Positions 1 through 64,000 of a stretch of DNA of 64,000 nt are shown in pieces. The notes beneath the pieces were generated by a model. That model made no database searches, was not told where the DNA came from, and worked only from the letters and a program-made list of their open reading frames with translations. Position 1 is the stretch's first letter. Every line of letters starts with the position of its first letter. The DNA lies in IMG/VR virus record IMGVR_UViG_3300050821_003907, positions 64,001-128,000 of that record. One strand, 5' to 3'. The position numbers and the translations under genes are program-made. The DNA is from a virus.

Positions 1-2319
1 CAGGGATATCCGTACTCTAACGGCACCGGCAACAACGGATTCGCTAGTCAGGGTAACTCTTCTTCTGCACAACTCGCTGCAACCTTTAACTACAGCACGG
101 GTACGGGAACCACTACGGCTACTGCAAGCTCAACAAACGGTGTTGGCGTAGTCATAGTCCTGGCGGCAGCGGCAGTAAGTGACCTTACCGTGTCAGACAA
201 CGCAGGAAATATATACCCGGCTGTGTCTAACGTAGCTATCGGCACAGGGCAGATGTACGCTTTCGCTACACCCCTGGCTGGCCAGGTAGTGAACGGAAGC
301 ACGGTCCTCACCATCTCATCAGCAACTGCACAGCAATATGCGGCTAGCTGGTGGTACATGAATAATGCCATTGAAGTGAATGCAGCAAATATCGTCACTA
401 ATACGGGGACTGGAACTGCCGCTAGCCTGACGTTGGGCAACACTGACGCCACTACTACAGAATACAACTGGGCATTCTGGGGCAACAGTTCTACTGTTGC
501 CAGCACGGGTAATTCTGGTTCTGGGTCTGACGAAACTGAACTTTACACTAACCTAGGCTGGTCTATTTCGGGCGGTGCTCTTTATGGCGCTATCACGTCC
601 ACACTTACGCCGCCTAACACTAGCGGTCGCGGAAGCACAGGAATGTCCTGGGCATCTAGCACTACCTGGGGCGGTATTTCTCTGCCTCTCGTCCTTGCTA
701 ACCAGGGCGCTGCCACCGTATCACTGCCGACTAGCACAACTGCTAATACCTTTACTGGAACTTCCGGCACCATAACACCTAGGTTTACCTTCACCACCTT
801 TAACACGGGCGTTATAGTATTGTTCGTAGTGCGCCCTGGTACTAGTACTGTAACGGCTGCTGATGTGGGAGGTAACACCTACACAGCTCAGGTAACCGCA
901 AGTAATGGCGCTACAACTGCTTACATGACGGTACTGACGGCTCCTGTAACTCACAATCCAGGCACTATAACTGTCTCTGATACAGTAAGCCAGGCGCATA
1001 TCTTGCGAGCTTTCTACATCCCTAACTGCACAGCTTGCGATACTTCAGGTACAGCCTCGACTAACGGAACTACTAGCGTGACGCTAGCGTCCGGCTCGCC
1101 CACGAAGGCCGGAGACTTCACCTTGTATACGGGCTTTACCGCAGGCGGTAATGCCGTAACCACGTCTGCTACTGGTGGCGCTAATGCATTCATCAACAAT
1201 ACCGGTGGCGCAGGCAACCTGAACATGCAGATACTAGGTCTTTACAACATCGGCACGGCAGCTGCTGCTACGCTAACCGCAAGCACGACAGCTAGTGCCG
1301 CAATCGGGGCGGCAGCTATTTCCTTGTCGATGCCCTGGTGGGGCGGTGGCGGCGGTGCATCAGCGAATGCATCAGGACACGGCTTCCCCGGTTTTGACAC
1401 CGGAGGTGCAGGTTATGGTGGTGGCGGTCAAGGCGCTACAGGTGCGCAGGCAACATCTTCGGGTATTCAGGGAGGTGCGCCTGGCGGTGGCGGCGCTGGT
1501 GCAATAAGCAATGCAGGAGGCATCCAGCTTGGCGGCTCAGGCGGCAACGGTCGTATCAGGCTTACGTATACCCCGCCGTTGCAGGCATTTGACAATCTCA
1601 TTTTGCACATGCCGGGTTACAATTCGCCGGATACCTATAACCCGGTTAGCCCTGTTCCTGTGACAGACCCGCCAGACGGCCGGGAATACACGATGTCCTC
1701 TGTGATTCCGTGGCGTAATGCTGAATTCAATGGCACGTACGCGGTGTTCCTGGCTAACTACAACTGGTCCACTTCTGTGGGAACTAATGTAACACGGCGA
1801 ATTACGGTAACAGTAACGCAATACGAATTCCTTAACGGTCCTGGTTACAGCATGCAGGTTACCCGGCTGGTAACGCCTTCTACAGACATCGTGAATGGCA
1901 TAATTTCACTAGGCAATCTTCCGCTGCCCATTAAGCAGTACGACCCTAGTAACCAGGAACCGTATTACACTTACGGTGTAATCAGCAGTGAAAGCGGTGA
2001 CCGGTTCATGGACATCCTTTTCCTTGACACTACCGGCCAGACTGTGCTTATCAATGTCAACAATGCCAGCCCTGGCTACGGTAAATACGCTAATTACTAC
2101 ATTGATGAGCCTGATTTTGACACCGACATCAGTCCTGTGCTTGGCTCACCGCAAGGACCTGAGCGTTCCGTAAGCGTACTGGATTCAGCTGTGCTTTCAG
2201 GAGGACCATTCTTCCTGACACCGGGAGATAACTTCATCCTGGCGTACTCTACATACGGCGCACCTAATCTCGGTGTTCGATATAATCCAAGATGGTACAC
2301 TGACCGGGTGAAGTACTAA
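1..2319 (+). CDS. Glycine/Thr/Ser-rich minor tail protein, 5'-truncated by the window edge
   Basis: Frame 1 is open from base 1 into the 190..2319 ORF. It has a GGGGG/GGAG glycine-rich block and a C-terminal tail-type domain, and its TAA overlaps the next ATG (TAATG). Confidence 0.7.
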   Translation, partial: QGYPYSNGTGNNGFASQGNSSSAQLAATFNYSTGTGTTTATASSTNGVGVVIVLAAAAVSDLTVSDNAGNIYPAVSNVAIGTGQMYAFATPLAGQVVNGSTVLTISSATAQQYAASWWYMNNAIEVNAANIVTNTGTGTAASLTLGNTDATTTEYNWAFWGNSSTVASTGNSGSGSDETELYTNLGWSISGGALYGAITSTLTPPNTSGRGSTGMSWASSTTWGGISLPLVLANQGAATVSLPTSTTANTFTGTSGTITPRFTFTTFNTGVIVLFVVRPGTSTVTAADVGGNTYTAQVTASNGATTAYMTVLTAPVTHNPGTITVSDTVSQAHILRAFYIPNCTACDTSGTASTNGTTSVTLASGSPTKAGDFTLYTGFTAGGNAVTTSATGGANAFINNTGGAGNLNMQILGLYNIGTAAAATLTASTTASAAIGAAAISLSMPWWGGGGGASANASGHGFPGFDTGGAGYGGGGQGATGAQATSSGIQGGAPGGGGAGAISNAGGIQLGGSGGNGRIRLTYTPPLQAFDNLILHMPGYNSPDTYNPVSPVPVTDPPDGREYTMSSVIPWRNAEFNGTYAVFLANYNWSTSVGTNVTRRITVTVTQYEFLNGPGYSMQVTRLVTPSTDIVNGIISLGNLPLPIKQYDPSNQEPYYTYGVISSESGDRFMDILFLDTTGQTVLINVNNASPGYGKYANYYIDEPDFDTDISPVLGSPQGPERSVSVLDSAVLSGGPFFLTPGDNFILAYSTYGAPNLGVRYNPRWYTDRVKY

Positions 2320-5186
2320 TGCCCCCCACACCTAAGGTAACTCCGACTAATGTATCGTCAGTAGCTCAGTCTGCGAATAACCGCATTAACGCGCTGCTGC
2401 CGAATATTGCGTCTACTGCGAGTCCTATCACCGTATGGACTACGAACGTCATTTACGAAATGATAGCGCTCGCAACGCCGCCTACTAATACGTACAGCCC
2501 GGCCTACTACCCGTCCAGCGGCACATGGACGTGCCCTTCAGGCGTGTCCAGCGTTCAGGTTGAATGCTGGGGCGGCGGTGGCGGTGGCGGTGGCGGTAAC
2601 ACTACTAGCGGCGGCGGAGGCGGCGGCGGCGGCGAGTATGCTGCTGAGCAAAACTACCCGGTAGTACCCGGCGAGCAGTACGCATATACCTGCGGTGATG
2701 GCGGAACTAATGGCCTTACTGGCGTCCCTGGCACTACGGGTCAGAACACCGTATTTGACTTGCAAGGTGTAGGAAAAACCGGAGGCATTATCGCCCATGG
2801 TGGTCAGGGTGGTGACATCACTAGTACAGGTAAAGGCGGTGCTGGAGGCACAGGCAGTGCTAACACCACTGTGTACGCTGGTGGACCTGGCGGAACTAAC
2901 GCCAATGGCGTAGGAGATGACAGCCCGTATTCATCTCCCCTTGCTAACGGTACGCAGTTCTGGTACATAATGGACGACGACCCTGCTTACTACTCCACTA
3001 TTCAAGACAACACCGAAATTACCTCCGCACAGCAAATTAACACGATAGGAACTGCTAACTCCACTATTCTCGGTAATAGCATTCCCAACGGCGGTACTGT
3101 TAACGCCCCTGCACAAGCGCCTACTAGTTCTATTATCGGGCAACTGTACCAGGCTAATGTGGGGTGGAGCTGGACAGCTCCCAGTAGCACGGAAATGCCT
3201 TATTACCGGATAAATAATTATGGCCTGTCCACGACATCCATGACATTCTCGTGCTGGATTTATGCTGATGCAGGCGGCAATTTCACCGGTTCTAACGTTT
3301 CAGCTGGCACTATCGTATCCACGTATGACTACGCTATAACTACTAAATCGCCAGGATACGCTCTATTTATTGATACCAATAATAGGGTGAACTTCAAGAT
3401 TTCGCGCCATAACGGCAGTTCCTACACTACTCAGCTACTAACTCTCAGCACGCCTGTTGATACAACTGACTGGAATTACATCGTAGTTTCCTATAACGGA
3501 AGTACGATGTACATTTACGTATATAATTCCAGTAACCCAGGAGGATTGTCTACTTCTGGCGCTGGCCCGTCTGGTACTGGCAACCAAGTACAGGTTAATA
3601 ACAACAGCACTTACTTCGGCATTAATCCTTCTATTAACGGTCCTGACAACGGCTTCAGCGGTTACATGTCCAACCTGTGGATGGCCACAGGTGCCCTCAC
3701 TACTTCTACGTGGCCTAACGGCGTATACAACCCCTCCACAACTCCTAACACAGGTTGCGGCGGCGGTGCATCGGGCGGCGGCGGTGGCGTAGGAGGCACA
3801 GGAAGCCCAGGGAGTGTAGGAGGCGCAGGCGGCGCTGGTGGCACAGTCCCGGCTGTTCCGGCAGGCAGCAATCTTACGATTGGATACACAGGAACGACAG
3901 GAGGAGCATCTGGACTTAGCGGTATCAATCCTGCGTCTAACTCCTACGGTGGAGGCGGAGGAGGAGCTGGTAATTTCAGTCCGCTACCTACCCTGAAAAC
4001 CATGAAACTTGTGGCGGCACAAAGCGCTTCTTATGCAGGCCCGGATGCTGTAAGCAACCCTTCAGGTCAGTACACTATCAGTCTTGCTCCTCTGGTAACT
4101 AACTCATCAGAAAAACTCAGCACTAGCGCGGCCAACCTGTCTCCTGATTGCTACCAGGGAGGCCAAGCCCAAGTAGACAGCAATTACCAGGGCACGATGT
4201 CATCTGCTGTACTGCTGCCAAATGCAGCGACAACTGCCGCTAACTTCACGGGTGCGATTGCTACTATTAGCAAGCTCACCATGAGCGCTGAAATCTTGAG
4301 TCCTAATGCGGCATCGTTGCTGCTGGGCTACACGAGTGACACGACACTGCCTTCGACCTTTACGGCGAGTTCTGTAACTACTGTAACAGAATTGCCTATC
4401 CCAGCAGGCTCGCAAAATACTGTCGTAAGCTGGGACCTCACTAATAACAGTAACCTCGTCAGTGCTATAGAGGGCGGAACAGCTTGCACCCTGATATTTG
4501 GCCCTGGTAATACTCCAGGAGCCGCCTCCTATAGTAATACTGCTACAGCATCACAGTTTAGCGCGGCCTTTATCGGTGCTGGCGGAGCTGCATCCGGGTA
4601 CTTGCAAGACCTTACTATTACTGTGCAGTACAGTTCAAGTAACTGGGCAAATGGGGGTTATGGGTCTCCAGGCGCGGTAAGAATTGCTTACATAAACCCC
4701 AATGGTGTGCCTATAGCTTCTATCCAGCCGGTGGCTACAACTGACAGTCAAAACGACCAGTACGCCGCAGGATTCACAGGGCCAATTACGGCTTGGCAGC
4801 CGGGGAGCAGCCCTAAGGTCCCGGAAACTCCGCACGCTCTTAGTTCTTACCTTAACTCGTGGACAAGAAACTCCACTAGCCAGGACTTGCAGTACCAGAT
4901 GATGGGTGACGGGACTGTCCTCATTACCGGACGCCTGAATGTGCCCGCTAGTCCTGCTGCGGTCAGTACCATAACTAGTTCAATACCATCGGCATACTGG
5001 CCTTTGAATCGTATTGAAACAGGCCCGGCTACAGCGGCTAATTCAGTAAGTCCCTTCGCTTGCACGGCTTGCTCAGTGCAAATAGACACTTCAGGTAACT
5101 TCTCGGCGGTAGGACTTACCTCTTCACAGTCCGGGTACACTTTGAACGTGAACTTCCGGTATCCACTTAATAACCTAGCCGTTTAA
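2319..5186 (+). CDS. Minor tail/fibre protein with glycine-rich repeats and a LamG/concanavalin-A-like domain
   Basis: Glycine-rich module VQVECWGGGGGGGGG...GGGGEYA. LamG-like segment MTFSCWIY...WNYIVVSYNGSTMYIYV...FSGYMSNL. Confidence 0.75.
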   Translation: MPPTPKVTPTNVSSVAQSANNRINALLPNIASTASPITVWTTNVIYEMIALATPPTNTYSPAYYPSSGTWTCPSGVSSVQVECWGGGGGGGGGNTTSGGGGGGGGEYAAEQNYPVVPGEQYAYTCGDGGTNGLTGVPGTTGQNTVFDLQGVGKTGGIIAHGGQGGDITSTGKGGAGGTGSANTTVYAGGPGGTNANGVGDDSPYSSPLANGTQFWYIMDDDPAYYSTIQDNTEITSAQQINTIGTANSTILGNSIPNGGTVNAPAQAPTSSIIGQLYQANVGWSWTAPSSTEMPYYRINNYGLSTTSMTFSCWIYADAGGNFTGSNVSAGTIVSTYDYAITTKSPGYALFIDTNNRVNFKISRHNGSSYTTQLLTLSTPVDTTDWNYIVVSYNGSTMYIYVYNSSNPGGLSTSGAGPSGTGNQVQVNNNSTYFGINPSINGPDNGFSGYMSNLWMATGALTTSTWPNGVYNPSTTPNTGCGGGASGGGGGVGGTGSPGSVGGAGGAGGTVPAVPAGSNLTIGYTGTTGGASGLSGINPASNSYGGGGGGAGNFSPLPTLKTMKLVAAQSASYAGPDAVSNPSGQYTISLAPLVTNSSEKLSTSAANLSPDCYQGGQAQVDSNYQGTMSSAVLLPNAATTAANFTGAIATISKLTMSAEILSPNAASLLLGYTSDTTLPSTFTASSVTTVTELPIPAGSQNTVVSWDLTNNSNLVSAIEGGTACTLIFGPGNTPGAASYSNTATASQFSAAFIGAGGAASGYLQDLTITVQYSSSNWANGGYGSPGAVRIAYINPNGVPIASIQPVATTDSQNDQYAAGFTGPITAWQPGSSPKVPETPHALSSYLNSWTRNSTSQDLQYQMMGDGTVLITGRLNVPASPAAVSTITSSIPSAYWPLNRIETGPATAANSVSPFACTACSVQIDTSGNFSAVGLTSSQSGYTLNVNFRYPLNNLAV

Positions 5187-5203
5187 GGAAGGGAAGAATT
5201 AAC

Positions 5204-5497
5204 GTGAGCGCAGGTATTCAGCCGAATCTGGCGACCATTAATCAGCAAGCCGGAAGCCTCATGGTGAACCTGCTCAACAGCATTGAGCAAGCACAGGTCT
5301 TCTACCAGTACCTTAACGGTCTTGGCAGTAGCGGGCTAATAGCGCTTGGCATGGCAAGTGCTGACGCAACAGCACTTCTGTCGGCGTACAGTAACGCTAA
5401 CGCCCTTGCCAATGTTTTTTACGGACAGGCGTACACAGGACCGGCATTGCCGTATAACTTCTACAACCAGATTGTGCCGCTAACAGGCGGTCAATAA
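5204..5497 (+). CDS. Hypothetical tail-associated protein
   Basis: 97-aa ORF with GTG start after AAGGAAGGG, inside the tail operon. Confidence 0.65.
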   Translation: MSAGIQPNLATINQQAGSLMVNLLNSIEQAQVFYQYLNGLGSSGLIALGMASADATALLSAYSNANALANVFYGQAYTGPALPYNFYNQIVPLTGGQ

Positions 5498-5520
5498 TAA
5501 CTAGGCAAGGAGCTTAACGG

Positions 5521-7266
5521 ATGGCACTTGAGAAGAGGGACGGTTCACAGATAGTGACGTTCCTGCCTCCGCGTCCTGCTAAGTCCTTCAGCATTACTTC
5601 AAGCGGCTCAACATCAGATTCCGAGCAATTTGGCGGCAGTAACACAGATGGCAGGCGTTACGGCTGGATTAGGATTAACTCACTGCAATGGGAAACTAAT
5701 AACGACACGCAAGCTGACCTGTACAACGGCACTTCCGCTAACACGCACTCTCCCCTGGAGAACGGTGAGCAATTCCAGCTGTGGACAACTAATATCGTCG
5801 GCCTTAGCTATCCTCCCAACGCCACACTTTACGACTCAACAGGTGCGGCAGACTTGTATGAAATCTTTAACTTGCAGAATGCCCTGCCGAATGTATCTGG
5901 GGCACAAGCTCCCGTTAAGCTAAAGGACCCGCAAGTCTGCATCGTGCAAGGCATAAAGCAGGTAGCTCACGGAAGCTGGGATATCTACTTTTCTCCCGAC
6001 ATCACCGATACTATCGACACCACCGCAGACGGAATCATAACAATTCCTGTTCCGCGCGATGCTCGGTGGCTGAATGCTTACGGGCACGTAGACCAGGTTA
6101 ACTACACCTTCACTATCCCTGGCGGACCCAGTGCTTTTCAGTGCCTGTTCGTTGTGCCTCCGGACTTCAGGACTACTGCCATGGACCCCGGCCGAATCCT
6201 TCAGGTATTCCGAGGCGGTCAGTGCATCTGGGAAGGCTACACTACAGAACCCACGCCTAGTTCTACAGGGTGGCAGATAAACGCCACGGGCGCAGGTGCG
6301 TACGGCACGAACTTCACGTGCTTCTACGATGTGTGGAATATCGCTCGTCCTCTTCAACTCGCGCTGGACAGGGGACTTCGCTGGCTATTCCCGCCTGTCA
6401 TCCCTGCCACAACCAAGAACAATCCGGAGCAAGCTTACATTGGGCCGTCCCAGACTTCGGGTTCCATGACAATCACAGACTTCCTTAACCTGGTTTGCAC
6501 AACAGGACGCCTTTACTGGACATTGATTCCGCCTGTCAGCGCAGGCATTCCGGCGTGCCCTTGGCGACTAGAGTTCCTGGAATTCCCCACTGACCAAAGT
6601 GGCAACCCGCTGGCTACGGTAACATCCGACCACGCTAATTACCTTAGCCGTGAATGGCGAAGGGTTGACCAGCCGCTAGGCTCAGACCTTAACTCTACGC
6701 GTCGTCCGCCTGACTTGTACCTGGTAAGCACATCACCTGTAGCACGTAACATGAATGCTACATACAACACGCTAATCATAAACTACATGACGAAAGCTGA
6801 CCAGCTGTCTAACTCCGAGAACTCAACCGGTACCGCTGCTACTTACAACACTGCCGTAGTTGACATTCCCGAATCTGTGGCTCGTTACGGGCGTCTCGAA
6901 TACTTCCTCGACCTAACCAATGGTGGCGCGCTAAGCCACACTCAGGCAGTCAGTGTAGGGCGTAACATCCTGAACAAGTACATCCGAGTGAACTTCACGA
7001 CACCATTCTCCGTACAGCCAGGACAGCTCCTGAACAGCGGAGGACAGCCTGTAGACCTCGCATGTGACTGGTCAGGCAGGACAGTGTCCGTAATGGCGCA
7101 CGGAATTCCCATGGGTGGTGAAAGTCAGTTCGGTCCCTTGACGTTCTTCTCCGGGACATACCAGTATGACGACAACAGCCAGACGGCTACTATCACGCCT
7201 TATCAGAACGCAGGAACAGATATATCGACTGTCGTCGCCATGCTCTACCCTGGCCAGTACGCCTAG
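5521..7266 (+). CDS. Minor tail (hub/baseplate-like) protein
   Basis: 581 aa with AAGGAG SD. Segment MDPGRILQVFRGGQCIWEG...P resembles siphophage minor tail proteins; it sits in the tail operon. Confidence 0.6.
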   Translation: MALEKRDGSQIVTFLPPRPAKSFSITSSGSTSDSEQFGGSNTDGRRYGWIRINSLQWETNNDTQADLYNGTSANTHSPLENGEQFQLWTTNIVGLSYPPNATLYDSTGAADLYEIFNLQNALPNVSGAQAPVKLKDPQVCIVQGIKQVAHGSWDIYFSPDITDTIDTTADGIITIPVPRDARWLNAYGHVDQVNYTFTIPGGPSAFQCLFVVPPDFRTTAMDPGRILQVFRGGQCIWEGYTTEPTPSSTGWQINATGAGAYGTNFTCFYDVWNIARPLQLALDRGLRWLFPPVIPATTKNNPEQAYIGPSQTSGSMTITDFLNLVCTTGRLYWTLIPPVSAGIPACPWRLEFLEFPTDQSGNPLATVTSDHANYLSREWRRVDQPLGSDLNSTRRPPDLYLVSTSPVARNMNATYNTLIINYMTKADQLSNSENSTGTAATYNTAVVDIPESVARYGRLEYFLDLTNGGALSHTQAVSVGRNILNKYIRVNFTTPFSVQPGQLLNSGGQPVDLACDWSGRTVSVMAHGIPMGGESQFGPLTFFSGTYQYDDNSQTATITPYQNAGTDISTVVAMLYPGQYA

Positions 7267-7565
7267 AGGAACGCCAGGTTGTTGATGATAGTTTGCAGGG
7301 CCTGAATTTCCTGCTGAGCCTGGGCCGCGCTGGCGTCCCCGCCCACCATGATTACCTGCCAGAACGTGCTGCCGCTGATGTACAGGTAAAGAACAGATGC
7401 GAACAGGTCAATTCCCGGCTTGTAGCCGTGGACATCAGAACCATACTGTACGCCCGCCCAGCCATGCTGCTGCATTGACTGTGCGATAGCACCGTAAACA
7501 TCTCCGATGTCTTCAGCCGCAGGCGACAGTTCGTACTCGTGCGCAGCCCAGTAAAGTTCAGCCAT
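7263..7565 (-). CDS. Hypothetical protein, single counter-oriented gene
   Basis: AAGGAG SD 8 nt upstream of ATG at 7565. Weak similarity to the N-termini of the 26087 and 42077 ORFs. Confidence 0.65.
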   Translation of the reverse strand: MAELYWAAHEYELSPAAEDIGDVYGAIAQSMQQHGWAGVQYGSDVHGYKPGIDLFASVLYLYISGSTFWQVIMVGGDASAAQAQQEIQALQTIINNLAFL

Positions 7566-7661
7566 GTGTCTCGCTCCTTGCTTAAGGTTTTTGAGCACTC
7601 TGCTATTTCAAGACTATCCGATACCATTAAGGGAGACATAAGGCAAAGGGCGGTATTAGAG

Positions 7662-8243
7662 ATGGCGTTGTCAGAGATACTTCCCGTGCTCATAAGCGCC
7701 CTGAGCATGATGTTCACGGGACTTCTATGGTTGCACGGCAGAAGTGAACGGTCAGACAAGAACACCACGGCGCATATTGAGCACGTGTTCACAGAGCACA
7801 CGCAACCTGTTATAGACCGCATAACTACCCTGGAAGCACGTACCTCGCCTGAATCCCGCGACCATGAGCGTGAAGCGATTAAGAACATAATCTCAGATAA
7901 GCTGGAACCCATACAGAAGACGCTAAGCCAGCTTGAAATAAAAATTGACGTATTCTGGACTAATTTTTCCCGGGACGCTGCAATGATTCTTCATCAGCCC
8001 GACCCTGACAGGCACCACATTGACGTGCTACTGGAATCCTACATTGATGGCACGATTACGGATGACGAGAAAAAAGAACTCAAGAAGTTCTTGTACATTA
8101 TCCGTAACTGGGAGCCTGGACAGGATGTTGGATTCCCTGTGCATCCAGGCGAGCAAGTAGCGGCAGCGGTCCTGTTGCGCACCATGGATTACGTAATTGA
8201 CGCTACCCGTAAGCTGCGGACTATTCCGGAAGTCAAGGAATAA
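7662..8243 (+). CDS. Membrane protein with N-terminal TM helix (possible lysis accessory/holin-like)
   Basis: MALSEILPVLISALSMMFTGLLWL hydrophobic N-terminus; start moved from 7539 to ATG 7662. Confidence 0.55.
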   Translation: MALSEILPVLISALSMMFTGLLWLHGRSERSDKNTTAHIEHVFTEHTQPVIDRITTLEARTSPESRDHEREAIKNIISDKLEPIQKTLSQLEIKIDVFWTNFSRDAAMILHQPDPDRHHIDVLLESYIDGTITDDEKKELKKFLYIIRNWEPGQDVGFPVHPGEQVAAAVLLRTMDYVIDATRKLRTIPEVKE

Positions 8244-8288
8244 CAGTAAAGTTAGTTATGTAGACTTCCTTGCTGAATTGAGTTAACG

Positions 8289-8714
8289 ATGCCTGAGAAC
8301 CAGCCCCCACTTGAATCTCAGCCGAGCGTGCCTGAGAGTAACTTCATGCTTGCTGCCGAAAGGCAAGTTGACATACTTGTGGCAGCGGCTACTAGAGTGC
8401 CCAAACTACAGATTCGCGTCCTTGGTGCGGTGTGTGCTGCACTGCTAGTCATCTCTGGGGTACTCGGATACCTTGTAAGTCAGCAGTACAGCACAACGCA
8501 GGAACTGCGCAGGGATGCTGTGGTTAACTGCCAGTCAGGAAACGAGTTCAAAGCCGACCAGACTAGAATCTGGAATGAATTGATTAGTATCACCCCCGCG
8601 CCGAAGGATGCTAAGGGTCGAGCGTTCATAAGTAACTTCCGAGCTTTCGTTGAGCACGTAAATGCTCCTAAGAACTGTGCTCAGGCTTACAACGTGAAGG
8701 CAAGTGGGAAGTAA
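8289..8714 (+). CDS. Single-pass membrane protein with two C-terminal Cys
   Basis: TM segment VLGAVCAALLVISGVLGYLV followed by a soluble domain with NCQ...NCA. Confidence 0.6.
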   Translation: MPENQPPLESQPSVPESNFMLAAERQVDILVAAATRVPKLQIRVLGAVCAALLVISGVLGYLVSQQYSTTQELRRDAVVNCQSGNEFKADQTRIWNELISITPAPKDAKGRAFISNFRAFVEHVNAPKNCAQAYNVKASGK

Positions 8715-9689
8715 TTACAGCTCATCGATAATCTGGTGTACGAGTTCCCCCATGCGCCTGACTTCTCGTACAGCCGTCCAGCCGGAATTAGTCTCCCAGA
8801 AACTGTCACCCAAGTCCCAGCGCAACGTAGCCAACTTGACCATCGCTTGCTGTAGCCACACTTTACCCATGGCAGCTACGTCTGAGTACCTGCCTGATGC
8901 ATAGGCGTAGTTCTTGTCGTAGCCGAAGTACGTGCGCATCGTACTCATGGAGGAGAATACCTTGACTGAAGGATAAAGCTGCTCTAGGTTTCCCTCAATT
9001 TCAGCAACCGCACAATCAATTAGGTCTTCAGGGATTTTAGCCTCTTCTTCCAGGCTTCGTCCTGTAATCTGAGCATGCGTATTAGCCGCACCTTCAGTCC
9101 GGAAATTAGGCTTACGCCATGAGCCCGTTATCTTATCGCTGTAACGCTTCCCGAAGTAACCATAATTCCGCTTGCGCTCTGCCTCCATGATGTCACGGAG
9201 ATGGTCCTTGTCTACCGCGAGGCCCTTAAGGCGCACTTTACCGCAGCGAAAGCCCTTCTCGCCAATCAGTACAGTGCCAAAACCTTCTACCACGCCTTGA
9301 ATGGTAATGGCCGTACTGTCGGCAATTACGCTAGCGTCAGCGGGCTTCCAGAAAGCCCAGAAACCACAACCGCAAGTAGGCTCAGGAGCGCTATGCTCAG
9401 GTAGCTTCCCGTACAGTCGCGCCCTGCGGCACTCACCTTCGTAGACGTCCTGGCCTGCATCCCAGCGGGTCCCGTAAGCGCCTATGAGCGCATCTTGCTT
9501 CGTCGGGTACATCTTCCACCAGCGGTAGCCTGTAACGCTGCCTATGGCCAGCTCTGGCTCTCCCGTGAAGCCCTTCATGGCTGAGCTGTTGTCCAGGTCT
9601 GCTGCCTGCCACTTACCGTAATCAGCATCGCGCACTTCATCGATGCTAGCGTTAAGCAGAAAGGTAATCTCGTCCAGCTCGTTACTCAT
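8715..9689 (-). CDS. Hypothetical protein with GYRWW...C-x-H-x-P-x3-CxCGF motif
   Basis: Motif VTGYRWW...CRR...HSAPEPTCGCGFWAF...GVVEGFGTVLIGEKGFR; start probably ATG 9689. Confidence 0.65.
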   Translation of the reverse strand: MSNELDEITFLLNASIDEVRDADYGKWQAADLDNSSAMKGFTGEPELAIGSVTGYRWWKMYPTKQDALIGAYGTRWDAGQDVYEGECRRARLYGKLPEHSAPEPTCGCGFWAFWKPADASVIADSTAITIQGVVEGFGTVLIGEKGFRCGKVRLKGLAVDKDHLRDIMEAERKRNYGYFGKRYSDKITGSWRKPNFRTEGAANTHAQITGRSLEEEAKIPEDLIDCAVAEIEGNLEQLYPSVKVFSSMSTMRTYFGYDKNYAYASGRYSDVAAMGKVWLQQAMVKLATLRWDLGDSFWETNSGWTAVREVRRMGELVHQIIDEL

Positions 9690-9840
9690 ACTCAGCCTCA
9701 TCTATGGCCATGCACAAGTGCTCTAGGGTATCCATGTCCTTGTTCGAGACGTAAGAGTAACCGCAAAGCGGGGACTCCAGAGTCTCCATCTCTTCCCACA
9801 CAAAGCGGTAAAGGTTCTCCAGGGCTTGCGACCTACTCAT
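9682..9840 (-). CDS. Small hypothetical protein (52 aa, not in the ORF track)
   Basis: MSRSQALENLYRFVWEEMETLESPLCGYSYVSNKDMDTLEHLCMAIDEAEYE; overlaps both neighbours in operon fashion. Confidence 0.55.
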   Translation of the reverse strand: MSRSQALENLYRFVWEEMETLESPLCGYSYVSNKDMDTLEHLCMAIDEAEYE

Positions 9841-10144
9841 CCTCATCCCACAGCTCCTCAAGGTCTGGCATGTTAAGCTTCCGGCGTTCTGCCAGCATCT
9901 TAATGGCTAGTTTAGCTGCTTTGTTCGTCAGCAAGTCTTCAGGCCCTACGCCTAGTGCTATGAACAATCGCCTGAAGTAGGCTCCGGAGGGCCTGCGAAT
10001 GCCTCGTTCGTAAGAACTGATGCTCTCAACGGAAATGCCCGTGCGATGAGCCAGCTCAGTCTGAGTCATGCCTGCTACCTCGCGGCACACCTTAAGCTTC
10101 TCAGGGTCAATCCTGACGCCGCCCGTGAACGGCTTAGCTGGCAT
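9833..10144 (-). CDS. XRE-family helix-turn-helix DNA-binding protein
   Basis: LKVCREVAGMTQTELAHRTGISVESISSYERGIRRP is a canonical Cro/CI HTH. Confidence 0.85.
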   Translation of the reverse strand: MPAKPFTGGVRIDPEKLKVCREVAGMTQTELAHRTGISVESISSYERGIRRPSGAYFRRLFIALGVGPEDLLTNKAAKLAIKMLAERRKLNMPDLEELWDEDE

Positions 10145-10550
10145 GTTCCTCGCCTTTCTTTACTCCTGGCAGCCTGGTGAAAGAAGCCCCACGGCGAATG
10201 CTGTTCTTGACGAATCCCGGTTGCAGCAACCCGCAACGTTCCATGCACTTAAGAAGTTTCTTGTAGTCGTTCCACTCCAACTGCTGATTGAGGTAGAGAT
10301 GGTAATGGCCTGGCGTGGAAGACTCTACAAGAGCAGCCCTGTAGTCTATGTCCAGGACTGGCATGTGCTGGTTGTCTACGCCAAGTACCTTACTGGACAC
10401 CAATGTGGCCTCAGCTTCAGTGCAAACCTGGCGGTCGCCTAGCGCATTGTCAGGGTCAAGCTTCTGCGAGTCCCCCTGCAACGGTTTAAGTGCCCGGAAG
10501 GGCGTACGGCCCTTCATGAAGTACGGCCAAGAACTCAAGATTCCCCCCAC
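10134..10550 (-). CDS. Hypothetical phage protein
   Basis: HMPVLDID...SSTPGHYHLY...GLLQPGF motif of a type recalled from actinophages; operon-packed. Confidence 0.6.
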   Translation of the reverse strand: MGGILSSWPYFMKGRTPFRALKPLQGDSQKLDPDNALGDRQVCTEAEATLVSSKVLGVDNQHMPVLDIDYRAALVESSTPGHYHLYLNQQLEWNDYKKLLKCMERCGLLQPGFVKNSIRRGASFTRLPGVKKGEEHAS

Positions 10551-12080
10551 GTAAGGTCACCGCTGAAGCAAATTAGGCACTGTGCCCCACCCTGTTCCAA
10601 AATTTCCAGGCATTTCTGACACAAGAACAGGGCACCTGCTTCACCGCAAGAGCACTTAATGTGCAAGCGTACTACAGATGGCTCGCCACAAGGCTTGCCC
10701 TGAGCTACGGCATAAAATTCGCATGGAGGAGCGCTGTCCAGGTCTATTCCTGTAAGCTCTTCAATTTCTATAGTAGTGCTCACGCGTCGTCCACATCTGG
10801 TTGTGCCTTAGGATTAGCGAAGGTTACGTTATTGGCTATCATGTAATCGTACACGCAGTCCTCGCTGCAAAAATGCTGCGTCCCCTGCTCTTCCCATTCG
10901 ATGCAAGGATGTTCGGTAACAGGGCATTGAATATCGCATTGATGGCAAGTGAATACTTCACCTACCTTGCGCATCCACTCACTGCCGCACTCAGGCGTGC
11001 ACACGAACTGTATGCGTTCTCCCGCCATCTTTATCGGATGATAGCCATCTTCAAGAGACTTGGCGCAATTAGCGCACGACAGGTAACCCTCATACGCTTC
11101 CACTAGCCCTCCTCAGGTCGCTTGTCTCCCGGCCACACAGGCTTTACCGTGTCCGTGTCCAGCGTGTAGTCAGGACCGTACTCGTCCTCCACCAATGGTA
11201 GCTTAGGCCCCGTGCCTACCTGACCACCAAGGATAATGCCCTCAGGAAGCTCGTCAAGGCTCGTAGGCGCGTCTACAGGGTCGATGGATAGGTAGGAGTA
11301 GTCCTCATCGTCATCGTTCTCTGGGGGCCTTCCTGGCCCTCCCCAGCCGCTGTAGTCTTCTGGCTTCTCCCTGTACGCACCTTCGTTACGGAAGCCTACA
11401 TCTACACCAGGGTCAGGGTCTACGGTGTAGGGATTAGCCCGGACAGGAGCCTTAGGCTCTTCGAACTCTTCGTCTTCTGCGGAGAACTGCAATTCCTGGC
11501 GCTTGAGCTGGCGCATGATGTCCGCAGGAGACAGGGTTCTCGCGCCATTACCAGATGGACGGCTTGCCTGAGTACTGGGTGCGAGTGCCGCAGGCGCATC
11601 AGCCCCCCAATTCGGAGTCAGCTTGCAGGCATTGGTGGCTTCTCCCAGGCTCACGGCATGCTGCCATGTATCGCCAGGCCCAGGCACGGCTGCACGCAGC
11701 AAGTGAATCTCAGCGAGGCTGGCAGCCTCAGCTTCCGACTCTGCCGTTATTCCCGTGCCGCAGGTGCACGCTGCTATCCACACTTTCCGTTCAACTCCTT
11801 ATGCTCGATTCGTATTCCCGTCACCACGGGCATTCAGCTTGCCAGGAGACGGGAAGTTAAGGCCAATTATCGAATCTTCATGGTCACCTTCGTGACCACT
11901 TTCAAGGCAGCACCTTACGCGGCGCATCACGCCTTTAAGGTCATCCTTCCACGATTCAGTAGCGCACGAAGCATAAGGAGGTGGATACCGCTTGATAATA
12001 GTTACGCCAGTCCTGCACTTCAAGCACAGGATTTGGGCCTTTTTCTTGGAAGTTACGAAACCTTCCTTATTTGCCTGCAC
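10535..12080 (-). other. Run of four small Cys-rich/acidic hypothetical ORFs (10535-10783, 10780-11103, 11103-11783, 11799-12080)
   Basis: Overlapping start/stop codons. CxxC pairs suggest zinc-binding proteins; 10780 has repeated C-x2-C...FCSxxC units. Confidence 0.6.
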
Positions 12081-12150
12081 TCCGGGAAGAATTGCGAGGC
12101 ACCCGCAGGATAGCCTGAAGGTGAAAGCTGAAGGGGTTGCCCTAGCGATT

Positions 12151-12963
12151 TTAGCTCACCCCGTTAAGACGTTCAGGGGCGTACAGGCGCAACAATTCTT
12201 CAGCCCACTGCAATTTATCTGCCACACGCTGACCTGGCGGTTGACGGATGCTCCACAATTCTAGGTTTTCAGGGCGATTGTCATCACGTACACCATTAAT
12301 GTGATGGGGTGATTCGTGAGGCAACAGCTCACGCCCTAGAACGCGCATCAGTACTAGGCGATGTTCTCCTACCTTAACTAGGTCACCTTTAGGACCTCGC
12401 CATTGCCAGGTAATGTACCCATCCGATTCCTTAAGCCTAACAGGACAAGGACAGAGTGAAAGTAGTCCCTGGAACGGTCGTTTAGGGACACTAGTAATTT
12501 TCCGTTCACATCCACACCTAGTGTCCTGCACTAGGTATTCGTGCCCACCCTTAAAGTGCCTAAGGTATTTGATTACCCTGAAGTGGCCTACTAGCGTGCC
12601 CTCCTGCCACCGTGGCGGATTAGCAACACGCTTGCGGACGGGACTACATGCAATACAGCACTTGCTTTTTGCTAGTTTAACGGAAGATAGCAAGCGTGTA
12701 TTTTCGTTCCCGCAATCAGGGCACTCTAGGATTACCTTCAAACCTCCGGGACCATCGGGCAACAGCGCTGCTATTACTCGTTGACCATTCAGATACTCAG
12801 GCACGGGACCTAGCGTCAAGTGCAGTCCCAGCTTAGTTGTCCGATGGTACACCGAATTCGTTGTACGTCCTAGTTTTTGCGCCACTTCGGGCACCGTAAG
12901 CCCCGCACTCACCAGCGAATGCAGATGAGCTTCTTCATCAGGGGTCCAGAGCTTGTACGTCAT
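12151..12963 (-). CDS. HNH homing endonuclease with N-terminal Myb/HTH-like segment
   Basis: EHRLV...GRELLPHESPHHINGVRDDNRPENLELW; N-terminal WTPDEE...KLGRT; paralog of 43679. Confidence 0.85.
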   Translation of the reverse strand: MTYKLWTPDEEAHLHSLVSAGLTVPEVAQKLGRTTNSVYHRTTKLGLHLTLGPVPEYLNGQRVIAALLPDGPGGLKVILECPDCGNENTRLLSSVKLAKSKCCIACSPVRKRVANPPRWQEGTLVGHFRVIKYLRHFKGGHEYLVQDTRCGCERKITSVPKRPFQGLLSLCPCPVRLKESDGYITWQWRGPKGDLVKVGEHRLVLMRVLGRELLPHESPHHINGVRDDNRPENLELWSIRQPPGQRVADKLQWAEELLRLYAPERLNGVS

Positions 12964-12975
12964 AGTGTCATTAGT

Positions 12976-13764
12976 CTACACCTTACGATGAGCCGGAATC
13001 CACTCGCCATTTTCCTCACGGGTAAAGTCTTGCATTAGCTTAGGGACTTCTGTCTTCATGGTTTTCGCGATGGCATCGAATACCAGGCGAATTTCCTCTT
13101 CAGCTCCTGCCGCTGTGCGAACCTCAATAACGTGCCTGAGCGTACGGATGTTGGCTGTCCAGAGAAGAGAAGTGGCTACACCATCAGGCGCAAAACGCCG
13201 CATGAACGAGGTCTTAGCCTTCTTCTCGTGGAATGGAACCCCATCATCGTCCAGCTTGAAGTGCTCGGCCATCCACTTCTGGTGCTTTTCCAGCATGTGC
13301 AGGACCTGAAGAGATTCCTCGTACAGCTCAGGGTCGTCCTTAGCCCATTGCGGCAGCCAGAACGGGATGTCTGTTAGGCGAACGAATCGCATTGACTCCT
13401 GGCTGATAGCGCAGCCAGCGCGATGCCGGACAAGCTCGTGAGTGAAAACACGGCTTACGTTGTGCAAGGCGAATGAGAAATTAGCGTGCTCAACCACGCT
13501 GCCGTGACCGCTCTTGAGGATGTTCTTGAAGTACTCAGCCTTGTCGGTGCGTACCTTGGTGACGTTAGGGTTAAGTCCTGGCTCGAAGGAACGGTAGCAA
13601 AGACGACCACCGAACTCCACCAAGTCCTCAGCATCTGAACCGAACTCATAAAGAGTATCCATCCAGTTTTCGCCACCTACAAGTTCTAGGTAGCGAGCAA
13701 CCTCATCGTAGTCCACCTCAGGCTGGGCAATAAGGAAGACTTCAGGCTCTACGAAACGCGGCAT
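12976..13764 (-). CDS. thyX: FAD-dependent thymidylate synthase
   Basis: GHGSVVEHA, SRVFTHELVRHR...SQESMR (RHRx7SxR), NIRTLRHVIEVR...AEEEIR; start ATG 13764 after AGGAG. Confidence 0.95.
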   Translation of the reverse strand: MPRFVEPEVFLIAQPEVDYDEVARYLELVGGENWMDTLYEFGSDAEDLVEFGGRLCYRSFEPGLNPNVTKVRTDKAEYFKNILKSGHGSVVEHANFSFALHNVSRVFTHELVRHRAGCAISQESMRFVRLTDIPFWLPQWAKDDPELYEESLQVLHMLEKHQKWMAEHFKLDDDGVPFHEKKAKTSFMRRFAPDGVATSLLWTANIRTLRHVIEVRTAAGAEEEIRLVFDAIAKTMKTEVPKLMQDFTREENGEWIPAHRKV

Positions 13765-13772
13765 TCTTACTC

Positions 13773-14228
13773 CTAGTAGAGTGGGTCCTTGCAACCGCCG
13801 TCGCGAACGGCGGTGAACAGCATGTGCCCGAGGGCGTCCCTGGCGTCCTTAAACTTAGGACCGAGCGGGAATTGCACAGCCTTAAGCCGGTTGGTAGTAA
13901 GCCAGGGCTTCATCATAGCGGCAGGTCGCGCATGCCATGTGCACCCTGGAGTGTGTGCGAAGTAAGCCTCAACCATGTTGAGCACGAACCTGGCTACTTC
14001 TGCATCCTTGCCTTTACCACCCGCGCCACGACCTGCTACGAACTTCTCGCCTTGAATGAACCATTCATCCTTAGGGAACAAGCGCATAAGACTGCGTACC
14101 TGAAACTCGACAGTAGAGGCGTGACATTGTACGATTCCGTCTATCGCGGGCTTGTCATTATCACCCTTGTGACCCCAGACTAGGCCAGTGGATGGCCCTA
14201 CATCGATACCAAGATATCTAGTTGTCAC
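13773..14228 (-). CDS. RuvC-like Holliday junction resolvase
   Basis: YLGIDVGPSTG, IQGEKF and DARDALGH give the RNase H-fold acidic residues. Confidence 0.75.
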   Translation of the reverse strand: MTTRYLGIDVGPSTGLVWGHKGDNDKPAIDGIVQCHASTVEFQVRSLMRLFPKDEWFIQGEKFVAGRGAGGKGKDAEVARFVLNMVEAYFAHTPGCTWHARPAAMMKPWLTTNRLKAVQFPLGPKFKDARDALGHMLFTAVRDGGCKDPLY

Positions 14229-14788
14229 AAAAATACTCCTTGTACAGGCAAAATACTACGTATAAATGGTAGTGCATTATCTCGAAAGTACTCATGACCG
14301 CGAATAGGTTGAAATCCGCAATTCCGCAAAAGTATTTTCATGGTGTCTTCTAGTTGGCGTGCACGCGAAAAGTTCTTGTGAATATATACAATTTCGGTAA
14401 AACCGTCACGCTTATGCGTATTTAGCCTATCGGAACCGTTCCCGCTAGTTATACCGAATTTGACTATCTGAGTGTACGGATTACGCACGACGTAAAAAAC
14501 GTCTGAAGGGGTCCGTATACATTGACTACACAGTCCTTGTCGTCTTTGCAGTACAGAGGGCCGTGGAGAACAAAGGTGCTTATTTGCGCACATAACATCG
14601 TGTGGACTAAGTGCCCCCTTCCATTCCTGATATGCACACGTACCTTGCTGTTCTTTAACTGTTAGGCGAAAAGCCGCTTCAGCTGCAAGGGACGACAATT
14701 TCCTACCCGCAGGAGGAGTTCCTGCAAAAGCTACCCTAATAAGGTCAGGATTCTTAATCACACGCTCAGGTGTCACACAGGACCTCAC
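14225..14788 (-). CDS. T5orf172/GIY-YIG-like putative homing endonuclease
   Basis: FYVVRNP...VKFGIT...RL..HKRDGF...LED...GHEYF; visibly AT-richer than its neighbours; paralog of the 32786 C-terminus. Confidence 0.65.
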   Translation of the reverse strand: MRSCVTPERVIKNPDLIRVAFAGTPPAGRKLSSLAAEAAFRLTVKEQQGTCAYQEWKGALSPHDVMCANKHLCSPRPSVLQRRQGLCSQCIRTPSDVFYVVRNPYTQIVKFGITSGNGSDRLNTHKRDGFTEIVYIHKNFSRARQLEDTMKILLRNCGFQPIRGHEYFRDNALPFIRSILPVQGVFL

Positions 14789-14805
14789 ACAGTACTAGTT
14801 CGGAC

Positions 14806-16731
14806 CTAATTGACATGTAGCGGCTCCCCACCAAGCAATTCGCGCACAATGCGTGGGTCCTGAATTAGTTCGCTAAGGTTCTGTGCCTTTTCCTTCAAGG
14901 CCATTCGCACCTTGGACTCGATAGTATTTCGGGCCACCACGTCGATGATGTTCACAGGTTCTAGCTGGCCTCTTCTATGTAGTCGGTCCTCAGACTGTGC
15001 GGCCTGCCAGTAAGCCCATGGGCGCTCCAGGAACACCGCAGTATGTGATTTAGTTAGGGTAATACCCACGCCGCCAGCCTGAGTAGTCACGCACATCAGG
15101 TCAAACTGACCGTCTTGGAAGCCCTGACGAGCAGCCGTGCGCTGCTTCTGGGTCTGTCCACCTACGATGTATGCCACACGATAACCCTCGCGCTCAGCGC
15201 GCTTACCAGCTAGTTCCATGAGCTGACGATGAGGACTGAACGTGACAATGGGACTGCCCTGACTGTCGTCCAGGATTTCCATCAGCACGTCTACCTTCCA
15301 AGATGGTTCCTTCATGTCAACGTGGACCTTGGGAATCATCAAACCGAAGGTTTCGCTCTTAGGGCGGTCGTCTAGCTCTTCAGTAATCGTAACGTCGCAT
15401 GCGGCACTTGCTAGCTGAGACAACCGCTGCATCTGCGCTAGCGTAGACATCACTGGCAACGGCTCATCAGAGTCCGGCAAATGCGCAATCATGTCCTTGG
15501 CCATCTCATCGTAAGCAGCACGCCATGCTGGCGGAATGTCCACTACTCGCGTTGAATACGCCTTGGGCGGAAGGTCTGTAAGAACATCAGTTTTGGACAC
15601 GCGCCGCATCGTGCCCTGCATCAGCGTATAGAACTCTTCCTTAGTATGAGGACTAAGTCCGCTGACGATATCCTGGTAATCAGTTGCCACGAAATCCGCG
15701 TAGCGTTCCTTGTAACGGTCCTGGTTCGGGAACGAGCGAGTGTCGATGATTGTCAACCCACGCCAAAAACCCCTGATGTCCCGCGTAATAGGAGTTCCTG
15801 ACATCAAGATAGCGTTGTCCACTACCTTAGCGATACGACCTGCCGCTACTGATTGCTTGGTAGTGGTGTTGCACAGCGAGTGTGCCTCATCGATGACTAT
15901 GCTCTTAGGTGTCAAGTGCATCAGAAGAGGTGGAAGCTGCTTACTGTTCTTGTCTTCCTCTTCAGGAAGATACGCTTTACCGCAGTGCTTACACCTGTCA
16001 GGGAAACCCGCAACGAACTTAAGGTCACGGTTCTTAGTCCAGCGCACTGACTTAGGAGGGTCACACTCACACCACGCTAGGTGCGGGATGTTCATGTCAG
16101 CCCGGAACACGTCATAAGACATGACGTAGATGTTGTAGCGACTGCTAAGCTTTCGCCTGTTACCCCCGCGATACGCGGCCTTTGACCAGCTAGGGAAGCA
16201 TTCTTCTAGCTCTTCCAGCCACGGGTCTACCACAGAAGCAGGGCACACCACGATAGCAGGAAACGGGTCAATACCTTGTTCGCGCATCTCCGCTAGCGTA
16301 AGGAGAGCAGTGCACGTTTTCCCAGTACCCATATCGTCAGCAAAAAAGAACCGACGATTCATAGCACCTACGAAAGCACCTGCCTCCTGGTGCGGCATAG
16401 GTATACGTTCACCTTCGAACGAAGCCTTAAGCGCACCTTCAGTAGTCCCGCGACGAACTACCTCATCAAATATCCACTGGGTAAGTGCCTGGTCAGGCTG
16501 CCACACGTGTCCACGTGCAGGCAGTGCGTTAGCTAGTTGGCTTACAACTGCCCATGTACAAGGAAGAGTAAGCTCTCCGCTGTCATCGCGCGTCTTTTGA
16601 GGGAGCGCAGTAAGCTGCTTGAACGCAGTTACTATCTCCCCCATCTGCCAGTCTAGGCCCTCAACGCTAAGCCTGATGTCATCCCCGTCAAGTCGTCCAT
16701 GGACGACTCCGGGAGCATAACGCGCGTCCAC
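14806..16731 (-). CDS. SNF2-family (SF2) helicase
   Basis: ADDMGTGKT (I), VIDEAH (II), LMSGTP (III), AGGVGITL (V), QSEDRLHRRGQ (VI); GTG start at 16731 after AAGGAA. Confidence 0.92.
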   Translation of the reverse strand: MDARYAPGVVHGRLDGDDIRLSVEGLDWQMGEIVTAFKQLTALPQKTRDDSGELTLPCTWAVVSQLANALPARGHVWQPDQALTQWIFDEVVRRGTTEGALKASFEGERIPMPHQEAGAFVGAMNRRFFFADDMGTGKTCTALLTLAEMREQGIDPFPAIVVCPASVVDPWLEELEECFPSWSKAAYRGGNRRKLSSRYNIYVMSYDVFRADMNIPHLAWCECDPPKSVRWTKNRDLKFVAGFPDRCKHCGKAYLPEEEDKNSKQLPPLLMHLTPKSIVIDEAHSLCNTTTKQSVAAGRIAKVVDNAILMSGTPITRDIRGFWRGLTIIDTRSFPNQDRYKERYADFVATDYQDIVSGLSPHTKEEFYTLMQGTMRRVSKTDVLTDLPPKAYSTRVVDIPPAWRAAYDEMAKDMIAHLPDSDEPLPVMSTLAQMQRLSQLASAACDVTITEELDDRPKSETFGLMIPKVHVDMKEPSWKVDVLMEILDDSQGSPIVTFSPHRQLMELAGKRAEREGYRVAYIVGGQTQKQRTAARQGFQDGQFDLMCVTTQAGGVGITLTKSHTAVFLERPWAYWQAAQSEDRLHRRGQLEPVNIIDVVARNTIESKVRMALKEKAQNLSELIQDPRIVRELLGGEPLHVN

Positions 16732-16739
16732 TGCGTTCC

Positions 16740-17143
16740 TTAATCGTCCGCGAAGGTGATGGAAACGTCTTCTACGCAAGCGTTCACGGACAAGTCCCGG
16801 AGCCTGTGATTAATTTCGTCTTCGATTTCCAGTGCAGAAGCACCGTAAGAAGTAACGTCTACCGTAAGCGAGTAGATACCTGTTGAACCTTCAGGCATGT
16901 CCGTTCTCATTGGATGTTACGTCCCCACGTGTAAGCCCAGAAGCAGATGATTGCGTAAGGAATTCCTAGCAGTAGCCACCACCAGTCTTCAGTCCAGCCT
17001 GCGATGCCCGCCCCCAGAATCAGGAGGGCCACCGTGGACCAGACTATCAGGTGAGCTATAACGCCGTCAGATACTTTCATATTCCCCCTAAGGGGTGAGG
17101 GACACGGTATTAAGCCACTGTCTTTTACATCCGGTCCTGGCAC
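16740..17143 (-). other. Two small ORFs: 16740-16898 (52 aa) and 16907-17143 (two-TM membrane protein)
   Basis: Read directly; the second has hydrophobic helices VIAHLIVWSTVALLILGAGIAGW and WWWLLLGIPYAIICFWAY. Confidence 0.55.
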
Positions 17144-17168
17144 GCCCGGAATCCCTCACCGTTACTTG

Positions 17169-18023
17169 TTACTGACCGCCGTTGAGCTTGGCCAGCATGA
17201 GCTGCTGGGCCTCAGTCAGGTTACTGTCCGGACCCGGCGCAAACGGAGCGCTAGCAACAGGTACAGGCGGGGCAGGTGCAAAAGTCTGCGGAGCCACCGG
17301 AGCAGAAGGAACAGGAGCCGGAGCAGCCGCCACAGGCGGAGCCGTAGGGAGCGGAGCAGCCTGCGGGGCTGCTACCGGAACCTCGACCTGAACCTGAGCG
17401 GGAGTGCCACCCTGCGGCGGGTACAGCGTCACCTGGTAAAGCTTAGTGGCACTGAATCCCGGACGGTTGCTGGCCTTTTCGCCAGCACTCATCATGATGA
17501 TGCGCGTTCCGCCAGTGAGGTCCCGGATTCCGGCAGCCGCCATGGCACGAGCGAACTCGTCCTTAAGCGCTCCCTTAACCCAGATGGTGCCCGCACCATC
17601 GGTGAAGATGGAGCCGTGCGTGCCATCGGAAGAACCCGTAATGGTGACGGGAACGATGAGTACGAACTTCGGGCGACCGTCCTTGTACGCCTGCGGGATG
17701 CCGTTGATGTCCGTCTGCTGACGGGTGTCACTGTGGAGAAGGTCACGGGAAACGACCATGTCAAGCCATGAACCCTGAACCTTCCCGTTGAAGTACTTGG
17801 TGACACCGGCTCCGCCGCCGGTTACGCTAGGCTGGTCCCAGAAGTCTTCCAGGGTGCCGCGAGCGAGAACAGGCTCGGGAGCTGCTGCCTGCTGTACAGG
17901 CTGTGCGAACTGGGGCTGAGGCGCGTACTGAGGCTGAAACTGCGGCTGCTGGAATTGGGCCTGGGGAGCGGCAGGGGCCTGGGGTGCGTAGTACTGGGGC
18001 TGCTGGTACTGGGGCTGGTTCAT
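17169..18023 (-). CDS. Putative single-stranded DNA-binding protein with Q/P/A-rich tails
   Basis: Core RQQTDING.P..YKDGRPKFVLIVPV...IWVKG...KLYQV resembles actinophage SSB-like proteins; located in the recombination/replication block. Confidence 0.5.
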   Translation of the reverse strand: MNQPQYQQPQYYAPQAPAAPQAQFQQPQFQPQYAPQPQFAQPVQQAAAPEPVLARGTLEDFWDQPSVTGGGAGVTKYFNGKVQGSWLDMVVSRDLLHSDTRQQTDINGIPQAYKDGRPKFVLIVPVTITGSSDGTHGSIFTDGAGTIWVKGALKDEFARAMAAAGIRDLTGGTRIIMMSAGEKASNRPGFSATKLYQVTLYPPQGGTPAQVQVEVPVAAPQAAPLPTAPPVAAAPAPVPSAPVAPQTFAPAPPVPVASAPFAPGPDSNLTEAQQLMLAKLNGGQ

Positions 18024-18049
18024 TAGATGAACTAATCCTTGTCTTTAGA

Positions 18050-18115
18050 GTGAACTGCGTATGGCGGTCTTACTGCCTCATGCCTTACTGCGTCGGCTTA
18101 ACTGCCTTACTGCGA
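18050..18115 (-). repeat. Cluster of GCAGT(A/T)AG repeats in the untranslated leader of the SSB-like gene
   Basis: On the + strand, CTTACTGC occurs at about 18069, 18084 and 18106, with variants CTTAACTGC at 18097 and GAACTGC at 18052. Confidence 0.7.
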
Positions 18116-18237
18116 CCTGGCTGACTGGCTTTTGTACGCGCCTCTTAAGTTGTCCTCAAGGGGTCTCCCTCTTGGGTACTCCATAACTCTACCACGAGGT
18201 TCGGAGTGCTTGTCTCACGTTGTCGAGGTAAAGTACG

Positions 18238-18402
18238 TCACTCGTTGTCAGGATGACGCTTCCTCAGCAGGTAACCGTACTCCCACGAGTTGATGCAGTC
18301 CTGGCAGTCCACGCCGTCAACGACCTGAACCGCGTTCTCCAGGGTGACATCGCGCCCGCAGGCGCTGAAGTCGTTCTTTCGAGTGCGCGCTAGATGCATC
18401 AT
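18238..18402 (-). CDS. Small Cys-containing hypothetical protein (54 aa)
   Basis: MMHLARTRKNDFSACGRDVTLENAVQVVDGVDCQDCINSWEYGYLLRKRHPDNE. Confidence 0.5.
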   Translation of the reverse strand: MMHLARTRKNDFSACGRDVTLENAVQVVDGVDCQDCINSWEYGYLLRKRHPDNE

Positions 18403-18404
18403 GG

Positions 18405-19058
18405 CTAGTAACCCTTGGCCGCTAGGTACTGCGAGAACTGCACCCAGTTCGAGGCAATCATCTGCTGGGCCGTGGCAAGCGGGACCGCGCCGTCACAGAC
18501 AGCCCTATGTGCCCTGTTCTCTACCGCGTCCTTGTCGTTGTTGACACCGCCATGCTTGTCCGCAGCACCTTTAGGCTCTGGCCACAGGTTCTGCTCTACA
18601 GACGCGCCGCCTAGCTCAAGGGAAACCAGGTGGTCCAGCTCTGTGGTGCTGCCGCTGCCGTCGTAACCGTATGCAGGATAGGCAATGTCATACTTGAACT
18701 TATTAGTAAGCGATGCGGGCGGTCGTACTGATGCACTGTAACCGGGCACGCAAATGGTTTGCTGGATGTTAGCCTGCGTCACATCACTGGCCACTGCGCC
18801 AGGAGTGCACTGACTGTCCGGCAGCGGCTCACCTTGGAACATGCCAAAGTGACAACTACCAGGAGTTACCGGAGTCAGGACGAGAGAGTCCCCGTTACCT
18901 TGCACCGTAACTAGACCTGAAGTAGCTGGAGATGGTGTAGTGGCTGAAGGCACTGGGAGATAAGGCTTAGGGGAATAGTGTTGTGGTGTGTAACCGCAAG
19001 CGCTGAGTGCTATTACGCCTGACGTTAGCAGTATTCCGCCTGCTATCTTTACCTTCAT
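18405..19058 (-). CDS. Lipoprotein with HNH-like (ELDH...LELGG...NLWPEP) domain
   Basis: Signal peptide with lipobox (VIALSA-C), then a Pro/Thr linker, then TPGA...ICVPGY...VRPP...ELDHLVSLELGG...NLWPEP...KDAVEN; ATGA overlap with the upstream gene. Confidence 0.75.
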   Translation of the reverse strand: MKVKIAGGILLTSGVIALSACGYTPQHYSPKPYLPVPSATTPSPATSGLVTVQGNGDSLVLTPVTPGSCHFGMFQGEPLPDSQCTPGAVASDVTQANIQQTICVPGYSASVRPPASLTNKFKYDIAYPAYGYDGSGSTTELDHLVSLELGGASVEQNLWPEPKGAADKHGGVNNDKDAVENRAHRAVCDGAVPLATAQQMIASNWVQFSQYLAAKGY

Positions 19059-19903
19059 CCCTTGACCGCCGTTCCGGGGCACCCTACTACTGTCGGGTCA
19101 GAAGCAGCCTGCGGGCGGAACAACGGGCAGTAGAAGCAGTCTTCGTACGAAGGAGTCATGGGCACGTCCCAAATAGACATGCGACCCTCGTTTACCTCTA
19201 CGGCTACAGCTTCGCGAACTTCAGTCTTGGCCAGCACGTCCTTGATTAGCTCGAAATCCTCAGCGGTTATGATGTGCTCCCACACATAGCCTTCTTCAAG
19301 GGAAGACTTGGTGCGCGGCCATGACACGAGGACTACACGGTCAACTCGCTGGCCAAGGTACATGTAACCGATTGCGTACAAGAGCATCTGAATGTAATAA
19401 TGCTGAGGAGGACCGTGTCGTCGCAGCTTGTCACGCGGACCTTCACCCTGGCACTTGTGGTCTACAAGCGAGAACGTGTCGCTGTCGTACAAGTCAGCGG
19501 TACCGGGATGCGATTGCAGCGCGCTAGGGTCAGGGCAGACCCTAGTCTCTGTCTTCCAGCGCTCCCTGTATGCACGCTCAACCAGGTGCTCCTTGTTGTC
19601 CCAGTCAAAAGCCTGCTCAAGGAACGCATGGATGGCAGTGCCGACCATGGAAGCCCACGGGTCAGAGACGTGATTGTCTGAGTGCACCTTGTGACCGGAC
19701 ATCTTGGCGACAAGAAGCCGGTCACACTCATGCCCTAGCTCACTAGGCCCCAAGTGACGCTGAACGTTTCGCGGAAGCCGGTTGGCGTAGTTAACAGCGA
19801 CGCCCTTAAGCTCACGCCAGTATGCTTGCGCCCACATTGAGTTGCCGTTGAGAACGGCTGGCGTAGCGTCTGCGAAAAAAGACGACGGATTCGTGGTCGG
19901 CAT
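19055..19903 (-). CDS. Cas4-like PD-(D/E)xK exonuclease
   Basis: GPSELGHECDR, GTAIH, GTADLYD, LVDHKC, QMLLYAIG and C-terminal CFYC...C give a four-Cys Cas4-like arrangement. Confidence 0.85.
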   Translation of the reverse strand: MPTTNPSSFFADATPAVLNGNSMWAQAYWRELKGVAVNYANRLPRNVQRHLGPSELGHECDRLLVAKMSGHKVHSDNHVSDPWASMVGTAIHAFLEQAFDWDNKEHLVERAYRERWKTETRVCPDPSALQSHPGTADLYDSDTFSLVDHKCQGEGPRDKLRRHGPPQHYYIQMLLYAIGYMYLGQRVDRVVLVSWPRTKSSLEEGYVWEHIITAEDFELIKDVLAKTEVREAVAVEVNEGRMSIWDVPMTPSYEDCFYCPLFRPQAASDPTVVGCPGTAVKG

Positions 19904-19918
19904 GAATGTAAGTGTAAC

Positions 19919-21077
19919 TTACGATTTCGGGTGCTTGCTGACAGGAGACAATGACCACTGACCGTTGCCGGTGCGCTTGTACTCTTCGTACAGGTCAGGG
20001 TGGTCTTCTGCGAAAGACTTCTGCTGGAAGCGGCGAGGATTACTGAAAGTAAGAGCGTAAGCTCCCCACGCACCGTTCGGGTGCGCCGGAATGTCGAACG
20101 CCTTGCCTGGCTGCTGCGGCCAGTTAGCCAGCTCTGCCGTGATGGCGTTCTTGGTTTCGTCTGCGGCAATGTCTGCCGCTGCGGCTTCAGCTTTCTGTGC
20201 GTGGTAGATGGTGAGCAGTGTCGCCAGTCGGCTGTTGCCATCAGGTTCTACTGACACGCGCTCAGGGCGCTCAGGCTGAGGTGTAGTCATTTACTGCCCG
20301 TCCATGATGTCTCGTTGTGCCCTGTACAACTTCGCGTCCAGCTCACTGTTCTCAGCCCCGAAGGATATAGGGCCGAAACCATCATAAGCCTGCACGTTAA
20401 TGCGCTGACGCAACAGCAGTAGTTCCGCTGAAGTAAGAGGGACGTCGATAGTAGGTTCTGTCACCTTTCCTCCACGTAGATATCGAAGGTGTTTCCTGAC
20501 CTAGGACGAATGCTGACGAATGAGCTAAGCGCCATTACGTTCAGGTACTTACTGCCATCACGATGCTCGTGAACACGCAGGTTAAGCGCATTCTCGTGCG
20601 TATCGTCACCGAGCTTGAACTTGATGATAGGACTCTTGCCTAGCGGACGCGTAGGGTACGTGCTGTAGTGCTCCACAAAAGTATCTGAGTCATCAGGTCC
20701 TTGCGACAACGTGTCTATATGAGCGTTGAGATTGCTGATGTACATCTGCTGAGTGCGGATGTAACGTTGCGCCCACTTAGGGAGCTTATCTATCTGCTCA
20801 TCTGTAGGTTCCGTGTTCATGCGTTCCTCGGCTTAGAAGGGATGTGCAAAGGTGCCCAGTGAGTGACGCTAGGAAGTACCCTCTCGGTGTTCCAGTGAAC
20901 CCAGTGCTCCCCGTCGTTCATCGCGAGCACCACACGGTCGTAGGTGTAATCCCACACCCAGCACAGCCTCCGCACCGGAGGCGTAACCCCGTCCTTGGCG
21001 TCTCGCCACTCAGTCGTCATCACGCGCTTGTCAACGTTGTCGTCAACGAGAGTATTCCCGGAACTAGACGTGGCCAA
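19919..21077 (-). other. Four small hypothetical ORFs (19919-20290, 20291-20464, 20461-20820, 20817-21077)
   Basis: Tightly packed with overlapping stop/start codons. Confidence 0.6.
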
Positions 21078-21149
21078 ATCCCGGTTACAGCCAGCAGAGT
21101 GCTCGCCTTGAGGAGTACCCTGGAGTCTTCCCTACAGGACGGAGCAACG

Positions 21150-23483
21150 ATGCAGTTTGCCCTCACGCCTCGTGAGACAGTGCAGGACCTAGCATGGGAG
21201 ATGGCAGGCAAAGGCTGGCAGCCGGTGTTCTGCCTGGCCAGGCAGAGCGGTTCCTTCACCCCGCAGCACGGTTCCACTGGCGGCTCAGCGCTTTACGGGT
21301 GGAACGGCGAGCAGCCTGACGGCGCTCACCGGCTGGCATTCCGACCCCCGCGTAATGTCGTCGTCTTCGACGTAGACCATTACGACGGAAAGCGCGGTGC
21401 TGACACCATTGACGCGGCAGAAGCCCGTCTTGGCCCGCTGCCCCTCACCTGGAAGGTTTCATCTCGCGGAGATGAGAACCCGTCAGGGCGGTACCTGTTC
21501 CGCAAGCCTGTAGACCTTGACTTCACGGACAGCGCCCTGGCCGCATTCGGCACTGATGGCGTGACCAACGTGGAAATCGTGCGCACCGCGCACCGCTTCT
21601 CCTGGGCACCGGGTGACATCAACCACAAGAATGGCCAGGTGGTAATGTGCTTCGACCCTGACGGGGAGCCTGGCAAGCTGCCGAACGTAGATGACCTGCC
21701 TGAGCTTCCGGAAGCCTGGGTGGCCTACCTGCGTAATCCTCCTGTTCCGCAAACTGCCACGGCCTACAATGCTCCTTGCGACGGGCCAGAATGGTGGCTC
21801 GCGCAGGCTGACGATTCCCTGGGAACGCGCCAGGAACTGGCCGGTTTCGGCATGAAGATAATGAACAGCCGCCAGCCTGTGGAAACAGCCATGGAGCAGA
21901 TGCTCCGGTGCTCACTAGACCTGGACCCCGCGCGTCCCTGGCGCGAGTCGGACCTGTGGCCGCTGCTGGACAGCAACACCCAGCGCAAGGTAGCGGAGAA
22001 CCTGGCCCGCCAGGACTTCGAGTATGAGTTCGTCAAGGAGCAGTCACACGCTACTGACGAGCAACTGACCAAGGAAGCAGAGCGTACGCAAGAAGAGTAT
22101 GAGCGCAAGAATGCATTCGATGCGGCTGCCAAGCAGCGTCTTAGCGCCGTGACTAACTTCGTGATAGAGCAGAGGCCCGGCATTCCCATCTGCTTTGACC
22201 CGGATGACCCGGATTACCAGCCTGAGCCTCAGGTAACCACCTCTAACTTCCACGAAATGATTCGCGGCCTTCCTGTGTACAAGCAGGAAGTAGGCCGGAT
22301 GCTGGCGCGCAAGATTGCGGAGAAGGACGTGCGCGACCTTCTCAAGAAAGAGTTCAAGGGGTTTCAGGACATCACTCAGCAGCAGGAAATCCCTGAGCCG
22401 GAACTACTGCAAGTAGTAGGCAAGGACCAGAAGTCCTCAGCTGTTATTCCCCGCAAGACCGTGAGCGTGCTGTCGGGCCACCGTGCATCAGGCAAGACGT
22501 GGGTCGCGGCTGCTTTTGCCGCCCAGGAAATGCGGGCAGACCGGCACGTAATCTGGGTGGACTTCGAGCGCCAGCCTGCACTGCTACGGGAAAAGCTGAA
22601 GATTTGCGGCATCGTCTCAGATGAGGTTGTGCGCAATCAGCTTCACTACACCGATGAACTGCCCCCGGACCTTGCGTTCGAGGCTGCTCAGTACCCTGAC
22701 TGCCTTATCGTCATCGACGCGTGGCGTGGCTTGCAGCAAGATGTTGCCCCTGCTACTTCAGCTAACGACGGCGACGCCGTAGAGCAGGTGTACGCGGACG
22801 TGCTCAATCCTGCTGTAGGAGTAGGCGCGACCATCGTCATCCTTGACCACCTTGCCAAGACAGGCATAGGAGGCACGTTCGGTTCTGAGCGTAAGGAATC
22901 TGCTGCCGACTACGTGTTCAAGGTAGAGCAGGCACAGGCATTCTCCCGTAAGTCCGAGGGCTACTCTGCCATGACGGTCACCAAGGACCGTTACGGGCAC
23001 CACACCGTGGACACTCCTGTTGCTTACCTGTGGGTGCCTGCCGGTGAGAGCGGCCCTTCCATCAAGGACTACCCGAAGATGCCTGAGCTGCGTAACTGGT
23101 CTCCTGAGGCTGATGACCTGCCAACGCCTGAAGAGGTGCTGAGCGGCGAGGAGCGCCCCGCTAAGGCTGACAAGCCCAAGGCAGCTCGCCCCAAGCACGA
23201 AGAGGTTGAGCGCAAGCGCAGGCTCGTCCTGGGCATTGTCGGAAGGATGCCCTTGCAGTTCGGCGTGCGACCGCTGGCACACGAAGCCATGGGGCAGTTC
23301 CCAGAAATTTTCGACAACCTGGACAACACCATCGCTTTCGTCAGGCGCATGGAGCACCCCGACAATCTCATCATCAGGGACGGCGGCGGCAAGTTCGAGC
23401 TCCGTCAGCCACCGGCGACTAGTGGTGCCCCTGCTCCCGAGATGGACCTGTCGCTGCCAGAGGACTTCGATGAGGATGAGTAG
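21150..23483 (+). CDS. Bifunctional primase-polymerase fused to an AAA/RecA-like helicase domain
   Basis: N-terminal VFDVD...TWKVSSRG...GRYLF prim-pol motifs; Walker A GHRASGKT; Walker B IVIDA; LDHLAK, FGSERKES; start ATG 21150 after GGAG. Confidence 0.85.
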   Translation: MQFALTPRETVQDLAWEMAGKGWQPVFCLARQSGSFTPQHGSTGGSALYGWNGEQPDGAHRLAFRPPRNVVVFDVDHYDGKRGADTIDAAEARLGPLPLTWKVSSRGDENPSGRYLFRKPVDLDFTDSALAAFGTDGVTNVEIVRTAHRFSWAPGDINHKNGQVVMCFDPDGEPGKLPNVDDLPELPEAWVAYLRNPPVPQTATAYNAPCDGPEWWLAQADDSLGTRQELAGFGMKIMNSRQPVETAMEQMLRCSLDLDPARPWRESDLWPLLDSNTQRKVAENLARQDFEYEFVKEQSHATDEQLTKEAERTQEEYERKNAFDAAAKQRLSAVTNFVIEQRPGIPICFDPDDPDYQPEPQVTTSNFHEMIRGLPVYKQEVGRMLARKIAEKDVRDLLKKEFKGFQDITQQQEIPEPELLQVVGKDQKSSAVIPRKTVSVLSGHRASGKTWVAAAFAAQEMRADRHVIWVDFERQPALLREKLKICGIVSDEVVRNQLHYTDELPPDLAFEAAQYPDCLIVIDAWRGLQQDVAPATSANDGDAVEQVYADVLNPAVGVGATIVILDHLAKTGIGGTFGSERKESAADYVFKVEQAQAFSRKSEGYSAMTVTKDRYGHHTVDTPVAYLWVPAGESGPSIKDYPKMPELRNWSPEADDLPTPEEVLSGEERPAKADKPKAARPKHEEVERKRRLVLGIVGRMPLQFGVRPLAHEAMGQFPEIFDNLDNTIAFVRRMEHPDNLIIRDGGGKFELRQPPATSGAPAPEMDLSLPEDFDEDE

Positions 23484-23484
23484 G

Positions 23485-23645
23485 GGTGTGCTAAACGGTG
23501 TGCTGAAGGTGTGCTATGGCACACTTCAGGGTCAAGTGCTAGGTGTGCTGGAGTGTGTGCCATCCCACCCTTGTCTTTAGACAAGTGGTGGCACACCTTC
23601 AGCACAGCACACCTGGAACAGCACAAAAAGAAAAAAGCACACCTG
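23485..23645. repeat. Iteron-like GGTGTGCT repeats in inverted arrangement with an A-tract; candidate replication origin
   Basis: GGTGTGCT at 23485, 23497, 23508 and 23542; AGCACACC at 23606 and 23636; central palindrome CTTGTC-TTTA-GACAAG; A-tract 23625-23636; lies between primase and polymerase. Confidence 0.65.
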
Positions 23646-23689
23646 ACAACGAAAGTCGAAGCAGTGAAGACTGGAGGTAGGCTGAATCA

Positions 23690-25858
23690 GTGGCAAGCCG
23701 ACTGAGTGAAGACGAGAAGCTGGAACGCGCCCGCATTAAGGCCGACAAGGCCGCCGCGAAGCTGGCGGAGCGTGAAGCCGCTGCGGCTGTCCGCAAGGCA
23801 GAGATGGAACTCCGCAAGCAGGAGCGTGACGCTGAGCGTGAACGCCTTAAGGCCGAAAAGGCTGAGGCCAAGGCTCGTGAGAAGCTAGAGCTGGCTATTG
23901 CCAAGCTGGAAGAGGCTGAAGGCCCGAAGTACCAGCTACCGGCCATAGTTAACCGCAAGGGCGTTGTGGTGTCTACTGACACCGCGACTGCCTGGAGGGT
24001 CCTTCAGGACTACATGAGCGCCTTGTGCCTGGATGTCGAGACTTCTGGTTACCCACCGGGTCACGAGCACTACGCGCTCCGCACGGTCCAGCTAGGCGGT
24101 GAGCACTACGCTGTAGTACTGGACGCCGATGATGAAGAGCAGATGGTCCTGGCTTCCCTGGCGCTCAAGATGGCCGACAAGCTTCACGCGCACAGTGCCG
24201 TGGCTGACCTGGTGCCTTGCGTTATCGCTGGCCTTATCGGCTGGGACGAGGCTTGGGCCAAGATGCACGATTCCGTGCTCTACGCCAAGCTGACTGACCC
24301 TAAGCAGTCTGGGTCTGATGCCGAGGGCCTTAAGGAGCTGGCCTCAGCCCTGCTGTCGCATTACGCGACAGCGCCGCTGGCTGAAAAAGCCAAGAACGCG
24401 CTGTTCAAGGTAATGGGCTGCCTGGTCAGCACTGAAATCACCACCCCAGTTGAGCGTAATGGCTGGTACATGGTGAACAAGAATTGCGAGACCATGATTG
24501 TCTACGCAGGTTCTGACGTACTGGACCTCGGTGCGGTACTGCGCATGCTGCCTTCGCTGCCGGTGGACAACAGCGTGCTCGACCGTGAACGAGAGTTCGA
24601 GGCTATCTGCTCGCGCGTCGCGTGGACGGGCTTCAAGCTGGACACCAGTCATGTCAAGGAAATGATTGCCAAGTACGAGAAGGAGCGCGAGGAACTTCTC
24701 GCCATCGTTCAGTACTTGTCAAGTGGTCTTATCGAGAATCCGTCCTCACCAGATACAGGCGAGAAGTTGTTGCAGCTTTTCCCTGAGCTTGACGGCAAGC
24801 TGGAACTAAGCGAGAAGACCGGCAAGCCATCCGCAGCTAAAGCATCTCTTGAGCGTCCAGCCAAGGAAGGCAACGTCCTGTGCAAGGCAATCCTTGCTTA
24901 CAGGCACTCTGTGACCACCTTGGGCCTTCTTCTGAGGCCACTGGAGAACCTGTGTGATTATGGTGACGGTCGCATGCGGCCTACTGTGTACACCATCAAC
25001 GCAGACACCGGTCGCACATCTTGCGTGCGTCCTAACGGCCAGCAGTTTTCTCGCCAGGGAGGCATCAGGCAATGCGTTCGCGCTGACGAGGGTTTCCTGG
25101 GCATCGCGGCTGACTTCCAGGGATGTGAAATCCGCGTTGCGGCAGCGCTGTCAGGTGACAAGGAAGTTCTTGAAGCCGAGATTTCGCCTAAATGCTATCT
25201 GTGCGACGGTAATCCTTGCACCTGCGGTAAGCACCACACCGGACTCCACTGGCTGGCAGCTCACATCGCGTGGGGCGAAGGAGCCACCAAAGAGAACCGG
25301 TACGTTGCCAAGCGTATCATCTTCTCCAAGCTGTTCGGCGGTTCTCCAGCAGCAGGTGCTCGCCAGACTGGCGTGACCATGGAAGAGTCTCAGGCAGTGC
25401 ACGATGCGTTCTCCGAGATTGCTCCGGTGTACACAGAGTGGGACAAGTGGCTGCGTAAGTGCTTCTATGAGGGCAAGATGGTATGGCGGGACTATGAGAC
25501 CGGGCAGAACTACGGCAGTGACCTGCCTGGTAGTCGTCGTGGTATCTACCGCACGTACTCAGGCCGCAACATCTACATCAACAGCGGTCACGCTTTCGGC
25601 AATTACGCTATCCAGGGCACTGCCCGTGAACTTCTGGTAGACGGAGTCCTGCGCTGGAATCAGACTCGCTGGGCGCAGTATCCTATCCTTCCGGTGCATG
25701 ATGAAGTGCTTTCCTGGGTTCCTGCTGATGAGGCTCACGAGGCTGTTCAGGTACTTAAGCAGTGCATGGAGACTTCCGTGCTCAGCACGCCTGATTTCCC
25801 TGTCACAGTTGGTGCTGACCCTGACGAGCCGTTTGCTTACTGGCCGGACTCTAGCTGA
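23690..25858 (+). CDS. polA: Family A DNA polymerase (3'-5' exonuclease + polymerase)
   Basis: ExoI LDVETSG, ExoIII YAGSD; motif A ADFQGCEIR; motif B RYVAKRIIFSKLFGG; motif C VHDE. Confidence 0.93.
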   Translation: MASRLSEDEKLERARIKADKAAAKLAEREAAAAVRKAEMELRKQERDAERERLKAEKAEAKAREKLELAIAKLEEAEGPKYQLPAIVNRKGVVVSTDTATAWRVLQDYMSALCLDVETSGYPPGHEHYALRTVQLGGEHYAVVLDADDEEQMVLASLALKMADKLHAHSAVADLVPCVIAGLIGWDEAWAKMHDSVLYAKLTDPKQSGSDAEGLKELASALLSHYATAPLAEKAKNALFKVMGCLVSTEITTPVERNGWYMVNKNCETMIVYAGSDVLDLGAVLRMLPSLPVDNSVLDREREFEAICSRVAWTGFKLDTSHVKEMIAKYEKEREELLAIVQYLSSGLIENPSSPDTGEKLLQLFPELDGKLELSEKTGKPSAAKASLERPAKEGNVLCKAILAYRHSVTTLGLLLRPLENLCDYGDGRMRPTVYTINADTGRTSCVRPNGQQFSRQGGIRQCVRADEGFLGIAADFQGCEIRVAAALSGDKEVLEAEISPKCYLCDGNPCTCGKHHTGLHWLAAHIAWGEGATKENRYVAKRIIFSKLFGGSPAAGARQTGVTMEESQAVHDAFSEIAPVYTEWDKWLRKCFYEGKMVWRDYETGQNYGSDLPGSRRGIYRTYSGRNIYINSGHAFGNYAIQGTARELLVDGVLRWNQTRWAQYPILPVHDEVLSWVPADEAHEAVQVLKQCMETSVLSTPDFPVTVGADPDEPFAYWPDSS

Positions 25859-26019
25859 TGGCGGGAATTCCGAAAACTACCCGTAACAAGAAGCCGGAGC
25901 CGTGCAAGAATTGCGGTGAGGATGTGTGGAATCCCTATACAGGCTCTTGTGATGAGTGCCATGCGAAGGTTTATGCGGAGTTTGTGAAAGCGATGGGCTG
26001 GGAGGACGATTCCAGCTGA
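25858..26019 (+). CDS. Small zinc-finger-like protein (53 aa)
   Basis: TGATG coupling to the polymerase gene; CKNC...CDEC. Confidence 0.55.
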   Translation: MAGIPKTTRNKKPEPCKNCGEDVWNPYTGSCDECHAKVYAEFVKAMGWEDDSS

Positions 26020-26086
26020 CGATACCGGAATTTGAATGCCTTAAGGTACTGTGATATAGAGGGCGTTTTCCGGCTAATCGTGAGGA

Positions 26087-27835
26087 GTGGTCAGCATGTG
26101 GTTCAAGGGGTATAACGCTGACCGATTCGAATTCCTGTACTCCCAGTACCTTCCTGCTACCAGTGTTGCTGCCGCAACTTGGGGACTCTACGCTAGTGTT
26201 AGTGGCGGCGAGAATTACTGGTACCTTCAGGGTTACTCAACTGCTGCTGCCTTGGCTGCTGACGTTAATGCCTTTGTGGCCGCTGCTGGCGGAACCCCGT
26301 GGATGGTAATAGGCGACCTGACCACAATTTCTACCACGACAGTGCTCGTGGCCATTAACTTCGAAGTGGCTAAGGGATTCACCGACACTGGCACGGGCAT
26401 TGCTGTTCGCGGTTCCTGGTGCACACTCGGGTACACGCCTTACGCGAACTACGCTGCCGCTCGCACCGCTATTCTCGGCATTACCTCAACGGCTAACGAG
26501 CCTGTTCACAACGTGAGGAACCACGGTGCCGTAGGTGACGGTGTAACCGACGACCATCTGGCTTTCCAGTCGGCCGTTAATGCGGCTAGCACCGCAGGCG
26601 GCGGTGTCGTTTACATCCCTGAAGGTTCTTATTACATCGGAAGCCGCGTTACCCCTCAGAGCACAACAATCATTCAGGGTGCGGGCATGAACACCACCAC
26701 GCTTATCAGCGGAGTAGCGTTTGACTACGTGTTCTACACAAGCAATAGTGGTAGCGGCATTCAGGATTTCACGCTACGTGACCTGACGGTTAACGTGAAT
26801 AACGTTTCGCATGGTGCTGGCATCCGTTTTGAATACGCCACCCGGATTCTCGTAGAGCGTGTTCACATCCAGAACGTGTCCAATGGCTGGGGTGCGGTAA
26901 TTGGCGCTCCGGGAGCCACGAGTACTTACATCAATACAGACATTAAGTTCCGTGATTGCTTCTTCGATACGCAGAACAGCACGCTTGAGATGCTGCTTAT
27001 CATGAACACTCAGCACGCAGAGGTAATTAACTGCAAGTTCTACAATCAGACAGCTTCCAGCGGTCCCGGCCTAGGCATTTATCAGGTTTGCGATGATATC
27101 CAGGTAAGCCACTGCATCTTTAGTGCTATTTCGGGTCCGGCTATTTACTATTCCCTGTCCTGCAATAATATCACCATCGATAACTGCGCTTTTTACGGAG
27201 TAAATGGTGGCACGGGCGTTCAGGGCACTAATCTTTCTGACAATGGGGCGTTCGGGTACGGTTACGTATACGGCCTTTCAGTGACTAATTGCTATTTTAC
27301 GGGGCTTGCCGTAGGACTTCAGCTAGGAGCCACTAAGGGTGCCTTGGTTGACACCTGTAATTTTGACTCGAATTACAACATCGCTATTTTCCTGAATGCA
27401 GGAAACCAGGGCGTTTCGGCCCTGGCTAAGTACTGGACGATAGCGAATTGCCGGTTCCGGAATAACAACCAGCAGGGCACTAATGGCACTATCCACCCCG
27501 CTATCTTCTTTTCCACAATTGCCGGAAGCATGTACGGCAAGTTGACGAATTGCTCTTTCTGGGATGACGGTGCAGGCGGCGTTAATACCCAGTTCTGTCC
27601 TATATCCTTTTACGGGCCAGGAACATGGGATTACATAAAGGTAACTGACTGCTATATTGAGCAGCATTCTACTACTAACGTGAACCAGCAGCTGTTCCTG
27701 GTGAACAGTGCACTCCTCGGCTCAAACGTGGCAATCCTGAACTCCACGTACTCCACAGGGACGGTCACGATACCTGTTAATGCACCGAACCAGCTCAAGG
27801 GTTTCTCTGTAGCCATGGGCATCGCTCTAGGGTAA
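26087..27835 (+). CDS. Pectate-lyase-like right-handed beta-helix (tailspike/depolymerase-like) protein
   Basis: NVRNHGAVGDGVTDDHLAFQSAVNAA...VVYIPEGSY is the Pectate_lyase_3-type N-cap, followed by Asn/Cys-ladder coils; C-terminus AMGIALG. Confidence 0.85.
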   Translation: MVSMWFKGYNADRFEFLYSQYLPATSVAAATWGLYASVSGGENYWYLQGYSTAAALAADVNAFVAAAGGTPWMVIGDLTTISTTTVLVAINFEVAKGFTDTGTGIAVRGSWCTLGYTPYANYAAARTAILGITSTANEPVHNVRNHGAVGDGVTDDHLAFQSAVNAASTAGGGVVYIPEGSYYIGSRVTPQSTTIIQGAGMNTTTLISGVAFDYVFYTSNSGSGIQDFTLRDLTVNVNNVSHGAGIRFEYATRILVERVHIQNVSNGWGAVIGAPGATSTYINTDIKFRDCFFDTQNSTLEMLLIMNTQHAEVINCKFYNQTASSGPGLGIYQVCDDIQVSHCIFSAISGPAIYYSLSCNNITIDNCAFYGVNGGTGVQGTNLSDNGAFGYGYVYGLSVTNCYFTGLAVGLQLGATKGALVDTCNFDSNYNIAIFLNAGNQGVSALAKYWTIANCRFRNNNQQGTNGTIHPAIFFSTIAGSMYGKLTNCSFWDDGAGGVNTQFCPISFYGPGTWDYIKVTDCYIEQHSTTNVNQQLFLVNSALLGSNVAILNSTYSTGTVTIPVNAPNQLKGFSVAMGIALG

Positions 27836-27906
27836 GAAGCGCGAATACGGTACGCTGGATATGACCGCCATCCCTTACATGAGCGTGCTAGGAGGCAGTA
27901 GCTCCC

Positions 27907-30162
27907 ATGGCCCCTTCCTATATCACGCTAACTGTTGACGTTTACAACGGGGCAGGAGCGCAGCCTTCTCGGGGTTATGCGTATTTCGCGCCCAACGTTA
28001 CCCTGACGAACTCCACAGACCACATGGTGGTCACGCAAGGTGCCATAGCAGCGCCCTTCACTAACGGTGTAGCTCCCACAGTAAGCCTGCTGCCCACTGA
28101 CAACGCTAATTTCACGCCTAATGGCTGGGCCTGGACGGTCATATTCAGCCAGAATCCTCCTGTAGACGGTGCGCCAGCTAACTTCAGTTTTGACTTGCCT
28201 GCCGGACCCGCCAATTTTACGGCAACTAATGCTTCTCCTTGTGTTTTCACCTGGACGCCTACTACTACGCTTACAACGCTGCCCGCAGGCACCGGGATTA
28301 AGCTGAGCGGCGGAAGTGTTCCCGCAGGATTCACGGCAGGCACTACGTATTACGTGATTAACTCGTCTGGCTCTACTTTCAACCTGGCGGCTACCGTAGG
28401 CGGTAGTGCCATTAACTCCACGGGCAGCGGTTCAGGCACGCTAAGCGTAGTGAGCATGTTCTTGTCGGCGCTGACACCGCTGTCTCCTACCATTCCCACT
28501 ATCGCGCCTTTCGCGCCGGGACTTTCAGCCAACGTGGTAGTAACCGCTTCAGGCGCGGTGGCGACTAACGTGGTGACTGAGGTAGACGCTAGCACGGGCA
28601 ATAAGGCGATGACGCTGCCAGCTCCAGTCAATGGCGCAATGGTAGTAGTGGAGAAGTGGGACACTACAGGTAATACTGTCACCATTTCCGGCAGCATAAG
28701 AGATTCGGCTGCTTCTGTAACGCTTCAAGCTCAGTACCAGTCGTACATGTTCCTGTGCTGGGCCACTACCTGGTGGCCTGTCGCTTACACGACGCCTACA
28801 GCTACGCTGGACCTCAGATATCCCGTGTGGTACAGCGTTAAGTGGTACGGGGCTAAGGGTGATGGCGTAACTGATGACCATACGGCTTTCCAGAATGCCG
28901 TCAACGCGGCTAATACCGCAGGTGGCGGCATCGTCTACGTTCCCGCATCTTCTTACTATATAGGCAGTCGTGTTACGCTGAAGACAGGCGTGACTATCGT
29001 GGGCGACGGTATTGACTCTACTGTCCTGATAAGCGGCGTGGCCTTTGACTATGTGTTCTACAGCAGCGATAGCGTAAATGGTCTTCAGGACAGCGTTGTC
29101 CAGGACATGACGATTAACGTCAACAACGTATCGCACGGAGCCGGTTATCGTATTGAGTATGCTACGAGGGTAAGCGTACTGAGGGTACGGTTCCTTAATG
29201 TGTCCAACGGATGGGGCGCGGTAGTAGGCATCGGCGTCGGCAGTACCAGTACTTACGTTAACACGCAAATAAAATTCCAGGACTGCTACTTTGACACCCA
29301 GAATAGCACGCTTGAAATGCTGCTGATAATGAACACTCAGCACATGGAGGTCATTAATTGTGACTTCTATAATAACACTGCTTCTAGCGGACCTGCTCTA
29401 GGTATTTATCAGGTGTGTGATGATATTCGCGTGTCTAATTCCACCTTCCGGTCTATCACGGGCCCGGCTCTTTATTACTCATTGTCCTGCAATAATATTA
29501 CCGTAGATGATTGCGCGTTTTACGGGGCTAGCGGTGGCACGGGCATTCAGGGCACTAACCTTTCCGACAACGGCGCTTTCGGGTATGGCTGGGTGTTTGG
29601 ACTGACAGTAAGTAACTGCTATTTCACCGGCCTTGCAATCGCTGTGGAGCTAGGGGCCACTAAGGGCGCTGTAGTTGATAACTGTAATTTCGAGAGTAAT
29701 TATAATATCCCTATTCTTATTCACCAGGGTAACCAGGGTGTTTCTAATACGACGGAGTACTGGATTATCACCAATAGCCGATTCCGTAATAACAACACGC
29801 AGAATACGCTTGCCTCTCTCCATCCCTGCATCTTGTTTCAGGGTGTCGGTGGCAGCATGTTCGGCCGGATTGAAAAGTGCAACATCTGGGACGACAGTGC
29901 GGGCGGTGCTCACACTCAGATTTATCCCATCTGCTTCGTCGGTGCATTTACCTGGGACTACATTAAGATATCCAATTGCTACTTTCAGCAGTACGCCACA
30001 ACTAATGCCGCCCAGCAACTGTTTCTTTTCAGCAGTGCAGTTAACGGGTCTCACGTTATAACCGAAAGTTCCACGTTTGCCACCGGTTCCGTCACGCTTC
30101 CGGTTAACACCGCACCTCAACTCAAGGGTTTTTCCGTCGCCATGGGCATCGCGCTAGGATAG
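27907..30162 (+). CDS. Beta-helix tailspike-like protein, paralog of 26087 with a different N-terminal adaptor
   Basis: YGAKGDGVTDDHTAFQNAVNAA...; long near-identical peptide stretches shared with 26087; same C-terminal QLKGFSVAMGIALG. Confidence 0.85.
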   Translation: MAPSYITLTVDVYNGAGAQPSRGYAYFAPNVTLTNSTDHMVVTQGAIAAPFTNGVAPTVSLLPTDNANFTPNGWAWTVIFSQNPPVDGAPANFSFDLPAGPANFTATNASPCVFTWTPTTTLTTLPAGTGIKLSGGSVPAGFTAGTTYYVINSSGSTFNLAATVGGSAINSTGSGSGTLSVVSMFLSALTPLSPTIPTIAPFAPGLSANVVVTASGAVATNVVTEVDASTGNKAMTLPAPVNGAMVVVEKWDTTGNTVTISGSIRDSAASVTLQAQYQSYMFLCWATTWWPVAYTTPTATLDLRYPVWYSVKWYGAKGDGVTDDHTAFQNAVNAANTAGGGIVYVPASSYYIGSRVTLKTGVTIVGDGIDSTVLISGVAFDYVFYSSDSVNGLQDSVVQDMTINVNNVSHGAGYRIEYATRVSVLRVRFLNVSNGWGAVVGIGVGSTSTYVNTQIKFQDCYFDTQNSTLEMLLIMNTQHMEVINCDFYNNTASSGPALGIYQVCDDIRVSNSTFRSITGPALYYSLSCNNITVDDCAFYGASGGTGIQGTNLSDNGAFGYGWVFGLTVSNCYFTGLAIAVELGATKGAVVDNCNFESNYNIPILIHQGNQGVSNTTEYWIITNSRFRNNNTQNTLASLHPCILFQGVGGSMFGRIEKCNIWDDSAGGAHTQIYPICFVGAFTWDYIKISNCYFQQYATTNAAQQLFLFSSAVNGSHVITESSTFATGSVTLPVNTAPQLKGFSVAMGIALG

Positions 30163-30172
30163 GATTAATGAC

Positions 30173-31435
30173 ATGAAGCAAGTCGTACTTAACTACTCGT
30201 TTTCCGTCTCTGGCCTGACGGTAACCCTTAGCGACTTCACGGCTGCCAGCCCGGTGGACCTGAAGCGGCTGTACCTGATAGTGGACGTTACCACTAACCA
30301 GATACTCTATAACTTCGCTGACAGCTCAGTCGCCACCGCTACCATCAGCAGCAATAACGTAATCACGTTGTCCGCGCTTCCCACGGGTCCAGCCAATGGC
30401 GACTCGCTCCAGATTATCTACGACTTGCTGCCTACCGACCCGGTAGCCTACGAAGTACCCCTGGCGTTTCCCGGTTCAATTATCGAAACGCTGTCAGGCT
30501 GGACTTCAGCCACAACGATTAACACCACGCAGAACATTTACCTAGGACCGGCAGCATCGGCTCCTGCTATCATCGTGTCGCTAGACCAGACCAGCACTAT
30601 TTCTGGCGGTGCCATCTCATTCCAGGCGACATATGATGGAACGAACTGGTCAACAGTTCCGTCTAGTTCAGTAGTTGACCCCACTTCAGCTAACTACGCT
30701 ACCATTGCACTGCCTTACACACTGGTGGCGAGTACCAACAAGGTGTTCATGCTGCTGAACAGGGGCTGGCAGGGACTGCGGATAATCCTTTCCACGGCTA
30801 TTACGGGTACGGCTACCGTAACTCCGTACGTTACTATCCTGGGCGATTCTCCGGTTAACCAGGTAGTTGGCACGCCGACTGGCACCACGCCACCTCCTAA
30901 TGCAGTTCCCATTGGCATTAACGGTGCAGGTAACTCCTTGATTACCCCGCTAAGCGCGTACCACGTTGGGCCCTCAGGCGCGGGTGATTATTACCTGGCC
31001 GTAATGAACTACGCGTACAACGGCCAGACGGGAGGAGGGGATGCCACGCGCACTAACATGGATAACATCATCTGTGTTGCCGCTGCTGCTTACACGTCTA
31101 CCCAGACTCAGGCTGACCAGACCAACCCGACAGCCAAGGGCATAATGATAGTGGTTAACGTCACTTCGGCAGGCACGGGTTCTATTACCCCTGAGATTGA
31201 CGTGAAGGACCCTGTGTCCAGCGCGTACGTTTCCATTATGACTGCATCTGCGGCTATCGTGGCTAACGGCACTTACACTTACCTGGTTTACCCCGGCGCA
31301 GCGTCTACCGCAGGAACCAACAACGGGCTTACCCAGACTTCCCAGAACGTGCTCACCCGTACATGGCGCGTCAAGGTAACTGCCAACAACGCCAACTCAG
31401 TAACCTACAGTGTCGGAGCCATGCTAATCAACTAG
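30173..31435 (+). CDS. Virion fibre/decoration-like protein
   Basis: N-terminal YSF...TVTL.DF...LKRLYLIVDVTTNQILYNFAD module; Ser/Thr-rich beta-sheet composition. Confidence 0.55.
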   Translation: MKQVVLNYSFSVSGLTVTLSDFTAASPVDLKRLYLIVDVTTNQILYNFADSSVATATISSNNVITLSALPTGPANGDSLQIIYDLLPTDPVAYEVPLAFPGSIIETLSGWTSATTINTTQNIYLGPAASAPAIIVSLDQTSTISGGAISFQATYDGTNWSTVPSSSVVDPTSANYATIALPYTLVASTNKVFMLLNRGWQGLRIILSTAITGTATVTPYVTILGDSPVNQVVGTPTGTTPPPNAVPIGINGAGNSLITPLSAYHVGPSGAGDYYLAVMNYAYNGQTGGGDATRTNMDNIICVAAAAYTSTQTQADQTNPTAKGIMIVVNVTSAGTGSITPEIDVKDPVSSAYVSIMTASAAIVANGTYTYLVYPGAASTAGTNNGLTQTSQNVLTRTWRVKVTANNANSVTYSVGAMLIN

Positions 31436-31450
31436 CAGGACAGGACGGCG

Positions 31451-32020
31451 ATGGCAGTTAACTACGTCACGATTACCTGTGACCTGTACAACGGTAGTGG
31501 CCAGCCTGATGCTTCAGGAGGTTTTCTGTACTTCTCGCCGTCCAGCACGGAAGTCGATTCCATTGATGGCGTAACTTTGTCTAGCCCTGTCGGCGTTGAG
31601 TTTCAGGGTCAGGTTCCGCAGATTTCCCTGGCAGCTACGGACAACGCCAACTTCGCTCCTTCAGGCTGGAGCTGGAAGGGCGCTTTCGGGCTTAACCCTG
31701 AAATCACAGACCCTCCGGCAGCGTTCACTTTCTTCCTTCCGGCTGGCCCAGCAGCGTTCACAGCCACGCATGCTTCTCCCGCCGTGTTCACGTGGACACC
31801 TACCACAGCACTGACAGCCATAGCAAACGGCACGTCTGTGCAGCTCAGCGGTGGCTCCCTGCCGGGAGGCTTCAGCGCGGCTACCACCTACTACGTGGTC
31901 AGCTCTTCGGGCAGCACGTTCAGCCTCGCAGCCACGCTAGGCGGCGCTGGCATCAACTCTACAGGGACAGGCTCAGGCAACGTGGCAGTCACAGGCGTGT
32001 TCTTGTCATCCGTCATCTAG
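31451..32020 (+). CDS. Stand-alone copy of the N-terminal adaptor of the 27907 protein
   Basis: Colinear with 27907 aa 1-190 (DLYNG.G.P...TDNANF.P.GW.W...LPAGPA.FTAT.ASP.VFTWTPTT...TTYYV..SSGSTF.LAAT.GG..INSTG.GSG). Confidence 0.75.
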   Translation: MAVNYVTITCDLYNGSGQPDASGGFLYFSPSSTEVDSIDGVTLSSPVGVEFQGQVPQISLAATDNANFAPSGWSWKGAFGLNPEITDPPAAFTFFLPAGPAAFTATHASPAVFTWTPTTALTAIANGTSVQLSGGSLPGGFSAATTYYVVSSSGSTFSLAATLGGAGINSTGTGSGNVAVTGVFLSSVI

Positions 32021-32035
32021 GTGTATCCTGTAGGC

Positions 32036-32746
32036 ATGCCCCGCAAGCACAAGTACAGCACCCTGAAAGCACTGGCAGCTGCCTATAAGTCGGGTGAGCT
32101 TAGCGATGAGCCGCTGTGGCTTGACAACGATTGCGCTTTTGTTTACGTAAACGAAAATCCGGATGACGATGATTCAGGTGTAGCGGTATTCTATAGTGAC
32201 CCGTACCAGATTATGTGCGAGGCGCTGGACTTGCTGGGAATCCCACACGAGGGGGTCTGATGAATAATCCTAATTCTTTGTGCGTAAGGCTAAGGCTCTG
32301 GCTAGCCCGTAAGCTGGACATCGGTCCTGACGCAGGCGAGGGCTGGTGCATCAAGTGCTCACTGCACGGAGGCAAGACGTTCATCACTTCCGCAGACGGC
32401 ATAATGCCTCATGTCAGGCTAGACCATCATGGCGCTACAGTTACCGCTCGTACATCTGTGCCTGTATGCAAGAACGAGGACCCGGATGACCTGGTTTAAT
32501 AACGACTGTGTTCGCAGGGCTGTAGCCGCTGAAGTAATCTCACTAGGCATCGAGACAGACCCAGATTTTGAGAAGGCCCTGTACCAGGGCATCCGCGAAG
32601 CTTTCATGGATTTCAACTGGCGAGATTACGGGCTTGACTACGTAGCGGAAACAATCGGTGACGCTGAGGAGTGGATGGATGCGCTAGGCAGCGAAGTGTT
32701 CTATGCTGTTAAGTACACGACCGAATCCTGGAAGGAAAAGCAGTGA
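32036..32746 (+). other. Three small hypothetical ORFs (32036-32260, 32260-32499, 32486-32746)
   Basis: The first is leaderless (TATCCT, 6 nt, ATG); the rest are translationally coupled. Confidence 0.6.
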
Positions 32747-32785
32747 GCCGGGAATATTTGGGCTATTTGGGGTGTTATAATTTCC

Positions 32786-33928
32786 GTGAATAATGCTCAA
32801 AAATCCGCGCAGGCGGAGGCCAATTTTCGTGCTCGTGTCGCTGTACTCGGTGGAGAATGCTTGTACGAGCATTGGAAGGGTATTAAGGTCCCTCATCACG
32901 TGAAGTGTGAAAATGGGCATAATTGCTATCCTTATCCGGGTAACTTGCGTCAGCCTAATAGAGGGCTGTGCGGTAGGTGCATAAGAGTTACCTCTGAGGA
33001 AGCTCATGCCGATTTTCGTAGGCGTATTACGGAATTGGGTGGTACGTGTCTTTTTGAGGTGTGGCTGGGTTCTAATACTCGGCATCACGTGCGTTGCAGT
33101 AACGGTCACGATTGCTATCCCTTGCCAGTTAGTGTGCGAAGTGGAAGTAGTCACCTGTGTAATAGCTGTACGGGCAGGGCGGCAGTAGCCGAAAGAGATT
33201 TTCGAGCACGAGTTGAAGAACTCGGTGGTGTTTGTATTTTTGTAGAATGGCTGGGGTCACAAGAAGGTCATCACGTTCGGTGCGCAGAAGGTCATGACTG
33301 TTATCCACTTCCTAATAAAGTTCAGCAGGGAGCAGGATTGTGCTTCACTTGTTCAGGGCTAGACCCAACAGTGGCGGAAGCTGTTTTTCGGACTCGTGTG
33401 CAGGAACTAGGTGGCACGTGTGTGTTTGATACGTGGGTTAATGCTCATACGGCGCTTCATATAGTATGCCGCGAAGGTCATGATTGCTTCCCTATCCCGA
33501 ATAACGTTCAGCAAGGTCAGGGTATTTGTTATCGATGCGCTGGACGTGAGTGGACAATTTTTTATGTAGTGCGTAATTCAAGAAGAGGCGCAGTAAAATT
33601 TGGTATTACAAGCAACGATGGCTCGGCTAGATTTCGTAGTCACAGGCGGGATGGTTATGACGAAGTGCTGCACTGGCAAACGCTTAGTGATGCTAAGCTC
33701 TTGGAGGATTACGTAAAAGAAGTTCTTGCTCAGCAAGGCTTTGCCCCCGTTAGGGGGCGAGAATATTTTCATGAAACGGCACTTGCGACTATCATAGGCA
33801 GTGTAGAGAAGTGGAATGCAGAATTGGCCCTTGAGAGGAACAGTCGTGTCTTATCGTTATGGGCGTTTGCCCGCACATCCGGAGAGCACTCATCCCCGTG
33901 TTCACCTAGCCGATTACATCCCCGCTGA
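32786..33928 (+). CDS. Putative homing endonuclease: four zinc-ribbon-like repeats + T5orf172/GIY-YIG-like domain
   Basis: Four ~60-aa repeats FR.RV.ELGG.C...W......H..C..GH.C.P.P......G..C..C; C-terminal FYVVRN...VKFGIT...GREYF; AT-richer; its 3' end overlaps the next gene. Confidence 0.7.
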   Translation: MNNAQKSAQAEANFRARVAVLGGECLYEHWKGIKVPHHVKCENGHNCYPYPGNLRQPNRGLCGRCIRVTSEEAHADFRRRITELGGTCLFEVWLGSNTRHHVRCSNGHDCYPLPVSVRSGSSHLCNSCTGRAAVAERDFRARVEELGGVCIFVEWLGSQEGHHVRCAEGHDCYPLPNKVQQGAGLCFTCSGLDPTVAEAVFRTRVQELGGTCVFDTWVNAHTALHIVCREGHDCFPIPNNVQQGQGICYRCAGREWTIFYVVRNSRRGAVKFGITSNDGSARFRSHRRDGYDEVLHWQTLSDAKLLEDYVKEVLAQQGFAPVRGREYFHETALATIIGSVEKWNAELALERNSRVLSLWAFARTSGEHSSPCSPSRLHPR

Positions 33929-34613
33929 GCTTCGTGCAGCAACCCTGCCGGGTACCATCGACTGGGCATCGCGCGTGTCCCAGTGGCCGATGTATGCCAA
34001 CGACAGTATTGGCGACTGCACTTGCGCGACTGTTGGTCACGAGATTCAGGCTTTCACGGCTTTCGCGAACAGCGAAGTAACGCTGCCGGTGGCCGATATC
34101 GTGGACCTTTACTCTCAGGTGTCTGGCTATAATCAGCAGACAGGTGCCAACGACAATGGCGCGGTTATCCAGGACGTTCTACAGTACTGGCACGACCATG
34201 GCGTAGCAGGACACAAGATTTCCGCTTTCGCCTCCGTCAACATCGCCAGCGTAACCGACATGCGCCTGGCGCTGCGGTGGTTTGGCAGTGTGTACCTTGG
34301 CGTCAACGTTCCGCAGTCCGCAGAGGACCAGTTCTCTGCGAACCAGCCGTGGACGGTTGACCCGAACGCTAACAACACCATTATCGGTGGCCACGCTATT
34401 CCGATTCAGGAGTGGGACCCGGCCTGGATGCGCATCGTGACCTGGGGCAAGCTCCAGGAGATGTCCTACCAGTGGTTCCAGTCTTACTGCGAGGAGGCTT
34501 GGGTAGTTATTACCCCCGACTTCCTGAAGAAGAGCGGCCTTGAGGCTTCGGGCGTTTCTCTTGCCCAGCTCACTGCTGACTTCAAGGCCCTTGGAGGCAA
34601 CTCTTACACGTAA
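33846..34613 (+). CDS. Papain-like cysteine peptidase
   Basis: ANDSIGDCTCA (catalytic Cys), IGGHAI (His), IVTWG; GTG start after AGAGGAA. Confidence 0.7.
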   Translation: MSYRYGRLPAHPESTHPRVHLADYIPAELRAATLPGTIDWASRVSQWPMYANDSIGDCTCATVGHEIQAFTAFANSEVTLPVADIVDLYSQVSGYNQQTGANDNGAVIQDVLQYWHDHGVAGHKISAFASVNIASVTDMRLALRWFGSVYLGVNVPQSAEDQFSANQPWTVDPNANNTIIGGHAIPIQEWDPAWMRIVTWGKLQEMSYQWFQSYCEEAWVVITPDFLKKSGLEASGVSLAQLTADFKALGGNSYT

Positions 34614-34624
34614 GGAGGCAGAAC

Positions 34625-34702
34625 ATGGTTACTGGCTGGCTGGCAGTCCTTATCGCTGTCGCTCTCATCCTGCTAATCATCTTTTTCGTCCGGCGTCTAT
34701 AG
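34625..34702 (+). CDS. 25-aa single-TM membrane peptide (not in the ORF track)
   Basis: AAGGAGG SD; MVTGWLAVLIAVALILLIIFFVRRL; followed by a terminator. Confidence 0.7.
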   Translation: MVTGWLAVLIAVALILLIIFFVRRL

Positions 34703-34706
34703 CGCT

Positions 34707-34741
34707 AAGGTCCCCGGAACAAGCCGGGGACCTTTTACTTT
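34707..34741 (+). terminator. Intrinsic terminator
   Basis: 11-bp stem AAGGTCCCCGG/CCGGGGACCTT, 6-nt loop, followed by TTACTTT. Confidence 0.8.
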
Positions 34742-34758
34742 ACGGTATGCTTGCACGC

Positions 34759-34977
34759 ATGAAGTACTTCGTCAAGACTGTGCGCCTGCCACACCTGAAG
34801 CCGGGGGTGGACATGGTTGAATCGCTTGAACTGCACGAGAGCCAGCGTATTGTCAGTGTTGTAGGAGCATCGCCGCCGTTGGCCACGGATTCAAGCATTG
34901 AGCTTATCGTGCTAATCGAGGAGTCTCCTTACTTTGCCAGGGGTGGCCTAGTTCCGTACAGTGTAGGCCCATCTTAA
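34759..34977 (+). CDS. Small hypothetical protein, leaderless
   Basis: TATGCT (34746-34751), 7 nt, then ATG MKYFVKTVRLPHL... Confidence 0.5.
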   Translation: MKYFVKTVRLPHLKPGVDMVESLELHESQRIVSVVGASPPLATDSSIELIVLIEESPYFARGGLVPYSVGPS

Positions 34978-35026
34978 ATATGGGACAGCTGCTAGACTGT
35001 ATTAAAACGCCACTTTAGGAGCTGTC

Positions 35027-37228
35027 GTGACTTACAACACCGTTACGCTGCAAGGCAACGTAATCTACACCAACGGTAGTGGTGACGTTGTCACGGTTAC
35101 GCTGATTCCTACGACATGGTATTACGACATCCCGAATGACACCATTGTCAATCCGCAGTCCCTTTCAGCTACGGCTAACTCTGCGGGTGCGTGGTCTATT
35201 GCCGGGATTATCGACCCGACACCTGACGGCTCAGGTATTCAGTGGACACTTACGGTCAAGGACGCTAACGGCACTACGGTGCTGTACAGTCAGCACGTGC
35301 AAATTGGGTACACTAACGGAGCCACGCAACAGTTCCTGGCGCTTGCCCCTTCGGTAGCTAATACCTCTTTGCTAACTGCCCTTCCCCTTCCGGCAGGCAC
35401 TGCCACAGCTGGGCAGGTTCCCCTTGCCGCAGGCAGTACATCTAATTCCACGTGGGGTAACAACACCGCATTCCTTAACGTCAAGACCATGTACGGTGCT
35501 AAGGGTGACACTAAGAATGTCACTGACGGGGCCATTACGGCCAGCAGCAAGACTCTCACTAGCGCTAGTGCTAACTTCACGTCAGCAGATGTTGGCAAGA
35601 CTGTCATAGTAGCGGGCGCAGGTGCATCAGGTAGTTTCACTACGCTAACCACGACTATCGCGGCTTATGTGTCTTCTACGTCTGTCACGCTTACCGCTGC
35701 TGCGACGAATACGGTTAGCAGTGCAGGCGTATGCTATGGTACTGATGATGTCAATGCTATCCAGAATGCAATTAATGACGCGCTGCTGGCAAGCGTGGGC
35801 ACCCCTAATAACACTAACGGCGCTACGGTTTACCTGCCGCCAGGCCGTTACCTGATAGCTAGCGCGGGCTTGCTTCCCGGTTACTACACCAGCGGGTCCA
35901 CAGTTGGCTACCCGGCTTCTACGGTTACCTTCCAGGGAGCTGACCTGTCCAGTACATCGCTAGTTGCGGGCAGTCAGTTCGTGTTTAACGGGATGATTGC
36001 GTATGGTCGCGGTGGTACGCACATCAACGTATGCCAGATGAATTTTTCAGACATCACGTTTGACGGTAACTGCGCTCAGGGCCTCGGGGGCGCACTGAAC
36101 ATTGACAATGCGGGTGGTGGCGGGCTTGTTGCACTGCCGTGGCCTGGCACGAGTGCCTACACAGGCGCAGGTCTCATAAACAATGTCCGTTCAGGCCGTT
36201 ACCACACGTTCATGCGCTGCAAGTTTTACCGGCCTACAGGCTACGGCTTCCAGCCGACAACAGGCATCAGGCTACTCGGTTGCGAGCTCATGAACATGGG
36301 GCAGTACAACACGGGAGCCGGTGGTTACGATAACCTGGGGTCGGGCCCGGCAGATGCTATTGTAATCGGCTGTAACTGGCACGATTCCAGCGGTAATTTT
36401 TGCGACTTCGTTTCAGGAACTCCCGGTGACTTCATCCGGATGATTATGATTGGCTGTACCAGCACTAACCACACCGCTGGAGGTGCCTGGGGCCTGGGCC
36501 AGGGGTCAGTATTCGTCGGCAACAGCCTGCAAAATAATACCGATGTAGGCTCTGCCGTGTTCTACGATGCGGGAACCGCAGCGGCAAACAGGAGCCGTAA
36601 TGTCGTTACGGGAAACGTGCTGGTTAACATGAACGGCACGGGAACCAATGCTTACGAAGCTTACTGGAACGGGCAGTACGGCGATATTTACACCGCAAAC
36701 TCCATCGGAGACGGCACGCTGGGCACTACTGTTCTTCTGGACAGCACGTCAGGCAATGTTAACAACCTTAACTACGAGCCAGCAGCACTTAATGCGTCTC
36801 TCACGAATGTGGCAATGCCAGGCGCAGGAGATGGTGTTTACACCAGGCTCACCACGTGGGGTAACTCTTCGAGCAGCGTCACGGTCAACATCGCTAACTC
36901 ATCAGGCAACATCTGCATTGCCTTGTATGCCCCGAACTCTACCGGAGGACCTGGTAACCGGATGGCCACTACGGGTTCGGTGGCTTCACCAGGAACAGGC
37001 TTGCAGACGATTAACTTTACCTCGACGGTTATACCCGGAGTAGGCTGGTGGATTGCCATTGCCGCCGATAATAACTCAGTTACATTCAAGGGCTTCGCCT
37101 CTAGTGCAGCTACTGCACCAGACGGGGACTCATATTGCTTCGCTGCTGCCAGCCAGATGCCGTTGCCTTCTACAGCTCCTGCCATTTCATCAGCTATAGC
37201 GCCGAACTTTGTGCTGTTGTCTGCGTAA
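35027..37228 (+). CDS. Third beta-helix tailspike-like protein, unrelated in detail to the first two
   Basis: FLNVKTMYGAKGD...GTDDVNAIQNAIN...VYLPPGRY N-cap split by a ~70-aa insert; beta-helix coils; distinct C-terminal beta-sandwich-like tail. Confidence 0.75.
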   Translation: MTYNTVTLQGNVIYTNGSGDVVTVTLIPTTWYYDIPNDTIVNPQSLSATANSAGAWSIAGIIDPTPDGSGIQWTLTVKDANGTTVLYSQHVQIGYTNGATQQFLALAPSVANTSLLTALPLPAGTATAGQVPLAAGSTSNSTWGNNTAFLNVKTMYGAKGDTKNVTDGAITASSKTLTSASANFTSADVGKTVIVAGAGASGSFTTLTTTIAAYVSSTSVTLTAAATNTVSSAGVCYGTDDVNAIQNAINDALLASVGTPNNTNGATVYLPPGRYLIASAGLLPGYYTSGSTVGYPASTVTFQGADLSSTSLVAGSQFVFNGMIAYGRGGTHINVCQMNFSDITFDGNCAQGLGGALNIDNAGGGGLVALPWPGTSAYTGAGLINNVRSGRYHTFMRCKFYRPTGYGFQPTTGIRLLGCELMNMGQYNTGAGGYDNLGSGPADAIVIGCNWHDSSGNFCDFVSGTPGDFIRMIMIGCTSTNHTAGGAWGLGQGSVFVGNSLQNNTDVGSAVFYDAGTAAANRSRNVVTGNVLVNMNGTGTNAYEAYWNGQYGDIYTANSIGDGTLGTTVLLDSTSGNVNNLNYEPAALNASLTNVAMPGAGDGVYTRLTTWGNSSSSVTVNIANSSGNICIALYAPNSTGGPGNRMATTGSVASPGTGLQTINFTSTVIPGVGWWIAIAADNNSVTFKGFASSAATAPDGDSYCFAAASQMPLPSTAPAISSAIAPNFVLLSA

Positions 37229-37231
37229 TAA

Positions 37232-37260
37232 TTGACACATTAACTCTTCGCATGTAAGCT
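37232..37260 (+). promoter_or_regulatory. SigA/HrdB-type promoter
   Basis: TTGACA, 17-nt spacer ending in TG, then TAAGCT. Confidence 0.7.
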
Positions 37261-37314
37261 TTCACATACCACCTCGGGATGGACCTGAGGAGCAAGAACC
37301 CACGGAGGGTTATA

Positions 37315-38259
37315 ATGGCGCGAGCCGTCCCGCAGGTTGTACGGAAGTATGAGCAGGTTACCTATGAGCGTGAAGTGCTCGGTAATGAACCTGTCAAGGA
37401 ACATCGCGAACCCAAGCTCATCGATACCAAGATTGACGTCAATTTCTACCTGACTGAAGAAGAAGCCCAGCATCTTTATACCGCCCTGGAAATGGGCATT
37501 GATGCTATGGGTAAGGAAGTCAGGAATTATGGGACTCACCGGTCTATGGTGTTGCCTGGGCGTGAGCCGATTAGCTCCACCGCAGACTGGGATGGAGCAT
37601 TCAAGGCAGGCAAGTCTCTAGCAGACATTCTTTTTGACGCTCTCATCACAGCAGTGGAGCACCGGACGGTCGATGAGGAGCCGGAAGAGCCTAAGAAGAT
37701 ACCGGAAGACCTAATACTGTCTGAACTCCCATTCCGTTTGCTTGAATACTATGCTGGGCACCTAGGGCTAGGCGGTAATAGCAAGAACGGTCGAGAATTC
37801 CTTATCAGGGAAGCTGCTTTCGGACGTACCTTTATTGAAGACCACGTAGAAGAAGCAGAGACAGAGCTAGAATCACTAGGATTCCTGCAATGGGAAGTTG
37901 TACCTAACACACCTGAGGGTCTGATTCTTAAGGTCACTGATGCCGGGCGCGTGTTCTTGAAGGCATCTAAGGCGAATACAGTGAAGTCTTTTGCGCCTAT
38001 TAAGTGGAGGAATTACGACACTAATCTGCTAGGCGTAGGGCGTCCTGCGCACAAGGATTCCTGTACTGTCCAGGCTAATCACCACCTTCCTCATTGCGAG
38101 GCAGTAAATAAGTGTGATGCAAAAGCATGTACGTGTGCGGAGGCATTTCCGGAGCGTAATGTAGTGAAGTGGAAGGACCACACTGAGTGCTTTGAAGGCG
38201 GTGGCTGCTTTAAACTTACTCCTGAGCAGGAGAAGGCAGCAGTACACGACGATAAGTAG
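37315..38259 (+). CDS. Hypothetical protein
   Basis: GGAGGG SD before ATG 37315; C-terminal Cys/His-rich segment. Confidence 0.6.
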   Translation: MARAVPQVVRKYEQVTYEREVLGNEPVKEHREPKLIDTKIDVNFYLTEEEAQHLYTALEMGIDAMGKEVRNYGTHRSMVLPGREPISSTADWDGAFKAGKSLADILFDALITAVEHRTVDEEPEEPKKIPEDLILSELPFRLLEYYAGHLGLGGNSKNGREFLIREAAFGRTFIEDHVEEAETELESLGFLQWEVVPNTPEGLILKVTDAGRVFLKASKANTVKSFAPIKWRNYDTNLLGVGRPAHKDSCTVQANHHLPHCEAVNKCDAKACTCAEAFPERNVVKWKDHTECFEGGGCFKLTPEQEKAAVHDDK

Positions 38260-38333
38260 CAGACAACTTACTCTCTCCCTTGTGGTAGACTCGGTCCTAG
38301 CTCATGAGGAGCACAAGGGAGAGAGTAAACAAC

Positions 38334-38912
38334 ATGAAGAATATTATTGTCAACACGTCCGCTAATGGCATGGACCATGTCACGCAAGGTGACTTCTGGA
38401 AGACCACAGCCACCAATGGCGCAGGTCTCGTAGCAGATATCTTCAAGAACCCAGATAAGCTAATGGCTACCTTTGCACACGTGACTGCGGTTAAGTTTGA
38501 GGATGAGCCAGCTCTCGGCGGAGGCGGCGGTGGAGCTATTCCATGGAAGGCATGGGAAGCTTCGTACGAGTACAGGTCTAGTGTAGGCGCTGAAACTAAA
38601 ACTGAGCCAGTAGCGAGTCAAGTGCAGTCTCTTGAAGATGAATGCCGCATTATAGGACTACCTACGTGGCGACTAACCGCACTCCACGAGGGTAATCCTG
38701 TCGTTAATGTATATACCCGCGAAAGTTGTGCGTCAGGGAATATGCTACACGTAGCTACAATCGTCGTTAAACCGGATGATGAGTTTAACATCACAGAAAA
38801 CGCAACGGCTGCTGGTAGTGTGCTTCGGACACACTACACCGACTTCACCAAGTTGGTAGTGGACCTTCTTGACGCCGCCCAAGCTATCAAGGACGCCGGG
38901 AATACCGAGTAG
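38334..38912 (+). CDS. Hypothetical protein
   Basis: ORF 38304-38912 with a better SD before ATG 38334; upstream TG-G-TAGACT -10 box. Confidence 0.6.
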   Translation: MKNIIVNTSANGMDHVTQGDFWKTTATNGAGLVADIFKNPDKLMATFAHVTAVKFEDEPALGGGGGGAIPWKAWEASYEYRSSVGAETKTEPVASQVQSLEDECRIIGLPTWRLTALHEGNPVVNVYTRESCASGNMLHVATIVVKPDDEFNITENATAAGSVLRTHYTDFTKLVVDLLDAAQAIKDAGNTE

Positions 38913-38933
38913 CCTGACAACGTTGTAGCGAGG

Positions 38934-39034
38934 GCAGGCGGGAGCAGAGTTCTCCAGCGGTCAAGAGGGCCGTACCCGCGCCACGCGGGATTTGTTTCTT
39001 ACGGGAGAGTTGAACTAGCTCTGCTCCCGCCTGC
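38934..39034 (+). ncRNA. Candidate structured non-coding RNA (multi-branched, 16-bp closing stem)
   Basis: Perfect GCAGGCGGGAGCAGAG/CTCTGCTCCCGCCTGC stem enclosing TTCTCC/GGAGAG, CGGTC/GGCCG and CCCGCG/CGCGGG helices; G-U pairs work only on the + strand. Confidence 0.55.
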
Positions 39035-39054
39035 ATCTGACCTAGGAGACCGGT

Positions 39055-39471
39055 TTGTCGGGGTTCATGACGCAGTACCTGCGGGGGGACGGGCGTCCTA
39101 CGCATGACCTGAGCAACCTGATGCTTGGCTATAATCCGGAAGTGCGTTATGACCGGGGATGCCGGTTGTCTGACATCGACGGGGTGCTGGATAGTCGCGG
39201 TAAGGTCTGCTTCGTGGAGATGAAGCATCCGCATGAGGGAAGTGACCGGGGCCAGAGGCGTCTGTACGAGGCGCTAGCGCGGCTAGGAGCGGTCATGGAG
39301 CTGACAGAGTACCCCGACAAGCAATGGGCTGGACGCGTCTTCTCGTTGCGCTGGGGCTTTGATTGGGTGCTGCCCGATGTGGCGGCTGTAGAGCAGTTCG
39401 GTTTTTACTGGGCTAAAGACGCTAACATTTACATCAGTCAGGGGAGTACCCCGGAGGGAGCATTGCCTTGA
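39055..39471 (+). CDS. PD-(D/E)xK nuclease-like protein
   Basis: SDIDGVL...CFVEMK motif; AGGAG SD before TTG. Confidence 0.6.
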   Translation: MSGFMTQYLRGDGRPTHDLSNLMLGYNPEVRYDRGCRLSDIDGVLDSRGKVCFVEMKHPHEGSDRGQRRLYEALARLGAVMELTEYPDKQWAGRVFSLRWGFDWVLPDVAAVEQFGFYWAKDANIYISQGSTPEGALP

Positions 39472-39933
39472 GCATTACGCCTAAGATAATTCCTGAGGTC
39501 CTGTGTCCCTGCGGTAGAGCGATGATGCCCTGGAGCACTTGGCTGTGCCGGATATGCTATCTCGAAAAGGAGATAGGCTATGCCCTGTCGGAGCTTGAGC
39601 GCGGGGGAAACGCGCCTAGTTACGACCCTCCGAAGTCATGGCATGAACTGGGTATGGACCGGCTACGGAAGCTGCTAAGCTAGGTAGATGAGCGAAAATG
39701 AATGGGACTACAAGCCCGTAACGGTGCCTGCTGAAAAGGCGCAGGATGTTGAGAACCAGGCTGACGAGTCTGTAGAAGAGCCTGACCTTGAGGCGGCATG
39801 GGAGGCTGAGCAGCCCCACCGGGATGCGCGTGATGCTGAGATGGAAGACATTCTCAATGCCCATCACTCAGCAGCGGACCACCACGTATCTGACCGGCAG
39901 CATCACGGTTCCTGGGGTCCTCACCATCATTAG
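39468..39933 (+). other. Two small ORFs (39468-39683 with CxC/CxxC; 39688-39933 acidic and His-rich)
   Basis: Coupled ORFs in the same operon. Confidence 0.55.
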
Positions 39934-39957
39934 ATGAGTCTTCGCTCATCAGTTTTT
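39933..39957 (+). terminator. Probable intrinsic terminator
   Basis: GATGAG-TCTTCG-CTCATC hairpin followed by AGTTTTT. Confidence 0.6.
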
Positions 39958-40008
39958 AAAGCCTTACCCTGATAAGGCAGCCCTTGCATCGCCACCTCTG
40001 GAGGACCC

Positions 40009-42027
40009 GTGTCTTACTTGTTCAATGCCGAATATCTATCCTTCCAGCTAAGCTGGGAATTCCTCCAGGGATACAAGGACAAGAAGCCTAACTGGGGATT
40101 TCAGGCAGGTGCAGGGAATTCACTAGGTGAGTACTCATGGATTTCAAAGTACGCAAGGCGTAAAGATGACGGAACGCGGGAGCGTTTCTGGGAAGGTCTT
40201 GCTCGCGTCATCAACGGCATGTACTCAATCCAGCGGGACCACTGCTCTCAGTACCGACTGCCGTGGGATGAGCGCAAGGCGCAGGAATCCGCAGAAGAGG
40301 CGTACGAGCGGGCATTTGCCGGTAAGTGGTCGCCGCCAGGGCGTGGCCTGTGGATGATGGGCACTGAGCTGGTGAATGGCAAGGGTGATTCCTCGGCTCT
40401 CCAGAACTGCGCGATGGTTAGCACGGAACCTTTCAATGGTGACGCAATACTGCCTTACGTTCGCATCATGGACATGTCCATGATGGGCGTAGGTGTTGGC
40501 TTTGACACCAAAGGAGCAGGCAAGGTAGAGATTCACGAGCCGGGTCAGCCTTTTCCGCATCAGATTGGTGACAGCCGCGAGGGCTGGGTCAAGTCTGTAG
40601 CCGCTTTGCTAAGGGCTTTCTTCACGGGCGCTCGCATGCCTAACTTTGACTACTCCCAGATTCGCCCGGCAGGCGCACCAATCAAGGGCTTCGGCGGTAT
40701 CGCGGCAGGGCCAGACCCTTTGCGCAAAGGTCATGAGACTATCGTCAAGCTGCTGGCAGGGCGTGAGGGCCAGGTTCTCACTAGCACAGACGTAGTGGAC
40801 ATCGCCAATGTAATCGGCAAGCTGGTAGTCAGCGGTAATGTACGGCGCAGTGCCCAGATTGCACTCGGTGACATTCATGACAGGGATTTTCTGAAGCTGA
40901 AGGACTGGGAGCTTAATGTTGAGCGCATGGGCGCTGACGGCTGGGGCCACCTTTCAAATAACAGCATTATCGCGCACAGTGGTGATGACCTTAGCCATGT
41001 AGCTGACGCTATCCGCATGAATGGTGAGCCGGGCGTAGTCTGGCTGGACATGTGCCGCGATTACGGTCGTGTTTCTGATGGCAAGGACGGTAATGACTGG
41101 CGAGTAGCTGGCATTAATCCTTGCGCTGAGCAGCCTCTAGAGAACATGGAATGCTGCACGCTGGTGGAGACTTACCCTACTAACCACAGTGACTACCTGG
41201 ACTACCAGCGCACTCTTAAGTTTGCGTACCTGTACGGCAAGACCGTAACTCTCCTGCCTACTCGCTGGCCTGAGACCAACGCTGTGATGCAGCGTAACCG
41301 ACGTATAGGGCTGTCGATGACAGGACTAGCACAGTTCGCTGAGCATCAGGGCACGCAGGAACTCACGCTATGGCAGGACAACGCCTATGAGCATCTTCGC
41401 ATGCGTGATGCCCAGTACTCCGAATGGCTAGGCGTGCGGGAGTCTATTCGTATCACCACCATAAAGCCGTCCGGTACTGTGTCTCTACTGTACGGCGTAA
41501 CGCCGGGCGTGCACTGGCCGGTGGCCAGCGGATACTACATCCGAACGGTACGAGAGGCTAAGGGCAGCGCGGTTGCACGTGCGTTTGAGGCCGCAGGTTA
41601 CCTCGTTGAGCCGTCTGTCATGGACCCGGATAGCATGGTCGTCATCACATTGCCTGTGCAGACGCCGCCTATGCGCAGTCAGAACGATGTTTCCGTGTGG
41701 GAAAAGGTCAGCCTTGCGGCTAGCTGCCAGCGCTGGTGGTCAGACAATGCCGTGTCCGTGACAGCTACTTTCCGGCCTGATGAGTCTAACCAGATTCCTG
41801 CTGTTCTGCGTGCATTCGATGGCCAGCTAAAGAGTCTTAGCTTCCTGCCTGCTGACACGGAAACCTATCCGCAGATGCCGTACCAGATGTGCAGCCTGGA
41901 GTACTGGGAGAGCCTGCGAGACAACATCATGCCCATTGACTGGGAGGGTCTTTACATGGACGAGTCCCTGCCGGACGCTGAAGGTGAGCGGTACTGCACC
42001 ACAGATGCTTGTGAAATCAAGCGCTAA
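40009..42027 (+). CDS. nrdJ: Class II (adenosylcobalamin-dependent, monomeric RTPR-type) ribonucleotide reductase
   Basis: SPPGRGLW, LQNC, VSGNVRRSA, INPCAEQPL, ECCTLVE, TIKPSGTVS and C-terminal CTTDAC. Confidence 0.93.
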   Translation: MSYLFNAEYLSFQLSWEFLQGYKDKKPNWGFQAGAGNSLGEYSWISKYARRKDDGTRERFWEGLARVINGMYSIQRDHCSQYRLPWDERKAQESAEEAYERAFAGKWSPPGRGLWMMGTELVNGKGDSSALQNCAMVSTEPFNGDAILPYVRIMDMSMMGVGVGFDTKGAGKVEIHEPGQPFPHQIGDSREGWVKSVAALLRAFFTGARMPNFDYSQIRPAGAPIKGFGGIAAGPDPLRKGHETIVKLLAGREGQVLTSTDVVDIANVIGKLVVSGNVRRSAQIALGDIHDRDFLKLKDWELNVERMGADGWGHLSNNSIIAHSGDDLSHVADAIRMNGEPGVVWLDMCRDYGRVSDGKDGNDWRVAGINPCAEQPLENMECCTLVETYPTNHSDYLDYQRTLKFAYLYGKTVTLLPTRWPETNAVMQRNRRIGLSMTGLAQFAEHQGTQELTLWQDNAYEHLRMRDAQYSEWLGVRESIRITTIKPSGTVSLLYGVTPGVHWPVASGYYIRTVREAKGSAVARAFEAAGYLVEPSVMDPDSMVVITLPVQTPPMRSQNDVSVWEKVSLAASCQRWWSDNAVSVTATFRPDESNQIPAVLRAFDGQLKSLSFLPADTETYPQMPYQMCSLEYWESLRDNIMPIDWEGLYMDESLPDAEGERYCTTDACEIKR

Positions 42028-42076
42028 GAATCCTCTATACTGAAGGTATAAACTCACTACGGTACGGAGATACCTA

Positions 42077-42577
42077 ATGTCGGAATCAGTAAGTGCAAAT
42101 CTTCCTGTAGCCTGGGCGACTAGTGGCCTATTCGCCAGCGGGACTGTCGATATTCCTGTAACCCCCTCTACTACTTGGCTAAATAGCCTCACGCCTTCTA
42201 GTAACGTACCTTTCCTGTACGTAGCCGGGTCTTATCAATTGTTTGCGGAAGTGTTTGATGCAGTTCCTATTGCAGGTTTCGGCAACTGGGACGGTGCTCT
42301 CACTAACCCTGGGCAGACCCTTAGTGCTATTCAGACTGTAGTTGCTGATTTCGTTGCAGCAGCAGGCGGTGGCTGGATGGTTATTGGTGATATCACTACC
42401 GGTGAAGGTGCTCTAGCAGCGGTTAATCTTTCGGCTATAACCGGCATGGGTCAGAGCGGAAACGGTATTTCGTTTAACACAGGTTCGACAGTTACTTCAG
42501 GTTACGCTCCATACGCTAACTATTCGGATGCACAGGCAGCGATTCTATCAGCTATGGGTAATTACAGCTTCCTGTAA
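42077..42577 (+). CDS. Stand-alone copy of the N-terminal domain of the 26087 protein
   Basis: FVAAAGGGWMVIGDITT and GYAPYANYSDAQAAIL match 26087 FVAAAGGTPWMVIGDLTT and GYTPYANYAAARTAIL. Confidence 0.7.
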   Translation: MSESVSANLPVAWATSGLFASGTVDIPVTPSTTWLNSLTPSSNVPFLYVAGSYQLFAEVFDAVPIAGFGNWDGALTNPGQTLSAIQTVVADFVAAAGGGWMVIGDITTGEGALAAVNLSAITGMGQSGNGISFNTGSTVTSGYAPYANYSDAQAAILSAMGNYSFL

Positions 42578-43128
42578 TGAACGAGTCATCAGCTATAGCG
42601 TGGTTTCTGCACGCGCTAGATACTCCACGTGGCCACGTTATAGCTGATGAGCTAATGACCATGGCACAGTCCGCAGAATTTCCTGTAAAGCCATTCATCA
42701 CCTGGGTAGCGGTAGGGCAATGGGAAGATGTCACACTACGGAAAGCTCATGTCTGGAGCAAGCAAAATCCTACAGGGTCAGTTCTTTATACGCACACCAA
42801 AGGTGCTTTTCACGAATGGGATACCCAAGCTCCGTGGCGCAAGGGGATGGCGGAACGCTTGATGTACCCGTGGATGGCCCGGTTGCAAGACCTTACTGCT
42901 TACGATACCGTGGGCGTCTGGTGTGTTACTCCCGAAGAGTTTCCCGGCTTGGCAGACTGGCCTTATTATCCAGGTAACTTCTGGTGGGCACGAGCGAGTT
43001 ACATGTCACAGCTCACTGAGCTCCCCGTTCTCACAGAAGAGACCCGAGGAAAAGCTGAGGGGTGGGTTACTTCTGGAAACCCTGTGGTGCATGCTTTGCA
43101 GCCTGGTTGGCCTACTTTTCCCGTCTGA
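42577..43128 (+). CDS. Hypothetical protein with LYxHTKG...GNFWWAR motif (possibly glycosyltransferase-related)
   Basis: EDVTL...VLYTHTKG...WR..M...YDTVG...YPGNFWWARASY...R..AEGW; TAATG coupling to 42077. Confidence 0.55.
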   Translation: MNESSAIAWFLHALDTPRGHVIADELMTMAQSAEFPVKPFITWVAVGQWEDVTLRKAHVWSKQNPTGSVLYTHTKGAFHEWDTQAPWRKGMAERLMYPWMARLQDLTAYDTVGVWCVTPEEFPGLADWPYYPGNFWWARASYMSQLTELPVLTEETRGKAEGWVTSGNPVVHALQPGWPTFPV

Positions 43129-43141
43129 TATACTGAGGGTC

Positions 43142-43642
43142 ATGACTCTACTACGCAGGATTACAATCGCGCTAGGAGCAGTATTCATTCTCGCAGGGTT
43201 CGGGGCAGGCGTGGCATCAGCCGCCACTGTTCCTCCGCACACCCCGCCCTACGCGTTGATTCACGAACGTAATGTCAGCGATGTTCCTGTCTGGCTCAAG
43301 CTGCAAGATGCCGACCCATTCACTGGACGGTACGGCTATGAGCCGCTAGGCAACGGAATGGTATCGCACGTCCGCTGGACTAGCGTAAACAGCACTACCG
43401 TGAACGGCACGGGAGAATGGAACTATGGTTTCATGGGACTGTGCGTCAACGGTCCTGTTAGCATCGCGTTGCACGGCACCGGCTGGAAGTACGGCACCAT
43501 CAGCGTGACGCTTCTACAGTACTGGGTCACTAATACCGGAGGGCATACCGCGTGTCCGCCTGACGGACACGGCACGGCCCATTCCACGGCTCACAGCCAC
43601 CTGGCCACTAACGACCCGACTCTCAACCTGATTCATTTCTAG
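43142..43642 (+). CDS. Secreted protein, leaderless mRNA
   Basis: Sec signal MTLLRRITIALGAVFILAGFGAGVASA-A; TG-A-TATACT, 7 nt, ATG. Confidence 0.65.
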   Translation: MTLLRRITIALGAVFILAGFGAGVASAATVPPHTPPYALIHERNVSDVPVWLKLQDADPFTGRYGYEPLGNGMVSHVRWTSVNSTTVNGTGEWNYGFMGLCVNGPVSIALHGTGWKYGTISVTLLQYWVTNTGGHTACPPDGHGTAHSTAHSHLATNDPTLNLIHF

Positions 43643-43647
43643 CGGAA

Positions 43648-43685
43648 TAGTCATGCCTCGTTCAACGTTGAACGAGGCATGACTA
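43648..43685. repeat. Perfect 38-bp palindrome covering the SD and start codon of the HNH gene
   Basis: TAGTCATGCCTCGTTCAAC|GTTGAACGAGGCATGACTA checked base by base; ATG at 43679 lies in the right arm. Confidence 0.95.
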
Positions 43686-44347
43686 CTAAGTGGACGCCAC
43701 AAGAAGATAGGTATTTGGCTACGGCTGTCACGGTAGGCATGCATTCGTCTAAAATAGCTGAAAAGCTCGGGCGCACAAAAGCGGCTATACACCAGAGAAT
43801 GCAGACTAAAGGACTTAAGTCCACACTAACTTCAGGTTCGCGGCATTCTTCGGCTGTCCCTTACCAGTATAGTGCGAGCGATATAGTCGGTAATTTTGAG
43901 ATTATTAGTCCCTTGCGCCGTGGTAGCGGTGGACATATTTACCTTGTTAAAGATACTAGGTGTCACCATCAAGGTGAACTTTTGCACTTCACACGCAGAC
44001 CCCTTAATGGGCGCGTTAAGTTGTGCGAATGTCCCATACGGCTGCGTACTTCGTATGGATATCTTAAGTGGGTATGGCGGCTACCTTCAGGCAAGCTTAT
44101 TGAAGTTTTTGAGCACCGTATAGTGATGGAAGGTATTATCGGTAGAGAGCTACTGCCACATGAATCTGTTCACCACATAAACGGTGTTCGTGATGACAAT
44201 AGGCCAGAGAATTTGGAACTGTGGGTGGGTGCGGGAAGACAGCCTAGCGGAATCCGGGTCCTGGATTACGTAGCATGGCTACAGGATGAGCTGAAACGGT
44301 ACGAGGGAATACTTCTGACAAGCAACGAGTTATACTCGACGTCATGA
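43679..44347 (+). CDS. HNH homing endonuclease, paralog of 12151
   Basis: KWTPQED...KLGRT; EHRIVME..IGRELLPHESVHHINGVRDDNRPENLELW. Confidence 0.85.
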   Translation: MTTKWTPQEDRYLATAVTVGMHSSKIAEKLGRTKAAIHQRMQTKGLKSTLTSGSRHSSAVPYQYSASDIVGNFEIISPLRRGSGGHIYLVKDTRCHHQGELLHFTRRPLNGRVKLCECPIRLRTSYGYLKWVWRLPSGKLIEVFEHRIVMEGIIGRELLPHESVHHINGVRDDNRPENLELWVGAGRQPSGIRVLDYVAWLQDELKRYEGILLTSNELYSTS

Positions 44348-44724
44348 CTACTATTTTGCTACTTGCCCTGCTGATAGCAGGCTTCTTCTGGTACCGAAGA
44401 GCTAGACAGGCTCGGCTGAACCAGCAGCAGGCCATGAGGCGTCTCTACAGAGGCCCTATAAGGCGTGCCAGGCGCGCTGCCTACCGGCAGCGGAAGTCCA
44501 CTCGTGGCGGGCGCTATGTCTCTAAGGAACTGCGTGCGGCCATCCTGCAACGAGACAATTTCACGTGCCAGCACTGCGGCATTAACCGCCAGACTCATCC
44601 AGATGTTCGCCTGGAGCTGGACCACATCACGCCTTATTCCTGGGGTGGCAAGACAACTTACGCTAATCTTCAGGTTCTGTGCAGGCGGTGCAACCAGCTT
44701 AAGGCCAACAAGTTCGCGGGGTAG
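44344..44724 (+). CDS. HNH endonuclease with N-terminal membrane anchor
   Basis: MTTILLLALLIAGFFWY + Arg-rich linker + RDNFTCQHCG...LDHITPYSWGG.TTYANLQVLCRRCN.LK; leaderless (TATACT, 7 nt, ATG). Confidence 0.85.
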   Translation: MTTILLLALLIAGFFWYRRARQARLNQQQAMRRLYRGPIRRARRAAYRQRKSTRGGRYVSKELRAAILQRDNFTCQHCGINRQTHPDVRLELDHITPYSWGGKTTYANLQVLCRRCNQLKANKFAG

Positions 44725-44727
44725 TGG

Positions 44728-45114
44728 ATGAAGAGCAAGCAAATCCTTCTCGGCCTAGTCATAGGTGCGATTGTAGTAGCGCTAATTCAGTTCTATCCAG
44801 ACTGGCAGCACTGGATAGCTTACGAGACCGGCAGTGCCAACACCTCTTCTTCGCCTCCGAATTACGATTACTGGTCGGGCTTCGGCAGTGTCTTCCCGTG
44901 GTCCATGGGAACTCTGGGTTCCTTGCTAGCGCTAATCTGGGTGCACACCAAGAAGGCAAACTGCCACACGCACAAGTGCTTGCGAATCGGCAGTTATCCT
45001 GTCGGTGATTATAAGGTATGTAAGAAGCATCACTTTGAGGCGACAGGTTCACACCCGACTATCGAGCATATTAGAGAGCATTATCAGAGGAAGCATTCGC
45101 TTTCCCAGAAATAA
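44728..45114 (+). CDS. Two-TM membrane protein, candidate holin
   Basis: Two hydrophobic segments and a basic Cys/His C-terminus; immediately upstream of the endolysin. Confidence 0.5.
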   Translation: MKSKQILLGLVIGAIVVALIQFYPDWQHWIAYETGSANTSSSPPNYDYWSGFGSVFPWSMGTLGSLLALIWVHTKKANCHTHKCLRIGSYPVGDYKVCKKHHFEATGSHPTIEHIREHYQRKHSLSQK

Positions 45115-45160
45115 CTAAGCACGGTATCCTTTGAGAGAGTACTCAACCCTGGAGGATACC

Positions 45161-46234
45161 GTGCCTATTGCTCGCTCTCTTAAGACCCTCAAGACGAGGG
45201 TCGCCTCGGCATTCACGCCGCAGCTTGGCGCGCTCAAGGGCACGCCTGTCATCTACATGGAAGACGCTGTAACTGTAGGCGACCTTCAGCCGGGTTATCC
45301 TGCGTACGCTGGTTACTACAACGGCACTTACGCCAACCTGACGGCAATGCGCCAGCGCTTCCCGAATGCTTACATCGTGAGCGTGTCTCCGGACGGCGCT
45401 AACGGTTCCATGTGCATCGACATTGAGCCAGGTGACGCGGTCCCTGGTGATGCTCCCGGCTTCTGGCACAACGCCAGTCACGGCGGCGCAATCAAGCCGT
45501 GGTTCTACGGCAGTGCAAGCTGGACGCAGTCTATCGTCAATGCCCTCACCGCAGCAGGAATCCCGCGTTCTGCTTACTTCATCTGGTCTGCACACTACAT
45601 CGGCGCGCACATCTGCGGACCTGGAAGTTGTGGTTACCCGCAGGCAGACGCTACTCAGTACGGCAGTAACAACGCTTACGACACGTCTATAGTACCGACT
45701 TACATGGTCGGAACTGGACCGCTTCCGCCGCCGCAGGAGCCTACAATCAGTGAAGGCAGCACCGACAAGGCTGCTGTTGACAAGCTGCGCATTCTTCTTG
45801 ACTCGCACAACGCAAAGCTAGGCAACGCTGATGGTGGCCCGGATGTGTTTGGCCCTGTAGTACTAAAGGCTGTGGAAGAATTCCAGTCTGTCAATAAGCT
45901 GGCAGCTGATGGCGTTGTTGGCCCTGTCACCTGGGCAGCCCTGTTCAGCAAGAATTCTAAGCCCATCCCGGATGGTCCCCCGCCCGTACCTCCCACGCCT
46001 GCACCTAAGGCTCTCACAGTGGCTGAGGGCGTAACCGCTACGGTTTCCTGGGATGTAGTGCCGGGCGCTACGCAGTACGTACTGCTTGTTGCTCAGCAGA
46101 ATGGCAAGGTTTCGTCTTACACGGTGGACACGCCCGGTGCTGAGATATTCGTGAACCGTGGCTGGACATACAAGGTTACCGTTCGCGCTAATGTCAAGGG
46201 TTCCCTGATTGCTTACTACACCTTGGTAGTCTAA
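45161..46234 (+). CDS. Endolysin: GH25/DUF1906-like glycosidase + PG-binding domain + FnIII-like tail
   Basis: YMEDAV, YAGYYNG, IDIEPGD, ADATQY; PG_binding_1-like FGP...AVEEFQ..NKLAADGVVGPVTWAAL; GGAGG SD before GTG 45161. Confidence 0.8.
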   Translation: MPIARSLKTLKTRVASAFTPQLGALKGTPVIYMEDAVTVGDLQPGYPAYAGYYNGTYANLTAMRQRFPNAYIVSVSPDGANGSMCIDIEPGDAVPGDAPGFWHNASHGGAIKPWFYGSASWTQSIVNALTAAGIPRSAYFIWSAHYIGAHICGPGSCGYPQADATQYGSNNAYDTSIVPTYMVGTGPLPPPQEPTISEGSTDKAAVDKLRILLDSHNAKLGNADGGPDVFGPVVLKAVEEFQSVNKLAADGVVGPVTWAALFSKNSKPIPDGPPPVPPTPAPKALTVAEGVTATVSWDVVPGATQYVLLVAQQNGKVSSYTVDTPGAEIFVNRGWTYKVTVRANVKGSLIAYYTLVV

Positions 46235-46848
46235 CGCACACCGTGCAAATCGATACCATATTCGATAGCTGCATACTCAATCATGTCGCGGACGCGCTCC
46301 AGGGCTTCCCAGCAGTCGTCTCCAAGCTTGTCTTGGAGCGCTCCGTGATACATCTGAGTGTTGACCAGTCGCCACGCTGTCCTGACATCTTGCGCTGACC
46401 TGATAGGCGGGTTCTCAATATCGTTAGGCATTAATCTTCCCAACCATCAGGATAAGGGCAGTGGTCGAGGGCATTGCGAAGGTAATTATCCACTAGTTCG
46501 AAATCTTCCTTAGCATCTATGCACCGGATAACAGCATCGCGAATGTAACCAGGCAGGTCGTCAGGCAATGAATTCAGGCTTAGTCCGTACTCTAGCACCA
46601 GTCCGGAGAACCCACCTTCCCAGTCAGCCTTAGCTGCCATGTCGTAACTGTTACGGTACTTGTCAGCAGTCATCTATGCACTCACTTCCTTCTTTTGGGT
46701 CTACTTCGCAGCAGTTCTTGCAGATAGAAGTTCCGAGAGAATCAGAATAGCTTACGACGATATGACCTTCTGGATGAAATCCTGTTCCAGCCATTATAAG
46801 CCCCCCGCTATATACGTTTATTACCATTGCGATAGGGCCTCGTGGCAT
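46231..46848 (-). other. Three small hypothetical ORFs
   Basis: 46231-46443, 46431-46673 and 46663-46848, overlapping and convergent with the lysin. Confidence 0.5.
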
Positions 46849-47350
46849 TGTATTCCATCTTGCGCAGGTAATCCAGTTCCAGGTTCAGGTCAAATAGCTG
46901 AGCGCAAGCATCCACAGTCCCAAGTAGCAGTCCCAGGCCACGACCTATTTCCTGCTCACCTGTAATCCTGTAAGACTCTGTGACACCGGCAGCGCAAGCA
47001 TGCATGTCGTTCAGGCAGCGGCTAACCATGTCATATTCATCTCGGGTGTCCATGTCCCAGGTAACGTGAGGCACAAGGTCGTGGGAAATCCGGACTTCAT
47101 AACGCCCGATATTGTCCATGGTGCGGATGAAGACATCGGCTAGCTCAATGCCAAACCCGTCAGGACCGCCAGAGTCAGACTGGTAAGGGATGAAGCGAGC
47201 GTTCTTGTATGCCTGCCAGGCTTCTGCAATCTCCGTGTGGATTAGCGCCATGGCTTCAGGTACCTGGACGACCATGTCGTCCCAGCCGTGCTTGGCACAC
47301 CAGGTCCTGACTTCATCCTTGATTTCAATCAAGCGTATCGTAGTGAACAT
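46808..47350 (-). CDS. MazG-like nucleotide pyrophosphohydrolase
   Basis: ALIHTEIAEAWQA...GIELADVFIR...RKMEYNATRPYRNG (ExxE...EL.D helix pattern). Confidence 0.8.
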   Translation of the reverse strand: MFTTIRLIEIKDEVRTWCAKHGWDDMVVQVPEAMALIHTEIAEAWQAYKNARFIPYQSDSGGPDGFGIELADVFIRTMDNIGRYEVRISHDLVPHVTWDMDTRDEYDMVSRCLNDMHACAAGVTESYRITGEQEIGRGLGLLLGTVDACAQLFDLNLELDYLRKMEYNATRPYRNGNKRI

Positions 47351-47813
47351 TACAGTCCCAGTTCTCTAAGAATCTTGTCGGCAAAGTCTAGTCCCTCGCG
47401 GGTGTACTCGCCAACAGGTACCCACGTATCTACATTAAACCATCCGTCGTCCCGGACGTATTCCTGAATTCTGACAGTTCCCCTGCTAACGAATGCGCGA
47501 TAACGTCCGTCTTCAGATTCCCAGTCAGCGCTCACCGGTGTCTCCTACTGTCGCTGGTAGGCTTCTGCGAAGCGCTCGTAGTCTTCTTGCTTAATCTTGC
47601 CGTCCGGAAGTGGGCCGAACTTGGCCACTATCCACTGAACGAATTCCGGGTACTGTATTGCCAGGTGCTTCCAGGTAATGTTGGTGCTCACAGTGTCTTC
47701 CTTCCTGCTGTCTTCCAGTAGTGGCGGGCCATTACTTTTTCCTTAAGCCTCATGGGCAGTAGCCAGAACCACCAGGATTCCATGTACGCGAAACTGTCCT
47801 TGTTCTTAGCCAT
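47350..47813 (-). other. Three small ORFs (47350-47535, 47545-47691, 47688-47813)
   Basis: Read directly; coupled start/stop codons. Confidence 0.5.
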
Positions 47814-48159
47814 CGTCTACCACCTTCCACTGCTTGCCGTCCTTTATCTCAATGCGCAGGTTGTTGTCCTGCATGTCTTTCTCAACCCGCTGTTCAGGAG
47901 ACTCACCTTTAAACCATAGCTGCCTGTTTACCCACAGTTTGAACAAGGCGTGCTCGGTCATGCGGCGGAATGCACGTCGCTTGTTCATTAGCTGGGAGCG
48001 CTCTTCTCGCGACTCGCCACGTGCACCGGACGGGTGGTGGATGATTCTGATGCCTGTGTTGCTCGTATTCTGGTGTTGTCCACCTGGACCGCCAGCAGAG
48101 AAGTCCTGAACTTCACAGTCTTTTATGGTCACGGAGAACACGTGCTCTTTCTTAGGCAA
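47806..48159 (-). CDS. Release-factor-1-domain (GGQ) peptidyl-tRNA hydrolase, ArfB/PrfH-like
   Basis: FSAGGPGGQHQNTSNTGIRIIHHPSG...SREERSQLMNKRRA; only 117 aa, no codon-recognition domain. Confidence 0.88.
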   Translation of the reverse strand: MPKKEHVFSVTIKDCEVQDFSAGGPGGQHQNTSNTGIRIIHHPSGARGESREERSQLMNKRRAFRRMTEHALFKLWVNRQLWFKGESPEQRVEKDMQDNNLRIEIKDGKQWKVVDDG

Positions 48160-48349
48160 GCTTATACTCCATGCCGTCCTTGTAGCCTGTCTCGTAAGCC
48201 TCTCCCAGCACGTCCATTAGCGCGATGGGGATGCCCTTGTGCTGAGTCTTCTGCCACTTCTTGCACATTTCCCAGACAATTTCGTCGCGACGCTTCTCGT
48301 ACTCTGACTTCATGTCCATACCAACGCTGAGCCATGGTACGATATTCCT

Positions 48350-48598
48350 ATGAACGAACTGATTCTTCGCCTTAAGGCCCTGTTCCTCGGAGTCGAGAAG
48401 GTTGCCAAGTCCGACGAGCAAATCGTCGCGAACATCGTCGCCAAGGACCGGGTGGCAGTCATGGCTGCCCTCCAGGCCGCAGAGGACGCCGCTATCGCTG
48501 CCGTCAAGGCAGACACCCCCGAGGTAGAGGCGCTAGTAAAGGCTGCCGTCAAGGACGTTGTAGACGCCCTGCTGGCCAAGCTGCCGACCATCCTCTAG
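48350..48598 (+). CDS. Small Ala-rich helical protein, leaderless
   Basis: TG-G-TACGAT, 6 nt, ATG; amphipathic AAEDAAIAAVKA... helix. Confidence 0.6.
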   Translation: MNELILRLKALFLGVEKVAKSDEQIVANIVAKDRVAVMAALQAAEDAAIAAVKADTPEVEALVKAAVKDVVDALLAKLPTIL

Positions 48599-48617
48599 CA
48601 TGCGGTAGGCTAGGGGC

Positions 48618-50178
48618 ATGAACGAGAATTTCGGTGCTCCTGGTGGTTACTCTCCGGAAGAGATGATGGCTCTTGAAGGCTACACGCCGGAGAGGCTAGA
48701 GTCATTCCGTGAAGAGACTAAAGCGCGTGTTGAAGAGGCGCACCGCAAGTCACTAACGGATAAATTGCGTACCCAGAAGCCTGTAGTCCTGGCTGAGCAA
48801 GAGAAGCCTTTGCGTAACGTCACGGTCCTGCTGGGCAACGGCAAGCTCATCACTTTCCGCAAGGTGTCTGACCTTGACTTCGGCGTTAAGGGTGATGACG
48901 GATTCAGTGCCTTGTACTTGCTAGGTGAAGACGGTAATGTCATTGCCCAGTTCGAGCCTACAACATGGGCAGCTTACTACTACGCCGAGCACTGCCAGGG
49001 AATACAGTAAGCCGCTCGGCTGTTATCGTTGTCATGACTGTGCAGCAGCTACTCACTCAGCTCACCGGACTCGGCCTGGGCGGTCTTGACGAGAGCGATT
49101 CTCAAGTCGTGTTCAAGGACGGCACTCCGCTCACCACAGTGGCCACGGACCTTACCGGCAAGGTGATACTCTCATGAAGCGAACTGACCGAGAAAAGCAA
49201 GCACGAGACGTAGAGCGCCTGTATAAGCTTACAGAGCTGAACCAGGAGATGTACGGCATCACAGGTGATAGTGACCTGACTCATACGGATTACATTCACC
49301 TCGAAGTCCTTATCGAGAAGGCTTTCAGCCAAGGTGAGATGTTCGGTTACGATGACGGCTGGGCAGATGCCCCGGATGGATGGTAATCATGGAACTGCGT
49401 TATGCATTGTTCAGCTTCGCTGCGTTTGTCTGCGCGATGTCATCAATAATTACACTCGCCACGCAGAAGAACTCAGCAATCCGGGTGATTGCCACCATCC
49501 TGAACATGTTCATTATCTGGCTGCTAATCTGGGGCGCGTTGTCCTGATGTTGCATCCAGAACCCTACGATGTGTGCCGGGACTGCAATCACCCGCGTTCA
49601 GCTCATGGTTCTGCCACAGTAGACACAACTAGCAGTTGCTTCAGGTGCGGTTGCTGGGGATTTGAGGAAGAATGAACAAGTGTGATTACAACTTGCACAG
49701 GCCAGATGGCACGTGGGGACCTTGCAAGCAAGAAGCTGATTATGAACTAGCCTGGTGCAGCACTAAGATATACCTTTGTCGCGACCACTGGAGTAACTGA
49801 TGGCGGCTCATCCCGAGGTAGGCACTCCCGGTACTTGCCAGCGGCATGTTTACTGGGCGGGTGATAACGTAAGTTATCCTTGCGGTCAGCCGGGAACTCT
49901 TCAGCGCGACCCGTTCACCCGTGAAATCTGGGAGAGCGAAGACTACGTGTACTTCTGTGACTACCATTTCTCGGAGCGAGCAGATGATATATAACCAGGA
50001 CGGCAAGCTGAAGCTAGCCGGACGCTATCTCGCCACTAACGAGAAGTACGAGCAGTTCGTGACTGACGATGTTGATGAGCTGCACGAGTGGGTGAACGCA
50101 CAGCAGGGTCCGTGCCACATGCAAGACATCGGATTCTACCTAGGCCCTATCCTAGAGGACATGAACCGTGAACGTTGA
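48618..50178 (+). other. Run of small hypothetical ORFs (48618-49010, about 49034-49177, 49174-49386, several 60-110 aa Cys/His-rich ORFs, 49989-50178)
   Basis: Packed ORFs with coupled junctions; exact starts uncertain. Confidence 0.5.
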
Positions 50179-51556
50179 GCACATAGGCCACGCCGGTTTC
50201 ATCGTCACGTCAGGTGACAAGAAGCTAGTATGCGACCCGTGGTTTAACCCTGCGTTCCTTAAATCCTGGTTTCCGTGGCCTGATAACAGGCACCACATGG
50301 ACGCAGCGCGCACCGCTGACGCCTTGTACATCTCGCATGCACATGAGGACCACTTCGACCGTGAGTTCCTGAAGACGATGCCTGACAAGGGCATTGAGGT
50401 GCTGGTTCCCAGGTTCAGGTCTAGCTATCTTACTAAGGAAATCAAGGAGCTAGGCTTCATTAACGTCCACGAAATGGTCCACGGTTCTACGTACTGGCTG
50501 TTCAAGAACCTTGACGTGAAGATGCTCATTGACCAGTCACACAAGGAAGACTCTGCCCTTCTGTGTGAGGACCTTGAAACAGGTTATCGTTTTCTGAATA
50601 GCAACGATTGCGAGCTAGCTGCAAATGACTGGCCGCAGGACATAGACCTCCTGGCTGCTCAGTATTCTGGGGCGTTCTGGTATCCTCACTGCTATGATTA
50701 CACGCAGTCCCAGCAGGTTGCCAAGGCAAAGGAAGTCGTCAAGAACAATATCGACAGGCTTTGCCGTCGAATCAAGCTCACGGGCGCTAAGAAGTACTTG
50801 CCATCGGCTGGACCAGCTGTATTCCTGGACCCTGAACTGCGGCACTATAACTTCAGCGGTATCTTTCCTCAGTTTGTTGATGTAGAAGAGGAAATTGAGC
50901 GGCAATGCCCGGACATTACATTTCACAGCGCTATGCACGGCGGAATTTACTTCTTTGCTGATTACCTCCATGACCGGCGTCATGAGTGGCAGTCCTGGTT
51001 TTACGAAGACTATGCTCCGGCTGAATCTCACGAACTGGCAGCACATTTCCGTAATCTTGAGCGGACTAACAGCGTGTTCCTGCAAGATTATCGCACCGAC
51101 CTGGCTATCTACTCCGGACGAGATGACTGGCAGGTACAGCTAGGCGTGGTGAAGGGTGAGCTTGAGGAAAGCTTTGACCCGCACTATTTCATGAACGTGC
51201 CACCGCGTGTGCTGCGAGCTGTGCTGGACGGACGGGCTACGTGGGAGACGGCGCTGCTGTCCAATCGCATTAAGCTCAAGCGCAACCCTGATAAGTACGA
51301 TTATAAGCTCATGGGACTGCTTAGCTTCGGAGACCGGCCTGCTCAGACTCGTGCCATGCACCGAGCGCAGCGGGCTAGCGAGACCATTACCCGCGACGGC
51401 CTTATCCTGCCCAGGTATTGCCCCCATGCTGGGGAGGATTTGTCTATCGCAACTATCTGCGATGGTGTTATTGAATGCCCTCGGCATAACTGGTCTTGGA
51501 CAACCTCAGGTGAATGTATTACCGCGCAAATTCCCATTGAGGTGAGAAAAGCATAG
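50168..51556 (+). CDS. namH: NamH-like (CMAH superfamily) metallo-beta-lactamase-fold hydroxylase with C-terminal Rieske [2Fe-2S] domain
   Basis: GHAGF, CDPWFNPAF..SWFPWPDN, HAHEDH (HxHxDH), QYSGAFWYP..YD, PSAGPAVFLDPELRHYN; Rieske RYCPH...IECPRHNW. Motif order matches my recollection of M. tuberculosis Rv3818. Confidence 0.8.
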   Translation: MNVEHIGHAGFIVTSGDKKLVCDPWFNPAFLKSWFPWPDNRHHMDAARTADALYISHAHEDHFDREFLKTMPDKGIEVLVPRFRSSYLTKEIKELGFINVHEMVHGSTYWLFKNLDVKMLIDQSHKEDSALLCEDLETGYRFLNSNDCELAANDWPQDIDLLAAQYSGAFWYPHCYDYTQSQQVAKAKEVVKNNIDRLCRRIKLTGAKKYLPSAGPAVFLDPELRHYNFSGIFPQFVDVEEEIERQCPDITFHSAMHGGIYFFADYLHDRRHEWQSWFYEDYAPAESHELAAHFRNLERTNSVFLQDYRTDLAIYSGRDDWQVQLGVVKGELEESFDPHYFMNVPPRVLRAVLDGRATWETALLSNRIKLKRNPDKYDYKLMGLLSFGDRPAQTRAMHRAQRASETITRDGLILPRYCPHAGEDLSIATICDGVIECPRHNWSWTTSGECITAQIPIEVRKA

Positions 51557-51565
51557 AATTGGGGT

Positions 51566-51994
51566 ATGAACTTCGCGTGGTACTTCGTCGTTTACCACTG
51601 GCTGGAGCTGAATGGCTTCTACAGGGACATCCTGGCCAGTGTTATTGGCCTTGGCGCTGCGCGTACCATAGCGGCACGTCCCCTGCGGGGCGTAAAGGCA
51701 TCTCAGGCACGTCAAGAGGACCTTCTGGATACCAAAACCCCTGGCGGTCTTGCTGAGGTTCACGCGGAACTCAAGGCTTTGCGTCACCTTCTGAGTGACA
51801 CCAGCGAAACCAGTCAAGGGCATGAAGACGAAGACGAGACGCCGGAAATGGACGACAAGGACAAGGGCGGGGAATCTAGCGGCAAGCGAGGCTGGCTTAC
51901 CCAGTATCGCAGGTCCCGTAAGGGACACGGTGGAGCGGGCGTTCCTGAGGCTCCCCGGGAGCCTCCGCATTTTCTGCCGCCAGGGCACCGCTAA
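51566..51994 (+). CDS. Membrane-associated hypothetical protein
   Basis: Hydrophobic N-terminus; LLDTKTPGGLAEV motif; charged tail. Confidence 0.55.
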   Translation: MNFAWYFVVYHWLELNGFYRDILASVIGLGAARTIAARPLRGVKASQARQEDLLDTKTPGGLAEVHAELKALRHLLSDTSETSQGHEDEDETPEMDDKDKGGESSGKRGWLTQYRRSRKGHGGAGVPEAPREPPHFLPPGHR

Positions 51995-52731
51995 TGACTT
52001 CTAAGTACGAAAAATTGTGCGTCAGATGTAATCAAGTATTTACTACTCTGGATAAAAGACAACGTTATTGCAGTAAAGAGTGTTGGTACTCACATAATAG
52101 TACTGAGGTACTAACTTATACAGAAGCTAAGATTTATTTGAGCAGTATAAAGGCTGCACGAGGTTGCGAGAATTGCGGTTACTGTAATCCGATTGCCTTG
52201 GATTTTGACCACGTTGACCGCTCAACCAAGCTAGCTCCTCTAGCACGTTTGTCTAGAACTAGCGTGAAACAATCAGTGTTGCAGGAAGAATTGGCTAAAT
52301 GTATGGTCTTGTGTGCGAACTGTCACGTCATTAAGACAAGGGATAATCAAGATTGGCGCCGTCCCAGTAAGCGCATTATTTGCGGATTCCTTATAGCAGG
52401 AACAGACTTGTGCCAGTTGAGTTCAGGACATAGTGGCGGTCATAGGCGAATTAGTTCTAGCACTAATACTAATAGTCGCAGAAAGGAGCGCCGTATTTGG
52501 GTAGACGCGCTTAAACTAGCGGCGGCCTGTACAGACTGCGGCTACGATACTGATGCTAGGGCGCTACAGTTTGACCACGTAAATCGTGGTGATAAACTAC
52601 TACCGGTGGCGTCGATGCTTCATTATGACGAAGAGCGTTTGCGCGCTGAAATCGCTAAATGTGTAATTCGCTGTGCTAACTGTCACAGGCTTAAGACAAA
52701 GGCAGGAGGTGAGTATAGGCATGGCTTCTAA
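51994..52731 (+). CDS. Protein with two tandem HNH endonuclease domains
   Basis: GCENCG...LDFDHVD...ELAKCMVLCANCH and ACTDCG...LQFDHVN...EIAKCVIRCANCH. Confidence 0.8.
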   Translation: MTSKYEKLCVRCNQVFTTLDKRQRYCSKECWYSHNSTEVLTYTEAKIYLSSIKAARGCENCGYCNPIALDFDHVDRSTKLAPLARLSRTSVKQSVLQEELAKCMVLCANCHVIKTRDNQDWRRPSKRIICGFLIAGTDLCQLSSGHSGGHRRISSSTNTNSRRKERRIWVDALKLAAACTDCGYDTDARALQFDHVNRGDKLLPVASMLHYDEERLRAEIAKCVIRCANCHRLKTKAGGEYRHGF

Positions 52732-53086
52732 GTATGCTTCCGGTTCTGTTTACAGGCGGATGGCAAAGTTCGTTTTCGAGCGCTGGGGAGACCGTTGCCA
52801 CTTACACCTTTGCACGCACCACAATGCCCGGCACCTGGACCATGTTGAGCCGCAGACTGAGAACGAAGCACGCAAGCATGACGTGACTAACCTACGGCCA
52901 GTGCATGGCTCGCCAGGGAATCCCTGCCGTGAGTGCTCACAAGCTGCGGGCAAGAACATCTACTGTAATCAAATCAGGGGTGGGTACACCATTGACCGGG
53001 CCATACGGAAGCTGCGAGAGCTTACGGGGCTGCCGATTCCTGACTACGGAAAACCTGCTCAGCAGCCCCGTGCACGCGAGTGGTAA
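52721..53086 (+). CDS. HNH endonuclease
   Basis: RWGDRCHL.LC...LDHVEP...NLRPVH...C..C...CNQIRG; GGAGGTG SD before ATG 52721. Confidence 0.7.
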   Translation: MASKYASGSVYRRMAKFVFERWGDRCHLHLCTHHNARHLDHVEPQTENEARKHDVTNLRPVHGSPGNPCRECSQAAGKNIYCNQIRGGYTIDRAIRKLRELTGLPIPDYGKPAQQPRAREW

Positions 53087-53410
53087 CTAGATTGCTACTA
53101 GCGTGGGTACGCCGTACTCATCACTGAGGTCAATCCAGTAGCCGCGAAGGCAGCCGATGATAATTCCGGCCTGCTCAGGATGTGCACGCTGCACGTCCTT
53201 CAGCCACGCCTCACTCATGTGCCAGCGCTGCGCGACCACCTAGAGGATGAGCTGGAAAAAGCTGCTGACGAAGGACTCCGTTGGCTGGACGACAGCTTTC
53301 GCCACGTAGAATTCAATCTCGTCCTTGGTATACCAGTAAGGCCCAACGTACTTCCGGTAGACGCAGTTCTTGTCAGCAGCCTTGAATTCCTGGGGCCTGA
53401 TGCGTGCCAT
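53087..53410 (-). CDS. Two in-frame small ORFs (53240-53410 and 53087-53239) separated by a single TAG
   Basis: TGATG-coupled start at 53410; MARIRPQ...FQLIL, TAG, then VVAQRW...LVAI, TAG. Confidence 0.4.
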
Positions 53411-53778
53411 CAGGCGATGTCTCTGTACGTCTTGCCTGTGATGACCTGGCGAATTGAGCTGCGTGACGGCATGTTCGGCTGCTTGGAAATCTGCCAGTCG
53501 CTCAGCCCTTGAGAATTCAGCCGCTTGATTTCCCGCACGGTATCATCACTCATCGCACGGTCCTTGCGCGCCTTAATTGGCTTGCTGTGACTAATGCCAT
53601 TAAGCACGTTGTAGATTGTAGACGGGTTCACGTCATACTCCCTGGCGAGTGCCGTTACCCCGGCAGCTTGTCGCAGGACCTTAATCATTTCGGCGTCATT
53701 TGTAGTAAGCTTACGGCTCATGTCACGAAACCCTTCCTCATCCGCAATAGTTAATTCCCTGTGGTAGGCTTGCGCCAT
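53410..53778 (-). CDS. Protein with two helix-turn-helix modules
   Basis: GVTALAREYDVNPSTIYNVLNG and GLSDWQISKQPNMPSRSSIRQVITG. Confidence 0.7.
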   Translation of the reverse strand: MAQAYHRELTIADEEGFRDMSRKLTTNDAEMIKVLRQAAGVTALAREYDVNPSTIYNVLNGISHSKPIKARKDRAMSDDTVREIKRLNSQGLSDWQISKQPNMPSRSSIRQVITGKTYRDIA

Positions 53779-54305
53779 GGATGTAATGCACTTGGTTCAG
53801 AACCCTGTGATGGACCCCATTGACCTTTGTGAATACCCCGTGGAAGTGTCGCAGAACATAGGACTCAGGCTTGCGGCTGCTGAAGGACTTACTGAAGCAG
53901 AGGCACTAGACGCTTTCATTGAAGCCCTTCCTGACACCGTGACCACCGATAAAGGTGACATCCGCCTTATGTTCGTGGTGAGCTAGGAGCGACATGAGCG
54001 ATACTCTTGACGACAATCCCGGTGGCGCAACTAAGTTCACGCTGCCGTACATAGAAAAGGTGCTAGGGAAGTTCCCGTTCATCGGAGTCAGTGAGCGTGA
54101 CCAGATTCTGGCTAACCTCAAGGATGGTAAGCAAGTGCTCATGCACCTGGAGGGACGTCCTGACAAGGAATGCTTCCTGATGATTGTCAAGGTAGGTGAC
54201 GGGCTTTACGGCGCTAAGACGATGCCTCATGACATCGGGCAAGCACTACTTGCAGCCAACGAAATCCTGTTTTCCCTAGAGCAACCTGATGAGCCTGAAG
54301 AGTAA
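53777..54305 (+). other. Two small ORFs (53777-53986, 53994-54305)
   Basis: Divergent from the HTH gene; TAGGAG stop/SD overlap between them. Confidence 0.55.
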
Positions 54306-54500
54306 TTCACAGGGACGCGTATCCACTTTCCGTAGAGCCTCACATGCCAGCAACGATTCTCAACTCAGTCAGTTCATCCTGCTCAGCAAAGCAGGTGGCA
54401 CCGAACTAACGAGGAAAACCTTCACCGATACTTTCCCTACCCGAAGCAAGTGGCTGTTGTAAGCGGCGAAAGGAGGAAGACCGCCCGCGCCCCTGTGAAT
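54305..54500 (-). ncRNA. Candidate ~196-nt structured non-coding RNA with anti-SD loop
   Basis: 15-bp terminal stem plus several internal stems whose G-U pairs all favour the - strand; lies between convergent genes. Confidence 0.6.
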
Positions 54501-54514
54501 ATTAACCCAGCTTG

Positions 54515-57355
54515 TTAGCTGGAAGCATCGCGACGGTAAACTAGCGTCGGCTTATGGACTTCAAAAAACTTCTCGATGGGACGAGCTCCGACTACAGCGG
54601 GCACGGAACTGTAGGTAACCGAGCAAGACGTGAAGCACTCAATGACAAATCCATCACAACTAGCCCACGCCTTGCGCACGTACCAGTCAATGCCTCCGCT
54701 GCCGCGCCAGACATCGCCTACCTTGACCTCAGGCTGGACTTTATCCATCATGGCGTAAGGCAGAAACGCTTGGCGAGGCGCAGTTTCGGAATGGGAAACA
54801 GTAACCCAGGCACCGGTACTGCCAGGCATGTCAATCTTAGTGCGAAACTCCTTGATGACGACCTCGTCACCTTCGCTGAATGCGTCTGTCATGATTGCTC
54901 CCCTTCTAGCATTACTTCCCCATCCGCGCCAAATCGCTTGACCAGGACCCTCTCGCCACCGTACAACGCGAAGATGACCTGGCTTATTCCGGCGTTCTTG
55001 GCTAGCATCTGCGCGTCCCTGAGGGCCTGCGTGACGCCCTTGAGCGTGCCGGGGTATATCGTGACGCTCGGCCATGGACAGGGCTTCTCCGTGCCGCTAC
55101 GACGCATGTATCGGTCAGGCTTAGACTCCGACACGCGCCAGCTCGTCCGGTACTAGCTCTCCGTCACGGAAGCGCCAGTTCTGCCCGTAGTAATTGGCGT
55201 ACTTCTCAGGACCCTCATTATCCAGCATCTCTTCAATAGCTAGCATCACCTCTAGGGCCTCTTCAACGATGAAGCCCATGACCGATACCTGCCACAACTC
55301 ATGCTCTAGGCCGCCAGCACGGTTCCAGCGCTTGCTGCTGGAATGGATGAACACCGTTGGACCGCCCCAGATATTGTTGGATATGTCTGCCGCGTAATCG
55401 TAGGAAACTTCTGCCGTGCGCACGTTAATAGCTTGCAGGTGCCCAGTGCATGAGTCCCATAGGCTGGAAAGAACAGGTGCACGGAACATGCGTTCAGTCA
55501 TTAAAACGGATATCCAATCGGGAATACCTTCTTGAAAAGCTCTCGTGCTTCGGTAATAGGCTCAGGCGCGTGAGTGTGAGGATTGAATGTACGGTCTGAA
55601 CGAATCAGATTGTCGGCTACACACATGTCGTATGCCTTAGCTAGTTCGTGCAATCGCCTACGGATAAGTGCGGCATCATTGCCTGCGCTACGGTTACCGT
55701 GTGGCTTTACGCGAATAATGATGTAGCACTCTTCGTTAGTCACGGTAGCTCCTTAATGCCCAATGCCGCTACCCAGCCATCAAACTCCCTGTGCCACGAG
55801 GGTGCGTTGGACCGGGAGCTGAACTCAGCACTGATGTCAATATAGTCTTCTCTTGCCTGCGCAAGCAATCTCGCAAGAGCTTCTTTGTCAACGCTAACGC
55901 GACTCATTTGCACTCCTCAGTCGCTTGGTAAGTTCTTCTTGCATGTACTCGTAGCCTCGTGGCAGTGGACGCGTCAGGCTGTGTTCCTTTAGCATGTGCA
56001 CGCACAGCTCTACTTCACAGTCAGCATCACTTTGAAAACGTCCGCACTGCCAGTCCCAGTCACACTGCTGTATACCGTTATCATCTTCACTAAGGTCACA
56101 GTAGGCTTCATACGCGGTGTAAGGCTCAACAGGCATGATTCTCCTAATTACAGTACTTGTAGCCCGACACTTCCACCAGGAAACCGCCTTGGACAGCGCG
56201 CTCCATCAGGTAGTCCACCGTGCCAGCTTCTGAATACTCGTCCAGGCCAGCAGGGATTCGCAGGTTACGGCTAGTGGTGCTGTTGACAATGCCCGGCGCG
56301 GAGAACGCTACGTTGATTGTCTTGACGTTCTCAGTGAGAGACAACGGCTCATCACATCCGCAATTCTGACAGGTGAAACCCTCAGGTGGCAGGTAAAAGC
56401 ACTTATGGCACGATGCCTTGACTTCCCACTCACGTACATCAAAGGCGCTAGCGATGGCTGCCAGCGGCGGCGGGTAGCGCGTGCCCTTTTCCATGCGCAG
56501 GATGTGGCTCTTGTGCACGCCACCTAGCAGCATTCCTACAGCCGCCAGTGACATCTTGTTCTCAGTGCGCAGACGCCGCAGGGAACGACGTGCCAGCTCT
56601 TGGTCTTGCTGAAGCTTATCCATAGTGGTCCTTATTACATGCCGTGAGTGAGTCCGTCTGCGGTTCTTACAGTAAGCTTCAAACCCGACGGCATCGTTTT
56701 TAGCTCTATGAGGGTAAAGTCTCCGTAATCCATCACGAGGTCTAGGTAGGCTAGTAGACTGCTGACTTTTTGTCGAATTTCCAGGTCGTAACTGTACCAG
56801 TCATACGCCACGAATTCCGTGTCAGGCAAGTCATCGTCACCATGCACGGGACTGAAAAGTACCGCAGCGCCTTGAGGTGCATTATGCGAGATGCCGTTAT
56901 CGTCTACACCCCCAACATGGAACCCGAACTGGTATTTCACCAGCTCTATCATTCGAACTTCTCCACTCCGAGGAACAACGGGCCTAGCTCAATGTGAAGC
57001 CAGTACACCGAACTGTTAAAGCTGATGTAGAGGTGGACCCAGTCGCGCCAGCTTCTGTTACGAACAGGACTCGTAGCCAGAGGTGACCAGTACGCGTAAG
57101 AGTGCCCTTTAGTGAGGACAATTTCAGGTTTCACGTTAGCGCTTTCCTTCCCTCAGTGCCCAGCACCGCTATCTCCACGAGCCGCATGGTGTAGACGTGC
57201 TCCAGGGCACCGCGCATAGTGCGCTTCCAGTAATCACTCACGCCGTACTGGTTGCACTCAGGGTTAACGCAGAACCACTCCCAGCGCATTCCCGGCTTGT
57301 ACCGTTCACCCCGGCGCTTGCGCACATGACAGTGGTGCTCGTGGTCCCAGTGCAT
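54515..57355 (-). other. Run of small hypothetical ORFs (54515-54892, 54889-55134, 55121-55501, 55501-55743, 55894-56136, 56635-56952, 56949-57134, 57131-57355 and others)
   Basis: Dense coupled ORFs typical of a phage early/accessory region. Confidence 0.6.
56144..56623 (-). CDS. XRE-like HTH protein with zinc ribbon
   Basis: LRRLRTENKMSLAAVGMLLGGVHKSHILRMEKG + CHKC...CQNC. Confidence 0.7.
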   Translation of the reverse strand: MDKLQQDQELARRSLRRLRTENKMSLAAVGMLLGGVHKSHILRMEKGTRYPPPLAAIASAFDVREWEVKASCHKCFYLPPEGFTCQNCGCDEPLSLTENVKTINVAFSAPGIVNSTTSRNLRIPAGLDEYSEAGTVDYLMERAVQGGFLVEVSGYKYCN

Positions 57356-57792
57356 TACTGCACATCCCAGGGTAGCTCTTCCTGGTTCTCCAGGAGCCGC
57401 TTGATGGCAGGTTCTGCGGGCATGTAATTCGGGCCCTTGAGAATCTTGCCGTCATCGCGCAGGAGAGGCTGGCAGTCTGGCCCAATCTTAGACATGTTCG
57501 ACAGGTGGACTAGCCGCAGGACTTCATCCAGGTTAATGCCGTAAGTAATCGCAGTCCCGTAGGCTACGTACACGACGTCAGCTAGTTCCTTGGCAATAGC
57601 CACGAGTTCATCTGACTCAAGAGCCTCAACAAGCTCACGCGTTTCCTCCCACTGAAGAGATGAACGCAGGCTTATCTCCTGGTTGTCAATGTTTGCGGGC
57701 TGCGCGGGCGTGTTGCGCATGGGCAGGTCGAACATCGCGTGGAAGTTAGCGACTTCCCAGGCCACATCGGACACACCATCTGGTGTAGGCAT
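57355..57792 (-). CDS. MazG-superfamily NTP pyrophosphohydrolase (PRA-PH-like)
   Basis: VANFHAMF...WEETRELVEA...KELADVVYVAYG...VHLSNMSK...DGKILKGPNY. Confidence 0.85.
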   Translation of the reverse strand: MPTPDGVSDVAWEVANFHAMFDLPMRNTPAQPANIDNQEISLRSSLQWEETRELVEALESDELVAIAKELADVVYVAYGTAITYGINLDEVLRLVHLSNMSKIGPDCQPLLRDDGKILKGPNYMPAEPAIKRLLENQEELPWDVQ

Positions 57793-58862
57793 TAGTATCC
57801 TCCTTCTATGTCAAGGGCGTGCTTAAGTGCTTTTGCAACACATGTAGCGAGCGTCGGCGGCACGGCATTACCGATTAGCCGGTAGGCTGAGCTGGCAGGG
57901 ACCGCGTTCCACGGCAGGTCCACCGGAAAGGTCTGCAACGCAGCAGCTTCCTGCGCGGTAATCCTGCGGTGAACATAACCACTGTCTCCGCGATAAGGAC
58001 GGGCACCATCTACGAGAAAGGGGTGGTACCACTCTACCCACGGAGATACACTACCACCCGAGTTCAAGCTGAGAGAATCAATGAACGGAGTCTTGTTACC
58101 TCCCATTATTGCTGGAAGGGTATAAGCAGGTGCGTCTAGGTTCAGCGGTCGTGCTCCGTTGAATAGCATTCCACTGTACGGACTACTGCGAAGCACAGGA
58201 TTGCGGGCGAATGTAATCTTTGCGTTCGACTTAATGTCGTTGCCCAGCGCTCCGTAAACAGGCATTTCCGATAGGACACTGCGAACTGTGCCGCCCCGCA
58301 TGCGCTGGTCAAACATAGCACACGTAAACGGTATGGAAATGCTGGAATTCTTGGGGAATCCTGCCAGGAACAAGCGCTCGCGGTGCTGGGGCACGCCGTA
58401 TTCTGCGGCATCAACCACTAGCGCGCACAAGTCGTAAGACTCCCGGAGGAAACTTTTCAGGCGCTGAAAAGCTGAAGCATGCCGGGAACTTGTAAGGTCC
58501 TTTACGTTCTCCATGAGGAATGCACGAGGCTTCTTTGCATACACCACTGCTGAAAATGCGAATATCATCTGGCTTCGAGGGTCGTCAGGGTCTTGATTGC
58601 CTGCCCTGCTGAATCCCTGGCACGGCGGCCCACCGATGATTACGTCGGAGTCAGGGATTTCCTCTTCCCAGTTAGCGTGCATGATGTTGCCGGTAGAAAA
58701 ATGAGAATCACGCTGGGACATGTAGTTACGTTGCATGGCAGCATCGTGAATCACCTTGGCGTGAGGGTCGGTATCGTTAGCCCACTGCACATCGAACCCG
58801 GCATTCGTAAAGCCAATGTCAAGTCCGCCTGCTCCAGAGAACAAGCTTGTAACGGTAGTCAT
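57792..58862 (-). CDS. C5-cytosine DNA methyltransferase
   Basis: SLFSGAGG (I), GGPPCQGFS (IV), MENV (VI), PQHRER (VIII), ALQTFP (IX), IGNAVPP (X). Confidence 0.95.
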   Translation of the reverse strand: MTTVTSLFSGAGGLDIGFTNAGFDVQWANDTDPHAKVIHDAAMQRNYMSQRDSHFSTGNIMHANWEEEIPDSDVIIGGPPCQGFSRAGNQDPDDPRSQMIFAFSAVVYAKKPRAFLMENVKDLTSSRHASAFQRLKSFLRESYDLCALVVDAAEYGVPQHRERLFLAGFPKNSSISIPFTCAMFDQRMRGGTVRSVLSEMPVYGALGNDIKSNAKITFARNPVLRSSPYSGMLFNGARPLNLDAPAYTLPAIMGGNKTPFIDSLSLNSGGSVSPWVEWYHPFLVDGARPYRGDSGYVHRRITAQEAAALQTFPVDLPWNAVPASSAYRLIGNAVPPTLATCVAKALKHALDIEGGY

Positions 58863-59658
58863 CAGGTGTCCACCCCCTTTTCCTTACTGCCCGCCAGGTG
58901 CGACGTATGAAGCCTGCCAAGTATCCACTCTTCACCTTGGCGCATTGCTTTCTTGCGGAATTTCTCGCACCCTATCAGCATTCCAGACTGAGACTGGACA
59001 ATCCAGCCTCGAACAGGCCCACGGCTGACGGCAGCAAGCTTCTCGTATCTTCCCCCGGACTTCCTGAGCATGAGAATCCTTGAGCCGTCAGCCTCATGTT
59101 CCCAGAACATCGAGCTCTCACCGGGGTTTAGCTTAACGCGGCGCACTGGCTTGCCAGATGAGCGTTAGTGCTCCGGTAGCACAGCTACGTGAGTACTGGC
59201 CAACGTCTCCGAACCTGCGAAGCGGAGTGCTAGTGTTAGTTTTACAGTCACTGGTGGCCTGCCAGACCACACCTGCGTCATCGCGGTAGATAGCCCCCGG
59301 AATAAGCGTGTCAGGAATGCGCACTACCATCGTGATGTGAGCCGGGTGAACGTAGGATGATGTGTTAGCGACACCTCCCCTGACTTCAAAGCCATTTGCG
59401 TCTGACCGCGTAACGCGACCCCGGATTGTAACCTCTACAAGCTCATCATCACGAGGGTAAATGAATGCGTTGTTAGACATCTTTACGAGACTCCTGTCGT
59501 GCTCGCTCGATTACCTTGAGGGACAGTTCCGGGAACAGTTTGTCACCCTTGTGGAACAGTTCCATGTCAAGGTAACGTTCGAATGCTTTAAGCGCATTAC
59601 GGTAGAGGACCGGATTAGCGTCCCCTGCTGACTGGTTCTTGCTCATCCGGTCCTCCAC
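58862..59658 (-). other. Three small ORFs (58862-59146, 59133-59480, 59473-59658)
   Basis: Coupled hypothetical ORFs. Confidence 0.55.
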
Positions 59659-59668
59659 GTATGTGCTG

Positions 59669-60601
59669 CTACTTACTGGGAATTACGATTCCGCTGCTGC
59701 TACCTGGCCAGCAAGAGAACCCGGCAGGCGGGTTAAGCTGACCATCAGAGATGGCGTTCATGCACTGCTGCACTAGCACCAGCGGGTTATTGGCGACAGA
59801 CTGCTCGATGATGTTGTTCGCCTTGGCTTGCGCCTGGGCAGTCTTCTCTGACTGCTGTGCGACATCAGTCTTAGCCGTCTGGGCCAGCACTGTGTTGATG
59901 CGATTCCGGACGGTCTGGTCGTACGTCAGCGGCTCAACGATGAGCGTGTCAATATGCACATCATTGCCGATGCGGGCAGTCAGCGCGCTGGCAACCTCAG
60001 CCGATAGCTGAGCCGTGCTCGGGTTGCCGGGCGTTCCCGGTGCCGCATTGGTGGCGAGCAGCTTAATGGGGTCGTACCCATCATAGACGCTGTTCATCGC
60101 GACGTTCAGTTCCGGCTGAACCAAAGCCGTAGCCACGTTAGCGGTGTTGCCCTTGTACGCACGGAACAGGGTGTCCGTCGCGCTCGGGACTAGCTGCCAG
60201 CGGAGCTTGACGTCTGCCTGAGCAGTCTGCTGCCCGGCAACGCGGACAGTAAGCGTGTAGTTCATGTTCTGGACGCTCTCGTCCATTAGTGACATGTTCT
60301 CCCACGGGGCAATCCAGTGAGGACCAGGGCCGTCGTAGCTAAGTACCTTCCCGAAGGAAGTTGTCACGCCGATATCGTAGGTTCCCACTGCATTGAACGA
60401 GCTGACAGCCAGCATGATGGCCGCCATGACACCAGCGAACGCGCCGATGCCTGTAGCCCAGTAGCCGATGAAGCGCATGTCTTGCGCATCAGTCGGATGC
60501 GTGTTGGGAGAAGCTGCGCCCTTCCGCAAGAGGACGGTTGTGATTACCATCGCAACCAGGAGTGCTGCGAAGAGAATCGCAAGGATGAAAGTGACAGGCA
60601 C
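59669..60601 (-). CDS. SPFH/band-7 (prohibitin-like) membrane protein
   Basis: Two N-terminal TM helices, then IGVTTSFGKV...GPHWIAPW, then a coiled-coil AQQSEKTAQAQAKAN; SPFH architecture. Confidence 0.8.
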   Translation of the reverse strand: MPVTFILAILFAALLVAMVITTVLLRKGAASPNTHPTDAQDMRFIGYWATGIGAFAGVMAAIMLAVSSFNAVGTYDIGVTTSFGKVLSYDGPGPHWIAPWENMSLMDESVQNMNYTLTVRVAGQQTAQADVKLRWQLVPSATDTLFRAYKGNTANVATALVQPELNVAMNSVYDGYDPIKLLATNAAPGTPGNPSTAQLSAEVASALTARIGNDVHIDTLIVEPLTYDQTVRNRINTVLAQTAKTDVAQQSEKTAQAQAKANNIIEQSVANNPLVLVQQCMNAISDGQLNPPAGFSCWPGSSSGIVIPSK

Positions 60602-60611
60602 TTAAGATTCC

Positions 60612-60749
60612 TTAGGCCGGGACGGGTTCGCGGGCAGGCTCGGGAGCAGCAGGCTCAGTGACAGGAGTCTCCGCTGGCTCTTCCAGCGGCTCCAGTTCAA
60701 TCTTGCGGAGAGGTCGCCCTATGTCTCCGTTGCGTGGTGTGGGTACCAT
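60612..60749 (-). CDS. 45-aa Pro/Glu-rich peptide (not in the ORF track)
   Basis: GGAGGT SD; MVPTPRNGDIGRPLRKIELEPLEEPAETPVTEPAAPEPAREPVPA; upstream TACGAT/GATACT -10-like box. Confidence 0.7.
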   Translation of the reverse strand: MVPTPRNGDIGRPLRKIELEPLEEPAETPVTEPAAPEPAREPVPA

Positions 60750-60802
60750 GTCTACCTCCGTAGTATCGTACGGTGTAACAAGTTGCCAAGGGCACGTATT
60801 CC

Positions 60803-61063
60803 CTAGGCTGGCGCGTGAGGCGGCCCTGGCTGGGAGAAGTCAGCGTAAGGAAGTCGTTCCTCACAGCCGTTTTGTCCCCGCCACATCTGGTAATCGTACT
60901 TGACCTTAGGCAGGTAACCATCTTTGTCACATGCCCTTGCAATCCAGATGACATCACACGTCGGGCAGTGCAGCATGTAGTTAAGCGCCTCGTAGCGCTC
61001 TCCGTTATTGCCGCAAAGCCAGCAGGTAAGGAGGCATTCCCCAGTGCCAGTAGCAGGACCCAC
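60803..61063 (-). CDS. Small zinc-ribbon protein
   Basis: AAGGAGG SD before GTG 61063; CWLC...CPTC. Confidence 0.55.
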   Translation of the reverse strand: MGPATGTGECLLTCWLCGNNGERYEALNYMLHCPTCDVIWIARACDKDGYLPKVKYDYQMWRGQNGCEERLPYADFSQPGPPHAPA

Positions 61064-61258
61064 GGGGAACACCTCCTTAGTAGTGGTGAGGCTAGGCACT
61101 CTGGAACCGTCGCACGGGTGGTGCGAAGAATGCGCCAGGCGTGTACTCATCCTCAATGTCCAGCAAGAAGCCCTGCGTTTGTATCCAGTCTTGCAGGGTC
61201 CTGTTGCTAAGACCATCACACGGGAACTCTTCATCGAACGTCGAGTCGTCCATGTCGT

Positions 61259-61591
61259 CTACTTAGGTTCGTAGACAGTGACGGTCTTAGGCTTTGCCTG
61301 TACCTCTTCAAAGGTACCGTCCCAGTCGTAGCCGTAGTGAGAAGCGTAGTAACCTTCCTTGCGGAATAGCTGGTCACCGATGCGAATAACCATCCAGGCT
61401 TCCGACCCCAGGTCAGTGCCGCCGTAGTTCTCTTCACCCTTAAGGCGAACTTCCTTACCCCGCAAGGTGATGGTGTACTGATTACGACTGCCGTAGCTGC
61501 TGTACAGGTCGGAGTTCAGCTCGCCCCAGCCAACATCGTCAAGGATTTCCTGAAGAGCTTCCAGTACTTCCGCGCGTGTGTAGTCAGTCAT
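61259..61591 (-). CDS. Hypothetical phage protein, paralog of 61601
   Basis: GSEAWMVIRIGDQLFRKEGYYASHYGYDWDGTFEEVQAKPKTVTVYEPK. Confidence 0.75.
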   Translation of the reverse strand: MTDYTRAEVLEALQEILDDVGWGELNSDLYSSYGSRNQYTITLRGKEVRLKGEENYGGTDLGSEAWMVIRIGDQLFRKEGYYASHYGYDWDGTFEEVQAKPKTVTVYEPK

Positions 61592-61600
61592 CAGCTTCTC

Positions 61601-61930
61601 CTAGTCGCTCTTAGGCTCGTAGACGGTGGTGTACTTCTTGGATGCCTTTACCTCAGTAACGTCACCCTCCCATTCAGAGTCTCCATAAGAGTCAGCCCAG
61701 CCCTCCTTCTTGAAGAGCTGATTGCCCACCTCGAAGATTACGAAGTTCTCTTGCGAGTCCTGCTCGTAACCATCATAGGAACTCCCTAGCTTGGTTTCCA
61801 CGATAGTGAAGGTAACAGGCTCATCGTGCAGCCAGATAGCACCGAGGTATCCGACGCCACGCCGTGCCACCTGCTCCCAGTTGATGACTTCAGCGGCGTC
61901 CTTGACTTCAGTCAGGGAATAACTAGTCAT
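61601..61930 (-). CDS. Hypothetical phage protein, paralog of 61259
   Basis: FVIFEVGNQLFKKEGWADSYGDSEWEGDVTEVKASKKYTTVYEPK. Confidence 0.75.
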   Translation of the reverse strand: MTSYSLTEVKDAAEVINWEQVARRGVGYLGAIWLHDEPVTFTIVETKLGSSYDGYEQDSQENFVIFEVGNQLFKKEGWADSYGDSEWEGDVTEVKASKKYTTVYEPKSD

Positions 61931-62705
61931 TGACCTCTCCCGTTAGTTGCAGCTTGTGCTTGTTCTCCAGGTGCCTGCTCACGTAAGCACAGTCTGGCTT
62001 CATCAGCAAGTCCAGGTTCCGCATCAAGAACAGCGCCCATTCCCCTTTAAACAGGCTGGTAGCCGTGCGCCGTAGCGCCCAGTGGTAGGCCGCCCGTGGC
62101 GACCCCCGGTACTGCTGAGGAATCAGGATGCGCTCCAGCGCGGTCGTGTAGATTTCCTCGCGTACCAGCTTAACCTGAGTCTCGAAGTTCATCGACCAGA
62201 ACTTGGTGTTGTCCACGAGTACGTCAGAGCCGTCCTGCAAGATGGCCTCGTACAGCGGGCGCTCGCCGTAGGCGACAGAATCGTGGACTGAGTCATGAAC
62301 GTACTTGCGCACTACAGCGTCCGCAAAGAACTTATCAGAAGACTGGTTAAGGTTTGTTGAGTGTTTCTTGTAGTGGTCTTTCCAGACCGGCAAGACGATG
62401 TCGTACAGCTCACGGATAAACGTGCAGTTCTTACGAGACAGGAAGATGATATCGTAAGCGTGCTTGTCCCAGTCTTGCGGGCCGTTGATTTCCCAGAAGC
62501 CATGAGAAATTTTAAGCGTGTACAGTTCGTCAGGCGTAGCGATGTTACTCCACGGCCATTGTCCCAGGCGCTTATCCCAGAAGCAGTCATTGCGTCGTGC
62601 ATCGAAGTTTACAGGGTAAGGACTTAGCCAGTCCCAGTCTCCGTTAGGCTCTCGGGCATCGGGAAACCAGTGCTTCAGCGCACGTGAACCTGTCAAGGTC
62701 GCCAT
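61923..62705 (-). CDS. Pol-beta-superfamily nucleotidyltransferase-like protein
   Basis: N-terminal LTGSRAL...DWDW (GS...DxD signature); ATPDELYTLKISH; FFADAV...HDSVH. Confidence 0.6.
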   Translation of the reverse strand: MATLTGSRALKHWFPDAREPNGDWDWLSPYPVNFDARRNDCFWDKRLGQWPWSNIATPDELYTLKISHGFWEINGPQDWDKHAYDIIFLSRKNCTFIRELYDIVLPVWKDHYKKHSTNLNQSSDKFFADAVVRKYVHDSVHDSVAYGERPLYEAILQDGSDVLVDNTKFWSMNFETQVKLVREEIYTTALERILIPQQYRGSPRAAYHWALRRTATSLFKGEWALFLMRNLDLLMKPDCAYVSRHLENKHKLQLTGEVND

Positions 62706-62717
62706 CAGGCGAGTCTC

Positions 62718-63454
62718 CTATTTCTCGGCTACATTAACGATGAAGGTCTGCGTGTTGCGAAGCTTTACCTCAAACTGAAAGACATTTCCTACCTGTCCCA
62801 GGAAGTAAGTAGCCTTAACCACTGTCAATTGCTCAACCGCTGCTGCCATTACAGCGGCCATGTCTCTTTCAGACCACTGAGCCATCTATCCCCCGATTTG
62901 CTCTATGAGATGCTTGATTAGGGTGCGCGCTGACTCTGATGACGCAGTTTGATGGAGTACGAAAGGCTGTTGCGGGCCTACCACAGAAGCGCACACTTCC
63001 CAGACACCACGTGTGACGTTCTCCCTGAAGAACAAGCGGGCAATGTGGTCTACGCCGATGAAACTACCGTCAAGTGCGGGGATGAACTTCATGACCGGGA
63101 CAACGCTGTCCCGGTCATGAGTATTCCCTAGTGTCCTAGCGCGTGAGACGCCGGGCCCCATCATAGCCGGATTTCTTTGCCCCACTTAAGTTCCGCTAGG
63201 CGGAACTGAGATTGGGGCCACTCATTAGGGTGCACACGGTAAGGAACTATAGCTATGTGATTTTCCTGCACAAGGTCATCCACGATGCCCCACGCATTGA
63301 AGTCTTCAGGAAAGAGCATAGGATAAGCCTCTACTGTGTCTTCAGCTAGACCACTCATTGCTCCCTCCTCGTATACAGGGGTGTTCTGAGCAACATAAAT
63401 AACAACGGCACTCCGTCGTGCCAGTTGCAAAGTGTTTTCCCGAATGTCATCCAT
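62718..63454 (-). other. Three small ORFs (about 62718-62886, 62886-63089, 63161-63454)
   Basis: Coupled hypothetical ORFs. Confidence 0.5.
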
Positions 63455-63998
63455 GATTAGCCGCCTCTCGTTTAGCTGCGATTTCTTCTTGCAACATCAG
63501 CACCGTTTCCGTAAACTTGTCTAGGTCATCTACGACAAACCACTCCGAAACGCGCATCTTATGCGGGAAAAGATTGGGTACACCTAGGAGCGCTAGGCTG
63601 CTCTGGATATAGGCTTCTTCGGCCTGAGAAGCACCCCGCATCATGAGTACGCTCTTCGCTCCCGTGAGCCGTTCAGGATAACCGTTGCGTTTAGCTACAT
63701 CTCTAGCCGATGAAGGTGTATCACGCCAACGACCGGTTGAGTAGCCTACTTTAGCTACGCCTTGTTCGGGAAATACAATCACGTATACAACGGCACCTGA
63801 AGAGTCTTCTATGTCGATAGAGGAATCCCACATAGCATTGCCGACACCTGGTTGGCCTCCAGGCTTTCGTCGCCTAGTAACATCCCGGAGGCTTCCACAA
63901 CTACGGATATTTCCGGACTTAAATTCTTTAGCGACTACTGTAAATGCCGATTTTAGGCCATTACATTCCGGGCAATTACAGACAACTTCTACACAATT
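63447..63998 (-). CDS. Putative homing endonuclease (SGNIRSCG zinc module + GIY-YIG/T5orf172-like domain), 5'-truncated by the window edge
   Basis: The frame stays open upstream of 63833 to the window end (…VCNCPECNG…FKSGNIRSCGSLR…), then VYVIVFPEQGVAKVGYS…SEWF. Confidence 0.6.
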   Translation of the reverse strand, partial: NCVEVVCNCPECNGLKSAFTVVAKEFKSGNIRSCGSLRDVTRRRKPGGQPGVGNAMWDSSIDIEDSSGAVVYVIVFPEQGVAKVGYSTGRWRDTPSSARDVAKRNGYPERLTGAKSVLMMRGASQAEEAYIQSSLALLGVPNLFPHKMRVSEWFVVDDLDKFTETVLMLQEEIAAKREAANHG

Positions 63999-64000
63999 AC

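Follow-up and report, generated by a model that had tools for sequence, protein, structure and literature searches.

A gene for a two-domain oxygenase, carried by a large uncultured phage, belongs to a lineage that travels with phage amino-sugar genes and therefore most likely serves to make a rare N-glycolyl sugar for a phage-made glycan rather than to remodel the host wall. The gene lies in the 64-kb stretch of DNA analyzed here (the window), which comprises positions 64001-128000 of a 181,160-bp IMG/VR virus record that is 98% complete (CheckV). The enzyme, presumably O2 dependent, probably converts an N-acetyl to an N-glycolyl group on an amino-dideoxyhexose made by the phage, and not on UDP-MurNAc. 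That a large uncultured phage lineage makes its own N-glycolylated amino-dideoxyhexose and places it on virions or on another phage-directed glycan is a plausible but somewhat doubtful extension of this reading.

The hydroxylase gene is located mid-genome, and its features have the following window coordinates.

50155 to 50159, plus strand: Shine-Dalgarno sequence GAGGA, 8 nt upstream of the GTG start, read from the sequence.
50168 to 51556, plus strand: hydroxylase gene, 462 aa, with a GTG start and the stop codon within the span.
50168 to 50860, plus strand: metallo-beta-lactamase (MBL)-fold catalytic domain, approximately residues 1 to 230, assigned from Pfam PF13483 and PF12706, DSSP of the model, and Foldseek.
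50336 to 50353, plus strand: HxHxDH metal motif (H57, H59, D61, H62), the four ligands being invariant in all three groups of the family.
51380 to 51553, plus strand: C-terminal Rieske [2Fe-2S] domain, approximately residues 405 to 462, assigned from Pfam PF00355 and PDB sequence matches.
51419 to 51487, plus strand: Rieske cluster ligands C418-x-H420 ... C437-x-x-H440, assigned from the alignment.

The first-pass annotation had described an intact 462-aa open reading frame, and the list of open reading frames contains it with the span, strand, and start codon given above. Every motif that it had named (GHAGF, CDPW, SHAHEDH as HxHxDH, QYSGAFWYP, PSAGPAVFLDPELRHYN, and CPH...CPRH) is present in the translation. 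The Pfam hits also agree with the proposed order of an MBL domain followed by a Rieske domain, which is the architecture of NamH (PMC10050696): Lactamase_B_3 covers residues 3-88 (31.3 bits; cut-off, 24), and Rieske scores 27.3 bits (cut-off, 20.3) over residues 416-453 of 462. The N-terminus lines up with those of homologs, and GAGGA occurs with identical spacing in two relatives (L002 and L082); a small upstream open reading frame (49921-50178) overlaps the hydroxylase start by 11 nt. In Foldseek, the AF2 model (pLDDT, 87.9; pTM, 0.87) was matched best by proteins of the MBL fold, among them the diiron hydroxylases FrsH (8a90; E 7e-9) and CmlA (5kik/4jo0). By sequence, SxtT and KshA in the PDB were matched in their Rieske portions. 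PHROGs and NCBIfam contained no informative family for the protein.

In total, 567 homologs of the hydroxylase were found. The family tree, which is unrooted, comprises three groups: a phage clade that includes the query, a set of bacterial paralogs designated Group A, and canonical NamH (Mycobacterium, Mycolicibacterium, and Micromonospora). The split between the phage clade plus Group A and canonical NamH plus outliers has 99/99 support, and the canonical NamH clade has 100/100 support and is separated from the query by a branch of 1.8 substitutions per site. The median identity to the query is 51.6% in the phage clade, 45.5% in Group A, and 27.6% in canonical NamH, and the phage clade is monophyletic with respect to Group A in 52% of bootstrap trees. 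Group A members were found in Kitasatospora, Embleya, Amycolatopsis, Microbispora, Frankia, Rhizobium subbaraonis, Acidobacteriota, and Melainabacteria, and as a second copy in Gordonia rhizosphera. The Rieske ligands are the same in 97/97 aligned family members, whichever of the three groups these belong to, and the query retains all 48 family-invariant residues. At seven positions near the motifs, the phage clade and Group A share an unvarying residue (E60, H105, D122, H125, K126, C148, and C175) that is exchanged in NamH; E60, for example, is restricted to the former two groups, with R, K, or H at this position in canonical NamH. Membership in the phage clade or Group A is marked by full-length similarity of 40% or more together with E60, H105, D122, H125, K126, E127, C148, and C175, and the query has all of these. 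The first-pass description of the protein as NamH-like thus stands insofar as it is an intact, phage-borne member of the NamH/CMAH-type MBL-plus-Rieske superfamily and fails as to NamH orthology: the protein lies outside the canonical NamH clade, with its best matches in a different MBL-Rieske clade, an outcome that the first-pass annotation had itself named as counting against its proposal.

The gene neighborhoods of the groups were compared. Within 4 kb of the Group A genes, an SDR epimerase/dehydratase was present at 60/79 loci, a GFO/MocA oxidoreductase at 43/79, a DegT gene at 39/79, and a PglD-like acetyltransferase at 13/79, and this association with amino-sugar genes spans several phyla. 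No DegT, SDR, GFO, or PglD gene was present within 5 kb of canonical NamH at any of 20 loci. Both paralogs occur in G. rhizosphera, where only the Group A copy is in a sugar cluster. The clade of the hydroxylase is entirely metagenomic, and all nine contigs checked (9/9) are phage. In six of these nine (L083, L085/86, L087, L142, L159, and the P0028 contig), the hydroxylase is part of the run GT1-GT2-GNAT-DegT-hydroxylase-dehydratase. This cassette is located just after the capsid gene, its stop and start codons often overlap, and the hydroxylase usually follows DegT directly; the GNAT gene is present in 5/6 of these contigs as well as in the query genome. In another contig (L143), the capsid gene precedes the hydroxylase, after which the contig stops. 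Because the phage contigs are mutually related (capsids 56-61% identical among the relatives compared), the synteny that they share cannot be counted as wholly independent evidence. Relatives with a hydroxylase-free cassette also exist, in records that are just 4-36% complete, so that absence from the whole genome cannot be claimed for them.

The same cassette, with the hydroxylase elsewhere, occurs in the query phage (genome positions 31-43 kb), where it adjoins the capsid gene and encodes an RmlB-like 4,6-dehydratase, a PseC-like DegT aminotransferase, a GNAT N-acetyltransferase, a GT4, a GT2, and three methyltransferases; the dehydratase, DegT, and GNAT genes lie at 38.1-42.0 kb. The 90% relative of the query also keeps this cassette. 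In the query and in its 90% and 70% relatives, the hydroxylase is located 72 kb from the cassette rather than in the structural operon, and its neighbors are small open reading frames, an RF-1-domain gene, HNH genes, and nucleotide-metabolism genes. The query hydroxylase is linked to amino-sugar genes, then, at the level of the genome and not by adjacency. The capsid C-termini contained nothing diagnostic and no obvious glycosylation-prone extension.

The domains, ligand residues, clade placement, gene contexts, and purifying selection were shown directly, whereas we infer the substrate, product, electron donor, and acceptor of the enzyme as follows. The likely substrate is a nucleotide-activated, N-acetylated 4-amino-4,6-dideoxyhexose from the phage's own cassette. 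The MBL-fold domain is presumed to hold a non-heme iron oxygenase site, to which the Rieske [2Fe-2S] domain would pass electrons from a host-supplied donor; the iron site would then hydroxylate the methyl of the N-acetyl group to give N-glycolyl, which is the known chemistry of NamH and CMAH. The tailored, phage-made glycan would probably be attached to virion proteins, and the adjacent methyltransferases might O-methylate the glycolyl hydroxyl. Neither a ferredoxin nor an FNR-type reductase was found when the phage genome was searched for Fer2 and FNR-type domains. The assignment of N-acetyl hydroxylation is an extrapolation from ∼28% identical relatives, since neither the phage clade nor Group A has a characterized member. 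An N-glycolyl sugar for virion decoration had been a secondary idea of the earlier annotation, and it is the reading that the genomic context, an amino-sugar cassette beside the capsid gene, backs.

The cassette sugar could instead undergo a different reaction, either N-oxygenation of a free 4-amino group (to hydroxylamino, nitroso, or nitro) or C-hydroxylation of the 6-deoxy methyl. N-oxygenases are known among Rieske and diiron enzymes, and both the usual position of the hydroxylase straight after DegT and an active-site neighborhood unlike that of NamH would suit such chemistry. However, the recurrent GNAT and the fact that both characterized relatives, NamH and CMAH, hydroxylate N-acetyl groups argue against it, and we consider it unlikely.

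It is quite unlikely that the protein works as NamH does, hydroxylating host UDP-MurNAc (or the pentapeptide) and N-glycolylating the host peptidoglycan during infection so as to alter sensitivity to lysins or lysozyme or to exclude other phages. The domain order and the metal and cluster ligands are those of NamH, but the ∼28% identity, the position outside the canonical clade with the support values given above, and the seven differing residues near the motifs leave a NamH ortholog acting on host-wall UDP-MurNAc, as originally proposed, unsupported. The query gene is 4 kb from a putative PG_binding_1 lysin and detached from the sugar cassette, which would fit a role at the wall; most of its clade, however, is embedded in the DegT/GNAT/dehydratase cassette, and Proteobacteria, Acidobacteriota, and Melainabacteria are among the closest bacterial relatives. 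The JGI family label "UDP-MurNAc hydroxylase" also favors this function, but it is automatic, and Group A genes in sugar clusters carry the same label. This automatic transfer is spreading to proteins that are probably not that enzyme, an annotation that the amino-sugar reading corrects.

A further alternative is that a common host nucleotide-sugar (e.g., UDP-GlcNAc) is hydroxylated and feeds another phage glycosyltransferase, such as an 824-aa GT2, yielding an N-glycolylated exopolysaccharide or a modified host surface. A Pfam search of the phage's own genome placed the large GT2 at genome positions 130,689-132,101, about 16 kb downstream of the hydroxylase, which in the query phage is closer to this gene than to the capsid cassette. 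No related contig, however, shows a conserved linkage of hydroxylase and large GT2, the conserved partners being DegT, GNAT, and dehydratase, and this route seems rather improbable.

The window encodes DNA polymerase, primase, helicase, and tail spikes, with portal and capsid genes upstream of it, and no tRNA genes were found in its 64 kb. A host-phage chimera at this locus, which the first-pass annotation had raised as an objection, is ruled out by an unbroken 5.8-kb alignment (window 46238-52009; 81% at the nucleotide level) across the gene and both flanks to a 163.5-kb relative that was assembled independently. At about 70% at the nucleotide level, the locus is also collinear with a third assembly. 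The GC content of the hydroxylase gene is 52.7%, versus 54.7% for the genome. The gene is under purifying selection: dN/dS is 0.08 in the comparison with the 90% relative and 0.13 in that with the 70% relative. That the gene is a passenger of bacterial origin, in decay or without function, would fit the detachment from the cassette and the mobile HNH and methylase insertions in the region but can be dismissed as highly improbable given these dN/dS values, the retention of all family-invariant residues, the position conserved across three independent assemblies, and the native GC content.

Compared with cultured phages, the capsid is at most 31% and the DNA polymerase at most 29% identical. The matches of these two proteins lean weakly toward actinophages, a tendency that is database biased, and the homologs of the lysin and capsid are all metagenomic proteins, the capsid lineage numbering over 2,300 relatives. 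The survey of phage databases that the first-pass annotation had suggested returned no match to the hydroxylase in 50,697 GenBank phage records by megablast or tblastn, although records close to this genome may be missing from that set and absence is therefore not proven. Scans of IMG/VR with the protein and with the family alignment returned the 90% relative as the sole match. A literature search found no account of a phage-borne NamH.

To our knowledge, phage glycosylation has so far involved glycosyl- and methyl-transfer only, in a few mycobacteriophages, and we know of just two enzymes that make N-glycolyl sugars. N-glycolylation matters in immune recognition, where Neu5Gc is a xenoantigen and MurNGc a stronger NOD2 ligand. 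No characterized precedent emerged from a literature search on bacterial glycans with hydroxyacetamido or N-glycolyl amino sugars, and N-glycolyl groups in bacterial glycans beyond muramic acid are regarded as rare or unreported (PMC2543016, PMC5378307). If the proposed function is correct, the product would join Neu5Gc and MurNGc as a third class of N-glycolyl sugar in nature, and a sugar-tailoring oxygenase would be known for the first time from phage glycosylation. Group A enzymes would then act likewise on the cell-surface polymers of many soil bacteria. A widespread sister group at amino-sugar clusters, with one branch phage-borne and beside the capsid gene, would thus point to undescribed N-glycolyl sugars in both bacteria and phages.

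Among known systems, CMAH, the animal CMP-Neu5Ac hydroxylase, depends on a redox chain of eukaryotic cytochrome b5. It possesses both domain types and converts N-acetyl to N-glycolyl on a nucleotide-sugar, and its Rieske domain is encoded by exons 2-4 (PMC5767959). Compared by domain order, the Rieske domain is N-terminal in CMAH but C-terminal in the phage enzyme. The beta-hydroxylases CmlA and FrsH, which have a carboxylate-bridged diiron site, are the best structurally characterized oxygenases of the MBL fold. They match the phage model in fold (Foldseek E, 7e-9 to 2e-7) but are 15-16% identical, are without a Rieske domain, and act on carrier-protein-bound amino acids. In the mycobacteriophages Che8, Corndog, and Myrna, phage glycosyltransferases and methyltransferases decorate capsid and tail proteins, according to Freeman et al. 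2023 as relayed in PMC12363180. The query cassette, a candidate for virion glycosylation, likewise combines phage-encoded glycosyltransferases with methyltransferases and is located among structural genes; a homolog of the sugar-tailoring hydroxylase, in contrast, is absent from the GenBank phages searched.

NamH (Rv3818 and M. smegmatis) shares with the phage protein an N-terminal, UlaG-like MBL domain and a C-terminal Rieske domain, with HxHxDH, D147, and CxH...CxxH kept in both, and O2-dependent hydroxylation of the N-acetyl methyl is presumably common to both. The phage protein is about 50 aa shorter (462 versus a median of 520) in addition to its low identity and separate clade, and NamH genes stand alone, whereas those of the phage clade are found in an amino-sugar cassette. 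The bacterial Group A paralogs are closer: identity over the full length is 41-46%, and all of the residues that distinguish Group A from NamH (19/19) are common to Group A and the phage protein. Group A differs from the phage clade consistently at four positions (155, 293, 361, and 377), and the bacterial clusters contain GFO/MocA and PglD-type acetyltransferase genes (WbpB/E/D-like), whereas the phage cassette contains an RmlB-like 4,6-dehydratase and a GNAT. In bacteria and phages alike, however, the hydroxylase is linked to an SDR dehydratase/epimerase and DegT.

The hydroxylase gene opens with a GTG codon preceded 8 nt upstream by a GAGGA Shine-Dalgarno sequence, which is kept in two relatives, and its start overlaps a small upstream ORF by 11 nt. 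The translation contains an MBL domain (residues 3 to 88; Pfam PF13483, 31.3 bits with a cut-off of 24), a Rieske domain (residues 416 to 453; Pfam PF00355, 27.3 bits with a cut-off of 20.3), and all of the motifs quoted in the first-pass annotation. The GC content of the gene is 52.7% versus 54.7% for the genome, a 181,160-bp IMG/VR virus record with 98% completeness (CheckV); the window spans positions 64001 to 128000 of this record. PHROG matches within the window include DNA polymerase, primase, helicase, and tail spikes, and the portal and HK97 capsid genes are located upstream of it. Strong purifying selection acts on the gene, with dN/dS values of 0.08 in the comparison with the relative that is 90% identical in protein sequence and 0.13 in that with the 70% relative. 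A chimeric assembly, the artifact that the first-pass annotation had envisaged, was ruled out: in a 163.5-kb relative that was assembled independently, a single 5.8-kb alignment (81% nucleotide identity) covers the gene together with the sequence on either side, and a third assembly is collinear with the locus at ∼70% nucleotide identity. The gene neighbors in the query and in the 90% and 70% relatives are small ORFs, an RF-1-domain gene, a MazG-like gene, a PG_binding_1 protein, and HNH genes. Features of the window are as follows (window coordinates).

26087-30162 and 35027-37228, + strand: tail-spike/pectin-lyase proteins, comprising two neighboring tail-spike paralogs (pectate-lyase/beta-helix type) and one further protein that matches a "pectin lyase" PHROG
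40009-42027, + strand: class II (B12-dependent) ribonucleotide reductase, 88% identical in nucleotides to that of a relative
47806-48159, − strand: RF-1-domain protein of 117 aa with a GGQ motif, ArfB/peptidyl-tRNA-hydrolase type, kept in both relatives
50168-51556, + strand: hydroxylase ORF, 462 aa
51566-51994, + strand: 142-aa ORF beginning 10 nt past the hydroxylase stop
51994-52731: Cys-rich ORF of 245 aa that repeats an HNH-like motif internally and has no Pfam match
57792-58862: C5 cytosine DNA methylase

The tail spikes suggest polysaccharide-degrading receptor-binding proteins. The Cys-rich ORF and the methylase are specific to the window, being missing from the 81%-identical relative, and resemble mobile insertions that flank the hydroxylase block. 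The 142-aa ORF is kept in both relatives, with a length of 144 aa in the 90% relative and 156 aa in the 70% relative; its N terminus is hydrophobic, its tail is acidic and of low complexity, it matches no Pfam family, and it cannot be recognized as a redox partner.

A search of 5.8 billion proteins yielded 567 matches to the hydroxylase. The closest homolog is 90% identical and is encoded on the 163.5-kb phage contig, another is 70% identical, and ∼40 metagenomic homologs are 47 to 56% identical. Chromosomal homologs from Kitasatospora, Amycolatopsis, Microbispora, Pseudonocardiaceae, and others are 42 to 47% identical, and many of them bear the automatic JGI label "UDP-MurNAc hydroxylase." The AlphaFold2 model (pLDDT 87.9, pTM 0.87) matches MBL-fold proteins, and the top matches include FrsH (8a90, E 7e-9) and CmlA (5kik, 4jo0), which are, to our knowledge, the only diiron MBL-fold hydroxylases of known structure. 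The PDB matches, whether by sequence or by fold, included no structure of NamH or CMAH. In NamH, the UlaG/MBL domain is N-terminal and the Rieske domain is C-terminal (PMC10050696), the order that had been correctly given in the first-pass annotation.

Across 101 genomes sampled from the GTDB order containing Gordonia, the usual homolog is single-copy and 27 to 35% identical to the query (119 to 170 bits); the exception is Gordonia rhizosphera, which possesses the usual copy and a second copy at 43% identity. By exact-sequence look-up, the distant group (Group B) includes proteins of Mycobacterium sp., Mycolicibacterium iranicum, Micromonospora, Jatrophihabitans, and Cryptosporangiaceae. Group B is the canonical NamH orthogroup, and several of these taxa are classical for N-glycolyl-muramic acid. 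The paralogs nearer the query (Group A) are found in Kitasatospora, Embleya, Yinghuangia, Amycolatopsis, Microbispora, and Frankia, as the second G. rhizosphera copy, and also in Rhizobium subbaraonis, Acetobacteraceae, Myxococcota, Acidobacteriota, and Melainabacteria. A quick IQ-TREE tree of 100 rows placed Group B as monophyletic with 100% support on a branch of 1.79 substitutions per site and united Group A at 99% with a 42-member, all-metagenomic clade that includes the query (the phage clade). In a careful tree of 48 rows, the phage clade plus Group A was separated from Group B plus three outliers with 99/99 support and from Group B alone with 100/100 support; only 52% of bootstrap trees recovered the phage clade as monophyletic with respect to Group A. 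Median identities to the query were 51.6% (phage clade), 45.5% (Group A), and 27.6% (Group B). The 48 residues invariant across all three groups include H57, H59, D61, H62, D147, and the Rieske ligands C418, H420, C437, and H440. At another 19 positions, including E60, D122, and C148, the phage clade and Group A share a conserved residue that differs in Group B; H105, H125, K126, and C175 behave likewise, with Group B variable at H105 and K126. These diagnostic residues adjoin metal motifs. Microbispora sp. NPDC046973 additionally encodes a third, very divergent MBL-plus-Rieske paralog (L064:2-1549; 31% identity to the query, long branch) ∼2.5 kb upstream of its Group A gene in the same locus.

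The two groups also differ in gene context. Within 4 kb of the Group A gene, an SDR epimerase/dehydratase is present in 60/79 loci, a GFO/MocA oxidoreductase in 43/79, DegT in 39/79, a UDP-sugar dehydrogenase in 18/79, and a PglD-type acetyltransferase in 13/79, counts that overstate independence because many loci are congeneric. The sugar genes are mostly co-directional with the hydroxylase and immediately upstream of it. The more meaningful part is the recurrence of this linkage across phyla, as it extends to Myxococcota, Acidobacteriota, and Melainabacteria. As a control, canonical NamH loci, including the NamH-type copy of G. rhizosphera, were scanned, and 0/20 had any of these sugar genes within 5 kb. 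The contrasting contexts of the two G. rhizosphera paralogs (Group A copy on contig C212, canonical NamH on contig C94), both in one genome, make a good case that the two have diverged in function.

Nine contigs were sampled from across the metagenomic clade; all of them come from phages and encode a terminase, a portal, an S78 protease, and an HK97 capsid. On six (L083, L085/86, L087, L142, L159, and the P0028 contig), the hydroxylase is embedded in an amino-sugar cassette that lies downstream of the capsid gene at a distance of a few kb. The genes are usually arranged as GT1, GT2, GNAT, DegT, hydroxylase, and 4,6-dehydratase, and stop and start codons often overlap. Contig L143 ends after the hydroxylase, which there comes next to the capsid gene on its downstream side; in the same contig, the gene for the S78 prohead protease (L143:4112-6430) bears an intein (Intein_splicing plus HNH_3). 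The query genome keeps the cassette 72 kb upstream of the hydroxylase, as listed here in genome coordinates.

31.4-42.7 kb (L088:4435-15720), upstream of the window: complete amino-sugar cassette, between capsid and connector genes
31.4 kb: GT2
32.2-33.5 kb: capsid
36.3 kb: GT4
37.4 kb: second GT2
38.1 kb: GNAT
38.6 kb: DegT, PseC-like
between DegT and the dehydratase: two methyltransferases
40.9 kb: RmlB-like 4,6-dehydratase
past the dehydratase: third methyltransferase

The 90% relative has the same cassette as the query. In the cassette of other relatives (records 4 to 36% complete), DegT and the dehydratase are immediate neighbors, without an intervening hydroxylase.

The phage gene encodes a protein of two domains in which the Rieske and MBL metal ligands are intact and the MBL fold is oxygenase-like, and the gene is maintained by purifying selection. 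NamH and CMAH are the only characterized relatives known to us. By analogy with these enzymes, electrons would enter via the Rieske cluster, and O2 would be activated at the iron site of the MBL domain, resulting in hydroxylation of an N-acetyl methyl group. The gene context points to an N-acetylated 4-amino-4,6-dideoxyhexose nucleotide, the predicted product of the dehydratase, DegT, and GNAT, as the likely substrate, and the hydroxylated sugar would then be transferred by the cassette GTs. The position of the cassette among head genes suggests that the glycan acceptor is virion proteins, for which virion glycosylation in Che8, Corndog, and Myrna is a precedent (Freeman 2023, as cited in PMC12363180). 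No Fer2 ferredoxin or FNR-type reductase is encoded in the phage genome, and therefore the electron donor would have to come from the host.

A different chemistry on the same cassette sugar, such as N-oxygenation, is considered unlikely. Glycolylation of host peptidoglycan, the main idea of the first-pass annotation, is disfavored by clade placement, diagnostic residues, and gene context alike, and we regard it as quite improbable. It is similarly doubtful that the enzyme acts on UDP-GlcNAc to serve another phage GT; the candidate, an 824-aa open frame with a GT2 match (genome 130,689-132,101, − strand, ∼2.7 kb past the window end), has no conserved linkage in its support. A dead passenger gene is rejected by the dN/dS values.

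No hydroxylase homolog was detected in 50,697 GenBank phage records, and scans of IMG/VR yielded just one other. The capsid and polymerase are ≤31% identical to their cultured-phage counterparts. The capsid (L088:5171-6481) has >2,300 metagenomic relatives at E ≤ 1e-20, none named or cultured, of which many are 67 to 73% identical, on contigs of up to 235 kb; therefore, the phage belongs to an abundant, uncultured lineage of large phages. The literature searched yielded no phage NamH-like enzyme and, besides MurNGc, no characterized N-glycolyl amino sugar in bacterial glycans. The N-glycolyl group is mainly mammalian (PMC2543016), and a possible N-glycolyl legionaminic acid would be a bacterial first (PMC5378307).

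Follow-up and report, generated by a model that had tools for sequence, protein, structure and literature searches.

A conserved minus-strand RNA structure with an exposed anti-Shine-Dalgarno-like loop at the arm junction of an uncultured soil phage

The masking of ribosome-binding sites (RBSs) by structured RNAs is a type of mechanism that is already known in bacteria. In Staphylococcus aureus and other Firmicutes, the multi-hairpin RNAIII and the RsaE/RoxS-type small RNAs (sRNAs) use C-rich loops to pair with Shine-Dalgarno (SD) regions. Phages have their own devices that act at this site. Phages P1 and P7 make the c4 RNA, which matures from a longer transcript, and phage T4 possesses the endoribonuclease RegB, which cuts the SD sequence (GGAG) of the phage's own early mRNAs and thereby switches off early translation. 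To our knowledge, phage regulatory RNAs have barely been charted beyond the prophages of enterobacteria, and all that we know of from the large actinobacteriophages are abundant transcripts that have found no explanation. In actinobacteria, the B11/6C RNA exposes unpaired C-rich loops that pair with G-rich RBSs and repress translation without the aid of Hfq (PMC10470900). The loops of the phage-encoded c4 RNA pair around the RBS of the ant mRNA and block its translation (PMC12197685). RNA-seq studies of the Cluster A mycobacteriophages L5, D29 and StarStuff have revealed abundant and stable intergenic RNAs whose function is unexplained (PMC5712189).

The RNA element described here is carried by an uncultured soil phage whose host, judged by matches of the DNA polymerase, is probably an actinobacterium. 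The IMG/VR virus record of this phage comprises 181,160 bp and is judged to be 98% complete; the window, i.e., the whole stretch of 64,000 nucleotides that was analysed, corresponds to bases 64001-128000 of this record, and all positions given below refer to it unless stated otherwise. Since the phage DNA polymerase matches only enzymes of actinobacteriophages (those of Mycobacterium, Microbacterium, Arthrobacter, Streptomyces and others), the host is likely to be an actinobacterium, and since all of these matches fall below 30% identity, the phage is without a close cultured relative. In a crude ORF map of the record, most genes before about 118 kb point rightward, and a near-unbroken leftward arm of about 58 kb runs from about 177 kb to 118.5 kb. 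The element (positions 54305-54500, minus strand) is located at the far (3') end of the leftward arm, where the two arms meet, and occupies the whole of a 209-nt gap between two convergent genes. On one side, a plus-strand gene (53994-54305) encodes a protein of 103 amino acids; it can be regarded as a real gene because its last codons differ from those of a related phage by synonymous changes only. On the other side, upstream of the element with respect to its own strand, lies the last gene of the leftward arm (54515-54892, minus strand; 125 amino acids). Neither protein belongs to a known family in Pfam or PHROG, and no RNA-binding family was found in these two databases among the neighbouring proteins.

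Read from the minus strand, the element folds into a four-way arrangement of helices (P1, P2, P3 and P4) with a minimum free energy of -81.4 kcal/mol (z -4.04), a value that none of 200 shuffled sequences attained. The plus strand reaches -54.3 kcal/mol (z -1.10), and 27 of 200 shuffles folded as well as this. The difference between the strands arises because 13 of the 68 pairs of the consensus structure are G-U pairs. The minus-strand fold is also retained when the element is embedded in a context of 261 nt. An initial annotation, made by reading the sequence, had proposed a structured minus-strand RNA of about 196 nt at this position, had named several helices, and had pointed to four G-U pairs as evidence for the strand. 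The folding energies and the conservation of the element in a related phage (see below) support the proposed RNA, and every one of the named helices is present on the minus strand; the assignment of the strand is strengthened as well, while the number of G-U pairs has to be corrected from four to the 13 of the consensus structure.

The closing stem P1 (AUUCACAGGGGCGCG/CGCGUCCCUGUGAAU) is formed by the 5' strand at 54486-54500 and the 3' strand at 54305-54319 (both minus strand), the last base of which overlaps the stop codon of the convergent plus-strand gene. It is GC-rich and very stable, comprises 15 bp with a single G-U pair that is replaced by A-U in the related phage, and might represent a processing stalk. 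Stacked directly on P1 is the P2 hairpin (54465-54485, minus strand; GGCGG-UCUUCCUCCUU-UCGCC), which is identical in both phages and whose loop covers positions 54470-54480; the register of P2 with a 14-nt loop that was given in the initial annotation is equally possible as that with an 11-nt loop. P3 is a long arm (54339-54463, minus strand) built around an interrupted helix of 24 bp (54402-54426/54349-54376), with a side hairpin at 54436-54450 and a variable apical hairpin at 54378-54395; it holds the segments GUUAGUUC/GAACUGAC around CCUGC(UU)/(GA)GCAGG. P4 (54322-54336, minus strand; UCUAC-GGAAA-GUGGA) is a short hairpin with the loop GGAAA, and it is invariant between the two phages.

The 11-nt loop of P2, UCUUCCUCCUU, is the part of the element that recalls the RNAs mentioned at the outset. 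It is predicted to be open, with unpaired probabilities between 0.83 and 1.00 along the loop and between 0.93 and 1.00 in its CCUCCUU core, and it is identical in the two phages, so that the anti-SD-like loop of the initial annotation is indeed on display. On the minus strand, CCUCCUUUC at 54468-54476 equals nine consecutive nucleotides of the mycobacterial 16S rRNA 3' tail ACCUCCUUUCU, an 11-nt segment that is freed when the toxin MazF-mt11 cuts at C^ACCU (PMC12274833). This 9-mer occurs a single time in the 181-kb genome, and in 181 kb of sequence chance alone would produce about one 9-nt match to the 16S tail; hence, what makes the match suggestive is not that it is rare but that it sits in an apical loop that is open and invariant. 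As had also been stated in the initial annotation, there is no usable plus-strand start codon after the GGAGG, since the first one, a GTG, lies 18 nt downstream and opens a frame of seven codons. Two smaller features of the fold can be mentioned here. Along 4 nt, the UUCC in the 5' part of the anti-SD loop is complementary to the GGAA of the P4 loop (GGAAA), and each of the two hairpins is a neighbour of the closing stem; an interaction between these loops may form and would compete with pairing to an mRNA. The pentamer CACCU, the MazF-mt11 site that precedes the anti-SD sequence in 16S rRNA, is present at 54393-54397 (minus strand) at the base of the apical hairpin of P3 and is kept in the relative; its chance of occurrence in an RNA of this size is about one in five.

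One related phage is available for comparison, a contig of 163.5 kb (IMGVR_UViG_3300021404_000005, which equals Ga0210389_10000017), in which the element is located between the same two genes (L002:3312-3505, minus strand) and adopts the same fold (z -4.96). When both copies were used to build a covariance model, it detected the element exactly once in each genome, with scores of 236 and 235 bits. The two elements share about 91-95% of their positions (90.8% when indels are penalised), which ranks them among the highest 7% of all 196-nt windows in a 16-kb region with a local mean identity of 82.1% (sd 6.9). Two other nearby intergenic gaps reach a similar identity (0.91-0.93), and the protein encoded by the upstream gene is 69% identical between the two phages. 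By itself, the level of identity of the element is thus not exceptional; the telling point is the placement of the differences, most of which are found in the bulges and loops of P3. With respect to the consensus structure, 3 of 136 paired columns differ, versus 16 of 61 unpaired columns (Fisher test, 7e-7), and when differences are counted as events, three of 13 fall into paired columns (binomial test, 9e-4). As a control for circularity, the same test was repeated on a fold computed from the window sequence without the relative, and 7 of 142 paired versus 13 of 54 unpaired columns were then found to differ (P 2.4e-4).

The three changes in paired columns of the consensus structure (G-U to A-U, C-G to U-G, and U-G to C-G) all preserve the pair. 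With regard to covariation across related phages, which the initial annotation had listed among possible checks, the two sequence variants show these three one-sided changes and no double (compensatory) change, so that covariation in the classical sense is absent between them. The indels that separate the two copies measure 4, 1, 1 and 2 nt and thereby exclude a coding reading of the element on either strand. The ORFs at 54289-54462 (plus strand) and 54227-54343 (minus strand) are ruled out as genes by these frame-breaking indels. Folding better than shuffled sequences, strand specificity, the non-coding nature of the segment and substitutions that spare pairs are the generic hallmarks of conserved structured non-coding RNAs, and the element displays each of them. 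From this comparison of sequences, we have little doubt that an RNA structure on the minus strand has been kept by selection, and we consider it reasonably probable that it accumulates as a discrete RNA.

The element does not correspond to any catalogued RNA that we could detect. An Rfam scan of the kind recommended in the initial annotation yielded no family that matched the element at the gathering score in the whole window, and in the segment 54150-54650 at E values up to 10 there were two chance-level matches, which lie outside of the fold or are irrelevant to it. ARAGORN detected no tRNA or tmRNA gene in the window. Searches of the 181-kb record gave no Ro/TROVE protein, although control genomes gave matches; membership in the Y RNA/YrlA group was rejected on the grounds of this missing partner and the missing Rfam match. 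6S and Ms1 RNAs were likewise discarded, as there is no Rfam match and the element forms a four-way junction and not a rod with an open-promoter-like bubble. Judged by these scans, the RNA family is at present uncatalogued and has two members so far. Further homologues were sought by protein-guided scans of viral, metagenome and genome contigs with both flanking proteins and with the protein alignment A4, and by three DNA patterns across viral contigs, and both approaches led to the one relative only. The covariance model reported no further copy in a 39-kb fragment from a less close relative or in any of the pattern matches; those in two contigs of similar size (L014 and L020) are AT-rich, unrelated and due to chance. 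Among cultured phages, a distant-mode blastn search with the element and a tblastn search with the neighbouring protein, each against 50,697 phage records, gave no match.

How, then, does the element compare with its closest described counterparts? Like B11/6C (RF01066), it is a structured RNA with an unpaired pyrimidine loop, and the host phylum is probably the same. Unlike B11, which has about 90 nt and two loops with six or more C residues each, the phage RNA has about 196 nt and one mixed C/U loop, in which runs of C are never longer than two; a match to RF01066 was found neither at the gathering score nor at E values up to 10. It differs from RNAIII and RsaE, the C-rich loops of which are several, carry UCCC and are found in Firmicutes, in that it has a single C/U loop whose pairing with SD sequences is predicted; no Rfam match connects it with them. 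With c4 it shares the property of being a phage-encoded structured RNA, and c4 sets a precedent in phages for the blocking of an RBS. This RNA is, however, only about 77 nt long and acts on specific targets in one operon, whereas the loop of the element is a generic anti-SD sequence, and membership in this family, too, finds no support in Rfam. In its logic, the element would resemble RegB of T4, as both are phage devices that inactivate the phage's own SD sequences, but RegB is a protein nuclease and the RNA would mask these sequences instead of cutting them. The stable RNAs of Cluster A phages map either to the beginning of the early arm (Pleft) or to the 63-64 gap, in contrast to the position of the element at the distal end of an arm, and blastn against phage records revealed no similarity to them. 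A phage-borne mimic of the 16S tail was not found in the published literature that we searched.

We suggest that the element encodes a stable non-coding RNA with an extensive fold, which would be read from the minus strand at the 3' end of the leftward arm. The RNA might be released from the long leftward transcript or be made from a weak promoter just upstream, and the 15 bp of P1 would define its ends or act as a processing stalk. Stalks of this kind are known from ribosomal RNA precursors, in which they are cut by RNase III. The loop UCUUCCUCCUU of P2 would be the working part of the molecule: by copying the anti-SD tail of actinobacterial 16S rRNA, it could pair with purine-rich SD sequences, compete with the 30S subunit and lower SD-led translation. 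The SD-led genes of the phage's own leftward arm would be included, and a likely role would be the timing or damping of this arm. We favor such an RNA of the B11/6C or RNAIII type, which masks ribosome-binding sites through its P2 loop, tentatively and as a model; it should be noted that we infer the transcript ends, the processing, the SD pairing and the effect on translation. Several properties of the element count against SD masking, namely the single pyrimidine-rich loop where B11/6C and RNAIII use several, the want of a standout target, a 9-mer at chance frequency, and two variants without double changes. Two sequence variants and an uncultured host set the limits of the case. As it stands, the RNA offers a concrete lead on how translation initiation in infected cells might be controlled by RNA, in an actinobacterial setting in which leadered and leaderless translation coexist and in which several toxins attack the very same anti-SD tail.

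Which messages such an RNA could affect depends on how the phage genes are translated. SD duplexes of -6 kcal/mol or stronger precede the longest-ORF start of 43% of 179 phage ORFs, versus 11% of random positions, and at -8 kcal/mol the values are 27% and 3%, respectively. The 96 genes of the leftward arm have stronger SD sequences than the 98 rightward ones (mean -8.5 versus -7.4 kcal/mol; Mann-Whitney 0.005) and a stronger predicted pairing with the loop (-9.4 versus -7.8 kcal/mol; Mann-Whitney 1.5e-4), a comparison that splits the genome at about 118.5 kb, relies on crude gene calls with the start picked by the best SD sequence, and serves as a lead only. When the genome was searched for extended complementarity to the 14-nt loop, only ordinary RBSs emerged, scattered and with two to three mismatches, and none stood out as a target. 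The initial annotation had envisioned a global shut-off of the host, in which SD-led host mRNAs are sequestered and leaderless phage mRNAs escape. The anti-SD loop on which this idea was built is real and exposed, and leaderless mRNAs make up about 14-25% of those in actinobacteria (PMC12274833), but the notion of leaderless phage messages does not hold for this phage. Its genes are enriched in SD sequences, with the strongest pairing on the very arm that carries the RNA, and they are packed in long, tight operons, the internal genes of which cannot be leaderless. Since the phage genes are SD-led, a general competitor for SD sequences would hit phage messages at least as hard as those of the host. 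The genes of the leftward arm would, by their sequence, likely be targets and not escapees, and a selective shut-off of the host is highly unlikely.

Three further readings deserve attention alongside the masking of RBSs, and one of them concerns the architecture of the molecule. A multi-helix junction with invariant loops is more elaborate than base-pairing sRNAs usually are, and the element might serve as a protein-binding or scaffold RNA, in the way in which 6S or Ms1 RNA engages RNA polymerase, Y RNA engages Ro, or the pRNA of phi29 functions; the P2 loop would then provide a protein or tertiary contact. We regard this possibility as somewhat doubtful, given that Rfam scans at E values up to 10 returned neither 6S nor Ms1 nor Y RNA, nor another family, that the genome is devoid of a Ro/TROVE protein, and that the neighbouring genes encode no member of an RNA-binding family. 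The exact fill of a convergent gap at the arm junction by an element with a GC-rich and very stable closing stem can also be viewed from the perspective of transcription: a cis-acting 3'-end element could end or protect the leftward transcript and perhaps block the rightward one, be it as a barrier to 3'-exonucleases or as a factor-dependent or bidirectional terminator. A stable RNA would then be a by-product and the anti-SD match a coincidence, in keeping with a 9-mer that lies within genome-wide chance, and in D29, too, the late transcript stops in intergenic sequence where the arms meet (PMC5712189). With its 196 nt and four helices, however, the element far exceeds the size of any terminator, P1 lacks a following U-run, and the loops, P2 and P4 are invariant in sequence while the bulges vary. 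The upstream gene already has a small terminator-like hairpin of its own, and the plus strand, folding no better than shuffled sequences, would make a poor bidirectional element; an explanation purely in cis thus appears unlikely to us.

The third reading takes the resemblance of the P2 loop to the 16S rRNA literally. [quoted passage not shown] The loop offers the single-stranded sites UUCCU of MazF-mt6 and UCCUU of MazF-mt3 (PMC5408214), the mycobacterial enzymes MazF-mt11, RelE1 and MazF6 are known to cut at or beside the anti-SD sequence (PMC12274833, PMC12620021), and the pseudo-ToxI of phage PhiTE illustrates RNA mimicry that is directed against a toxin RNase (PMC3475682). If true, this would represent an RNA-based anti-toxin strategy against ribosome-targeting toxins that protects the ribosomes during infection. 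Pentamers of this kind are present in any C/U-rich loop, though, the loop lacks the MazF-mt11 site CACCU, having UU where this site has CA, and a single copy per RNA makes for a weak sponge, so that we consider a decoy function improbable. An element that acts at the level of DNA, such as an origin, a recombination site or a cruciform, can be imagined from the perfect-looking 15-bp inverted repeat that flanks the gap. This idea is scarcely credible: 13 G-U pairs turn into A-C mismatches on the other strand, the z values are asymmetric, the internal helices need G-U pairs too, and repeats or iterons were not seen.

Returning to the element as an RNA gene, we note that its sequence is present in two soil RNA libraries, each from a different study, which as assemblies attest to its presence only; assembled contigs give neither the strand nor the ends nor the level of a transcript, and RNA libraries can carry DNA. 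One library (run X4) yielded two contigs that do not extend beyond the element; the first matches the window exactly at 54316-54486, and the second has the variant of the relative at 54316-54483. That no contigs cover the flanks in the 2-kb stretch was not counted as a sign of a discrete transcript, and the shared contig ends (54316; 54486/54483) do not define the ends of the RNA, as they come from one study and from k-mers that are common to both variants. In the other library (run X2), nearly the whole 2-kb stretch is covered at a flat, low depth by contigs that cross both ends of the element, a pattern that cannot separate read-through from DNA carry-over. Together, these contigs provide a weak hint that an RNA with a length of about 170 nt or more is expressed. 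The X4 contigs hold 1 nt of the 5' strand of P1 and 4 nt of its 3' strand. This near-absence of P1 may fit equally a processing stalk, a transcription start just downstream of the -10-like hexamer described below, or a technical loss of ends.

The 5' boundary of the element carries two features that could bear on its transcription. The hexamer TAATAT at 54499-54504 (minus strand), upstream of P1 or overlapping it, resembles a -10 region; it reads TAAGAT in the relative, both versions fit TANNNT, and from the sequence it is possible that they are part of the RNA's own promoter, although a scan with the sigma-70 consensus made no call at this site. Just upstream, the small hairpin UCCAGCUAACAAGCUGGG (54506-54523, minus strand), which is terminator-like according to a consensus scan, is followed by UUAAUAUU, a stretch that also reads as the -10-like TAATAT (TAAGAT in the relative). 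The loop of the hairpin includes the UAA stop codon of the 125-aa gene, and the hairpin is identical in the relative despite a 6-nt indel in the preceding coding sequence; it is a possible terminator of this gene that would separate the mRNA from the RNA gene. An intrinsic (bidirectional) terminator was rejected as an identity for the element as a whole: the scan called only the hairpin at 54523-54506, there is no U-run after P1, and the plus strand is not structured beyond chance.

Some observations concern the neighbourhood of the element. Homologues of the 125-aa upstream protein share 55-69% identity and were used for the protein alignment A4; three of them (P0004, P0005 and P0006; 55-62% identity) are encoded on Logan/ENA contigs of 12-52 kb. 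A minus-strand ORF of 186 amino acids that can be drawn within 54515-55156 is probably just this 125-aa gene with its start at 54892, since the arginine-rich N-terminal part of the longer ORF overlaps an 81-aa gene (54889-55134), and a plus-strand ORF of 200 amino acids (54554-55156) resembles a shadow ORF on the opposite strand. On the other side of the element, the region 53410-53986 encodes a 122-aa protein on the minus strand with helix-turn-helix (HTH) motifs of the resolvase type (PF02796, E 2.6e-5). Its gene is arranged back to back with the two small genes on the plus strand that run up to the RNA, which gives the arm junction the appearance of a regulatory cassette.
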